A DNA stretch of 64,000 nt. Origin: Schmidtea polychroa (taxonomy: Eukaryota). The stretch spans positions 15,688,001-15,752,000 of the forward strand of contig CM097885.1 of NCBI GenBank assembly GCA_044892525.1, read 5' to 3'. Below, piece by piece: positions 1-64,000 of this stretch; positions within the stretch are counted from its first letter, which is position 1, and the number at the start of each line of letters is the position of its first letter. The notes beneath the pieces were generated by a model, which was not told the DNA's origin, made no database searches, and saw nothing but the letters and a program-made list of their open reading frames with translations. Both the position numbers and the translations under genes were made by a program.

Positions 1-597
1 GAATTGTTATTCCGTTTTCAGCAGCTAATCTTGAAACAATCTCACTTAAACTTTGCCGTTTAACAAAATCCATCATCGTATTTCCTTTGATTTTCTTGAA
101 GTTTTGCTCTTGCTCACCCAAAACGGATTCATCATTATCCCGTTTACAATAGATTTGTGTACCATTTTCAGATGGTTTAGCATACCACCCGTGTTTCCAT
201 TACTATTTGAAATAAAAACTATTTACTTTAAAAACTGAACTTTGGCAAATTTTTTATTGGTAGAAGGAATTTTTAAAAATATTCCCAAACAGGAGCTGAT
301 GGTGCCATGGGCTAAATAGTAGTACAATATAAATTTAATACAAGTTTTACGGTAAAAAATAAATTAATCATAATTACCTGTGATTATTTTCAATTCTTTG
401 ATTTGAGAGCTTTTAACAATTTCGCAATAACTAATTATATCGATTTTTCATTCTATTTAAAATTTTATTCTATACATAATTTAAAATAATTTTCACTATC
501 CGGTAATCGCGAGTGTATTTGAGCGGATACCGAATACGGATTTTTGTCTGCAAATTCGCGGATATCGGATACGGATTATCCGAACTGTCAAACTCTA
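1..597 (-). mobile_element. Degenerate hAT DNA transposon end plus N-terminal transposase fragment
   Basis: Minus strand begins TAGAGTTTGACAGTTCGGATAATCCGTATCCG with CGGATA subterminal repeats. A minus frame near 1-110 reads FVKRQSLSEIVSRLAAENGIT, which resembles hAT N-termini. Stop codons are present. Confidence 0.45.
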
Positions 598-1928
598 AAT
601 ATAGGCTATATATTACACGTATAGAATACAATATCACCGAAATAACACACATAGAATATAATACACCGAAACCTCCAGCTATAATATAATAACTGGTATA
701 ATAATAGCTATAATAGGGATGATCATTGCCGTGGTCGTTGCCAACGGTAGACAACCCAAATCCACTAGGTATTCATCATCATCTACTTGCCTACCATGGA
801 CCATTATCAGGTATATACCTGTAGTTTTATCGGTAGCAATCACATCTCTCCTCAATATTCTGACTTTGATATAACAGTTAAAAATCATTGTTAATGGTTC
901 TTTTCCAACCATTCGCACGTCCAGATTAATGTTGCCTTGATTGTTAGGCTGACTTCGGATTGTTTTCCCATTTCTCCTCATCAACGCTTCGATTTGCGTC
1001 TGAAATGGGCTTGTTTCTTTTACCACTGGTAGTATAATTGGAATTATTGCTACCAACAAATCTACTGGTATTCGTAATACTAACATCCAGTCTAGTATTT
1101 CTTTTATGGTTTCTCCGTCTCATGGAGAATTTTGTAATTCTAACCCTTGTCGTTGGGATAATTGTTGAGTTTCCTCCAATCTCTCAATTTCCATCTAAGT
1201 AATTAAGAATATACTGTCTTGATACATTACCGCCACTGGCTTCGGTGCTGTCTTTGTTGTGAGCTTCGTCACTCTACCGAGGAGTATCCCGTTCTGTAGA
1301 AGTGTTTGGTTTGCTTCTAGTTTTATTCCACATAAGTACAAGTCATATCATTGATGCTTAATACTTGTCAATGTCTCTGTTAATTTATCTGCTCGACATC
1401 TTGCATTTATATCGAGAATATACTCTTTATCCTGAGGGAGTTTTATATTGAGCTAAGCATCTTGGAGATCTCACTCATTCTCCATGATTTCTTCTAATAT
1501 CCTTAGGATTTTATATGTGTCGTTATGATGCATTGGGTCATCTTCAATCTGCGATATCAGCTTCACTAATGTATCAATGAAAAATATTTATTTTGATATA
1601 TTTTTAATTTGTATTTGTCGTTAAAAATGTTAAAATTTTACATTTCTGTATCAAATTGTAATTTAAATAATTTTGTAATATTTAAAATAAATAAGAAAAA
1701 AATTAGCATTAATAATATTTTGAATTGCTCTAAAAGCTAAAGAACAATATTTATAAAATGTTTGTTTCTCTACTTCAAAATACAAATTATAAATATTGAA
1801 ATTGTAAACGTCAGAGGAAATAATTAATATAATAAGTATGATTATTGAAATGTTGTAAAATGTTGAAATATTTTGATAATTTTGTTAATTTTAGAGTTAA
1901 TTTTATAGTTTGTTAATTTTATAGTTAA

Positions 1929-3525
1929 ATGTTGGCAAGCGTATGGGAAATGATGAAGAGGAAAGAATTTGAATTTGATAATGAAATCAGCAGTGAATTG
2001 ATATGCAGAATTTGCAAATGTTTAATGATAAAAGCTTGCCATGCTCCTTGCGTTTGTGGCTTTTGTTCTGATTGCATTGAAAATTATTTGGATGGAAAAG
2101 ATAAATTCTGTCCAGGAGCAGCAAAACATTGTAGAAAGAAAATGATCAATTTCAATAAAGATGTTTCTGAAGATCATGCAGCTAATTTAAGGATTTCAGA
2201 AGTGGTAGTGAGATTCCCAATGCAAAATTGTCAATTTAAAGATGAATTAGAGGTGATGGAGAGCCACATGAGAACATGCAACAAGCAACCAATAAAATGT
2301 TTATTCAATAGAATCGGATGCGAAATGAATGAGGTGGTAAAGGATGAAATGAAAGTCCATCTCATTGAGAACACTGAAGGCCATAGCAAATTATTGATTG
2401 ATCAGATCAGTAATTTGTGCAATGAGATGCAAGCAATGAGAGACGAGAATGTGACATTGTGTAATGAAATTATCAATATCAATGTAAAATTGTATTTGCA
2501 ATTAATTTTATTGATATTTAGGATTGGAGGTGAAATTGTGCAATATTGAAAAGAAAGAGACTGAAAACAGAGAAGATATAGAAGAATTGAATGAGGAAAT
2601 GGTGGCATTGAAGAATGAGAACCGCTCATTGAGAATGGATATGGAGACAAATATTGGATCAATCAATCAGGTTTGATTATTGATTTGATTTGATATTGAT
2701 ATGTTATTGATGGAAAGCAGGTCAGACAGCAAATTGAAGTGATTGAATCAAAATGTCAGCAGCAAATTGATGAGATGAAAGAGAAATGCGAGCAGCGGCT
2801 GCAACAGGTGAATGAAAAGGTGATTTATTGATTTATTGAAATGTTTGAATTTGAGATTCAGTTGCAGCTTGAAATGGCGAAATGTGCCAATGAAATTCGG
2901 CGGAATGAAACAAAATGTCAACAGCAAATTGATGAGATGAAAGAGAAATACGAGCAGCGGTTGCAACAGGCGAATGAAAAGGTGATTTATTGATTTATTG
3001 ACATATTTGAATTTGAGATTCAGTTGCAGCTTGAAATGGCGAAATGTACCTATGAAATTCGGCAGATTGAAACAAAATTAGCAAATGAAAAATATGTAAA
3101 TTACGGATTTTTTGAATGGGAAATCGATAAATTTTCACAACAAAAGAGAAGTAAAAATATTTACAACAAAAGCGTTTTTTTCGGGACTAATCGGTTACAA
3201 AATTTGCTTGTGGGTGCTGATTGATGGTAATTGGGGTATTGGGGCTGGTTTCTGTTTGGTGCGTGGGGCAAATGATGAGCAATTGGATTGGCCGTTCAAT
3301 CAATCCGTGACAATCGATGTGATCGATCCAGCAAATGGCAACATTTATATGAGGAAGTCAATGAAATATTCAGATAGCCCTCTTGATGCAGCTGGATGGA
3401 GGAAACCTTCACACGACAGAAATAATTCAATTGGTATTTATTATTATCCTGATGCCAGCTCAATCTATAAATTAGCAGCCAAAAGTAATAAATTGCTGCT
3501 CAGGAGCAGAATTGAAAAATTATGA
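1929..3525 (+). pseudogene. TRAF-family paralog 1 (RING, 2 TRAF zinc fingers, coiled coil, MATH), probably frameshifted
   Basis: RING CRICKCLMIKACHAPCVCGFCSDC..CP and MATH motifs FFEWEIDKFS, GYKICL, RGANDEQLDWPF. Phase-0 introns of 42-50 nt. An extra A in an A-run near 3165-3171 splits the MATH domain across two ORFs. C>F change in the first zinc finger (RFPMQNC). Confidence 0.85.
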
Positions 3526-6500
3526 CAAATTTAAAAAAACATTTATATAAAAAATTGATTTATTTTGGGTTTTGATTTGTTTTATTATTTGCCTTTTTAT
3601 TATAGCAAATTGCCGATTGCAATATCAATAATATTGCAAAATCAAAAATATTTAATATAAATAATTATTTTAATTAAATTAATAATTAATTTGAAATTAA
3701 ATTTAAATTCACCCGATTATAAGCGCTGACAAATCGCCTCAACAAATCAAACGCTCCTATGACGAGTGAAACCGACGAGAAAACCGCCGCTGATGTTATA
3801 TGAGTTTTGGAGAAATTATTGTTGCATTGAATGGCAATAAAATGCACTTAAATGCAATACTAAAACTGTTATATCAAATTGATAAATGCCTTAACATTTC
3901 ACTAGCTATTTCTGAGGCATTTAAACGGAAATCCGCAACAGCAATGCTGACAAAATGTTCGAAAATTGCTTTCACATCTGTTTGGGTAGTAATTGTATTT
4001 GTACTGAGATCCTTTTTAAGTGCTAGTGACCTGATTTAATATTAAATAATGTAACATTTCATAAATTTATTCACTTTTTCATTCGCTAAATTTTCAAATT
4101 AAAACAAAAAAAGATTTCATGTAAATTAATATTTAAATTCACAAATTTTGATACATTTTATGAATGAATTTTACTTATTAACAAACAACGAAATTTATCT
4201 TGAAATCTTGAAAATATTTTGGAATTATTTGAAAATATTATTCACTTATTTGAAATTATTTTGGAACCTGGATTAATTAGGTACATCAGAAGTTGAAGGT
4301 TGTTAAAGTCAAACTTACAAGTTTTGGGATCAGTGGCTTAACCAATGAGGTGGGTTAAGGGGGTTAAACCTCCCATTGGTTTTTAATTGTACAAATATTT
4401 GTCGATGTCAAGTGCCTAAAAGATCATCCATCTACATAAGAAAAAAACAAGACACTTACTATATTTTATTGTAAATATAATACTGTGACATATGTCTGTA
4501 CTTTGTAGTCTATACTCTCAGTTAAATTTTATTTTGGCTATTTTTTTCTGATGTTCAATACGTATCTCCGTACTTTATGGAGTAAGCGAATGACGTCATT
4601 ATTACAGACACCCCTATCATGAAGGTCTTAGTGCCTTCGACACCCTCAAAAGTCAACGCTTGAAATGATTGACCATATTATTAATAAATATTTCTCAACT
4701 CCAATCCCCTCACATTCATAAATTCCTGGTTACGTTGGAATATTAAGAGTTTTGGTTGGCAAATAACTCAGAATTTGGCAAGTATGTTTTTTTAATGTCT
4801 TAGTAACTGATAGATTTATCATTAGCTCTTACTTAAACGCCTCAATGGATATTTTACATTTTACCATAAATATACCCATGCCAACCACCTTATTTCGAAT
4901 GTACACAGTAGTTGAAAATCATTTAGCAGGTGAGCTCAATTTAGAAAGATGGGTTACGAGTTGGGAGAACAATTTATGCTTATCCTTGCAAATGTAGGCC
5001 TTTTCCTGCCGTTGCTTACACTTTACCGTATTTCATTCGTAACTCCGCATAACTATTGATTTTACCGCTAAATGCCCATCGCAAGCGACACTGGTGTTTT
5101 AATTTAGTTGGTCACCATCAACTAAAGGTGGAACTTTCACAAAAACTGAAAAAGCACACACTTTAATGAAACAACCACAACTCCTTTGCTCTACGCATTG
5201 CAATATCAGTCTGAACCCTTTGAAGGAATTAATCTCCCTACGGAAGATGTCCGTGTCTGGTACTCTCGATTCGAAAATATATCGTTATCACTAAGTTTAA
5301 TTCTTCTTTGCTTGTTCTTTCTAGATTATCTCTTTTCGTTTCTTCGACCTACTGGCGTTTCTGTTTACTTGCAGGTCGCCTTTAAACCCTTCGGGTAATT
5401 TGATTGTCCTTGGCAAATTATTTTGGATCCATTTTTAACGGTGATTGGAAGTCGAATTTTATGAATCAGAGTGAAGGGAAATTTGCAATAGTTGGGGAAA
5501 ATCGAACATAATATTCCAAATACAAATTTATCCTGCATAGTGAAGTGAAATGAGGTATGACATAGAATGGAACCAGATGAGTCAGTAGATAATAGGTTTC
5601 AAATAAAATCCAGTACTTCGTTATGTCGGCTAATGCAATTAATATCAGTGAAATCGTACTAATTCCAAACGAAGATCGAATATTGCTCCTGCCGGGCTGG
5701 AAACCGAGGTAATCAAAAAACTTTTGTAAATTTAAATTTTCCATAAATTAATTAAAGATAACCCTGTATTAACATAAATTGAGGTAATCAACCAAATGTA
5801 AGGAAAATAAAGAATAAAATAGAGGAAAAATAATAGAATAAATCAAAAATTAAAACAAGTCACTAAAATAAAATAAATAATAAACAAGTCGCAAACAGAC
5901 AAAAGTACATAACCATATCCGACAAGCAAAGAAAAAATAATTAGAAAGAATAAAAATAAATACCAGAAAAACAAAATATTACTAAACGAATAAATTATAA
6001 TCAAAAAACAAAGAATAAAATACTAAATCAGGATCCAATAAAAAGCAGGAGAAAATGTGAAAATTAAATTATTTAATAAATTATCAAAAGAAAAAGATAA
6101 ATAACCTGGAAAAAGAACTTAAAAATAAGAAAAAACACAACTTCACACAACAGCTGGATCCTGATTAGACAAAAATTACTATATAACGAAAACACTTTAT
6201 TGATTCCCTCAGTTCTAACAAACTTCATACAGGAACCAATTCAGCATCACTCTCATTGATCTATTACTTGATTCTTATATTATATCGCAGCAAATTTTCA
6301 GAATTTTTATCAATCAGACAGGAAAAGAGAAATGTAAATTTTCGTTTATTATTTATGTACAAGTAGCATTATAATTTATTTGGATAAATATTATGATAGT
6401 TTTTAAATGTCTCACTTTTATCTTCACAATACGAATTTTTATGTTGAGATCCAGCGATGACACCGTTCTACGATTATGAGGGTTAGAATGCGAAAAGCCG

Positions 6501-8259
6501 AACCGGAATGACTGAGGAAAATTAAGAGCATACATTGATTCCACCAGTGAGGAGAAGAGGAGAATGCATAAGTAGGAGAGAGAAATTCGGAAGGATTATA
6601 TTGAGTCACAGGATTCACGTCAAATAGAAATCAAGGACAGATAATATCGAGGCTGGTAGGAGATTGCAGATTGCAGATCGGCAAGCTAAGGAATTACTCC
6701 ACAAATGCGATGAGATAGGAATTGATTGTACGAATTACGACAACTTGGGAATGGAATCATTAGAGGAAACGGAGTATGAGATGTATGGGTAGGTTGAGTA
6801 GCAATGGTCGACAAATGAGGAATGAATTGTTATTGAGGTAGGAAGGAGTGTGAGGTATAATTTCCATTCTGAGAAGGGTGTAATCGCTGAATTCTAGAGT
6901 CGATTCGATTTATTTTAATTATTCCTGAATTTGAGAGTTGATTGAATTTATTATGATTATTCATCTATAAAGATATAGTATGACCCGTTTCTGAGGGTCG
7001 TTTGGCAATTGCTGACACTTGTGTCGGTAGTTACCAGATGATTTTCACAGATGGCGAAAATGACCAAATCGTGTAAATAGAGTTGATTTTTCGTTGAGTG
7101 GTAACTCTCCACGGTAGTAATGGGCTCAATTCGCGGATTCGAATAAGAATAAATACTTCTACCTTTCAACCGGCTACTACGAAAATTAGTCCCGTAATTG
7201 AAATCACAATACCGTTATCACATTCGATTTTCTGTTATAGGCACTTATATGAACCTAACATCAGTTGAGAAAGCTTTGACATTTCCATCAGTGAATGCCA
7301 CTTTTAAGCGTTTGATTTCTTTCACTTCGATAGGTCAAGTTTCTTCGACAGTCCGTTAGCATCAACAATTGCGAGAATTTCACGGTGATAGAATAGGCAT
7401 TGGAATCCTTATCTGTAGGACAACATCCGGTGTACACAACACTCCACAAAATTTCACCTTGGCAGACTTGTAGGATCTAAGTTTCTTGCTATCATAAACA
7501 TTCATAAACAGGAAGTCGACAATTCGTCTCGATAAATCTGACACACATAAACAATCAAAGTGAAGTTACGAGACATGACAGACAAATAGTCGAACCCAAG
7601 AATTCCTACTGAAACGGCTGCTTTGAATTAATCATAAACCCATCAGGTTAGTTTACTTTAATTGTCTAAGGCAAGGGTGGCCAACAATTGCATTACATAC
7701 CCATTATTCCCCCTTAGACTACCCCTATGACAATAAGTCGATATCGACACACTCTTAAGAAAAAAATTAGATCTTTTATACAGAAAAGCTGGACACCGCT
7801 GGTTTAAGTGATTTACTACGACCGCAGTACATGTCAAGTATATAAATATAACATAAACATGCAATTTCACAAGATCGACAAATAAATTGACTAAATTAAT
7901 TAAAGTAAATGCGTGAGAAAAATGTTTTTCGTTATTAAAACATATCGAGATGAGAAAGAATAGTCACAAACATCATAAAGGTGTGTCGACGTTTTATCCA
8001 AGGGAAGAAACTGCCCAAAATTTTCTTACACCGTTTTTGTTTTCGAAGTAATTAAAATTTCTGTCCACGGACCCCTTGTCCAAATTCCACCTTGGCAGAC
8101 TTGTAGGACATTGTAGTCGGCTTCCCATCGTAAAATTTGGTCCCCAAAAGCAACTTCCGAGATTTTTTAAATTAAATTTTAATGGATTTTTAAATTTTTT
8201 TAAAATAAATGAATTGAAATAAATTTCTTTAATTTGAATCTGTTTACTATTTCATAAAT

Positions 8260-8285
8260 GGTGCAGCACCGGGTACCCCAGCTAG
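8260..8285 (+). mobile_element. Helitron-like 3' terminus
   Basis: GC-rich GGTGCAGCACCGGG hairpin followed by CTAG then T; resembles the end at 53524-53552. Confidence 0.45.
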
Positions 8286-9045
8286 TAATTAATATAATAT
8301 GTTTGATGGGCCTGCATTGAATGTATAAAGTTGCCAGCAATGCTTATATTTTGAACGACGATAATTTAAACAAAAAGAAAATCCCATAAATTTAAAGATA
8401 TATTTATGACATGTTAAAAGCTTTAGTTAATTTAAATATAAAATTATTTCAATCAATTGTTACAGTCGGAATTCGGTTCAACAATATCAAAAAGAATAAA
8501 GTGCAGACGGTACAAACGCGTGTCACTATCTTATCATTTTACGCCTTTATTGACACTCCTGGCTAAGGAATTTATATTTGGGAAAAAGATGAAAGTATGA
8601 AACTATTTCTATTTTGGGACAGAATTTAGGAACCAAGTTGGTTTTAATATAATAATTATCCAGCAAAGGTGAAATAAAAGAACCTAGACAATTATAGGCA
8701 ATGCGTGACGTTAAACAAACAACAAATTAAAAATATTTACCATTTCAAAGACATTGGTTATTTCGAAATACAATTCATCATTTCTACTATCCTTTTCTTC
8801 GGTAATGGAGATCTCTTCAAACTGACCATCAAGGTCCAGCAATTCCTGAGGGGGTGCAGCATAATTCGGTACATCATCTGTCATAATAGAAAACGATTCA
8901 ATTAATAAAAATATATTTACCTATTTATATAGCATAGTTGTAGTGGACTATTTCTGGCATTGTGACAAATTCAATGTTGAAATTCAATTCTTTGAGTTCC
9001 AATTTTAATAGATCCTGGGGGATAAATAAAAAAAACAAAATATCA

Positions 9046-10353
<1,308 letters not shown>

Positions 10354-10371
10354 TGGTAGCAGAGCGTGGTT
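10354..10371 (+). promoter_or_regulatory. Primer-binding site, tRNA-iMet type
   Basis: TGGTAGCAGAGCGTGGTT directly after the LTR CA; complementary to the animal initiator tRNA 3' end (..CTCTGCTACCA). Confidence 0.85.
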
Positions 10372-13300
10372 CCGGCTAGCCAGCCGGAACAAGGTAATAG
10401 ATGATTATATAATGTATTTTTTGTATTTACGTGATTATTTTGTGAATTATTTTATGAATTATAATATGTGTTATATTTTTATTGTTGAAACATTTCCCCT
10501 AGGGCCTGCCCTCCCTAACCCCATTAGAGGTGGATTGGCGCGGGTATTTGTCAAAATAATAACAGGGAAGACAATTACTCTCGAAGTTGAATCTAGTGAC
10601 ACGATAGAAAATGTTAATGCGAAAATACAAGATAAAGAGGGTAGTCCACCTGACCAGCAACGATTAATTTGCGCGGGAAAACCATTAGAAGATGAGCGAA
10701 CATTATCTGATTATAATATTCAAAAGGAGTCTACTTTGCGTTTAGTTTTGCGATTGAGGGGTGGAATGCAAATATTCGTGAAGACACTGACAGGAAAAAC
10801 AATAACTTTGGAAGTAGAATCAAGTGATACTATTGAGAATGTAAAGGCTAAAATTCAAGAAAAAGAAGGGATACCCCCAGGGCGACAAAGACTTAATTTT
10901 GCCGGGAAAGTATTAAAAGATGGCCTAACGTTGTTAGATTATAACGTTAGGAAAGAAGCCACGGTACATCTGGTTTTGGGGCTGGCAGGGGGAAGTCCAG
11001 TATCAGATGCGGAGTTCGAGGCGGGGTACAAGAGACGAACCGGGTGGAAGATTTCGTTAGGGCGTCTACGTAACCGGGCCTTAGGAGATGGATCGGACCC
11101 TGGGGAAGATCAAAGGAGAATGGAGGCTTACGAAGATATGTATGAGGAAGTCATAAACGAATTGGAGGACCTGAGGAATAATGCTCGGGAGTTAGGGCGG
11201 GAGAAAGAAGAAAAGGAAATTGAGGCAGATCTGAAACGGTTAGAAGCGGATTTCAGCAGAATCGGCGATCTGGTCCTCACGCAGAAGGAAGAGAGTTTTA
11301 GAGTAGAGTCGCGGAAGGGCACAGAAAAATCATTTAGGAGCGAAGAGCCCAATGAGAAACAGAAGTGCATAATGGGTTTGAAACCCTTGCAGCTGCCGAT
11401 CTTTAATGGAAAGGTAATAGAATATCCTGGATGGAGGGCAATTGTGAGAGCCTGCATCGAGGACACGGATGAGCCGAGTGAAAGAAAGTACTTGTACCTG
11501 AGACAGTACTTGGAAGGGAAGCCGCTGCAATTAATTGCCTATATTGGATATGGCTCGCAGGCTTTCGAGGCGGCGATAAAATTACTTGATGAAAGGTATG
11601 GGGGACCAGAAAGATCCTATTCCATGATGCTGGATGCGGTGCAGAGGTTCTTCCCAGTGAGGCTCAACGTCTTGGAGGACCTAGAGCGGTTTGAAGAGCT
11701 GCTAGGAAACCTCATCCTGAATTTCAAGGATCAGAAGAGGGAAGGCGAGTTAAACAACGGGATGTTGTATCACCAACTGCTGAAGAAGCTGCCAGAGACC
11801 ATGCTGATTCAGTGGTCACGCCATTGTGATTCGGGGAGAGAGGGAAATGTGCAAACGCTAGCCGAGTGGATCAAAACGGAAGCTAATAGGCATCGGCAAG
11901 CAATGAGCATTCTGTTTGGAGAAGGGCGGGCAAAAGGTAGAACTGTCGCCCCAACAACTAACTTCGGAAATGCGAATAGGGGCACGAAGTTAACGGATAG
12001 TAGGCGCAAGATAGAGGTTAGCAGTGCTCGAAAAAAGGAACCAATTTGTGTGAAATGTGGTTCAGAACATTATTTAAATCAATGCTCAGAGTTCCTAAAG
12101 CTGACTGTTAAGGAACGAAATGAGTTTGTGACCAAGAAGCGGCTTTGTTACAATTGTCTTACAACAGCTCACATGGTTAGAGAATGCGAAAAACCGAGCT
12201 TTTGTAAGGACAGAGATTGTACTCGAAAGCATCACAATTTGCTCCATGGCTCAGAGAACAAAGTTGATGGAGATCAAGAGCCGAGCAATGAGAACACATC
12301 AATGATGACGGTTCAAGATACACAGAGGAAGAAGATGTATGTTCCTTTACGAACGATTACAGCAAAGTTGATTAATAAAGGAAAGGCGGTCAAGATCAAC
12401 GCATTGCTAGACGACGCTAGCAATGTTAGCTATATTAGCGATTGGGCGGCGCAAGAACTGGGGTTGGGAGGACAGTGGCAAAGCACTCCAGTTGGCGTGA
12501 TTGGTGGACAATCACAAATGTTGGAAACGAAGCCCGTGACGCTATTATTGGCAAGCAACAATAACAATTTAAAGGTAAATTTGAACGTCCTGGTGGTAAA
12601 AAAGGTCACTGGAGACCTGGGAATGTGTAACTGGAGGAAGTTATCGGCGAAATGGAAGCATCTGCGATATATAAACTTCCCGGTTATGAATACAAGGACG
12701 CAGATTGATGTATTGATTGGTTCTGATTACCCATATCTACATCGATCTATTTGCGAAGTAACAGGAGCAAAGCATGAACCAATTGCAAGGTTGACGCCCC
12801 TCGGATGGACATGTCTTGGTAGGATTGCAAGAAATCAAGCTCCAAGATGTTCGCATTTGGCTCAGAGTTATTTTGCGGTAACGGAAATGTTAAACGACGG
12901 AGAAATGATTATTCATGATGTAGATAATTCTGAAGAAATGGATTATATTAAAGAATGGGATAAAAACGATGAAACACATGAAAACAAAAAGGCTAGCGAA
13001 GATGGAGATAGGGAAAGCAATGAATGTGAGAATTTACAATCTAGCGATATTATAAATCAAGATGGAATAGAGCAAAATCGAGTCAATGAGAACGAGAATA
13101 ATTATTCTGAATTTGTAAAAAGTAATACTGAACTATTAGGCAAAGCTTTTGATAAAGGAGACCAAGTTACAGCAGATGAGTTAGAAAATATTGTCAAAAG
13201 TCACAATCAAGAAGAAAATTTTGAAAGTAAATATGATGAAACTGAAGTAGATGTGTCAGACAAGAATGAAAATTATAATAGTCATGTAGGCACAGAGGTT

Positions 13301-13857
13301 GTCGACATTAATGTTATCGAAAGACCGAATTCTTTGGTAGAAGATAATTTTCAAAACATGGAAGACGTAGTTAATGTTCAAACGGATTCTGCTTCTTCAG
13401 AAAATCATTTAGAAACTGATCGAATTATGCCAGATTCTGAGAGCAATGACAGTGATCTTAGAGTCGATATTGGTAAAGATCATACATCCGACACAGCTAA
13501 AGATTCTGAACAAAATACATTCACTCAACCAACGTCTGCTTTAGATGATATCATTGAAGACTATTCACCTGGTTCCCCTTTATTAAATGAGATGCAACAG
13601 GGAAAAGTGGGGACTATTGAATTGGTGAAACATGCAGGAAGGATAATGGAGATATTGCAGCGAAACAGAATGAAAAGTGGCAGGGGCTTGGTCGAGTATG
13701 GCGATGGTGGGAGGAGAATCCACCATGATGTATCCAGAAAAGTGCGTGGTGCGGTGGCCTTTACCATAGCAAGATGGGTGTGTGAGGGGTATTGGAGAGA
13801 GGCAAAAGGAAAGGTTCCCCTGAAGTAATTGGGTGGTTGATCCGCTAGAAGGGATCA

Positions 13858-13870
13858 AGGAGGGGGGAAA
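13858..13870 (+). promoter_or_regulatory. Polypurine tract
   Basis: AGGAGGGGGGAAA abutting the TG of the 3' LTR. Confidence 0.88.
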
Positions 13871-14735
13871 TGTTTCGACCAGTCAGAGGGGGATTGCCTC
13901 TGACTGGCATTTATTCGGTTTCTTTTTCTATCGCGTCTGTGTGCGCGGTCTGGTTAGACCGAATATTGTTGGTGTGCGCACACAGACGCGAGCAATGGAT
14001 TGTTGTTTGGAAGTAGGTTTTGATGTAATTTTTTATTGAATTGATTTTTGATGTATTTTAATTAGAAATTCGAGATTTGAATGGATTGTTTTGTGGTTTA
14101 AAAAAGGTAAAATTCTGGAAGGGAGGAAACCAGTTTTGTTTATTGAAATAAGTTTTGGAATCGAAATGTTTGAAGAAGAAGATGTTGATTACAAATTTAT
14201 TAAAGCTTATGATGTTCCAAACCAAGATCTTATTTCTTATTTCGATGAAACCCGTGAATTCATTGAAAATGGCAGAAAATTTGGTGGAGTATTGGTTCAC
14301 TGTCTTGCTGGAAGATCAAGAAGTGGAACTATTTTGACGGCTTATTTAATGAAACATTTTAAAGTTGGTCCAAACGATGCGATTGAGACAATTAAGGAAA
14401 AGTCATTTATATGTCCAAATGATGGATTCATGAAACAATTAAAGATATATTTCAACATGAATTGCAGTGATGAAATCAACAAATGCGCAAATACAGTTTC
14501 TCAAGCTCAATTTAAGTTATCAGCATCTTCAAAAGATTTAGTTCAATTCAAATGTAGAAAGTGTCGATTTTTATTATTCGACAATTCAAGTGTTGTTGAG
14601 CACAGTAAAATGAAAGCTTCGAAAGCAATAAATGAAAGCACAATTTGCAATGAGGAAATACTTATCGAAGCTCTTCCTTGGATTGATAGCAGCAATGCAG
14701 ACGGGGAAATGAAAATGACAGTGTTAAAGAATAAA

Positions 14736-14738
<3 letters not shown>
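13871..14738 (+). repeat. 3' LTR with a second DUSP12-like copy; last ~26 bp missing
   Basis: Matches the 5' LTR except for a 16-bp indel and one SNP seen (T9918/C14329). Runs into (ATT)n right after AATAAA. Confidence 0.92.
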
Positions 14739-14930
<192 letters not shown>

Positions 14931-15611
14931 ATAACAGTCTCATATTATATTTTAAACAATTTAAATATTATTTGGAATATTTTATAAGATACAATAATAT
15001 GAGTTATTTCATTTTATTCATATTTGTTTGTGTGCTAAATTTCATCTTTTTACAAAAACATTTTCTCAATAATAAACTATTGTTTAGATTATATTATATG
15101 AAAGCGAAACAATTTTTTATTTCTCTTTCATCTGTAACAATAAAGTTAATTTCGACCAAATTATATTAATTATTAATTAAAATTATTTTTTTCAATTTAT
15201 TTAATTTGTTCTTTCCATTTGCTATACTCATGGCCTCGATAATGTAAGTTGATGTGATAAAGCTGTATTTATCTTATTAAATTTGCATTCATTTAAACAA
15301 ACTACCTGATGAGACATAAAATGGACAAAATCATTGTACTAAGTACTAGTCCAGCTTGCTGGAATGCTTTAGGCAATGCCAAAGCTCTAGAGCCAACGAT
15401 GAGATTGAATACAAAGATGCATCCGGTCTGTAACAGAAAGAAAACTCTTCATAAAACCAAAAATAAATGATGCGTAACAAACCCATCTGGAATAAGTGGC
15501 TGTCGGCATTTCAATTTATTTTTATTTCGAATATTAATCTAGTCTAAAAAATAAATTTTTGTAAAGTCTTCATTAATAAAATCCTGCTGATTTATATGAA
15601 CTTTCTCCGTT

Positions 15612-15853
15612 AAATTTGATGATTTAAACAAAACGGGTAATATAATGATTTAATAAAATTAATTATCTTTTAATAAATAAAATGCAATAATTTGATTAAA
15701 TAAAATTAGTTCTCTATTTCTATATATTTTCAAATTTGATGATTTAAACAAAACGGGTAATATAATGATTTAATAAAATTAATGATCTTTTAATAAATAA
15801 AATGCAATAATTTGATTAAATAAAATTAGTTCTTTATTTCTATATATTTTCAA
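15612..15853. repeat. Tandem duplication of a 120-bp unit upstream of the TMEM104-like start
   Basis: AAATTTGATGATTTAAACAAAACGGG recurs at a 120-bp period. Confidence 0.9.
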
Positions 15854-17564
15854 TTATTTATGAAATTACATAAGTGTTAATTTATTAAATTAAATGGAAG
15901 TAAAAAATATTTTCTGTTTTAAATTAATTTTAAAATATTAAAAAAAAAGAAATCGAAAATTGTTAATCTGTTGTGGAGAAAATAAAATATTTTACGGATA
16001 AATAAAATAGAATAATTAATAAAATAAAATAAGAAAAAATAAATTCTTCATTATTTTCGATATTTTTATTTTTACGATATATTAATTAATAATAAAAATA
16101 TTTTTTTTCAGTTTATAAAAATATATTTATTTTTGTAAGAACTTTTTCCAATTTCACCACTGATTATTTTTCCGTTGATTTTATTAAAAAGAGAGCTTGA
16201 AGACTATAAATCAGTAATATATCGATGTTTTTTGATATTCTCGAATTTTCGGCACTGTCTTTTTATGAATTTCTATATTATAGAATTAAAATCGTATTCT
16301 TTAACACATGGGAAGACAATGAACAAAAGCATAAGAAAAGTAAATTATGCAAATTAACAAAATATGCTTAGAAATATTTTGAAAAATATACTTTATTACA
16401 GAAAATTATTTTAATATCGGAAATCAACTGAATAGGAAATATACAGGAATATTTACAGAAAAACCCTCCAAACTCTAGAAAATTCGCAAATTAAATTTCC
16501 CAACTCAAAAAATTTCCCCAAATTTTTAAAGCTCCTAAAATTAATTTTCGCAAAAAATAACGTAATTTTATATATGGTAAAAATTAGCTTGTAAATTTTT
16601 TTTTAAAATATTACTTTATTATAGGAAAACAACCGTATAGGAAATATACAAGATTACTACAAGAAAAATTTTCCCAACTCAAATTTTATAATTTTTTTAT
16701 GTAAAAATTTTTAAATATAGATTTCACCACAAAACATGTTGTGTACATTTATTAAAAAAATACAAAGAGCAAATAATTCAACAACAATTGAATTTCAATT
16801 GGTTAATACTAGAGAATTTCAGACTATTAATTCCAGAAAATATCTGAATGTGAATTAAATAAATATTTTTTGACTGTTCACGACAGCGTCAGACTTGCAT
16901 TTTGCTGGTTTATTTTTGGGTTCAGCATTATGTTATGCAAGCTTAGGTTTCGGATTGAATTTTATTGGTTAACAAGGAAATATTATTCGACCTATCAATT
17001 TTATCGTCAATGGTAATAAATAAAAAAATTACGGCATTAATTTCTCCCAGAATGGTGTTCTTGTTCCCGTGTTGAGAAATAAAAATTGGATTAAAAAATA
17101 TAATTTACAAATTCAAATAAAATCAAATCAAAATCTGTAAATTCAAAACTAACAAATACAAATATATGATAACACAACATAAAGGAATATAAAATTTTTT
17201 CAATATTCCAGAATTTCCTAGACCAAGAGACATTTTTTGGACCAAACCTTATCAATCCGTATCAATTACAGTAATTGAAACAAAAACTTAATAATAAATT
17301 AAAATTTTATATAAATTATACAATTTTTAATTGAATAAATTAAAAAAACAATTTAAAAATAAAAATTATGAATAAAAAATATATAAAACACATCAAATCA
17401 AAATAGCCTAAAGGTACAAAATGTTTTTATAAAAAGTTTTTAAAAATAGTTTTTATATAGTAAATGGCGCCTATGGCAAACACCGATCTTGCGCCCCTAC
17501 TTACTTTTTATTTTCTAAAAAACTAATTTAGAATTGGGTAAAAAAAGCACATAAGTTAAACCTA

Positions 17565-18872
17565 CAGTTGGGTATTTTCCGAGAAAATCACATTCTCGAG
17601 ATTCGGGATTTCCCGAAGCAAATTCTATAGAATTCTCGAGAAGTCGAGAAAATTTAAAAAACCTATAAAAAATTCTAAAATCAATGTAAAATAAAGAAAT
17701 TCGAAAAAAATATGTTTTTTATTTAAGTAAGAAGTAGTAAACAATTAATTAAAGCAATTAAAGTCATAAACAAAACAGAAGTAAAACAAAAATAGTTCAA
17801 AACATTATTAAAATAGAATAGAGTATTAAAACAAAATTAATTCAAAAATATTATTTACTAAAATAAAATTTCAGAAAACATAGACTGTCAATGGCTGCGT
17901 CTGCAATCGCGTACGCTTTTGCGAAACAAAAAAGTTGGCTTAATTGTATTAAAAGCCCAGATCAGTCTTTGAACATTTGTTGTTTTCTGTCCACTTTTTT
18001 CATATATATTTAGTTCCTTTTTAAATATCGGAAAAAGTTCGTTTGACGCATGTTGCGCAATGTTTTCTTTTGGTTTTGAGCATTGCTGGACATAGTTTTC
18101 AAGTTGTTTCGCCATATCTTCTTCTTCAACGCTGTTGTTCACAATCACAGCATCATCGGCAGAATCAGAAACTGCTTGCTCTTCTTGAATGCTTGTAGAA
18201 AAAAGACGAAAGAGGTACGCTTTGGCAGATAAGAAAGATCTGCTAGTTTTCTTTTTAGGCTGGATAGAAACTCGTCGCATAATTCAGTGTGCTGATTCTC
18301 CAATTTTGTGAACAATAGTTTTAGAATAAAATTCGTTGCAAGTAAGTTCACATTTTGGCGGCTGAGAGCTTCGACAGCAACACGAATAAGTTTTAGAGCA
18401 TTAATGATATTCTCACAATGCTTTTCTTCTGCTACAGTAGTTGCCATAACCGTTAAATTGAGCGTGTCGAGTTCCTTACAAACGTGCTTGCTGATGCGAA
18501 TGAACCTCGTCAGCATCGATTGAAGGCTGTTCCAACGTGTCTTACAATCCAATAGCAAGATAAGCTCTTTCTGCAAAAGCTCTTTTTGCAAAGTTAAAAC
18601 TCTTACTCTGACTCCAAGCGTGTCTTTGACTAACCCACATATACCACTTGACAACAGGAATCTTTATTGATGATCACAAATAATTTTCACTTTACTCTGA
18701 CAATCAATTCAACACTCCGCTCAGTGACTATACAATACTTATTGAAACACTCAGTGAAGAATAACACTCGAGTAAAACACCGGATTAAAAGATCCTTAAC
18801 TACTGATTGGTTTATCGCCTGGGGCTTTGAGTTGGTTGTTTTCTTTGAGATTCTTTGAATTTTTTTTATCAT
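17565..18872 (-). mobile_element. Degenerate hAT transposon
   Basis: LLLDCKTRWNSLQSMLTRF hAT motif in frameshifted ORFs; CAGTTGGG..TCTCGAGA terminal-like repeats near 17565-17650. Confidence 0.8.
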
Positions 18873-19235
18873 TATCTTTTCTTGTTTGTTTATTTATGAT
18901 TCTTTCAGTTTGTTTCACGATTTTTTCTTCTTTCTGTTTTGTTTCTTGACATTTTGATTTTTGTGTCGCTTGTTTTTCTTACCAAAATTTAACCGTTAAT
19001 TTTAAGGGCTAAAGGTCAGTGTCAATGTATACCTTGATGTAAATAAATAAATATTACAATATTTGTTTACTATTATCAAGATTTAACTACAAATGGATTA
19101 GCATGAATAATAATTTTTCAACTTCCTATAATTTCGTAAACATTATATTTATTAAAAAACTTGACCTATTGTGGATAACTCATGGTGCATGTGATGGTGG
19201 ATGTATAATAAATATTAATAATAAATATTAATGAT

Positions 19236-20107
19236 TGTTTCAGCCGATTTTGGATGATTTTTTTTGTATCGCGTCTGTGTGCGCACACAGACGCGAGTAA
19301 TAGGTAATTTATATTTTATATGTTATAAGTTATGTTTCTGTAGTAATAGATTTAAATCGATCTTTAATTTGTGGAATTTGGTTTTGATGGTTTGTTAATG
19401 GAAGAGCAGGAATCGTTTGTTTGAACTGGTAAATTGTGTAGAAATTTTGGATTTTTGTTTTTTAGTTGAAACATGGAAGAAAATGAAGGCCTGAAATGTC
19501 GTCTTCCAATGAGCAATATAGCGAAGATTATTTTCTCACCTGAAGGGAGATCATTCCAAGTCGAATATGCATTTAAGGCAATTGCATTAGATGGATTGCT
19601 TTCCGTTGGTATTCGAGGCAATAATGGTGGTGTAGTAGCTACACAAAGAAAAGTTCCAGATAAAATGATTGAGAAGAGTTCAGCTACAAGATTGTTTAAT
19701 ATTACTGAAAGTACTGAATGGGTTATGACTGATATGATCCCTGATTGTCGATCTCAAACATGTCGTGCACAAATGGAAGCAGATCGATTTAAATATAAAA
19801 ATGGATATGAAATGCCTTGTGACATAACATGTCGTTGTATCGCGGATATTAATCAGCTCTACACCCAATCGGCTGAGATGCGACCATTAGGTTTATCAAT
19901 GATAGCATTATCTTATGATATTGAAATGGATAAACCGTTATTATTCAAAACTGACTCCAGTGGCTTTGTAACTGGACATCGAGCTGTTGCAGTTGGTGGG
20001 AAGCAATTGGAGGCTAAAAGTTATTTGGAAAAGAAACTACGTAAAAATAGAGCGTGTGAAACTATCAAATACATAAAAATCTTTTTGACGTGTTTTAGAC
20101 GAAAACA
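19236..20107 (+). mobile_element. Solo LTR (872 bp) related to the DUSP12 LTR, carrying a proteasome alpha ORF
   Basis: TGTTT...AAACA ends; 6-bp target-site duplication AATGAT (19230-19235 and 20108-20113); shared TCGCGTCTGTGTGCGC/GCGCACACAGACGCGA palindrome; CATAAA 30 nt from the end. Confidence 0.82.
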
Positions 20108-20165
20108 AATGATAATAATAACAAATAATAATATTAATAATAATGATAATAATAACAAAAAATAA
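19473..20165 (+). CDS. PSMA6: Intronless, truncated proteasome subunit alpha type-6-like ORF (LTR cargo)
   Basis: IFSPEGRSFQVEYAFKAI, TQRKVPDK, RFKYKNGYEMP, ADINQLYTQSAEMRPLG, SYLEKKL. Native N-terminal tail and C-terminus absent; no stop inside the LTR. Confidence 0.88.
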   Translation: MEENEGLKCRLPMSNIAKIIFSPEGRSFQVEYAFKAIALDGLLSVGIRGNNGGVVATQRKVPDKMIEKSSATRLFNITESTEWVMTDMIPDCRSQTCRAQMEADRFKYKNGYEMPCDITCRCIADINQLYTQSAEMRPLGLSMIALSYDIEMDKPLLFKTDSSGFVTGHRAVAVGGKQLEAKSYLEKKLRKNRACETIKYIKIFLTCFRRKQMIIITNNNINNNDNNNKK

Positions 20166-21605
20166 ATAATAATAATAAGAATAATAATAATAATATAAAA
20201 CGAAGATTCCTTGCCAGTAGCATCGATTAAAAATAAAATAATTAATAAATAAAGTTCTAAGATTTCAGTGCAAATTTCATATTTAATAAAAAAATAAATG
20301 AGAATTTTCGACTATGAAATAATCTTATTTAATTGATTGAAAAATAAATAATAAAATTCCACTACTGGTCAATGTAGGCAAGGTGATTGCTCGCCATATA
20401 TTCTCAGGAAATGGCCATAGTTTGCCTTTTGATGGACATGAAGGACATTTTGTATCCGGCTATTGCTGGAGGTAATATTTTATATGGATGACACGTGTCA
20501 GCTGCCTGAGAGCCACAGGAATATCCTAGAAGGCCACTATTAGCATAGAAAGGAACTTATTTACTCCTTCACTCACCAATGAGAATGAATAATAATTTAA
20601 CATTATGCCATTTTCGCATCTAATGCTTTACTGATCCATCTCAGCCATGTAGAGGCGCCATTGAAAGCTTGGTCAGACCGCGTGCCAATACTCATGCTCA
20701 TTGCGGAAAATCCAGTCAAATCGCCTTCATTGCCCTCATAAACATTACACAAATGCACTCAGTCTGGGACACATTTCTCGCTATCCGTTCTGAGTAAGCA
20801 TCCGTTTGTACAGCTCCTTTCATGCATGCCATCTGATATGTCAGTGTGGGATCTTGTCTGTGTACAAGTTTCCACACCTTTAAATTGAGGATCTAGAAAG
20901 GATAAAATCAAATTCCTAATAAGTCACGTCACAATGTATCAATGCGTTCGATGAAATAACAAAAAACAATGAAAGATGACCACGACTACTGTTGAATGAC
21001 ATCAGAATGGTCCTGACAATTGCTCAATGGTGTCCATTAATTGGATTAATATTAAAAAATATAAAACAAATGTTTGATTTTTTGCTGAATCTGCTGTGAC
21101 CGATTTCTGTGCCATATTTATGTACATCTATCAAAACATACACTCTCCAGGACATTCACTAGCACAGTGAACTACAATTTGATAGAATCAATTTAATTAA
21201 GTGTCAATTAGGCATTGCATTGATCACAGATTTCATAAAATTATACAAATATTCGTTACAATTTAATTTTTTATTGTGTTAAATCTAATCCAATTTATCA
21301 ATATTGCTTTGTGCATTTGATGTTTTATCATTGCAACTATGTCACAATAAAATGTTATAAAATTATAATTTAAATAATTTTGTAATATTTAAAATAAATG
21401 AGAAAAAAATTAACATTAATAATATTTTGATTTGCGCTAAAAGTTAAAAAACAATATTTATAAAATGTTTGTTTATCTACATCAAAATACAAATTATAAA
21501 TATTGAAATTGTCAACGTCAGACGAAATAATTAATATAATAAGTATGATTTATGATTGTTGTAAAATGTTGAAATATTTTGATAATATTGTTAATTTTAG
21601 ATAAA

Positions 21606-23465
21606 ATGTTTGCAATCGTATGGGAAATGATGAAGAGGAATAAATTTGAATTTGATAATGAAATCAGCATTGAATTGATATGCAGAATTTGCAAGTGTTT
21701 AATGATAAAAGCTTGCAATGCTCCTTGCGGTTGTCGCTTTTGTTCTGATTGCATTGAGCAATATTTGGATGGAAAAGATAAATTCTGTCCAGGAGCATCA
21801 AAACATTGTGGAAAGAAAATGATCAATTTCAAAAAAGATGTTTCTGAAGATCATGCAGCCAATTTAAGGATTTCAGAAGTGATAGTGAGATGCCCAATGC
21901 AAAATTGTCAATTCAAAGATGAATTAGAAGTGATGGAAAGCCACATGAGTACATGCACCAAGAACACTGATCAGATCAGTAATATATGCAATGAGATGCA
22001 AGCAATGAGAGATGAGAATGTGACATTGCGTAATGAAATTATCAATATCAATGTAAAATTTTATTTGTAATTAATTTTATTGATATTTGTGATTGTAGGT
22101 GAAACAGAGCAATATTGAAAGGAAAGAGGCGGAGAACAAAGGAGAAATAGAAGAATTGAATGAGGAAATGGTGGCATTGAAGAATGCGAACCGCTCATTG
22201 AGAATGGATATGGAGACAAATATTGGATCAATCAGTCAAGTTTGATTATTGATTTGATTTACTATTGATTTGTTATTGACGCAAAGCAGGTCAGACAGCA
22301 AATTGAGGCGATTGAATCAAAATGTCAACAGCAAATTGATGAGATGAGAGAGAAATGCGAACAGCGGCTGCAACAAGGGGATGAAAAGGTGATTTATTGA
22401 TTTATTGAAATATTTGATTTTGAGATTCAGTTGCAGCTTGAAATGGCGAAATGCGCCAATGATATACGGCAGAATGAATCAAAATATCAACATCAAATTG
22501 ATGAGTTGAAAGAGAAATGCGAGCAACGTTTGCAACAGGTCAGACTGCAAATTGAGGCGATTGAATCGCCTCAAATGAGAGAAATAATTCAATTGGCATT
22601 TTTAATTATTATCTTGATGCTCATGGCAGCTCAAATTCGGCAGAATGAAACAAAATGTCAACAGCAAATTGATGAGACGAAAGAGAAATACGAGCAGCAG
22701 TTGGAACAGGGGAATGAAAAGGTGATTTATTGATTTATTGAAATGTTTGAATTTGAGATTCAGTCGCAGCTTGAAATGGCGAAATATGTCAATGAAATTC
22801 GGCAGAATGAATCAAAATATCAACATCAAATTGATGAGATGAAAGAGAAATACGAGCAGCGGTTGCAACAGGGGAATGAAAAGGTGATTTATTGATTTAT
22901 TGAAATGTTTGAATTTGAGATTCAGTCGCAGCTTGAAATGGCGAAAAGCGCCAATGAAATTCGGCAGATTGAAACAAAATTAGCAAATGAAAAATATATA
23001 AATTATGGATTTTTTGAATGGCAAATCGATAAATTTTCACAAGAAAAGAGAAATGAAATTATTTACAGCGAGGCATTTTATTCCGGGCCAATCGGTTACA
23101 AAATGTGCTTGTGGTTGGGGACTAGTGGTGATTTGTTTGGGATTTTTAATTGGGTTAATGTTGGTTTCTGTTTGATGCGTGGGGCAAATGATGAGCAATT
23201 GGATTGGCCGTTCAATCAATCCGTGACAATCGATGTGATCGATCCAGAAAATGGCAACATTTATATGAGCAAGTTTATGAAATATTCAGATCGCCCTCTT
23301 GATGCCGGATGGAGGAAACCGTCACAAGACAGAAATGATCCAATTGGCATTTATTATGAGTATTATGATGTCAGCTCAATCTATAAATTAGCAGCCAAAA
23401 GTGATAAATTGCTGCTCAGGTGCAGAATTGAAAAATTCTTACAAATTAAAAAAACAAATCAATAA
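21606..23465 (+). CDS. TRAF-family paralog 2, apparently intact (~545 aa, 6 exons)
   Basis: Exons 21606-22052, 22099-22239, 22290-22388, 22431-22721, 22764-22883 and 22926-23465 splice in frame without stops. The second zinc finger is deleted in frame. Confidence 0.85.
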
Positions 23466-24427
23466 AAATTGATTTATTTTGGCTTTTGATTTGTTTTATT
23501 GTTTGCATTTTTTATTATATTTATTATATGAGATAATTATTGTGGTAATTATTGTCATTCTCGCCTTCCATCCGATATCATCATCACTTGGCGGAGCGCT
23601 CACAGCAAATTGCCAATTGCAATATCAACATCAATTATATAATTAAATAAAAGCAATTTAATTAAATCAAAACATTTAATATAAATTTGAATAATTATTA
23701 TAATTAAATTAATAATTAATTTGAAAGAAATGAAATTAAAATTCACCCGAATATAAGCGCTGACAAATCGCCTCAACAAATCAAACGCTCCTATGACGAG
23801 TGGAACTGACGAAAAAACCGCCGCTGATGTTATATGAGTTTTGGATAAATTATTGCTGTACTGAATGGCAGTAAAATGCACCTAAATGCAATACTAACAC
23901 CGCGTTATATCAAATTGAATTCTTTGAATTTTACTTATTAACAAACAACGAAATTTATCTTGAAATCTTGAAATTATAAAAAAGGGGATCATTTAGGAAA
24001 TTTATAAATGAGGTTTTAAAGTGAAGTTGAGTCCAATACCTAATCTACATCAATACCTTGTGGTGATAAGTGACGGTTATGGAGTTTAAGGCGGGGGGGG
24101 GTTATTTATAAAATTTATAAATTATAATCTTAAATTAAACGTAAGTTGAGCATACATAATAAAGTAATTTACATTAGCGAATTTGGTACTTGATTGATGG
24201 TCATATTACTTGAGGGGCATAAATGAAATTATAATTTTAAAATTCAAAATTTTAATTAGACATTTCTAAGAAAACAATTTACATTAATACATTTAGGATG
24301 AGATTAGTAGCAGTGGCACTTTAAGAGGTCAAAAATAAAATTTGTAAATTAATATTTTAATTCTCAAATACAAGATGAATAAATATATAGATAATCTATA
24401 TTAGGGAAATTCTTAATAAGTAGATGA

Positions 24428-25310
24428 CTCTTAGCAATACACAAAGCAATCAAACACTTCCAACATTTATTCGAAGGACGAAACTTAAAAATATTCACAG
24501 ATCACAAACCGCTAACTAACGCAATCATAATAAAGAACCCCTCACCAAGTCAAATTAGACAATTCAACTTCATTTTACAATTTAACTGCACAATAAACTA
24601 CGTAGCGGGAAAATAAACATAGCAGCTGACGCTCTATCAAGAAACGAAAGTGACATAAACTCCCTGGAATTCGAAAACATAATCAAATTGGATCAAATTA
24701 AATCCAAACAAAACGAAACAATTAACAAACTTCCCACTAAACACAGTTTGAAACTACAAGAACTCAACGGAGTATGGCACGACGTCTCCAACAAAAGCAA
24801 CAAACGAATATTACTTCAGGAGGAATTCCGTGAAAACTGCATCGAAAAGATACACAAGATTAATCACTCTGGAAACAAAGTAACATTCGAACTAATAAAC
24901 AACAATTATATATGGCCTAAAATGCGGAAAGACATCAAAAACTACGTCAAGAGAGTTCACAGCTGCCAGTTAAATAAAACAACAAAAAACTCAAACCTCT
25001 AAAAGTAAACTTCCCAAGCAGCGAAGTCTTCTAAACAATACACACAGATATTGTAGGACCACTACCACCAAAAGACAACTACAAATACCTGTTGACAATT
25101 ATAGACAGCAAATCCAACTGGTTCGAAGTAATCCCAATAGAAGAAATCACCGCAAAAAATATATGTGAAATGATCGAATTAAATTGAATAGCTTGTTATG
25201 GCCAACCGAAAACATTCATAACCGATCAAGACAGACAGTTCGAATCAGAAATGTTCAAAATACTCTGCAACAAATACAACATCAAAAAGAACCGAACAAC
25301 AGCTTTCTTT
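24428..25310 (+). mobile_element. Degenerate Ty3/Gypsy RNase H-integrase fragment
   Basis: LLAI..AIKHF, IFTDHKPL, ADALSR, YIWPKMRKDIK, HTDIVGPLP and ITDQ motifs with stops and frameshifts. Confidence 0.85.
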
Positions 25311-26678
25311 GCAGTATTGGGCCAGAACGACTGGAAAACCTTTAATTCCCTTGTATATCTCCTCAACTGACTTCTATATATCCAAAACTTCGTAACCTAG
25401 AATATCTTTTTTTCTAACTACAATAATAACTAAAAAAAGGAAAATTACAACACATTTATAACGAACATTCATTTAATTTTTGATGTTGCACAAGTCTAAT
25501 AAGAATCCATAGAGTTACAGAATTACATCAAGTCTGAAATTTGAGTCGTCTAAATCAGCATTAAAGAAAATATAAGGCTGCTGGGCCAGTGTGATGGTGG
25601 ATTGGGTTGTACTTGTTGAAGGCATTGGAGGGATTAATTGGAGAATTAATAGCGGCTAACTCGGCTAGCCATCGGGCATTTGCCCGCTGTCGGCGCAGTC
25701 TGTGGGTCTCTGCGTATTGATTTCAATTTGCCGGAGATGGAGTCGCTATTGGTACTGGTACTACGGAAACTGGTTGGGGCGTTGGAACTTGAGTTGTTTA
25801 AACAGGTTCTACTACACCACTGCTGGGAGGTAAGTGATGACTGAAGATCACATCTAAGTTCATTAAGGCCGCTCCTTGTGTGATTCGAGCTTCCAATTAT
25901 TTTGCCGTGTACATCTTGGGCAACGGCTCATGTTTTTTTCTAATTACTAACCGTTGCGCCAGACTTTCCGTTACAATTTCCTGTCTAGTCCAGTCTAAGT
26001 GAAAGATGCGCTGATGTAATGTATGGGCCTTATCTGGTGAGAACCAAGTTGCCTCAAACTGATTTAGTCCTTTTGGTTTTCTTCTCGGTTGCTTCCTTAA
26101 TTTCTGGATTTATTCTGTCAAATGTACCTCTCTGGGTGAAAGAGTTTTATTAGCCTAAGTTGGAAGCTTTTGCCATTTAAAGATGGGAAATTTAACTGAT
26201 GAAAGTTATACGCTTCACACATTTCAAAGAGGAATTTGAAGTCATCACTCCAACCAGGGTTTTCACTCGGTGTGAGTGTCTCTTCTCTTCTATATTATCG
26301 CTCAAGAATTTCATATTCGCTGGAAACGGATTAAATAAAACTATAGTTCATATTGGGCTTGACCGAACGTGTCGGGACACAATAATCAAGCAAATGGCGA
26401 ATAATCAGGTCAAGTACATGGCTTTGGCAACCGATAAACTGTGGTTTTTCTAATATTTTCCTTTCGAACTCTCTTTGAATTCGAATTACACTCCATTTGT
26501 TAACAGATGTCGTGTCACACGATCATTTGAATATTTTTCCAAGCATCAAACTTGTCTAACAAATTCGTCATTGAATCAAAAATAACGTCTGCTGAGCCAC
26601 TTTGGCAAATGAGAATTCCCAGGTTCAAATAGCGATAATTTAGACCTGACGCTTTCGTTTCGTTGCTGTTGATATAAG

Positions 26679-28346
26679 TGTAGCCATCCAAATATTAAAA
26701 TATAAAATGTTTTAATATTAGGATAGTTTGTTTAAATATTCAAACATTGTTATTAAAATATAATTTGAAATGTCAGCGTAACCATGAACGGTGCGATGGA
26801 AGCCTTCAACCAATATCATTTTTCTCAAGGAAACTCAGCTCAACAGAACAAAAATATTCAACATTTGACAGAGAGCTGCTTGCAGTTTACCTGTCCGTTA
26901 AAAATTTTAAGCACTACCTGGAATCAAACGAATTCTGTCTAAAAACTGATCATAAGCCGCTCATTCACATGAGTTCGATGAAAAACCCTTCAAATCGTCA
27001 ATGGCGATGGATCAACTACATTTACCAGTTTAACTTCAACATTCATCACACAAGAGGTCAAGACAATCAAGTTGCTGACTTTCTATCGCGACAAAGGGAG
27101 ACAGAACCTCAAGAAGCCATAGTTAATAATATCAAGCTAACAGAATTAATTATCCAACAAAAAGACGAATCCTTTATTAAATCACTGAAATCAACGACTT
27201 TGAAGTTACAGGAAACTGAAAATGGCGTTCTTGTTGATGTCAACAACAACATCGTCAGGATAATTCTACCCGAAGTCTTTAGACGGCTAGAATTCAACCG
27301 TCTACATAACAGGCGCCACCCTGGGGCAAATGCGACGATCAAAATGATTAAACAGAAATATGTTTGGCCAAAAATGAGAAGTCAGATACGTAAATGGTGT
27401 AAAGAATGCGAATCATGCCAAAAGAACAAGATAAATAGACATACTAAATCAAAACTAGGACAACTACCAGACAGAGGTAAATTTAAAATAATTCATATTG
27501 ACATAGTAGGTCCATTGCCCTCAGTCAACAACAAAAGGTTTCTTTTGACAATCATTGACAGATTCTCCTCATGGCCGGAAGCTTTTGCAATAAATGAAAT
27601 AAACAGCTCAAGCATAGTTAATATACTCGAAAAAGAATGGATTCCTCGATATGGAGCGCCAGAAATTGTCATTACTGACAATGGCAGACAATTTGTCTCA
27701 TCAACTTTCAAGGAGCTGTGCTCAAAATATGCCATCGAACATCGACATACAACTGCATACCATCCTCAGTGTAATGGCAAAGTCGAAAGATGGCACAGAA
27801 CATTAAAAGCAGCTCTTCGAACACATTCCGACAATGCCAATAGAAGTTGGGCTAACGACATACCGGCAGTTATGCTTGGCTTAAGAAACGTCACATCAGA
27901 AGAAACCGGTCTATCACCAATGCAAGCGGTTTTTGGAACCGATTCCAGAATGCCAGGTGACATCGTACTAAAAAAATTGAAGAAACGCAAATGCAACGAA
28001 AGGTCATACTTTCCGAAAGAATTAAAAACATGCAGTCACGTATGGATGGTCAAAGAATCAAGGTCTTCCCTTCAACCAATATATGAAGGACGCTTCAAGG
28101 TCATTAGTCGCAGTGAAGATTTCAAAACATATCAAATTGAACAAAATTCAAAGATAGTCAGAGTCTCAGTTGACAGACTAAAAGCCGCATTTTCAAGTTA
28201 AGATACTCCATAATCTACGTTGGGGGTTTATGTAGCCATCCAAATATTAAAATATAAAATGTTTTAATATTAGGATAGTTTGTTTAAATATTCAAACATT
28301 GTTATTAAAATATAATTTGAAATGTCAGCGTGTTCTTCTCCCAACA
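26679..28346 (+). mobile_element. Internally deleted Ty3/Gypsy element with 116-bp LTRs
   Basis: Truncated 5' LTR 26679-26779; 3' LTR 28231-28346 (TG..CA); 5-bp target-site duplication ATAAG; G-tract before the 3' LTR. Confidence 0.92.
26747..28201 (+). CDS. Gypsy RNase H plus integrase (partial pol)
   Basis: YSTFDRELLAV, TDHKPL, HHCC motif, IHIDIVGPLP, TDNGRQF, NGKVERWHRTLK. Confidence 0.9.
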   Translation: MLLKYNLKCQRNHERCDGSLQPISFFSRKLSSTEQKYSTFDRELLAVYLSVKNFKHYLESNEFCLKTDHKPLIHMSSMKNPSNRQWRWINYIYQFNFNIHHTRGQDNQVADFLSRQRETEPQEAIVNNIKLTELIIQQKDESFIKSLKSTTLKLQETENGVLVDVNNNIVRIILPEVFRRLEFNRLHNRRHPGANATIKMIKQKYVWPKMRSQIRKWCKECESCQKNKINRHTKSKLGQLPDRGKFKIIHIDIVGPLPSVNNKRFLLTIIDRFSSWPEAFAINEINSSSIVNILEKEWIPRYGAPEIVITDNGRQFVSSTFKELCSKYAIEHRHTTAYHPQCNGKVERWHRTLKAALRTHSDNANRSWANDIPAVMLGLRNVTSEETGLSPMQAVFGTDSRMPGDIVLKKLKKRKCNERSYFPKELKTCSHVWMVKESRSSLQPIYEGRFKVISRSEDFKTYQIEQNSKIVRVSVDRLKAAFSS

Positions 28347-29398
28347 ATAAGTTTAAATGAACTCCCAATTTTGGAAGTTTTTGATAAAGTAATGAGAATG
28401 GAATTGAAAGAGCGAGAAAATAAACATTATTTAAACAACATTCTATAATATAGGATTCCTATATATGACACAATTAGCTCTTTTCAGCTGAAATCAGAAC
28501 TTTATTTTTAAACGTTATTAATCAGATAAATTAAGAATTATCACATTATTGTTACTCTGTTTCCATTATAGAATTGGAGGCATAGAATGGTAAACAACGA
28601 CAATCTGGTAGGACTGTTTCTTAAATGTAACATTTAGCTTGGAAATTAGGGTTTTTAAATAGGAATATTAACTAGAAAATCTAAAAAAACACCTAGATCA
28701 CACTTTGCCATATAATTTTTAGATCCTTATGAGAGCGCCACGGTTTTTCAAAATTTAATAACCCCGACAGCAAAAATGCGATTTACAAAAAAATGTTTGC
28801 TTTACAGGCAAGCATTGCTATTTTATATACGACTCTATTTAATGATGAGAGCAATTATCTCAACATATCACAATTATAATAGCGATATAGATGTTATTAA
28901 TATAATAAAGATATAAATGGCAGAGATCAATTATGATAGAAATCGGAACCACAGCCACAATAGAACGACTAAATAACACTGATCGTAATCATACAAAGAT
29001 GATAGTCATGAAAGTGGGAATAATCATAATAGTACTGGTAGGTTTCAGGTAAACTATATTTTACACTCTAGTATTGTAGTAGGAACCCAAAAAGCTTTAC
29101 GTGAAACTTTGGCAATAAACCGGATAGGAATAAGTCAGAGAATCGGTAACTCCTCCATATTAATTATTTAATTCCTGTAAAGTACATTGATTTCATAAAC
29201 ATAACAGCCTGTTTCATGTAACTCGTGCGACTGTCAAGCAAACATTAATAAAATCTAAAACCAACAAAAATCAAAAAATACAGAAGAAACGTTTATTTAC
29301 AAATTGTAAGCTTAAATAATCGTTTAAAATATACGCGGCATTTGTACAGATCCAATCGCATCATCCAATAGAATTGTGTATCACCGACACAAAATGTG

Positions 29399-29431
<33 letters not shown>

Positions 29432-29842
29432 TATAGAAAGGGCAATAAAAACAGTACAAATCAAAAATATTAAAATTCTATTTAGTTCAATTAAAAATGT
29501 ATATAATTATTAATAATAATGATAATATCATGGTAACCAGGGAGGAGCATAGATACATATATATGTACACGTACCGCTGCTAGATGATGGTGTAAATATA
29601 TCCCAGTGCTATAAGGCGCTGCTGTCCATACCAGTGAGGGGTGATACCGATGTGTTGCTATTACCGTTGCTAATCATCATCATCATCATCATAATAATAA
29701 TAATAGTTATTACAAGCACAGATCATTACAACCATATATACATATACATCACAGGCCAAATGGCTTCAATAAATCCACACAAACACATATCATATTATAT
29801 TATATATTATATATCATATCATTCTCTCTGGCAGCCCCTCAT

Positions 29843-29946
29843 CTGAATTTCGCTTCGATGACAACCATTTTCTTTTTAGATCTGGACTTACCAGATTTAG
29901 TTTTTGAATTGTTGACAGCTGGTGGTGGAGTAGTTTTTTCAATGTC

Positions 29947-30014
<68 letters not shown>

Positions 30015-33000
30015 TAAAAAAAATTAATTAATTTTATAATAAAATAATAATTAATTAAATAATAAATAAAATATAAGAAAAATAAATAATAATATTTAAA
30101 ATAATAAATAGTAATAATTAATAAAATATTATTAAATAAAAATAATTATGAGCGATTATTAATTAATGTAAAATATATTAAAAATAATTAATTAATTTTA
30201 ATAAAATTATAAAAATTTAAATAATAAAATTTTAATAGTAGAGTAATAATAAAATCGAATTTTTATTATTAAAAAAAAATATTAACAAAATTTAAATAAT
30301 AGAATATAATTGATATTATTCAGTCTTAATAAAAATAAATAAATAATATTTAAAATAATATTTACAAAAAAATTAATATTAATAATTAATAAAATATAAT
30401 TTAAATTTTAATTTAAAAATAATATATAAAAATAATAAAAAATTAATAATAAAATAAAAAATATTAATAAAAATACATAAAAACTAATAATATTTAAAAT
30501 AATTAAAAAAAATATTAATAAAATGTGATTAAATAAAAACAATTGTTTAAGAAAATTAAATAATAGTAAGATATTGGAATTGAAAATTTTCAGTCTTAAT
30601 AATAGTAATTAATTGAAAAAAAAATATATTAAAAATAATTAATTAAAAATATTACGAACAAAAATTAAATGATAATGGAATTTTTAGTCTTAATAATAAT
30701 ATATTTTAATAATAATTAATTAAATAATGAAATGAATAAAGTAATAATGAAATCTATTTTTTCCAGTCTTAATAATAATAATTAATAATAAATAAAATAT
30801 AATAAAAATTAAAAATAATATATAAAAATAATCAAATAATAAAAAATATTATTAAAAAATAAATATTAACAAAAATTTAATAATTAGATGAAGTTGATAA
30901 ATAAAAATACATAAAAACTAATAATATTTAAAATAATACTTACAAAAAAATTAACAAAAATAAAATAATAAAATGTCATAGAAATTAATAATTAATAAAT
31001 ACAAATAATAATAAAATATATGATTAAATAAAAATGATATAATAGTGAAAATCGATAGCTAACCTGCCAAGTGTCCACTGCTTGATAGTCAGAAAGCTCC
31101 TGGCGTTTAGCGATAAATTCCAATACAAAATTGCAGGTGAACTTAGAATCGCCCAGTCACTGGATAGCCATTTCCATAACCTAGAGAAGGAAATCCAAAA
31201 TCAAATCGAATCGCAACCCCTCGACACCCATTACCTCCTCATTTGGCACCTCCTTTAACAACTCGATCACAGTATTTAATTCGAACTCTTCGGAGAATTT
31301 AGCGAGCCTTTTCAAGCACCATTTAGTCAGCTGATCCACTGATCCGATTTCTTGCTTATAATTAGACGCAACTGGCGCTTGATGTTATTGTTGCTGCTGT
31401 CTATGAACCGGATTGATCGATGGCTATTTCATATTACAATTCCATTCCCCATAAATATATAACCATTTTACTTCGTTTATTTTGTGGTTCTGTGGTTTAG
31501 AATTGCACTCGGCCGTTACCACCGCGGCTGGCACCACCACCTTATTATGTACAGGAACATCGCTGGGAATCATATCCCAGATCGATTTGCCAACTGGGAT
31601 CTGTGCGGGTTTGGGTGTCTGCTTCAGCAATGACTCCTTGAATGACTACAAGAACAGAAATCATCATCTTCTTGTAATTTTATTCAATTCCAATTCATTA
31701 CTGTCACTTTATTCGTTTCTATTTGATTAACTTTCATTGCTTTTTCTATTTCTTTAGTTTTCTTGGCTTTCAATGCTTCTTCGGCTTGGATTTCTACAAG
31801 TGATTTGGCTGCAGGAGAAACATTTTGAGACAAAGTTTGTCCTGATTTCCAAGTGGAAGGAGTTTCAGTTTTATTTTGACTGGTCTTTAAATTATTCCAT
31901 TATAAAGATTTGTATTATAATTACAGAATAATTATTGGATTATTATTGAATTATTATTGAATAATTATTGGATTAATGAATTATTATTGGATTAATGAAT
32001 TATTATTGGATTAATGAATTATTATTGGATTAATGAATTATTATTGGATTAATGAATTAATATATGATTAATGAATAATTATTGGATTAATGAATTATTA
32101 TTGGATTATTGATTTATTATTGGATTAATGAATAATTATTGGATTAATGAATTATTATTGGATTAATGAATAATTATTGGATTAATGAATAATTATTGGA
32201 TTAATGAATTATTATTGGATTAATTAATAATTATTGGATTAATGAATAATTATTGGATTAATGAATTATTATTGGATTAATGAATTATTATTGGATTAAT
32301 GAATTATTATTGGATTAATGAATTATTATTGGATTAATGAATTATTATTGGATTAATGAATTAATATATGATTAATGGATAATAATTGGATTAATGAATT
32401 ATTATTGGATTAATGAATAATTATTGGATTAATGAATAATTATTGGATTAATGAATTATTATTGGATTAATTAATAATTATTGGATTAATGAATAATTAT
32501 TGGATTAATGAATTATTATTGGATTAATGAATAATTATTGGATTAATGAATTATTATTGGATTAATGAATAATTATTGGAATAATGAATTATTATTGCAT
32601 TAATGAATTATTTGTGTTATTTTTAGATTATTTAATTATTAGTGTTATTATTGGATTATTGAGCTATTAATGGATTAAAGTAATTACTGTATAAAAAGTG
32701 CAAATTTAAAATCAATACAGAGAGAAAAATCCTGATATTGCCCATAATTTATTGAAACACGTGGAATTCAACATGCATTTAAATTCCCGACCAATCACAT
32801 GGAATCACGCGAGAATAACAATAATTTTTGCCCAAAATTTAAATAATATGAAAAAAATAAAATCAATTACTTCATTTGATAATTCTAATTTTTTTAAAAC
32901 TTCATGTTGCTCTTTTGCTATTTTTTCTTTCAAAGTTTCTTCAGCCTGGATTTGCAGCAAAGATTTTGTTGCAATTACCGGAGGTTTAATCAAAGCTGGC

Positions 33001-35764
33001 ATGTCATTTTTTATAGATTTTTCCTTTTCAGTAAATAACTTAATAAATATAAATTCAATTGAAATTGGTTCCTAGTTGGTAAATAACAAGATTACTGGAA
33101 TTTTGTTTGATTCAGACAAATTTGTTGATTTTGATTGCTTGTTTTTTCTATTACCTACTTCTACTATTTTCGGTTTTACTGTTCCATCAACTTTTACTTT
33201 TAACTGAGATTCCTTTAGAGTTGGTAATTGTTCTTTTATTGATTTATCGGAATCTTTCATAACAACAGAACTGTCAGACAATTTATTTTCTGTGCCCATT
33301 TGATTGGGTGATTTTTGAGCCTGAGGAGCAGCATTCCAAATTGACTTTACCTGTTCTACTTTGCAAGTTTCTTTTGGCGAAGTATTTCGTACAACCTATT
33401 GGAGAAAATGAAAATAATTGAAGAAAAACTATAACTTAATCAATATCTGCCAGTCTATTATAATCAATATTTTACGTATTTTAACTGTTTAATCAATATT
33501 TCAATATAACGATAATGCCGAGTAATGGATAAATATTGAAACATAAATTCCAACATAAATATCGATCTACACAATTCTAATATCAGATATTGTGCAGATC
33601 AGACTTGAATATATATATTTTGATCAGATTTGAAAGTAACTGTGATATAGGAAATAATATAAATCAATAATTACATTGGCTAAAATTTAGTTTTGATAAA
33701 TATGATAAATTCTCGACAAAGATTACATTTAAATGGGATTGGTAACTGAAGTACGAGAAAGCAAATATAGAAATTTTAATTTACTGGTCATTAACACAAC
33801 ACCAAAAAAGATTGCCAAATTCAGATTAAAAATTATTGTGTTGAATAGCGAAAAATAGCGATTTAATTTTGATCAATAGACGTGATGAAAATAAATGAAA
33901 TGTTAAAATAAAACAAAAGACAGACTTAAGATTAAATATAATTGTAATAGCACCTGGACACGGATTTATCTTCAAAATAAAAACGACAACAAGGCAAAAA
34001 GTATTTGTTCCAAAGAGAAAATAGTATCCAATTAAAAAATTATCCTTCCAATGCCTATTTTTGGTACAATTAATCTTTTTTGTGTTTTCAATTTCAATTA
34101 TTTTAAAATTTCAATTATTTTCAATGAATTTTATTTAGCAATAAATGAAATTTTGATCTATAATCGTAATCAAAATAAATGAAATGTTAAAAAAATAAAA
34201 ACAGAAAAGGATTTTATAGATAATATCAATAAAATAATATTTTTTAAAAAATTAAAGATAAATATGATAAATTGAAAAACCATAAGAAAATAATTGAAAT
34301 GGACTCAAATTAATAAATTATCCTTCCAATGCCTATTTTTGGTACAATGAATCTTTTTTTGTATATAATAAATTATTGGGTAATTTATTAATAAAAAAAT
34401 TGATTTATTTTAAATATAAATCAATTTTAATTATTTTAAAATTTCATTTATTTTCATTACAACGTCAGATCAAAAATTATTGTTGAATAGCAATAAATGA
34501 AATTTTGATCTATAATCGTAATCAAAATAAGTGAAATGTTAAAAAAATAAAAACAGAGAAAAGGTGAACAGAGTAAAGGATTTTATGGATAATAAGAACT
34601 TTTTTTTTTCAAATTTCACCACTAATTTATTTTCCATTATATTTATAAAAAGAAGAGCTTGAAGAATATGAATCAGTAAATTTATCAAAAACATCGATAT
34701 ATTTTCAGGCTTTTTAATAAATATTTTATATAGGGAATGGAATAATGGGGGCATTTCAATTGTAACAATCTATATCAACACCTGGTATTCTGAGATAATC
34801 ATTGATGTATATTGTTCCTCTCCTCTTACTTGATTGGTTTCAGTGATTACATAGAAGGGAATATGCATACTTTTTAGGATTTTAGTATATTTAGTTATTT
34901 CAACAATCAAAAAGTTAATTAAATTCATTTTATGATATTGTTAGAAATTGTTATATAAGTAATAAAGTAAGGGCAAACTATGGAATATATAATATAAATC
35001 ATTAATTTTATTGTGTTAGTATAATTTCTTATTGGAGTCAGTATAAAATTCCTACCGTTGGTTGAATTTCCGGCTCATTGGATTTCTTTTCTTTTTTCAT
35101 TTTAATACTTTCTTCCGCCTGTATTTGGATAAATGATGTGGAAATTGCGGTTGGAGTGGTTTTCACTGGACCCCATATTGATGGTGAATCAGATTTTCGA
35201 TTTTCCAATTCAATTCTTATTGGTCTAACCTGAACAAACTTAATTTCAATAATGACTTAGAGAAAATGAATTCTGGTTTTATGTAACACCTGTGATCGAT
35301 TAATTAATAGTTCTGACCCTGGAAATAATAGTCACTTTTCAATGCAATCGATGTCCTATCTGACACTTAATTTTATAAATGATTTTTATTAAATCAATCA
35401 TTATAAAAAAGTTATAAGAAAAAATAATATATTGTGATCAGTTATAACTCCTCAAGCTCATTTAATAATCATTTAAAATTTAAGCAGTTACTGTCTTAAA
35501 TTTTAGGTTTAAAAATGCAATTGATACAAGTAAAATTCAATTTATGCCATCAATATTATCAAAATTTATGAAATTCCTACATTATCAGTTCAATAATTAT
35601 TGATTTAATTGTGAAAATATTGACAAATTATTAAATTTTTAAATTCTACATGCTTTTCATATTTGAGGTTCTTCATTTCCTTCAAATGGTAAAATTTTTG
35701 CTAAAATCCTTTTTTTGATTTATTTTCTTAGTACGTAATTTTTAAATTTCTACCTCAAATACAA

Positions 35765-35824
<60 letters not shown>

Positions 35825-37650
35825 AGATTTGAGTTTCTTCATTTCCTTCTTTAAATCGATCAAATGGTAAATTGCTCAATCTTTTTGGTAAAATCCTTTT
35901 TATTGATTTATTTTATTAATACTTAACCCTTTCGCACCGACTTTCCGCTAATGACACTATGCTAAATTTATATATTGGAACTTGTTAATATTGACCTAAA
36001 TATGAAATATTCTCATTTTTGTAATCGTGGCGCTTCTGAATATCCTAGAAAGTCCTGGGATAATAAGTCCCAATAGGCTTTTATGGACCATTCAAAATAT
36101 CCCAGTAGGATCATGATGAAAGTTTCCGGGACGTATTGTCCCAATAGAGGCGAAAGGGTTAATATTTAAATCTCAAATTTATATATTGTTGTTATAAATC
36201 GCTTTCCGTGTTTAATAAAATGGATTAAATTGAACTGCACTAGATTATAATTCTGCACAATTGTTTCCTGTAAACTGTTATTGATTTAATTTCCATTTGA
36301 ATCATTTATAAAATCAATCAATTTAGATCAAAATGTTTAATAAATTAATTTGAATGGAAAATTACAAACTGAAAAAAAATTTTTAAATTCAAAATTAAAT
36401 CGATTCTTTATGAATTAATTTTACTATATAGAAGTTGTTCTGAGGTCAAACATCATCAGCAAAGACAGGGGTGGGGAACCTTTTTATTTCCATAGGCCAC
36501 ATTGAAATTTGTGGCCTCCAAATGGGGCCGCAGTCAAAAAGTATTTTAACATTAATTAATTTCATTTTATATACAGTTAGTAATTAAAACAATGTTTATA
36601 ATCAGTCTCCAGATTTGAATAATGCAGTTGTATGAAATATTCTGGAATATGTTTTTTATTTCTGAATCGAAAAGTTGATGCAAATAAGTCATCATTTCAC
36701 AAATAATCTTATTTATTCTTCTACAAACGTTTTGTATTTATGGATGTGAATAATTGACTTTTATATTTCGTTCTTTGTACTCGGTGGCATTCTTATACAG
36801 TACGATATATGCAGTCCAGTAGTTACAAGTATTTTCATTTGTAAATTCTCAAAATTCATGGTTCTTTTTGTAAATTAAGATTTATTTCGATAAGGCTCCG
36901 TGGGCCGCAGGTTCCATACCCTTGATCCAAGATAACATTGATATAAAAAATGATTGATTTGTATGAAAAATTGATCAAATAATAAAAATAATTAATTTAT
37001 ATAAATATTGATCAATTATTTTATGTAAAAAATTTTATAAATTCATAATTTTTTAATTGATTAATAAATATTGATTCCAAGGAAAAATGTTAAAAATATT
37101 AAATTAAAAGAATATATAATAATTGGATATTGATATTAATAGATATTAGTGGATATCAATCGATATTAATTGATATTATTGGATATTAATAGATATCAAT
37201 GAATATCAATCGATATTAGTGGATATTAATTGATATTAGGATAATAAACAATGTAATATCGAGAAATAAAATTCAAATTAAAACTAACTTTTGATATATT
37301 GTCATTTTCTTTTCCAGTTGCAGTTATCACTGAATCCCTTGGTATGATAAGTAACCTGCTGTCTGTTGGCTGTTCAGGTGGTTTTGCTTCAGGGATGGGA
37401 GTTATCTTCTTTTCCTCCTTTACAGTTCTACTGTATTAATCAATTTATATGGATTTTTACACGTTTTAGTATTAATACTTGTTTACTTTAGCTTTTGTCT
37501 TTATGTTTTTCTTTTGAATTTTGGCTTCTTTTGATGAGAACCATTTATTAGATTCATCTGTTACATTCAATATTTGTTCAATGTTAGATTCATCGATTTC
37601 CCATTTATCAACAACTGGTTCCAATTTCGGTTCCAAGACAATTGGACTCC
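29843..37650 (-). CDS. Multi-exon host gene, 3' portion, with repeated W..S(L/F)xxIQAEE motifs (possibly GIGYF-like C-terminus)
   Basis: Open exons with GT-AG ends at ~37480-37650, 37290-37430, 35056-35229, 33095-33395, 32870-33040, 31732-31885 and 29843-29946. Motifs TSFIQIQAEE, KSLLQIQAEE, KSLVEIQAEE; ends SKKKMVVIEAKFR*. Confidence 0.55.
29948..31050. repeat. (AAT)n and extremely AT-rich low-complexity tract
   Basis: Composition visible directly. Confidence 0.9.
31926..32610. repeat. Intronic minisatellite, 19-bp unit GAATTATTATTGGATTAAT
   Basis: About 35 head-to-tail copies. Confidence 0.95.
35927..36158. mobile_element. piggyBac-type MITE
   Basis: TTAA-CCCTTTCGC ... GCGAAAGGG-TTAA. 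Confidence 0.85.
36466..36924. mobile_element. hAT/Charlie-like MITE
   Basis: CAGGGGTGGGGAACCT ... AGGTTCCATACCCTTG imperfect terminal inverted repeats, GGCCGCAG subterminal motifs, 6/8 matching target-site duplication. Confidence 0.65.
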
Positions 37651-37659
37651 TCAAAAAAA

Positions 37660-37920
37660 ATAACAAGCAAAAACCATCAAATTTATACAATTAAAAATAC
37701 TAAAATAGCACTAACTAACGCAGATGACAAAAGGGTTTGGGTGGGGAAAAATACTAGTTTAGCATATGGGCATGTAAGATTAAGTCAATTAAATGTTGGA
37801 GAAGATGGTGAAGAATTTGATGAAGAAGATGTTGGAGAAGATGTTGGAGAAGATGTTGGAGAAGTTGTTGGAGAAGATGATATTGATATTGATGACATTA
37901 TTTTATCTGACGAAGATTGA
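37660..37920 (+). pseudogene. Polinton/Maverick-type protein-primed DNA polymerase B C-terminal fragment
   Basis: SKNHQIYTIKNTKIALTNADDKR....SLAYGH, typical of the pPolB C-terminus. Confidence 0.75.
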
Positions 37921-38041
37921 TTTTATTAAATAAAATTTTATATCTTTACTTTGTTCTTTTTATGTGTTTGGTAAATTTTTATGTTTGTTATGTGTCTAGT
38001 TATTTTTATGTGTTTAGTTAATTTTTAGGTGTTGCATAGTA

Positions 38042-38269
38042 CACTCATACCTCGCTATACGGCTGCTCTTTATACGGCTTTTCGCTATAACGGCCTACTT
38101 TATTTACGGCACTTTTTCGATTTACGGCCTAAAATGTTTCGTTATACGGCCAAAAATCCTATTGAATTGTATATGGAATTGTATCAAAATATTTGATTCG
38201 TTATGCGACGTTTCGCTTTGCGGCCAACTTTCCTGGAACGTATCTAGGCCGTAAAGCGAGGTATGAGTG
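38042..38269. mobile_element. Tc1/pogo-type MITE
   Basis: TA-CACTCATACCTCGCTATACGGC ... GCCGTAAAGCGAGGTATGAGTG-TA. Confidence 0.88.
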
Positions 38270-38282
38270 TATTTGGTTGAAA

Positions 38283-39736
<1,454 letters not shown>

Positions 39737-40363
39737 AATAAGTAGGTAGAAGTGAGCCCACGATGACTTATAGAAAATTTTGAGGTCAACCTAAGGTCAA
39801 ATTTAAGGGCAATGTCATTTTCAGGACAATTTAAGCCATTTTAAGGTCAAATTCTGAGGTCAATGTTGATTTTAGGCTATTTTAAGGTCAACTTTTGAGG
39901 CCAAAGTCTATTTTTTTCTCAATTTAAGGTCATAGAAAATTTTAAGGTCAACTCACCTACCTCTAACTTTAAGGTCATAGAAAATTTTAAGGTCAACCCC
40001 CTACCCCTACCACTTAATTTTAAGGTCAAATTGAGGTCAAAATTAAAAATTTTAAAAATTTTCTTAAGTCCATTTAACGAATTACTTTATAGAGAGTTTT
40101 CAAAGTCAAAACACGTTTTAATACTACGTTTGCAAATGTCTTTGTTACACATGCATTTGCAAATGTCTTTGTTACTCATGCATTTGCATTGCAAATATCT
40201 TTGTTACTCATGCATTTGTATTGCATGTCTTTGTATTACACACCGTAAGGATAGAAAAATATTTCTAAGCGAGATCTAAATTGACTGTGTGTAAAGGGCA
40301 ATAAATAAGGGTAAAATAAAATTTTTTTAAGAAAATAAATGTAATTTTATTTAAATTTATGAC

Positions 40364-40408
<45 letters not shown>

Positions 40409-40879
40409 TTATTTTGGGCAGATAATTTCTGCGTGTCTGTATATGAAAACATTGATAAGAAGCAATAAATATTATATCAAATCTCTTATGTTTTACATAG
40501 AACTATATTAACCAATCAGAATCATAACCAGTATTAGTATAAATAAAACAGAATATTTAAAATTAATGTACAATGTCAAAATCAAATTTTGCAGAAAACA
40601 TCTAAAAAAGTTTGGTTAATGAGAATATCGCACAAAGCCTCAGTTTCCTAGTTAAACAAACTGAGAAAATCATTGACGGAAACCATGTCGACTACCAAAC
40701 CATGCTTGATATGGAATGCCTGGAGACGAAGAAATTTTATTTCAATAGGATTTTCGACTGTCTATTTGACGACCAAATGAAGCGGACCAGAATAATCATA
40801 GGTTTTACCTATATGAAGATTATTATAGAAAAAAGTCTATACGATGCTGATCATTATTATCTGTGGTCTCAAGAAGTAA

Positions 40880-41002
<123 letters not shown>

Positions 41003-42415
41003 ATTAATTTGTAGATAGTCAAATCCAAGTTTTCGCCATGGATCGATGCCAATGGTGGATGGCACACACTAGTCGAACTTGCCCAGAACGTACAAGAAAT
41101 AGAGCAAGCCTAAGCAAAAGTCAAAAGTTATATGCGATTAGCCTTGGGAGTTGTTGTATTATATCTAATGTTTAAATATTTAAATAAAAGTTAATGTTGT
41201 TATTTATAAATATTATACTTTAAATGTACACTCAAACTAAAATTTATTAACACATTCACATTCATCATCTCCGCATTTCATAACATTTTCAACGATATGA
41301 TCTATACAATCGTTATATACACGCGGTTCGGTATACTTAATATTTTCAGTTATATAATCCGTAAGTTCCTCCTTAGGTTCATCAATTTCTTGTATGATTT
41401 CCTCGTCATCTTCTTGTGTGTTTTCTTCATTAATTTGTTCTGTTATTGCCTCATAAGTTTCATCAAATCTTGAATCTTCACTACCCAGTCTATATTTAAT
41501 TCATTTGAAACAGATAATACATCCTCCATTTTTACACAAGATATTTCTGCTAATTTTGCCAACAAAACATTGATTAAATATTCTAAACAATAAATAATTC
41601 AATCAATAACTGACCATATTAACCTTTTTCTAACGTCATTATTAACACTTTAAAACTATAATGTAAGTTTGTTTATCGAATGTCTTTGTTAAAGTTTGCA
41701 TGTATTTTGCATTGATTTTGCAATTTCCTGGTTAAGTAAATGAAAAACAAATAGGACAAAATACATTTATTAAATACATTTATTAAAAACAATAAATATA
41801 GCAACATTTATAAAAATAGCTGTGAAAGTCTAGCAGACATAGTTTTCCAAATTGGAGAATATTATCAATATTATCATTATTATCAACTTTATATCCCTGG
41901 ATTGCTATTGTTATATACCAATTTTCGTTTTCTTTAAAGCTGATTTCATCAATGGAATCATAAAATCTTGCATATCGGTTGTTGAACCATGCATGTTGAT
42001 TACATGATAGATTCGCATCCAACCGTTTGAAAACCTCAATAGATTTAACATCTATCATTGAAAGTGTGCCGGATAAGAATTGAAATTGAGTAGGAATTAG
42101 CTTGATCGGTGACACCAATTTCATATTGATTTCTTCTTTTAAAAAATGCATTTTGTAGTTGTGGAACATTTGAACAGGTTGTACAAGTTCTGCAACAACA
42201 ACCTTTGGTTTTTCAGTGCTTGATATTTTCTTGGTAATCGTGAATTATGATTGAATTGTAATGGTACAGGGTTTTTATACCTATGGCTATTGTTTATAAA
42301 CCAATCAAATTGCAGTATGTCTTTGTTTTAATTACATTCAAAATGCATTGATGTTGCATTGTCATATGTTATATGTGTCATATTATTATTATTGCTTTTA
42401 TTACTTCCAAACTAA

Positions 42416-42487
<72 letters not shown>

Positions 42488-42600
42488 AATGATGATTGCT
42501 TGGTAGCAGCATTTATTATTTAAAACAATAAAATGATAATTTAAGCCTTTTGCTGCAAATAATGTATTTAATGAAAGAATTTTCGACTATAAGATAGTCC

Positions 42601-42921
42601 TTGATCAGCAGACATGTTGGTGTAACAGTTATTATCATAACACAAAATCTATTTCATCAAGGTGGTGCACATCGAACACGTAATTTAAATGTACAATATT
42701 TAGTTATTTTCAAGAATCCTAGAGATGCAACTGTCATTGATTTTCTTGGACGACAAGCATACCTTAATAACCGTAATTTTCTTATCATTGCATTTCAAGA
42801 TGCTACTAAAATACCGCATGGATATATATTTCTTGATTTCACACAACAATGTCCCGATGATTTACGAGTAAAAACAGATATTTTCAACCCAAAAGGTGCC
42901 ATGGTTCAAAAACAAAGTTGA
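42601..42921 (+). pseudogene. Polinton packaging ATPase, C-terminal part
   Basis: SRH.GVTVIIITQNLF..RT..LNVQYLVIFKNPRD...HGYIFLD. Confidence 0.85.
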
Positions 42922-44737
42922 AACATAAGTAGGAAGTTAGTAGCGTACGGCAGCAATGACCCCCCCGGTGGGGTCTGCTGCCGTAATGTTTTGCTGCAAC
43001 TTTTTATTACGCAATTGCTGCAACTCACATTTTTTGCTTTCAGGGATTTTTAGTCCAATTTTTTTTTATTAGACTATAGTGAGGGGGTCTCGATGGTCCT
43101 GGGATTTTCAATACAAAAACTTTCTTTTCAATACAAAAATCCGATTATCACTAGAAAAGCATAGAAGTTTCAGACTATAGTGAGGGGTCTCCATGGTCCT
43201 GGGATTTTCAATACCAAAAAATTTTTCAATAGAGAAAGGCGGTCTTCAATAAAAAAGGTGGTCTTCAATAAAAAAGCATGGAATTTTCAGACTATAGTGA
43301 GGGGGTCTCGATGGTCCTGGGATTTTCAATACCAAAAAATTTTTTCAATAGAGAAAGGTGGTCTTCAATAAAAAAGCATGGTAATTTAAGGTCTCAGGAT
43401 ATTTTCAATACAAAAATCCGAATATCACTAAAAAAGCATGGATTTTTCTAGTTCAATTCAGGTGGGTCTTCTTGGTCCTGAGAATTTTAATAAAAAAAGG
43501 TAGTCTACACTAAAAAACGTGGTAAATTTTTTAAAATAAAGCCAATTATGGGTCTAAAAATTGAATTACAGTAAATTAAGGTCCAAATTTTTAAATTAAA
43601 GTAAATTATGGGTCTAATAATTGAATTACAGTAAATTATGGGCTAAGATTTTTGAATTAAAGTAAATGATGGGTCTAATAATTGAATTAAAATAATCAAT
43701 GGGTTCAACTTAGTAAATTAAGGTTCAAATTTTTAAATTAAAGTAATCAATGGTCAAAAATTTAAATTAAAGTAATAATTTTAAAATAAGTAACGTAATA
43801 AGTAAATAAATGTAAGATTTTTAAATTTATTAACAAAAAGTTGGAATAATAGTAGGTGTTTGAGAATTAAAATTTTTTAATGAAAATTTTTATGAAATAA
43901 TTTTTTAAGTAATTTTTAATAGAAATTTTAATGAAATATTTTTCAATGGTAAATTTTAATGGAAATATTTATGGAATAATTTATTTAGGATAATTTTTAA
44001 TGAAAATTTTTATGAAATATTTTTCAAAGACAAATTTTAATAATAATTCAACAACAAACCAACAACTTAGTACCAACAACCAGTAACTTACGAACATGTA
44101 TTAACAACCAGCTAACAACTAGCTACCACCTACCAAGTACATACAACCAACATCAACCAGGTACTAAGCATTATCAACCAAGTACCTACAACCATCTACC
44201 AAGTACTCACAACCAAAAACAACCAGCTAACAACTAACTACCACCTACCAAGTACATACAACCAACATCAACCAGGTACTAAGCATTATCAACCAACTAC
44301 TAAGTACCTACAACCAACTACTAAGTACCTACAACCAACTAGCTACCACCTACCAAGTACTAACAACCGACTACAACCAGGTACTAAGCATTATTAACCA
44401 ACTACTAAGTACCTACAACCAACTAGCTACCACCTACCAAGTACTAACAACCCACAAAAACCAGCTAACAACTAACTACCACCTACCAAGTACACACAAC
44501 CGAAAACAACCAGGTACTATGCATTATCAACCAAGTACCTATAACCACCTACTAAGTACTAACAACCAAAAACAATCAACCAACTAGGTACCAGATACCA
44601 AGTACTTACAGCCAGATGACCACATGAAATCATTGGTTAAATAAGTAAATTAATGTCTAATTTTAAAATTAAGTAATCAATTATCTAAATATTAAAGTCA
44701 ATTTAAGATGAAAGTTTTCTGGGATTTTCAATCTTAA

Positions 44738-44959
44738 CCCTTTCATTCGGGAATTAATTTTTCTTTTTGCGTGTGCTCTTCACAAAATCAACTGAAAAAT
44801 ACTGAAAATGTCACTATTTGGCGCCAAAATTATTAAAATGTACTATAACAAATTTCAATTTTCTTAAAAAGTACTTCTCACATTATATTTTAGAAAAGGT
44901 ACAACAGATATTCAGCAAAAAAACTGTGTACAATATATTGTACACTCCGTATAAAAGGG
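44738..44959. mobile_element. piggyBac-type MITE
   Basis: TTAA-CCCTTTCATTCGG ... CCGTATAAAAGGG-TTAA. Confidence 0.75.
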
Positions 44960-47900
44960 TTAATTTTAGATGCAAATCTTCGTCAATTAATCAATGACCA
45001 CATGAAATTATTGGTTAAATATGAAAATAAGGGTTATAATTAGTTGTTAAGTAAATTATGGTGTAAAATTTAGTAATAAAGAATAATTAGGTACATTAAG
45101 GATAAGTAAATTAAAGTTAAAAATTTTAAATAAGTAAATTAAGAGTTTCAAAATTTTAAAATTAAGTAATGTTTTCAAAAATTAAATTAAAGTTAAATAA
45201 GTAAATTAAAGTAATAATTTTTAAATAAGTAATGTAATATGTAAATTTAACTAAGATTTTTAAATTTATTATCAAAAGATTGAATAACCACCAACTTTTT
45301 TGAGAAATGTAATTTTTAATGAAAATTTAAATGTAAAATTTTTTAAGTTAATTTTTAATGAAAATTTTTATGAAATATTTTTTTAAATTAATATTTTTAT
45401 ACAACTTCTATAATAATTTTAATTACAATCAATAGAAAAACCTTTTCAAAATGTCTAAATTTAATAAAAATGTTGATTTTCATCAAAAATAAATAATTGT
45501 CAACTCATCACCACGTGGAAATGATGATAATTTAAATTACAATGAAAGACTATAGAATTCTAATTTACAAAACATTCTTCTTTTAAATGATAACTACTGA
45601 CTTATTATTGCAAAGTAAAAATCACATTCAATAAATACTTATTGTTGATCAGTTTTATTATATATTCTCTGAGTTTATCCGACAGGTTGTTTTGACCCTC
45701 TAAGGATATTAGTCGTAAAGGTACTAGTCGTAGGGGTATTGGTAACACTCAACCACCACCTGGTCGTAAGGGTATGAGTCGTAAGGGTACTAGTCGTAGG
45801 GGTATTTGTAACACTCAACCACCACCTACCCATTAACTAGTTACCATGTACTAACAACTAGGTCTCAAACAACTAAATACTAAACATTTACAACCACATA
45901 CTAACAACCACCATCAAAACCCATCAACCTACAACTAGATACTTACAACCAGATACCCGCTACCAAGTACTTACAACTAGATACCAAGTACCAACAATCA
46001 ACTAACCACACATAAAAATAATAGCAATTAAATACAAAATATTCTTCATCACATACACTATCTTCTTATCAAAATCTCAAAAGTCAACCAACTACTTACA
46101 ACCAACTATGTACTAACAAATTGATCTTTAAAAGAAAATACTCATCACTTGAAAAATTGGATGAAAAATTAATTGAACTCAAGGCATCAATAACTAGCTA
46201 AAAATTGATTAAATAATTGTAAAAATTTTAAATTTTCAAAATAAATATTATAAAAATGTAATTAATGGACAAGAAAGAATTCTAGTCATTAATCATCCAG
46301 TAAATATAAAAATATTGATCATTCAAGTTAATATGAATCAACTAAGATAATAAATTAATAAGAATTTTGAAATAAGATCTAGTAGATAATTGATTTAGAT
46401 TGAATAAATTAGTTGAAATAAAATTAATTTTAATTAATTTTTTAAAAGTAATGCATGTACTCAAATTGATTGACTGATTGCTCAATATATTCAAAAAATC
46501 ATTATAAATTCATTACAATTATCAAAGTCAGCAATCTACAATAAAAATAGTTATCATTAAATTCCAAAAGAAACTAGATAACTAATGATAACATCTAACA
46601 AACCAGTAAATTCATTTAAATGACAACAATTGGTATATCCAAGTGAATTCTCCAATAAAATCATCTATAAAGAATCATTTTCCCCTAAATATATCAATAT
46701 TTAAAGATTGGTATTTTAATGATAAATAATTGTTAAAGATCATATATTCACCTCAAACTAATAAGATTCCTTAAAATCCCTTAAATGACTATATTTCAAC
46801 CCTTAATTCATATTATTACAAATATCATCTAAAAAGCATCAAATTTCCTTGAAATAACTCTATCCTTAAAGATTGATATTTTAATGACAAGTACCCGTAA
46901 AAGATCATATATTTCCCTCGGACTAATAGTGACTTTTTCCCTCTTTTGAATTGCAAATTTCATTCGTCGCTTCTTATATATTGCTGTAACCAAATTTCAC
47001 TGCAATTGCATTTTGTAAGTAAATCTCTGATTTCGAGGTTAATCTGTTCGTTAGCTATGACAGCAAGTTTCTTATTAAATGCGATCTGCGAGGAGGATGG
47101 TAAGATCATTTTGTTTATTACGGTATAATTGGCGAAATGTTCATTGAAGAGTGGTTCATAATGAACTATGTTAAGCGCTACAAGTCTGTTTGCTTTTGTT
47201 TTATCCATACTCCTGTCACTAGAATAATTTCATACTTGTTCATTTTTTTTAAATGACTTCGCTCTAACACAGTGACTTTTTCCCTCTTTTGAATTGCAAA
47301 TTTCATTTATCGCTTCTTATATGTTGCTGTAACCAAATTTCACATAAAATATTGCATACAATACTTTCAAATAATTATGGAATGCATTTTTGTGGCTTTC
47401 AACAATTTCAAGCTGTTTCTTAATTTTATTTCGTTTTTCTGCGCCACTTTTAAATCTTTTCTATGTGCTTACTATAGTAGATAGAAGTGTCACCGCTGAA
47501 CCAACCCTCTGGTAAAATCTCAAGGTCGATTAAGAATTTTAGATAAGTGTATATAAAAAATGCTTAGTTTCCATGGAAGTGAGCTTAAAACTCTCTAAAT
47601 TAAAATATAGGTCACACCATAATATAACATTTTCTGTATATTATGAAACAAAGACAAACTTATATTATAGAATTAAACTCATATTTTTTAACACATGGGA
47701 ACACAATGAACAAAAGCATAAGAAAAGTAAATTATGCAAATTAACAAAATATGCTTAGAAATATTTTGAAAAATATACTTTATTACAGAAAATTATTTTA
47801 ATATCGGAAATCAACTGAATAGGAAATATACAGGAATATTTACAGGAATATACTGGGAAACCCTCCAAACTCTAGAAAATTAAATATCCCAACTCAAAAA

Positions 47901-48267
47901 ATTTCCCCAAATTTTAAAAGCTCCTAAAATTAATTTTCGCAAAAAATAACGTAATTTTATATATGGTCAAAATTAACTTGTAAATTTTTTTTAAAATATT
48001 ACTTTATTATAGGAAATCAACCGTATAGGAAATATACAAGATTATTACAAGAAAAATCTTCCCAACTCAAATTATTACACAAATGCACTCAGTCTGGGAC
48101 ACATTGAGGAGCCATTGAAAGCTTGGTCACACCGCGAGCCAATACTCATGCTCATTGCGAAAAATCCAGTCAAATCGCCTTTATTGCCCTCATAAACATT
48201 ACACAAATGCACTCAGTCTGGGACACATTTCTCGCTATCCGTTCTGAGTAAGCATCCGTTTTGTACA

Positions 48268-49408
48268 GGTCATAGTAAATTATTGATTGATGAGATCAGT
48301 AATATATGCAATGAGATGCAAGCAATGAGAGATGAGAATCTAAAATTGCGTAATGAAATTATCAATATCAATGTAAATTTGTATTTGTAATTAATTTTAT
48401 TGACATTTGTGATTGTAGGTGAAACTGGGCAATATTGAAAGGAAAGAGGCGGAGAACAAAAGAGAAATAGAAGAATTGAATGAGGAAATGGTGACATTGA
48501 AGAATAAGAATCGCTCATTGAGAATGGAGATGGAGACAAATATTGGATCAAACAATCAAGTTTGATTATTGATTTGATTTGCTATTTATTTGTTATTGCT
48601 GCAAAGCAGGTCAGACAGCAAATTGAAGTGATTGAATCAAAATGTCAACAGCAAATTGATGAGATGAAAGAGAAATGCGAGCAGCGGCTGCAACAGGGGA
48701 ATGAAAAGGTGATTTATTGATTTATTTAAATATTTGAATTTGAGATTCAGTTGCAGCTTGAAATGGCGAAATGCGCCAATGAAATTTGGCGGAATGAAAC
48801 AAAATGTCAACAGCAAATTGATGAGATGAAAGAGAAATGCGAGCAGCGGCTGCAACAGGCGAATGAAAAGGTGATTTATTGATTTATTGAAATATTTGAA
48901 TTTGAGATTCAGTTGCAGCTTGAAATCGCGAAATGCGCCAATGAAATTCGGCAGATTGAAACAAAATTAGCAAATGAAAAATATATAAATTACGGATTTT
49001 TTGAATGGGAAATCGATAAATTTTCACAACAAAAGAGAAATGAAAATATTTACAGCAAGGCATTTTATTCTGGACCAATCGGTTAGAAAATGTGCTTGAG
49101 GGTGCTGATTGCGGGTTATGGCTGGTTTCTGTTTGATGCGTGGGGCAAATGATGAGCAATTGGATTGGCCGTTCAATCAATTATTGACAATCGATGTGAT
49201 CGATCCAGCAAATGGCAGCATTTATCAGGGCAAGTCAATGAAATATTCAGATTTGCCTCGTCATGCCGGATGGATGAAACCGTCAAATGACAGAAATAAT
49301 CCAATTCGCATATATTATGGCCCTGGTGCCAACTCAATCTATCAATTAGCAGCCAAAAGTGATAAATTGCTGCTCAGGGGCAGAATTGAAAAATTCTTAC
49401 AAATTTAA
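48268..49408 (+). pseudogene. TRAF-family paralog 3, 5'-truncated
   Basis: Lacks RING and zinc fingers; TAC>TAG at 49084-49086; frameshift in the MATH variable loop. Confidence 0.88.
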
Positions 49409-52400
49409 AAAAAACATTTCAATAAAAAATTGATTTATTTTCGGTTTTGATTTGTTTTATTGTTTGCCTTATTATTATTGATTTACTGACTTACTATGAG
49501 ATGCCATCAATCTAATATTGCTAAGGGAAGCAACTACGAGGGGAACATGGGGAAATTCGGCAGCACTGATCGAAAGATGAGTTATGAGAATGAATGATCG
49601 CATCATCATTAATTGCAAGCTAAGATGGCTGCATTCTATCCACTGATAGATTAGATTGATTTGCATTTGTAAATATTCTATGTGGCGGAGCGCTCATAGC
49701 AAATTGTCAATATCAATATCAATTATATCAATCTCGAGTCCGATTTACTAATAATATTATTGTTAATATAATAATAATAATACTATAGTTACTCTGTATT
49801 GCTTCGCACACCATTTGCATTTGTAATGAGATCCTTTTTAAGAACTAGTGACATGATTTTATATTAAATAATGTAACATTTCATAAATTTATTCACTTTT
49901 TCATTCTTTAAATTTTCAAATACAATATTATTAAAACAAAAAAGATTTCATGTAAATTATTATTTAAATTCACAAATTTGATAAATTTTATGAATGAAGT
50001 TTACTTATTAATAAAACAACGAAATTTATCTTGAAATCTTGAAATTATAAAAAATATAAGATAATAAAACCACCAGGTGGATCTAAACTTGAAAGGGTAC
50101 AAGAAATTATTTTGGAACTTGAAAATCATTAGGTACATCAGAAGTTGAAGATTATTAAAATCAAACTTACAAGTTTTGGCATCAGTGGCTTAACCAAGGA
50201 CGGGGGTTAGTGGTGTTAAACCTCCCATTGGATTTTACATGTTCAAATATTTGTCGACGTTAAGTGCCTAAAGGATCATCCACCTACATTAGAAATAAAG
50301 ACACTTTTTTATTTTATTTTATTGTAAATATTAACTGTGACATATGTCTTTACTCTATAGTCTACACTCTCAGTACATTGTGATTATTTATTTTGTTAAA
50401 TTTTATTTTGGCTATTTTTTTCTGATGTTCAATAAGTTATCTCCGTACTTAATGGAGTCAGCGAATAACGTCATTATCAATACAGACATCTTTGTCATGA
50501 AGAGCTTCGCGCCTTCGAAACCCTCATACGTCCACGCTTGAAATATTTGACCATAATAGTAATAAATATTTCTCAACTCCAACCCCCTTCCCTTTCATAA
50601 ATTCCTGGCTACGTTGGAATATTAATAGTGTTTCGGTTGGCAAATAACTCAGAATCTGGCGAGTGTTATTTTAATTGTTAGAGTCGCTGATAGATTTCTC
50701 ATTAGCTCATACTTAAACGCTTATATGAATATTTTACATTTTACCATCAATATACCCATGCCAACCGCCTTGTTTGGAATGTACGCAGTCATTGAAAATC
50801 ATTAAGCAAGTGATCTCAATTTCAAAAGATGGGTTACGAGTTGTGAGAACAATTTATGTTTATCTTTGCGAATGTAGGCCTTTTCCCGCCGTTACTCACA
50901 CTTTACCCTATTTCCTTCATAACTCCGCATAACTATTGATTTTACCGCTAAATGCCCATCACAAGCGACAATGGTGCTGAAATTTAGTTGGCGGCTCCTT
51001 TATTGTCAGATGCCTGTTGTTGTTGTTATTTTCATAATTAAAAATTGAAATATTAAATTTTAAAAACAATAAATAAATAGCAAGAATTGCCAGGAAAGAG
51101 GAAAACAATAACGATCGCAGCATTAAATTTATTATAAACTTTATGAATTTTATGAACATTGGGAAGATTTTATGATCTCAATTTATTTTATTTATTTGTG
51201 AAATTTAATAAACGCTATAAGGATAAGTTATTTGTTGTGGTAAATATTTATTTATGGTAAATATTTATTCATTTTCATAGTTAATTACAAACATAAAATT
51301 TGCACTCGCCACAAGCAATTTGAACAAACAAACCCTCCAGCAGGACATAAGTATCAAAGAAGATGTAGCGCCCTATTTCATATTTCCCTATCCTCATTAT
51401 GTTCACTTGACCAATCTATTTGCCGTTACTTGATACCTCAAATTTCTGAATTTGGATTTGTACTTAAATAAATAAAGATTTGAAGTTGAAAAGGCAACAT
51501 TAAACTATCAAAGGTTTCCTATCAGCTGCTTATTTCCATTTATGACGAATTTAGCTTTAAAATTTATTTAGATTCAAAATGAAATGCTGTAAATTGCATT
51601 TGGATTAAAAAACAACTTTATTTCAAATTAGGCAAGCGACAGAATCAAATGAATAAATAAGTAAAAGGAAATATTTATTAAGCATCAAATTCTCAATGTT
51701 TCCTATCGGGTAGGCTTGTTCGAGCAGATTCCAGCTTCCGGATCCTTTTTCACATGTACTTTATGCCATGAGGCTTTGCTGACTTCTTGTTTTCTATAGA
51801 GGAAGTCAATGTTGTTGATTGGTTAGCCTCGTGATGTCAGAGGAAATAGCGGGAAACAGTTCCATCTCTGAATAGGTGGAACGCCAATATTCACATGAAT
51901 GCCTGCTCTCATCACGGATAGCCATTGGGCTTGTTTTTGGATGGTAATCTCTAGATCTTGCATCACTCATTGGTACTCCTCTCACAGTTCTGTATTGATT
52001 CGATATTCCAGTGTAACGTTTTGGCGTTATCTAAACGGAACAATAACAACTTCTCCATTGAAGGATCCATTGTTATTTTGAATATTTACGGTTAAAACTT
52101 TGTTTTTGCACAAAGTGCGAGTGATAATAATAGCAGTATAAACTGATTAGGGGGCAATTGGTGGGTTATATTTTACTCTAAAACAATGTTTCTATAAAAT
52201 TATCAATGATATAAACTTAATTTCTGTAATCGTGTGGAAATGTCCATCATCGATGCTGTCCCGATAATCATATTCACAATTTCCGTAGCCACAACAATGA
52301 TGGTGGTCATCTCAAAGATACCTTTCATATGAAGCTCAAATGTTATGCGTAATGATCAGGATAGTAAAAATGAATATTAGAGTAGCAACCAAGAGAATTA

Positions 52401-53246
52401 TGATAATGATAAATATGATGATTTAATGCTCTGAAAGTAATGAGAACTTATTCACTCAAGGTGGCCACGATATTGATGATAACTAAATATTTTATACTGA
52501 CAAAGTCAAAAATTTATTTGTTAATCAACTCTTTACTCGATCATTTTTACAGAAATGTTTATATTATAAGCTAAATATTAAGCAAAATTGTCTTATTTTC
52601 ATTTAACGTATAACTCCATATAATATGACTATTCCTAATAATATGATCATTTCTTTTTGATAAATGGTCATACAAATAAATAAATGATTTTTTAAAATTC
52701 TTTTATATCAATAATACAATTTCTATAATAAATTTTTCTTTATTTCATCCCAAAGAAAAAAATAACATTTACAATTGCTTTCAAGAAAAAAGGTGATTTC
52801 ATATAGGGAGCTTGGAAATTCATGTTATAAGGCAAAAAGCTTTTTCGGCGACAGAGATAGTCAATCTATTTCTTATTGTCAATCTGTTTCAGCAGTGGTA
52901 TATAATTGTGAATTTATGCATCATGTTTGTTACAATTTCTAAATACATAAATTTTTAAATTGAAACCACAATAAGAATCCTTATAAAGCGTTATTATTAC
53001 AAAAAATCACTTTGCCCAATTTAAATTCTTAGGTTAAGTCTGTCCAATTCAGATCAGCACTAATGTGGGTGACCATTAAAAAAATCAGGTAATGTTGTAT
53101 TTTATTTTTTGTTTAATCGTTCACCAAATACCTTTATTTCATTACATTACCATTAAGCATCATGCCTTGCAATGTATAAAACTGTATATGTCTATCTGTT
53201 CACGATTATAATCTATAGATATAAAAAAATTAGTTCAGAATTAGAC

Positions 53247-53552
53247 TTCAGAAGGCTCCAGTTTCCAGTTCGCCTAGCTTTTTAAATGTCCATCAATAAA
53301 GCCCAAGGACAGTCTCTGAAAGTTGTTCTTTATTATCATAGATACAAACCCTGAATCATTTTAAAATCATTATATCATAATAAATTTTAATTATTATTAA
53401 TATTTTGAGTTTTTTTTAATTTTCACATCCCAATAACATGTAACATATGTTTACGGTGTATAATTACTTTTGAAAATCCAAATGCATTTAATAAAATATA
53501 GCAATTTACTTTATGACTTATGTGCCCGAGCAACGCCGGGTAGCCCAACTAG
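53247..53552 (+). mobile_element. Helitron remnant (PIF1 helicase fragment plus 3' end)
   Basis: FRRLQFPVRLAF*MSINKAQGQSLKVV; CCCGAGCAACGCCGGG hairpin followed by CTAG then T. Confidence 0.8.
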
Positions 53553-55024
53553 TCACACTATGAATAAGCAATTTATGATGACTGAATTAATGACATTGAT
53601 TTGTTTTGACTTTATCTCATATAAGCATCAATTTATTATAGAGCATTTCAGTAAAATATAATGGAATATGAAATTTCTGTATACAAGGAATATAAATACG
53701 AGGAGAAACCGGGTAGTAAAAATAATTAAAAATTAATAATTTGTTTTACTTCACTCATTGTAACAGATTAACATTTAGCTTTTTAATAAATAATAAATTT
53801 TTTATTTTTATGTTAGTGAAAGCCGGTTCAGTAGAATATAGTAAACAATAATGTAAAGATCGGAAAATTTTTAAGCGAAGTTTTGAGAATTAATATTTTT
53901 TCATTTGTTTTTAATTATTATTAAGAACTGAAAATTGACTTTTCCATTTGTTTAATATTTTCTTTATTTTTATTTTTTTAATATTTTTATTTTTATATTT
54001 CCTAAAATTTCCAATAATGATATCCAAGCATTTCTAAAGTTATTATTTCCTAATTAAATAATATTTAAATAAGTTACATAATGCACATTATTTGTTGATT
54101 TTCCAACAATTTTCCATTGTTAATAAAAACGTATGAGAAAAAATTTAAATATTGCTTAATTCCTAATGAAACTCGAAAATTTATTTATTAAATTTATTTT
54201 TTTACTAATTATTTTAAATTAATTGTTGAAAAAGTTAAAAAATAAACGAAAACCAGAAAAATTAAACAAATTTAAATTAAATTAAAATGAATTTAATTGC
54301 GCGATTTAACTAAACATACCACGCAACGCCTCTCAGCGTTTGGGCAACGGATACCGGGGAAATAGCAAGATGTCCATAGAGGTAAATACTCAGGGACAAG
54401 TAGAACAAAACCAAAACAATTAATTAAAATATTTGAATGGGGTCAGCGTCTGAGATAAATTAGGATTTAAAACGGTGGCTTTCTTTTTGCATTTGCAAGT
54501 TTGCATTTTAGAATTACAAATCTTTATGAAGCCTTATAACAATGAAAGACAGATCAAAACAAAATTTACGATGCATTCCAGAAATAAAGGCAAGGCATGA
54601 TTCGAGTTACTGCAAGAAAACCTTTTCCAGCCCCTTTAAAATCACTCATTAAAATTTATTGGTTTTTACTTGATTAATATATAATATATATTCCTTCATG
54701 TCCTTTTATTAGAAACCTCAAAGAAAATATATTTGAAAATTTGAGATCACAGATAAAAGAGCCTGGGAACCTGCTGATACAAAGGATTTAATGGCATTGA
54801 AGTAACATAAAAATCAAAATAATTCATCAAATATGTTTTCAAGAATAGATGTTTCCTAAGGTTGAGGCCTTCATTAAATATGGAAAATATAAAAAACATG
54901 AAACGAAAACCGTTTTTGGTCGTTTCGAGAAGACCAAAAAGTCATAGCCATACAATATGATCATATATATCTGCTGACAAGTATCAAGTACAAAGGTGAA
55001 ACCCCATTAAAAGGCAATATTTTG

Positions 55025-55330
55025 ACTTTCAAAGACATTGGTAATTTTGAAATACAATTCATCATTTCTACAATCCTTTTCTTCGGTAATGGAGATCTCT
55101 TCAAACTGACCATCTAGGTCCAGCGATTCCTGAGGGGGTGCAGCATAATTCGGTACATCATCTATTATAATAGCAAACGATTCAATTAATAAAAATATAT
55201 TTACCCATTTCTATGGCATAGTTGTAGTGGACTATTTCTGGGATTGTGACAAATTCTATGTTGAAATGCAATTCTTTGAGTTCCAATTTTAATAGGTCCT
55301 GGGGATAAATAAAAAAACAAAATATCGGTT
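55025..55330 (-). pseudogene. TMEM104: Second copy of two TMEM104-like exons
   Basis: Highly similar to 8742-9047 and also followed by (ATT)n; lacks the stop seen in the first copy. Confidence 0.7.
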
Positions 55331-55372
55331 AATATTATTAATATTTATTATTATTATTATTATTATTTTTAA

Positions 55373-55428
<56 letters not shown>

Positions 55429-55450
55429 TTAATAATATTATTATTATTAA

Positions 55451-55496
<46 letters not shown>

Positions 55497-55751
55497 AATA
55501 TTATTATTATTAATATTATTTATTATTAATATTATTATTAGGAGGAAGTTGAAAGATTCTTAAAGATTAATTAGAAATTTTGTTAAAATTTAAAATATAT
55601 TTTTAGTGAAAAATATTTTAAAAAGAACGAAATTTATCATTTTTAAAAAATATTTTTATCAAAGAATATTTTAAGAAAAACTGAAATTTGTTTAAATAAC
55701 AAAAATAAGATCAGACAAGTTTTTGAGTATATCATTTATTAAATAAAATTT

Positions 55752-56460
55752 ATGGAATTATTTAGTGATTTGAAAACGGATGAGAATCCTAATATGGTGG
55801 CAGCGGTAAACACCGACGCGATAACCGAAAGATTATTACCAAAGGTGTTATGTCAAGGTGATGACTTGGAAAAATTCATATGAATATCCGACATTTATTT
55901 CGATGCTAAAGGCATCAATAAAAAAGAACAGGAAAGATTGACTGCATGCATGATCGACGAGGATCTATTGGAGAAATATGCGAAGACAGTTAAAAAAGCA
56001 GAAGGATTTCAAGCCAGGTTAGGAATGGCATTTAATTACGAAAGAGACGTAATGAAGGGTATGGAAAGTTTATTGGATTATAAAAGAGGCGAAGAGATTG
56101 AAACATATTTTTAAAAAGTGGAGGACCTTGTTGACAGGTTGTTTGAGAATAAAGAATTCACCAAAGAGAAAATAACAGCAAAGATGTTGATAGTATGTGC
56201 TGAGAATAAAAAAGTTTAGAAAGAAGTAATATTGGGGAAGGTAAAAAGCACAGAGGAGATAAAGAAAACATTAATTCTGATGGATAAAGTGGACAGACAG
56301 AGAGATCAGATCAACGCTATGAAAAGTTATGCAAGGGTGGTCTATCAGAATCCACAGAGAAGAGGACAGTACAAGCAGAAAGATGAAAGAGAAGTCAGGC
56401 GACGAGATGAACCAGAGTGCTGGCTATGCATAAAATAGGCCACATGAAAATAGAATGTTT
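55752..56460 (+). mobile_element. Degenerate retrotransposon gag
   Basis: Purine-rich frame with stops, ending in a CWLC..*GHMKIEC zinc knuckle. Confidence 0.6.
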
Positions 56461-56549
56461 GATGATATTATTGAATTAAGAATAATGAAAATAAAAGTTG
56501 CTCGAACTTTCATATCCGATCGAGATATTACATTAGGATAACAAAATAA

Positions 56550-56770
56550 TATTGACATCAAAGCTTCCGGCCGGTGAATTGACGGTTTCACGAAAAGAAT
56601 GGGACTGCCGCTTAGAAGAACAACCAACTGTACGAATTTATCAGATGATACGTTAATTTCCCGTGCCATTAATTATATGGATTTTTAGGAGCTACGATCC
56701 CTAATGTTGACTTGTCGAAAACATTGTTAATGGATGAAACAGCTGTTTATTTCGAAGATAATAGGATTAT
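56550..56770 (+). mobile_element. pogo-like transposase fragment
   Basis: KASGR*IDGFTKRMGLPLRRTT (CENP-B-type HTH) and MDETAVYF. Confidence 0.6.
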
Positions 56771-57796
56771 AGAAGATAATAGAGCTCCAAGTAATGCTTG
56801 GAGGTCTATGTCTATCCAAAACATAAAAACTCTATTCAATCAGCTGAGTTTTCGGAGAATTTCGAGGATTGGCATATATTGAAAAATGATATTTATGGTG
56901 AGAGATTCCGAAACGAATTTATTAATTCGATATTTGAAGATTCAACAACAACTCAGAACGAGTACGATTTTGAACCAGATTTATTTGATCTAGCTGATGA
57001 ATGATTAAAAATGCAATTTGTTTTTTATATTTCTTTAAATTCAAATAGTTTCACTAATTTACTGAACCATGTAAGGAATTTTTATTTTTTGGTCATATTA
57101 TTGAATATTGAACTCACACAAACTAATATGTTATTATGAACCTTTAGGCAATTTATCTTTCCGTATTTTCACATAAGCGCAATAGGAATAGATAAATAAA
57201 TGAAAAAGAAATACCTGAAAATAATTTATATATTTGTGCGTCAACAATAAAAATGACAGAATTAGCAAATTGAGATCCACAAAAGGTTACAATGAAATAC
57301 AAAATGGCACGATTCCCTAAGTCGTAAGGCATTGAAACCTTCACTTAATTGTTAATTTACCCACTAGTATACTATGAGCTTACCTTGCCAATACCCCTTT
57401 GTATGAATTACACAATTCTCAGTGACGTAATCACACACATTATTATGTAATCACTGAGTTTTACATAAAACATATTATCATCTCAACTAGTTTGGTTTGA
57501 CAGTTTTAATGAACTCTTGTCAGGTTTATGCTAAAACTTTGCTATTTCTGTGATGGACAGCCAAAGAATATTTTATAGTCTCCTTCAGTTCGAGGTGGCG
57601 ATGAAAAAAGAAACCAAGATCCATATAGAATACGCCAGATGTAATGACCTTCCTGAATCAGCCTATTTCATCTGCCATAATCTCATCCTTTATAAATAAC
57701 TTAGCTACACAACTAAACACAAACAAAATTGATACTCAATTTGCCTTAAATGAAATGGAAAGGATTAATGGTAACATAAATCCATAAAGATATCAT

Positions 57797-59200
57797 TTGC
57801 CTAAAAAGGCTGATGTAATTCATAAAAAATTAAAATCTGACTGCAAACTTTTATCTGTTAAAAGATTTAAATTTAAAATTAAACCTAAAGAGGAGATAAT
57901 GAAACTATTGAGTGATCACGAACTGAGTCATGGAGCAAACTCTTGGAGGCATATTGCAATAATGAACACGGCTTACCGTATCTTTGCATCCATAATAAAT
58001 AAGCGTATATTAGAATGGATAAAAGGTAATTTGGTCACCCCTAATCAAAACGCAATTGGAGAACCTGACGGATGTGCTGAGCATAATATGATAAAGATTA
58101 TTCCATAAGAAACCACAAAGACATTCACATAATATAGCTGGATATTCAAGACGCCTTCGGATCCATCAAACATGACCTCATATGGCACACTTTAACAGAA
58201 ATGAATCTTATCGACAAAACCATAAATCTAATAAAAATATGTATAATGGCGTAAACTTTCTTTGAATGTGAAGGAGAAAAATCATCTTCAGTGCCTTTTA
58301 TAAAGGGGGTTAAACAAGGTTGCCTCATATCTATGACTTTGTTCTGCTTAGCAATTGATTTTATACTAAAATAATCCTTTTCATTTCCATTGACATAAAA
58401 TCAGCATCTTAGCTTACGCAGGCGATATCGTACCAGTATCTGACTCATATATATCAATTGAAAAAGCACTGACAGAAACAGTTAGCCTTGCACAAAAAGT
58501 AAAAAAAGTAAAAAGATCTTCCAATCACCCCTACACCCAGCACAGAAAATTTCAGCCTATCAAATCTTTTTACACTCAAGTCTAATGTTCACCTTCCGCA
58601 ATTGTGAAATAAATCACATGATACTCGATTCAATAAGAAAGAAAGCAGTAATGGGTTTCGACCAAAAATTTAAAGCAGTGATTAGAGAAGTATTGCTAGA
58701 TAAAATATCACAACTGAACTATAGATGAATACCTTATTCAGAGCATTATACATCCAACACGCTCCTTAAACTCGAATGACAGGTTTCAGGAAACTAGTAA
58801 TATCAGAACTAACACAAGCGAGGGGAAAAAACAATTGCGAAGCAGCACTCTCCTGGCTAAATGGTGATTTATATGCCAACATCAAAAAAGCCTCACATTT
58901 TTCAAAATTTAGAAAATCATCGATATTAATAAAATATGGCAAATCTATTAAAAACAAAGAAATAGAAAGTATTATACAGCTAGAAATAAAACATCGCGAG
59001 AACTGTAAATACTGCTTCATAGACAATCTCCACCATATCTGAAGAACTTCATAATAAAATAGCTCTAATAAATTCAGAGAAATGGCACAGAAATATATGC
59101 CAAAGCTATTAGTGAAAGCAGATAATTTGACAGACTCGCAGTTTCTATTCCTAATTTATACTAGAAACAATTTATTGAAACTTAATTATTCCCCGCATAC
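57797..59200 (+). mobile_element. Decayed non-LTR retrotransposon reverse transcriptase (R2/NeSL-like)
   Basis: WRHIAIMNTAYRIF, DGCAEH, LDIQDAFGSI, GVKQGC, LAYAGDI with many stops. Confidence 0.75.
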
Positions 59201-60936
59201 ACCCGTTTGCACTGAATAAGCTCATCTGTAATATGGGTTGGTGTGTACAATCCATTATATTACAGATGCGTCATAATCTGTGATGTATTTCAGATGGAAT
59301 TTTTGGGTTTTAGGTAATTTAAGTCGGTAACATCTGACTCCTCGTGTGCTTTTAATCAAAACAATAAACTACCTAACGTATATTTGAATCACAAAAATAA
59401 AAAAAAAATCACAAAAAAAGGCAAAATGCTGATTAGTATCACGAATTTTGATGAGGGAGACAAAGTGATTCACGGTAACGGAAGGCTCACACAACTGACA
59501 CAACAGCGCATAATTAATGGAATACAAAGACATATTTGCTGTCTCAGATTTAGGTTTGGGTTAATAATTTAACATTATACCATTGGTGCATCTAATGCTT
59601 TACCGATGTAGAGGAACCACATGCCAATAGTCATACTGATTGCGAAAAATCCAGTCAAATCACCTTCATTGCCCTCTTAAACATTACACAAATGCACTCA
59701 GTCTTGGACACGTTTCTCGCTATCCCTTCTGAGTAAGCATCCGTTTTGTAGAGCTCCTTTCATTCATGTCATCCGATATGTCAGTGTAGGATCTTGTCTG
59801 TGTACAAGTTTCCACACCTTCAAATTGAGGATCTAGAAAGGATAAAATCAAATTCCCTCAACTCGTCATTAATTCATATTCATACACAAGGTAACACCAT
59901 AGGTAATACTTAGCTAAATATTTTATGCGAATGATTCTTCCTTTCATAATATTGACGTTTGTAGGCTACGGAATAAGTGATATGCAATTATATTTGTATC
60001 ATTGTTGATAAAACTTGTGGCCCCCATTCCCTCCATTTACCATGTCAGTTACTGTCAAATACTTTATTCTGCAATGGCATAAAATCCTTCATTCATTAAA
60101 CAAATATGGAAGACTAAATAAAATAAGCGTTTCCAAAGCATTTATCACACTGGGCATGGATATAGATGAATGCTACTGACACCCTGTGATCTATTCCATC
60201 AACTTTTACACATTCGCGATTGTAGGAAGAACTCTTGATAGAAACCCCTAATATGTCACGTCACAATGTATCAATGCGTTCGATGACACAACAAAGAACA
60301 ATGAAAGATGACCACGGCTAATACATACACCCTCCTATTGGATAGAATCAATTAAAATTTCGTGTCAATTAGGCATTGCATTGATCACAGATTTCATAAA
60401 ATTATAGAAAAATTCGTTACAATTTAATTTTTATTGTGTTAATCTAATCCAATTTATCAGTATTGCTTGGTGCATTTGATATTTTATCATTGCACCTTTG
60501 TCACAATAAAATGTGAAAATGTCAATATGGGGCTCACAGGAACCTTGTACACATTAGAAAATGCCTGACAAATATTTGTAACCATGACGAGATCATTAGA
60601 TCAATATATTAGCATTTTTTGAAAATTATTTATTTTTATATTTTGATATAATTTTAATTTGTATTTGCCGTTAAAAATGTTAAAATTTTAGATTTTGTTA
60701 TAAAATTGTAATTTAAATAATTTTCTAATATTTAACATAAATGATATTAATAATATTTTGATTTGCGCTAAAAGCTAAAACACAATATTTATAAAATGTT
60801 TGTTTATCTACATCAAAATACACATTATAAATATTGAAATTGTCAACGTCAGAGGAAATAATAAATATAATAAGTATGATTTCTGAATGTTGTAAAATGT
60901 TGAAATAAATTTATAATTTTGTTATTTTTAGATAAA

Positions 60937-62538
60937 ATGTTTGCAAGCGTATGGGAAATGATGAAGAGAAAAGAATTTGAATTTGATAATGAAATCAGCA
61001 ATGAATTGATATGCAGAATTTGCAAATGTTTAATGATAAAAGCTTGCCATGCTCCTTGCGGTTGTCGCTTTTGTTCTGATTGCATTGAGCAATATTTGGA
61101 TGGAAAAGATAAATTCTGTCCAGGAGCAGCAAAACATTGTGGAAAGAAAATGATAAATTTCAATAAAGATGTTTCTGAAGATCATGCAGCCAATTTAAGG
61201 ATTTCAGAAGTGATAGTGAGATGTCCAATGCAAAATTGTCAATTCAAAGATGAATTAGAAGTGATGGAGAGCCACATGAGAACATGCAACAAGCAACCAA
61301 TAAAATGTTTATTCAATAGAATCGGATGCGAAATGAATGAGGTGGTAAAGGATGAAACGAAAGTCCATCTCAATGAGAACACTGAAGGCCATAGCAAATT
61401 ATTGATTGATCAGATCAGTAATTTATGCAATGAAATGCAAGCAATGAGACACGAGAATGTGATATTGCGCAATGAAATTATCAATATCAATGTAAAATTG
61501 TATTTGTAATTAATTTTATTGATATTTGTGATTGTAGGTGAAACTGGGCAATATGGAAAGGAAAGAAGCGGAGAACAGAGGAGAAATAGAAGAATTGAAT
61601 GAGGAAATGGTGGCATTGAAGAATGAGAATCACTCATTGAGAATGGAGATGGAGACAAATATTGGATCAATCAAAAAAGTTTGATTATTTATTTGATTTG
61701 ATATTGATATGTTATTGAGGCAAAGCAGCTCAGACAGCAAATTGAGGCGATTGAATCAAAATATCAATAGCAAATTGATGATATGAAAGAGAAATGCGAG
61801 CAGCGACTGCAACAGGGGAATGAAAAGGTGATTTATTGATTTATTGAAATATTTGAATTTGAGATTCAGTTGCAGCTTGAAATGGCGAAATGCGCCAATG
61901 AAAAACGTCAGATTGAATCAAAATGTCAACAGCAAATTGATGAGATGAAAGAGAAATGCGAGCAGCGACTACAACAGGAGAATAAAAAGGTAATTTATTG
62001 ATTTATTGAAATATTTGAATTTGAGATTCAGTTGCAGCTTGAAATGGCGAAATGCGCCAATGAAATTCGGCAGAATGAAACAAAATTAGCAAATGAAAAA
62101 TATATAAATTATGGATTTTTTGAATGGCAAATCGATAAATTTTCACAACAAAAGAGAAATGAATATATTTACAGCGAGGAATTTTATTCCGGGCCAGTCG
62201 GTTACAAAATGTGCTTGAGGGTGAGCATTGAGGGTGATTTGGTTTGGCCTGGTTTCTGTTTGATGCGTGGGGCAAATGATGAGCAATTGGATTGGCCGTT
62301 CAATCAATCCGTGACAATCGATGTGATGGATCCAACAAATGGCAACATTTATATGAGCAAGTCAAGGAAATATTCAGATTTGTCCCGTGATGCCGGATGG
62401 GGGGAACCTTCAGATGACAGAAATGATCTAATTGGCATTTATTATTCTATTGGTGATGGCAGCTCAATCTATCAATTAGCAGCCAAAAGTGATAAATTGC
62501 TGCTCAGGTGCAGAATTAAAAAATTCTTACAAATTTAA
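60937..62538 (+). pseudogene. TRAF-family paralog 4 with a nonsense codon in exon 3
   Basis: Full RING, zinc fingers and MATH; CAG>TAG at 61768-61770. Confidence 0.82.
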
Positions 62539-63219
62539 AAAAACATTTCAATAAAGAATTTATTTTGGGTTTTGATTTGTTTTATTGTTTGTCTTTTTTT
62601 ATTATATTTATTATATGAGATTATTATTGTGGTAATTATTGCCATTCTCGCCTTCCATCCGATATCATCATCACGTGGCGGAGCGCGCACAGCAAATGCC
62701 AATTGCAATATCAACATCAATTATATAATTAAATAAAAGCAATTTAATTAAATCAAAAACATTTAATATAAATTAATTTGAATGATTATTATAATTAAAT
62801 TAATAATTAATTTGAAAGAAATTAAATTAAAATTCACCCGAATATAAGCGCTGACAAATCGCCTCAACAAATCAAACGCTCCTATGACGAGTGGAACTGA
62901 CGAAAAAACCGCCGCTGATGTTATATGAGTTTTGGATAAATTATTGCTGTACTGAATGGCAGTAAAATGCACCTAAATGCAATACTAACACTGCGTTATA
63001 TCAAATTGATAAATGCCTTGAAGTTTCGCCAGCTATTTTTGAGGCATTTAAACGAAAATCCGCAACAACAATACTGATAAATAAAATTTGTAAATTAATA
63101 TTTTGATTCTCAAATACAAAATGAATAAATATATAGATAATCTATATTAGTGAAATTCTTAATAAGTAGATGACTCCTAGCAATATACGAAGCACTCAAA
63201 CACTTCCAATATTTTCTTA

Positions 63220-64000
63220 GTTATTTCGAGATTATATTTGTCTAATTGTCTGACTTTTGCATGGACTGGGTTTTCGTTGCTAATTATTATATGTTCGGTT
63301 ATGCATTTTATGTTATTGTTTGCCTTTAGTTTATTAGTTATATTTGGTACATTTTGTATCAGTTTTGCGATTTCATTAGGTATATGCCAGTTTGTTTCTG
63401 TTTTAATTGTTTTTGTTTCACCGTGTTGGGTTGTTATTACTCCGATGTCACAATTGATTTGTTTCTTGGATTGTTTATTTTTGTTGTATATGTTGTTTGA
63501 ATTGTTTGGTAAGAACTTTCCATTCTTGCAGTCGACTAGTAGATCGAAGTTTGAGAGGAAATATGCTCCTTAAATGGCTTGTTTGACTTCAGTGATAGTG
63601 AATTGCCAATTGTATTGTGTGTTGTTCATGGTGATTTTAATGTTTTGTTTCCCGAACGTTTTGATTGGGCTGCCGTTTGCTGCACACAAATTCGCGGTTT
63701 CTGTTTTTGTATTTTTATGTAAGTAATTCGGTATTAATGAAATTATTGAACCTGAATCAACAAGAAAATTAAGGCCATTGCTATGCACCGTGAATGTTTG
63801 GCTGTCACCAATTGTTGGTGCTATCATTGGTGACTTTATATGTTTCCCGACTCTTCTTTGTCGAAGGAGCAAGGTTTGTTGCATTTATATGCTTTATTTT
63901 AAATTTATTGTGGTAGTAACAATAGTTTTGGTTTGTGCGTTTATTAGGGTTGTTCCATGTTTTATTTCTGTCAAAGCTGTTGTGGCTGCCTGATCTTGTA
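63220..64000 (-). mobile_element. Degenerate Ty3/Gypsy gag-protease
   Basis: FLVDSGSIISLIP, LCAANGSPIKTFG. Confidence 0.8.

Follow-up and report, generated by a model that had tools for sequence, protein, structure and literature searches.

The ubiquitin unit that directly precedes Gag in a group of BEL/Pao LTR retrotransposons ends in a Leu-x-Gly-Gly junction which, by the sequences compared here, is deeply conserved, and this ubiquitin-Gag junction is the principal finding of our analysis. The most probable reading, to which we assign a probability of roughly 0.65, is that this unit is cut at its C-terminal end by a host protease, probably one of the FUBI-eS30-processing type, so that Gag is freed from a host-derived cargo upstream. 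The copy under study is a 5.3-kb non-autonomous element with a single ORF, located in a window of 64,000 nucleotides of Schmidtea polychroa DNA. It contains two ubiquitins in tandem (Ub1 and Ub2), and of its three Gly-Gly junctions only the one between Ub2 and Gag is deeply conserved.

Structure of the element and its families

The ORF (9641-13828) translates as one open frame of 1395 residues, with 10520-10993 inside it. The frame runs from the 5′ LTR, with its piece of a DUSP12-like mRNA, through the primer-binding site (PBS) into Ub1, Ub2, Gag and protease. The features are:

9476..10353 (+): 5′ LTR (TG...CA, 878 bp), holding the ORF start and captured cargo; direct repeat of 13871-14738
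9755..10293 (+): first in-frame ATG and captured DUSP12-like mRNA fragment, an exchangeable cargo (Pfam DSPc, E 7e-21)
10319..10324 (+): AATAAA near the LTR 3′ end, likely polyadenylation signal; Asn-Lys in the ORF
10354..10371 (+): PBS, which we take to match initiator tRNA-Met; abuts the LTR CA and is translated in frame as HGSRAW
10372..10522 (+): hairpin, then donor-like AAG/GTA (GT at 10394) and a hydrophobic, AT-rich linker that varies but stays in frame
10523..10534 (+): IRGG, first Gly-Gly junction, not conserved
10538..10765 (+): Ub1, ending LRLRGG (10748-10765)
10562..10859 (+): captured host tri-ubiquitin tract, from Thr9 of unit 2 to Gln31 of unit 3, which gave rise to the tandem
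10766..10993 (+): Ub2, ending LGLAGG (10976-10993), its C-terminal half the element's own ubiquitin; likely processing site 10993/10994
10994..12230 (+): BEL/Pao Gag with helical N-domain, DUF1759 (Pfam) and Cys-His knuckles, without a start codon of its own
12330..12870 (+): aspartic protease region with LDDAS at 12401-12421, read from the translation and delimited only approximately
12892..13590 (+): second captured host mRNA piece, in frame, replacing RT/RNase H/integrase
13857..14738 (+): polypurine tract and 3′ LTR, which begins at 13871 and has lost its final ~26 nt to an ATT microsatellite

The two LTRs differ by one substitution and an indel near the start. The cargo includes the catalytic motif HCLAGRSRS (9887-9913) and a CRKC zinc-domain start, and a host-like contig parts from the element sequence after 10293. 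The second captured piece was recognized from contigs of 2.2-2.4 kb, which match 12892-13590 and then diverge on either side; it gave no Pfam match.

The window copy has the TG...CA LTR pair, the PBS and the polypurine tract of BEL/Pao elements, and its DUF1759 Gag, which also has the Cys-His knuckles of the group, precedes an aspartic protease. RT, RNase H (Peptidase_A17) and integrase, in the order PR-RT-RH-IN, are absent from it, so it is non-autonomous; they are present in a sister family sharing the PBS and LTR motifs, and in the distant relatives P0125-P0129. Clear 5-bp target duplications flank six of the 20 sister copies checked, and the window copy and several others sit in ATT repeats, where a target duplication cannot be read. 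Several insertions (among L031-L050 and L071-L090) lie, like the window copy, in (ATT)n/(AAT)n microsatellites.

The family of the window copy (family A) is large, with 188 exact matches of PBS plus downstream hairpin in a genome of 781 Mb with four large contigs. Set against 188 exact PBS matches and 550 candidates, the loci analysed cover a part of the family, and they were partly picked by likeness to the window. Family B, the autonomous sister, has one ORF of up to ~2200 residues from LTR to integrase, in which a single diverged ubiquitin ending LRLCGG precedes Gag; Gag and protease of the window copy are ~37% identical to those of family B. A single ubiquitin is also found in one family-A copy, L202. 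Most of the protease is missing at 8 of 20 longer family-A loci, which nevertheless retain the Ub2-Gag junction. The copies in this genome are young (93-100% identical), partly recombining, and include segmental duplicates, so conservation within a family is weak evidence.

Five near-identical copies of the window insertion (99-100%), likely segmental duplicates, occur at G000:C1 15.64-16.05 Mb and on C707, one of them with a frameshift in the linker. Elsewhere in the window, 19235-20165 has an LTR-like start with the family hairpin followed by a proteasome alpha-subunit fragment; it is 82-92% like sister LTRs and is probably a solo LTR with different cargo. A different repeat, built of 162-bp tandem units and weakly matching a TRAF zinc finger, is present in four copies, at 1649-3900, 21356-23900, 48100-49400 and 59600-63000, and an RNase H-integrase fragment of a further LTR element, Gypsy-like by its Pfam families, at 26699-28201.

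LTR cargo and the read-through frame

Of 135 copies, 92 have the frame of Gag open for at least 150 aa before the PBS, the corresponding counts for the other two frames being 2 and 0. The cargo encoded there varies between copies and is often mosaic, with pieces of DSP phosphatase, proteasome alpha subunit, Rab-type GTPase, TCP-1 chaperonin, EAP30, adaptin, LIM and cofilin; Pfam matches were obtained for 15 of the 21 own-genome upstream peptides scanned. The phosphatase-like part of the window copy lies within both LTRs and has an intact catalytic motif. Its DSPc match is partial (profile positions 37-131 of 133), the HC motif is deleted in frame at 8 of 30 loci, and sister copies carry unrelated cargo; a complete DUSP12-type domain with HCx5R under constraint is thus not what is found. 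The phosphatase is, to judge from these comparisons, one among many interchangeable LTR fragments, and the selected feature is the read-through into Gag. An earlier note on this DNA had seen release of the phosphatase as the purpose of the arrangement; since the cargo is interchangeable and the HC motif is lost at 8 of 30 loci, the purpose is more likely to be the freeing of Gag.

The frame is also kept between the PBS and Ub1, where distances of 184, 190, 196, 199, 202, 214 and 469 nt preserve one common frame in 28 of 30 loci. The peptide GSRAW from the PBS recurs in the distant relatives P0125, P0127 and P0128. In L026 and L202 a fragment, presumably eIF4A-like, has been captured in frame between PBS and ubiquitin, so capture is not confined to the LTR.

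Of 135 copies, 113 have A[AT]TAAA 20-50 nt upstream of the PBS, where any other 30-nt window gives 0-25, and AAGGTA follows the PBS in 86 of 88. The conservation of AATAAA ~35 nt before the LTR end (10319-10400, 135 copies) implies a long R region holding the cargo. By analogy with retroviruses, where a U1-based suppression of the 5′ poly(A) site is reported (PMC3694450), the conserved donor-like AAG/GTA just after the PBS could act via U1 on the poly(A) site of the 5′ LTR. No spliced joint at the donor-like site appeared among the contig matches listed for either family, and its nearest acceptor would shift the frame. No sequencing run is on record as RNA; the contigs of a presumed-RNA run cover all 30 bins of families A and B but are uninformative on start, strand and level, and we do not count them towards expression. 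A membrane anchor in the hydrophobic linker was considered and is not supported (best 19-residue hydropathy 0.6-1.8 in seven proteins, 1.0 in the window copy). Apart from the local hairpin, the predicted RNA fold of 10340-10560 has no special stability (z -0.57).

The tandem ubiquitins and their Gly-Gly junctions

The ubiquitin identity of the region is not due to chance (Pfam E 2e-53, two stretches). Ub1 is identical to host ubiquitin at 65 of 76 positions, lacks the Met, and has 11 changes including K27N, I36S, F45C and G53E. Ub2 is identical at 62 of 76, the 14 changes including I44N, R72G and R74A; R72, R74, E51 and I44 are all missing from it. Translation bears out the earlier note as to the motifs IRGG, LRLRGG and LGLAGG and as to the I44N change and missing tail arginines of Ub2. 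Its further observation, that the two units differ at many synonymous sites around a common 15-residue peptide, is likewise correct (pS 0.86, pN 0.17); these are the differences of neighbouring host polyubiquitin units.

At the DNA level Ub1 matches unit 2 of a single host tri-ubiquitin gene at 94% and the other 17 host units at 74-80%. For Ub2, identity to host unit 3 is 91-96% over the first half and 65-70% over the second. Along its 298 nt the tract 10562-10859 shares 96% identity with the host, against 67-69% in both flanks, from which we infer that the element's single ubiquitin gained one unit when the template switched into host unit 2 and, from within unit 3, back again. Ub1 is thus mostly a recent and decaying capture of host tri-ubiquitin mRNA, the tandem being incidental. 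In P0126, a distant relative, a partial host polyubiquitin unit stands before the element's own ubiquitin, apparently as an independent parallel.

Polymorphism also separates the two units. Among the 52 distinct sequences of 59 copies, the variants common to at least four comprise 12 nonsynonymous and 6 synonymous in Ub1, 5 and 12 in Ub2, and 24 and 64 in Gag (Fisher p 0.002 for Ub1 against Ub2 plus Gag and 0.04 for Ub1 against Ub2, in copies that are young, partly duplicated and recombining). By these counts Ub1 is under relaxed constraint and Ub2 is constrained like Gag.

The junctions were counted in alignments of at least 80% identity spanning all seven codons, merged by genome position. 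At IRGG, which stands one extra residue before the ubiquitin register and has no ubiquitin fold upstream, Gly-Gly is present in 48 of 63 family-A copies, and 13 of 63 share an IKNKL-type allele. The IRGG and IKNK alleles (10523-10531 against L202 and 12 other copies) differ at five positions, by G/A changes only, a pattern more like the result of editing or hypermutation than of selection on the protein. At the end of Ub1, Gly-Gly is present in 51 of 63; the canonical LRLRGG-M occurs in the window copy and 49 of 63 copies, and G76V, the substitution used in the laboratory to block cleavage, is shared by 10. In five of the six G76V copies checked the LTR pairs are 99.1-99.9% identical, one with a 5-bp target duplication, so these copies moved recently. 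The Gly-Gly between Ub2 and Gag is intact in 57 of 63, the losses being two single substitutions and four deletions in the G run, with no shared amino-acid-changing allele. In family B the ubiquitin-Gag Gly-Gly is found in 63 of 66 copies, with a common synonymous polymorphism. An upstream FKGG is kept in 61 of 67 family-B copies; a second cut site there is possible, and the case is not a simple one.

Distant relatives were sought with Gag-only protein queries, which gave 64 and 35 hits; queries that included ubiquitin were swamped by polyubiquitins and proved uninformative on the clade. Nine relatives have a ubiquitin or ubiquitin tail directly before Gag (the tail only in P0123 and P0124, from incomplete records), some of them with in-frame PBS peptides and cargo of their own, such as a TRAF finger or an HSP90 piece. 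L-x-G-G directly precedes Gag in all 11 members of the clade, families A and B among them (P0001, P0002, P0123-P0129, P0350 and P0358), x being A, C, K, L, F, Q or R. Arg74 is retained in one of them and Arg72 in three. The Gags of these members are only 29-40% identical, except for three closer pairs (50, 54 and 64%), their ubiquitins are 24-82% identical to host ubiquitin, and the sole invariant residues of the eight full-length units are L43, G47, L50, L73, G75 and G76. Among 52 BEL rows (P0001, P0002 and P0123-P0172, the 14 weakest of the 64 hits being left out), a quick tree search places nine of the 11 members in one clade with SH-aLRT 98, P0001 on a long branch and two later-found members absent; PF00240 is on record in none of the 43 non-clade rows.

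The Gly-Gly aligns with the start Met of ordinary BEL Gags, and the Gags of families A and B have no Met there. The residues following it in the 11 members are S, N, S, S, G, G, M, G, V, M and Q, that is, never Pro or a primary or secondary N-degron residue, classes that make up 73% of the next 15 residues (test post hoc). In a structure model (mean pLDDT 88) the ubiquitin fold is joined to the Gag helices by a low-confidence linker, residues 72-80; this linker, which contains the Gly-Gly, is predicted to be exposed.

Probable processing of the polyprotein and comparison with known systems

Two properties of a ubiquitin-type processing signal are seen at the Ub2-Gag junction: a conserved C-terminal Gly-Gly with no Pro after it (11/11 members), which IRGG and the Ub1 end do not have, and a ubiquitin fold directly before the released protein, as indicated by Pfam, the model and the position at the start of Gag. 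A third, the canonical LRLRGG tail read by general DUBs, is lacking in Ub2. The proposal of the earlier note that captured ubiquitin serves as a BVDV-like signal for host proteases is therefore supported for this junction rather than for the two that are polymorphic among sister copies; the junction it had thought might stay uncut is the conserved one.

We propose that the RNA would start near the 5′ end of the LTR and be translated from the LTR ATG, one frame joining the host-gene cargo to a degenerate ubiquitin and Gag. A host ubiquitin-type protease would cut after the L-x-G-G of Ub2, so that Gag(-protease), and in autonomous copies Gag-Pol, is parted from the cargo and Gag has an N-terminus of its own. 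Both Ub1 and IRGG would be passengers; cutting at Ub1 may occur in LRLRGG copies and would not be needed. Without R72, R74 and E51 the freed unit may also escape conjugation by E1, which needs R72.

The enzyme would be one that tolerates the missing tail arginines, as the FUBI-eS30 processing enzymes USP36 and USP16 do. General USPs are disfavoured by the loss of R72, R74 and E51 from Ub2. For instance, E51N or R72A is reported to inhibit USP2 (PMC3215745), and a partial reaction of USP42 with Fubi probes is described as requiring mutations such as L72R (PMC10611586); Ub2 may thus be a poor substrate for most USPs. Human FUBI-eS30 is reported to be cut by USP36 (PMC8354635), and FUBI to have Leu in place of Arg74 (PMC10611586). 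The ubiquitin-like part of the FUBI-eS30 of the host ends in VPLEGG, with neither arginine. Human FUBI, unlike Ub2, keeps an equivalent of R72.

It is unlikely that the ubiquitin is never cut and forms a built-in domain of a cargo-ubiquitin-Gag fusion, serving as a degron or as an interaction or membrane-trafficking module with the Gly-Gly as a mere flexible linker. The tail arginines are indeed gone in most members, the linker is predicted to be flexible, and an internal Ubi2/SUMO-like domain is reported for Burro elements (PMC6431247). However, variation is free at the I44 surface and through most of the ubiquitin body, and absent at L73, G75 and G76. Integral ubiquitin-like domains usually lose the Gly-Gly, and a capsid protein behind 200-300 residues of arbitrary cargo would be hard to square with assembly.

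Cutting of the site by the element's own aspartic protease, which would make the lost ubiquitin-recognition residues irrelevant, is quite unlikely. The element does encode such an enzyme; against this, proteases of the retroviral type prefer hydrophobic or aromatic-Pro bonds over Gly-Gly, the ubiquitin fold itself is under purifying selection, and the junction is kept at the 8 of 20 longer family-A loci without most of the protease. No element-encoded cysteine protease was found among the Pfam matches of the full-length P0125-P0129 or P0001.

Very unlikely is the arrangement in which all three Gly-Gly junctions are signals, host enzymes freeing an active phosphatase at IRGG or after Ub1 and Ub2 staying on Gag. 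The LRLRGG-M at the end of Ub1, the missing DUB-contact residues of Ub2 and the intact catalytic motif of the window copy would fit it; but the G76V allele occurs in recent insertions, IRGG is replaced in 13 of 63 copies, Ub1 is relaxed, the cargo is exchangeable with its HC motif missing at 8 of 30 loci, and the single-ubiquitin members (L202, family B and most distant relatives) have only a unit of the Ub2 type. That both ubiquitins are neutral captured mRNA fragments with functionless Gly-Gly motifs is highly improbable: it holds for Ub1, in a family that captures many abundant mRNAs, and is largely refuted for Ub2 by the Gag-like constraint on that unit and by its same position and tail across a clade with 29-40% Gag identity.

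Cutting after Ub2 by a host enzyme has its closest parallel in the cytopathic pestiviruses (BVDV Osloss, CP1 and CP Rit), where host ubiquitin mRNA was likewise captured in frame directly before a polyprotein member. There, cellular ubiquitin hydrolases are reported to cut after the captured ubiquitin, giving the authentic N-terminus of NS3, and insertions of one or two copies and of N-terminally truncated units are described (PMC8310069, PMC13517609). The pestivirus insertions are sporadic, near-native ubiquitins in an RNA virus, whereas the unit described here is an old, fixed and degenerate part of a whole LTR-retrotransposon clade, is without tail arginines, divides Gag from a variable LTR-borne cargo, and has a cleavage that is predicted only. 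FUBI-eS30 (FAU) resembles the element in its diverged ubiquitin-like leader with a hydrophobic-x-GG end without Arg74, which in FAU is reported to be removed by USP36/USP16, freeing the downstream protein (PMC8354635, PMC10611586). The unit of the element differs in being much closer to ubiquitin (62/76) and internal to a long polyprotein, and action of the same enzyme would be an analogy.

The element and its autonomous sister share with BEL/Pao elements (Belpaoviridae) the DUF1759 Gag, Cys-His knuckles, protease, TG...CA LTRs and 5-bp target duplications, and the sister also RT, Peptidase_A17 and integrase in one ORF. In ordinary BEL/Pao elements Gag starts at a Met after the PBS, with no ubiquitin, whereas the present clade starts in the LTR and reads through PBS and ubiquitin. 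In LTR-mediated retroposition, too, host mRNA pieces, often chimeric, are reported to be joined in frame by template switching (Tan et al. 2016); those retrocopies are described as lying between discontinuous parts of LTR elements (PMC5131818), whereas the cargo here lies inside both LTRs and is held in the frame of Gag. The Burro elements of Schmidtea are likewise planarian LTR elements whose polyprotein has host-derived domains, including a Ubi2/SUMO-like motif; they are Gypsy elements of >30 kb with an N-terminal Gag followed by the extra domains, and the parts of the account drawn on here describe no processing role (PMC6431247). We found no description of a ubiquitin-Gag BEL/Pao clade in the literature searched, and the ubiquitin domain may already be annotated in Repbase or in the 2018 planarian genome paper and its supplements.

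More tentatively, and at somewhat less than even odds, a host ubiquitin-type protease may make the N-terminus of Gag throughout the clade, with a ubiquitin tuned for cutting and not for conjugation (LxGG kept; R72, R74, E51 and I44 shed) and an LTR that would serve as a translated, exchangeable cassette sampling and shuffling host mRNA fragments.

In pestiviruses, captured ubiquitin serves as a processing signal in sporadic mutants; in this retrotransposon clade it has the look of a fixed and ancient strategy. If this is true, it would explain how 200-300 residues of a changing patchwork of host genes are tolerated before a capsid protein. Assembly of the transposon would depend on a specific host deubiquitinase, which would be open to RNAi in a tractable animal, the planarian, and the clade would offer natural arginine-less ubiquitin substrates for finding enzymes that read LxGG alone.

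Follow-up and report, generated by a model that had tools for sequence, protein, structure and literature searches.

A solo LTR in the window

The window, that is, the whole 64,000-nt stretch of Schmidtea polychroa DNA that was analyzed, contains at 19236–20107 (plus strand) an 872-bp solo long terminal repeat (LTR) of a BEL/Pao family, whose first bases are TGTTT and whose last bases are AAACA. It is flanked by the target-site duplication (TSD) AATGAT, at 19230–19235 on the left, where it is identical in all 14 array paralogues (see below), and at 20108–20113 on the right. Because the target is a degenerate AAT tract in which a 6-bp repeat could arise by chance, this TSD is on its own weak evidence of insertion; AATGAT occurs twice in the 203 bases to the right of the element. 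It is dispersed copies, with the same two ends and with TSDs of their own, that secure the boundaries, and the same LTR type lies behind a polypurine tract (PPT) in locus L024. An earlier note on this DNA had proposed a solo LTR with these ends and this duplication, which was borne out, its end at 20113 counting the right TSD; it had also asked whether other copies share the boundaries, which the dispersed LTRs do.

Comparison with loci L015–L030 delimits a leader at 19236–19472 (+), which is likely to comprise U3, with the putative promoter, and the start of R. It lacks the 5' hairpin seen in the family and contains, at 19269–19296, a 28-bp palindrome in which the family's two inverted CGCGTCTGTGTGCGC motifs are fused without a spacer. 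An ATG and an N-terminal module (MEENEGLKCR...) follow at 19473–19525 (+); this module, which also opens Cys-rich ORFs in L173, L166 and L054, is likely the stump of an earlier RING-like cargo, as judged from the Cys pattern and a sub-threshold Pfam match in L110. The captured segment of PSMA6 mRNA (host CDS nt 36–562) occupies 19526–20052 (+). At its end, 62 nt upstream of the LTR end, is AATAGA (20046–20051, +), which falls within the 9 nt of microhomology at the 3' capture junction; related LTR ends have AATAAA here, likely a poly(A) signal. The LTR 3' module (20053–20107, +) closes the element, with its final CA in the frame that continues through the primer-binding site (PBS) in 5' LTRs.

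The ORF that starts at the ATG at 19473 encodes 230 aa and reads through into the flanking AAT tract (20108–20165, +), where it meets a chance stop at 20163–20165. It is of PSMA6 type (Pfam Proteasome, 1.6e-31; mammalian alpha type-6, about 1e-55), with flatworm proteins as top database matches. Together with the AT-richness of the window and its TRAF arrays, these matches would suggest a planarian-type flatworm. In agreement with the truncated PSMA6-like frame ending in flanking DNA that had been described earlier, it lacks host codons 1–12 and 188–246. This copy is a decaying relic.

Several other features were observed in the window. RING/coiled-coil/MATH (TRAF-like) genes form a tandem array, with members at 21573–23465 and again near 1650–3900, 48000–49400 and 60700–63000. 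A broken frame at 24428–25168 (+) contains an integrase zinc-binding domain, and another at 17888–18663 (–) gave no Pfam match; by eye, the latter resembles a hAT-type transposase.

Capture of PSMA6 from spliced host mRNA

Employing the C-terminal part of flatworm PSMA6 as query, we located the host gene at G000:C1:117275318-117276193, with 246 codons and three short introns; it was the single full-length candidate found. When PF10584 was used for the search, other alpha subunits were found, and the first intron of host PSMA6 gave that gene a low rank. An intron-containing host gene thus sits apart from the element, which is not the only PSMA6 in the genome. Other host alpha-subunit genes seem to be duplicated: the intron-containing loci L067 and L070, on C3 and C2, are similar to each other, and L068 and L069, 11.7 kb apart on C4, are identical.

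The captured segment carries host codons ~13–187 and is 96% identical to host CDS nt 36–562. Introns 1 and 2 are precisely absent and, therefore, the segment was captured from spliced host mRNA. For the junctions, we used as reference the recipient-type LTRs L054 and L137, which have the same 5' and 3' modules and a different middle. The stretch common to host mRNA and LTR measures 9 nt where the segment ends (3' junction) and, with one mismatch, 7 nt where it begins (5' junction). Such microhomologies would fit template switching as set out in the available text of Tan et al. (PMC5131818).

Array paralogues and family size

In a DNA search of the same genome with the element, 40 of 2409 candidates were scored. 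Among these, 14 were near-identical copies together with their flanks, matching the window stretch at 88–100%, and dispersed copies were found on all four large contigs. The 14 flanked copies represent one insertion that was duplicated with the TRAF tandem array; the PSMA6 frame is open in 8 of them and truncated in 6. An empty allele with a single AATGAT, which had been suggested as a check, was sought with the right flank, and this search returned only the 14 array paralogues, all of them (14/14) filled, and further members of a repeat in the flank, at which the left flank was absent.

The 17-mer at the 5' end of the family LTR has 1095 exact matches in the genome (reversed control, 0) and a PSMA6 23-mer has 667, while the junction sequence of the near-full-length subtype has 35 matches. 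Of 32 LTRs located outside microsatellites, 17 have a 5-bp TSD, 2 a 6-bp TSD and 13 none. The family is a large, recently mobile BEL/Pao family.

Further observations concern individual members. In the sample L051–L146, an (ATT)n/(AAT)n tract lies immediately before 28 of 86 LTR starts, which may reflect either an insertion preference or microsatellite growth after insertion. At G000:C2:21645590-21705150 (L032–L045), 14 tandem LTR-PBS units with a 4.59-kb period represent a degenerate element amplified in a satellite-like manner. In L062, L135, L163/L164 and L173, two LTR starts lie face to face or internal pieces are inverted, suggesting aberrant strand transfers.

Parent elements and the ubiquitin-Gag frame

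A paired-LTR member of the family, with the family's 5' end, is present in the window itself, at 9476–14740 (+). It lacks pol, carries a piece of a DUSP phosphatase in its LTRs, which are 97.7% identical, and has at 10354–10371 (+) a PBS whose complement is found at the 3' end of host tRNA-Met(CAT), and at 13857–13870 (+) a PPT ahead of its 3' LTR. A 1395-codon open frame (9641–13828, +; Pfam on 9641–13825) runs from the LTR cargo (DSPc) through the PBS into two ubiquitin units, Gag (DUF1759 and Cys-His boxes), protease and an acidic tail, with no reverse transcriptase (RT).

Genome-wide, this PBS has 390 matches and exact PPT-LTR joints number 27. At the first 30 PBS loci, at least 100 codons are open upstream in the PBS frame in 23 (4 of them array paralogues), and all 506 codons read downstream are open in 11. 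A PSMA6 piece runs in frame through the PBS in 11 of the 30, and on into ubiquitin and Gag in most of these 11. Genes for tRNA-Met(CAT) form a tandem array with a 454-bp period from G000:C1:79326093 (L224), with 1227 pattern matches genome-wide. In L175, L177, L200 and L202, host pieces also lie directly 3' of the PBS; their translated motifs resemble eIF4A and HSP70.

RT, RNase H and integrase were found in at least 3 of 20 ten-kb stretches (L205, L208 and L217), and L207 and L209 are of similar length. The LTR pairs of these elements are 99.65–99.9% identical, and in each the coding sequence is divided among at least two frames. In L208, a single frame encodes Proteasome, ubiquitin, DUF1759, RVT_1 and Peptidase_A17, and the frame that follows encodes integrase/DUF5641 (Pfam); this domain set assigns it to BEL/Pao. 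The features of that group are all present in the family: TG...CA LTRs with a TSD of 5–6 bp, PBS and PPT, a DUF1759 Gag with Cys-His boxes, and the series PR-RT-Peptidase_A17-integrase-DUF5641. A protein search with ubiquitin-Gag matched polyubiquitins only.

Copies with paired LTRs and a PBS, which the earlier note had proposed to look for, were thus found, some of them with PSMA6 pieces in their LTRs. Its proposal that the PSMA6 frame was the N-terminal module of a polyprotein holds for the family (11/30 PBS loci, and L208), and for the near-full-length subtype such a parent is presumed. We met that subtype only in solo LTRs and in a 3' LTR that follows a PPT (L024/L287), and did not find it upstream of a PBS: the pattern of LTR end plus PBS gave 15 matches, 0/15 with the PSMA6 segment (the two that were read, L031 and L032, have a different cargo), and a PBS was present at none of twelve further RING-PSMA6 loci.

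Cargo diversity and selection

To survey the cargo, we ran Pfam on 51 frames, selected from a pool of 101 cluster representatives and three additions. The domains recovered were Proteasome, Ras, DSPc, Cpn60_TCP1, EAP30, CLP_protease, Adaptin_N, Suf, SelR, Cofilin_ADF, JAB and WD40, with weak matches to RING and myotubularin; frames often hold two or three domains each, and 20 of the 51 gave no Pfam match. In the LTR body, pieces of host mRNAs (PSMA6, Rab, DUSP, TCP1, EAP30, ClpP and others) are joined in frame to a mosaic that runs through the PBS into ubiquitin-Gag(-Pol).

PSMA6 was the most frequent cargo seen, with a piece in 30 of 78 loci of a position-ordered sample. Its segments are nested within nt 33–562, with many entry and exit points, which suggests one early large capture, as in 19236–20107, that may have been overwritten by later ones. 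In young paired-LTR copies, PSMA6 is cut down to 34–120 codons and fused to unrelated pieces, and the cargo of young elements is 85–94% identical to host mRNA. There are 30 distinct PSMA6 exit points, which are not independent events; 26 could be scored, and 22 of these are in phase with the LTR-end frame.

Selection was assessed on 80 PSMA6 segments from 67 loci compared with the host gene, after removal of refetched loci and array duplicates. Changes common to at least two loci, which are not independent events, comprised 129 nonsynonymous (N), 47 synonymous (S) and 0 stop changes (0/176; pN/pS 0.82), and raising the threshold to three or five loci gave pN/pS of 0.97 and 0.95, respectively. 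Private changes comprised 149 N, 46 S and 13 stops (13/208; pN/pS 0.96). Stops thus differ between shared and private changes (Fisher p 3e-4), with ~5% stops expected from the mutation spectrum. The solo LTR itself shows 14 N and 5 S changes relative to host PSMA6.

The internal region was tallied in the same way, for shared changes in 15 copies with L208 as reference. Here, pN/pS was 0.14 in capsid, 0.28 in nucleocapsid, 0.36 in the Gag N-terminus, 0.36 in ubiquitin and 0.94 in the linker between PBS and ubiquitin, and Gag differed from the cargo in constraint (p 1.5e-4). The ubiquitin value comes from 29 shared changes only (16 N and 13 S; p 0.076 vs. cargo). Since constraint was seen in Gag and ubiquitin but none in the cargo, the method detects constraint where it is expected. 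Taken together, these results show that selection on the cargo keeps the frame open and does not preserve the protein, although a pN/pS near 1 could mask a mixture of positive and purifying selection.

The di-glycine of ubiquitin is altered in 22 of 47 raw single-ubiquitin matches, many of them belonging to a single tandem array; for the double type, 3 of the 15 first units show such an alteration. In pairwise dN/dS comparisons of ubiquitin between element types, synonymous sites were saturated, a saturation that probably predates capture.

Regulatory layout and expression

Among 38 distinct LTR ends next to a PBS, 28 have AATAAA at 25–66 nt upstream of the end, vs. 13 of 304 background windows, and 29 of 30 occurrences are in one phase. 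A splice-donor-like AAG/GTA lies 40 nt into the PBS side in most copies. In foamy viruses, the 5' poly(A) site is subject to U1-type suppression, according to the available text of PMC3694450.

None of the sequencing runs with matches is registered as RNA; contigs of spliced host PSMA6 were present in four that we guessed to be RNA. In two or three of the four, contigs also covered non-host LTR parts or cargo junctions, which, as contigs carry neither level nor strand, gives a weak hint of expression. Run X19, which is labelled as another organism, had a divergent host PSMA6 together with a low-depth contig containing the EAP30-PSMA6 cargo junction. The 30 listed loose letters of this contig equal those of run X10; a shared family, recent transfer or sample mixing would each account for this.

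A model for cargo capture in the LTR

The element is a solo LTR of a BEL/Pao family that carries host-mRNA pieces in frame with ubiquitin-Gag, and we consider it probable that the PSMA6 piece is a neutral passenger maintained only as an open frame. In the cycle that we envisage, transcription would start in the ~240-nt leader and end ~35–60 nt before the LTR end, so that most of the LTR would be a very long R. During reverse transcription, the enzyme would use short matches to jump onto a co-packaged host mRNA and to return, and the captured piece, falling in R, would be copied to both LTRs. A scanning ribosome would meet the AUG of the cargo first, as the first AUG of the genomic RNA. Given a first AUG inside the cargo, only in-frame captures would still yield Gag and, therefore, in-frame mosaics would build up. 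A counterpoint is the presence of in-frame AUGs between PBS and Gag; Gag might also start downstream of the cargo.

By analogy with pestiviruses, ubiquitin is predicted to act as a cleavable spacer: host deubiquitinases would cut after the ubiquitin unit, freeing Gag from the upstream cargo, which could then drift. The small number of ubiquitin changes (p 0.076 vs. cargo) and the copies without the di-glycine speak against this cleavage step. The splice-donor-like site past the PBS is predicted to keep the 5' poly(A) signal suppressed, by analogy with the U1-type suppression of foamy viruses. At the locus studied here, LTR-LTR recombination would have produced the solo copy, which would then have been duplicated with the TRAF gene array and decayed. 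Further counterpoints are that this copy has AATAGA and not AATAAA, that its subtype was not found upstream of a PBS and that the search for an empty allele gave none.

In a bolder version, which we advance as a tentative possibility, the LTR would serve as a self-renewing cargo bay. Ubiquitin would uncouple the N-terminus from Gag, R would keep taking up host mRNA pieces that are filtered for frame in each replication round, and more than 1000 cassettes of promoter plus chimeric ORF would have been scattered through the genome, making the family an engine of exon shuffling whose host-like LTR body may also dodge piRNA control.

Alternatively, the cargo might act at the RNA level, an explanation that we regard as unlikely and that is compatible with a PSMA6 piece that is neutral as protein. 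Host-like R sequence with a quick turnover would either evade piRNA silencing or make it costly, because guides against the cargo would also hit essential host mRNAs. The abundance of PSMA6 pieces (30/78 sampled loci and the 667 exact 23-mer matches) and the housekeeping type of the identified cargoes fit this idea, as do the planarian SMEDWI-3 protein, which makes piRNAs from 925 transcripts (PMC6824462, main text), and the captured fragments of maize, which can silence donor genes (PMC13317346, available text). However, the drift of young-element cargo to 85–94% host identity would weaken such protection, the absence of stops requires translation and not RNA mimicry, and neither "Proteasome" nor "dusp" occurs in the main text of PMC6824462.

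It is far less probable that selection maintains the truncated alpha subunit as an effector that protects element proteins by disturbing the assembly or gating of 20S. The rank of PSMA6 as the most frequent cargo, its open frame in 8 of the 14 array paralogues and the ubiquitin- and apoptosis-related domains of planarian Burro elements (available text of PMC6431247) could be read in this way, but the cargo shows pN/pS of 0.8–1.0 vs. 0.14–0.36 for Gag (p 1.5e-4), young paired-LTR copies retain 34–120 codons only, joined to unrelated pieces, and the solo copy has 14 N to 5 S changes vs. host while 6 of its 14 paralogues are truncated. The interference with proteasome assembly that the earlier note had considered is thus disfavoured by a cargo that is free of protein-level constraint, trimmed in young copies and exchangeable with unrelated host fragments. 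Two features of a functional PSMA6 retrogene or paralogue are absent: the subunit is not full-length and the protein shows no purifying selection.

An ordinary processed pseudogene or a Pack-type DNA transposon with coincidentally LTR-like ends, which the missing introns and the short direct repeats in an AT-rich tract might recall, has next to no likelihood, given that the element ends in the LTR 3' module AAACA where a pseudogene would have the mRNA 3' end and a poly(A) tail before the TSD, that its terminal inverted match is merely about 5–7 bp, and that its ends are common to many dispersed copies, the same 5' end flanking PBS-gag-PPT interiors, once in the window; paired-LTR elements with the same ends and PSMA6 pieces rule it out.

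Comparison with known systems

Pack-MULEs are DNA transposons that capture genomic DNA. Together with maize Bs1, they resemble the family described here in being mobile-element mosaics made from several host genes (PMC13317346). As described in the available text of that source, Bs1 is a single element with three transduced pieces, and an LTR as cargo site with a family-wide frame constraint is described there neither for Bs1 nor for Pack-MULEs.

In mechanism, the family resembles LTR-mediated retroposition, in which partial spliced mRNAs are captured at microsimilarities, giving multi-gene chimeras that can enter further retroposition cycles, with BATUMI and BEL18_AG as Pao/BEL cases (Tan et al. 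2016, PMC5131818, available text). A partial mRNA, lost introns and microsimilarity at the switch points are common to both. However, in the few cases reported by Tan et al., retrocopies replace part of the internal ORFs between the LTRs, whereas the present cargo lies inside the LTR upstream of the PBS, occurs in both LTRs, survives as solo LTRs, extends to elements with pol and keeps its frame with Gag throughout a family of more than 1000 LTRs.

With BEL/Pao elements including the planarian "Flow", the family shares the DUF1759 Gag, Cys-His boxes, the order PR-RT-Peptidase_A17-integrase-DUF5641, TG...CA LTRs, the 5–6 bp TSD and a length of 7.5–8 kb (PMC3118150). A frame that starts in host-derived LTR sequence and runs through PBS and ubiquitin is not described in the available text of that paper. 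Burro/GYPSM1 are likewise planarian LTR elements with host-like polyprotein domains (ubiquitin-like, TRAF and BIR), but they belong to the Gypsy clade, measure about 30 kb and have fixed domains after Gag and not exchangeable LTR cargo (PMC6431247, available text).

As to ubiquitin, cytopathogenic pestiviruses have captured cellular ubiquitin mRNA in their polyprotein, where host ubiquitin C-terminal hydrolases cut it, as demonstrated experimentally (PMC8310069, available text). Whereas cleavage is proven in that RNA virus, here position and constraint would suggest it: the position of ubiquitin and its pN/pS of 0.36 fit a processing signal of this type, whereas some copies have lost the di-glycine.

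Our literature search, which covered the main texts of open papers, returned no description of host ORFs inside BEL/Pao LTRs, and the available texts of PMC6431247, PMC3118150 and PMC11410931 do not mention a cargo-in-LTR layout.

Significance

LTR elements are known to capture genes now and then, by accident and in the internal region; in this family, capture is standing, family-wide and located inside the LTR, and it leaves a measurable signature in which the frame is kept and the protein is free. Each of its solo LTRs offers a natural experiment on mRNA co-packaging and on the sites at which reverse transcriptase switches. Hundreds of PSMA6-like and other host-like copies run the risk of being misannotated as gene-family expansions, and host-like LTR copies can confound read mapping, RNAi design and the assignment of "genic piRNAs" in these flatworms. 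Each solo LTR is likely to combine a promoter with a chimeric ORF and would thus constitute a ready source of new genes.
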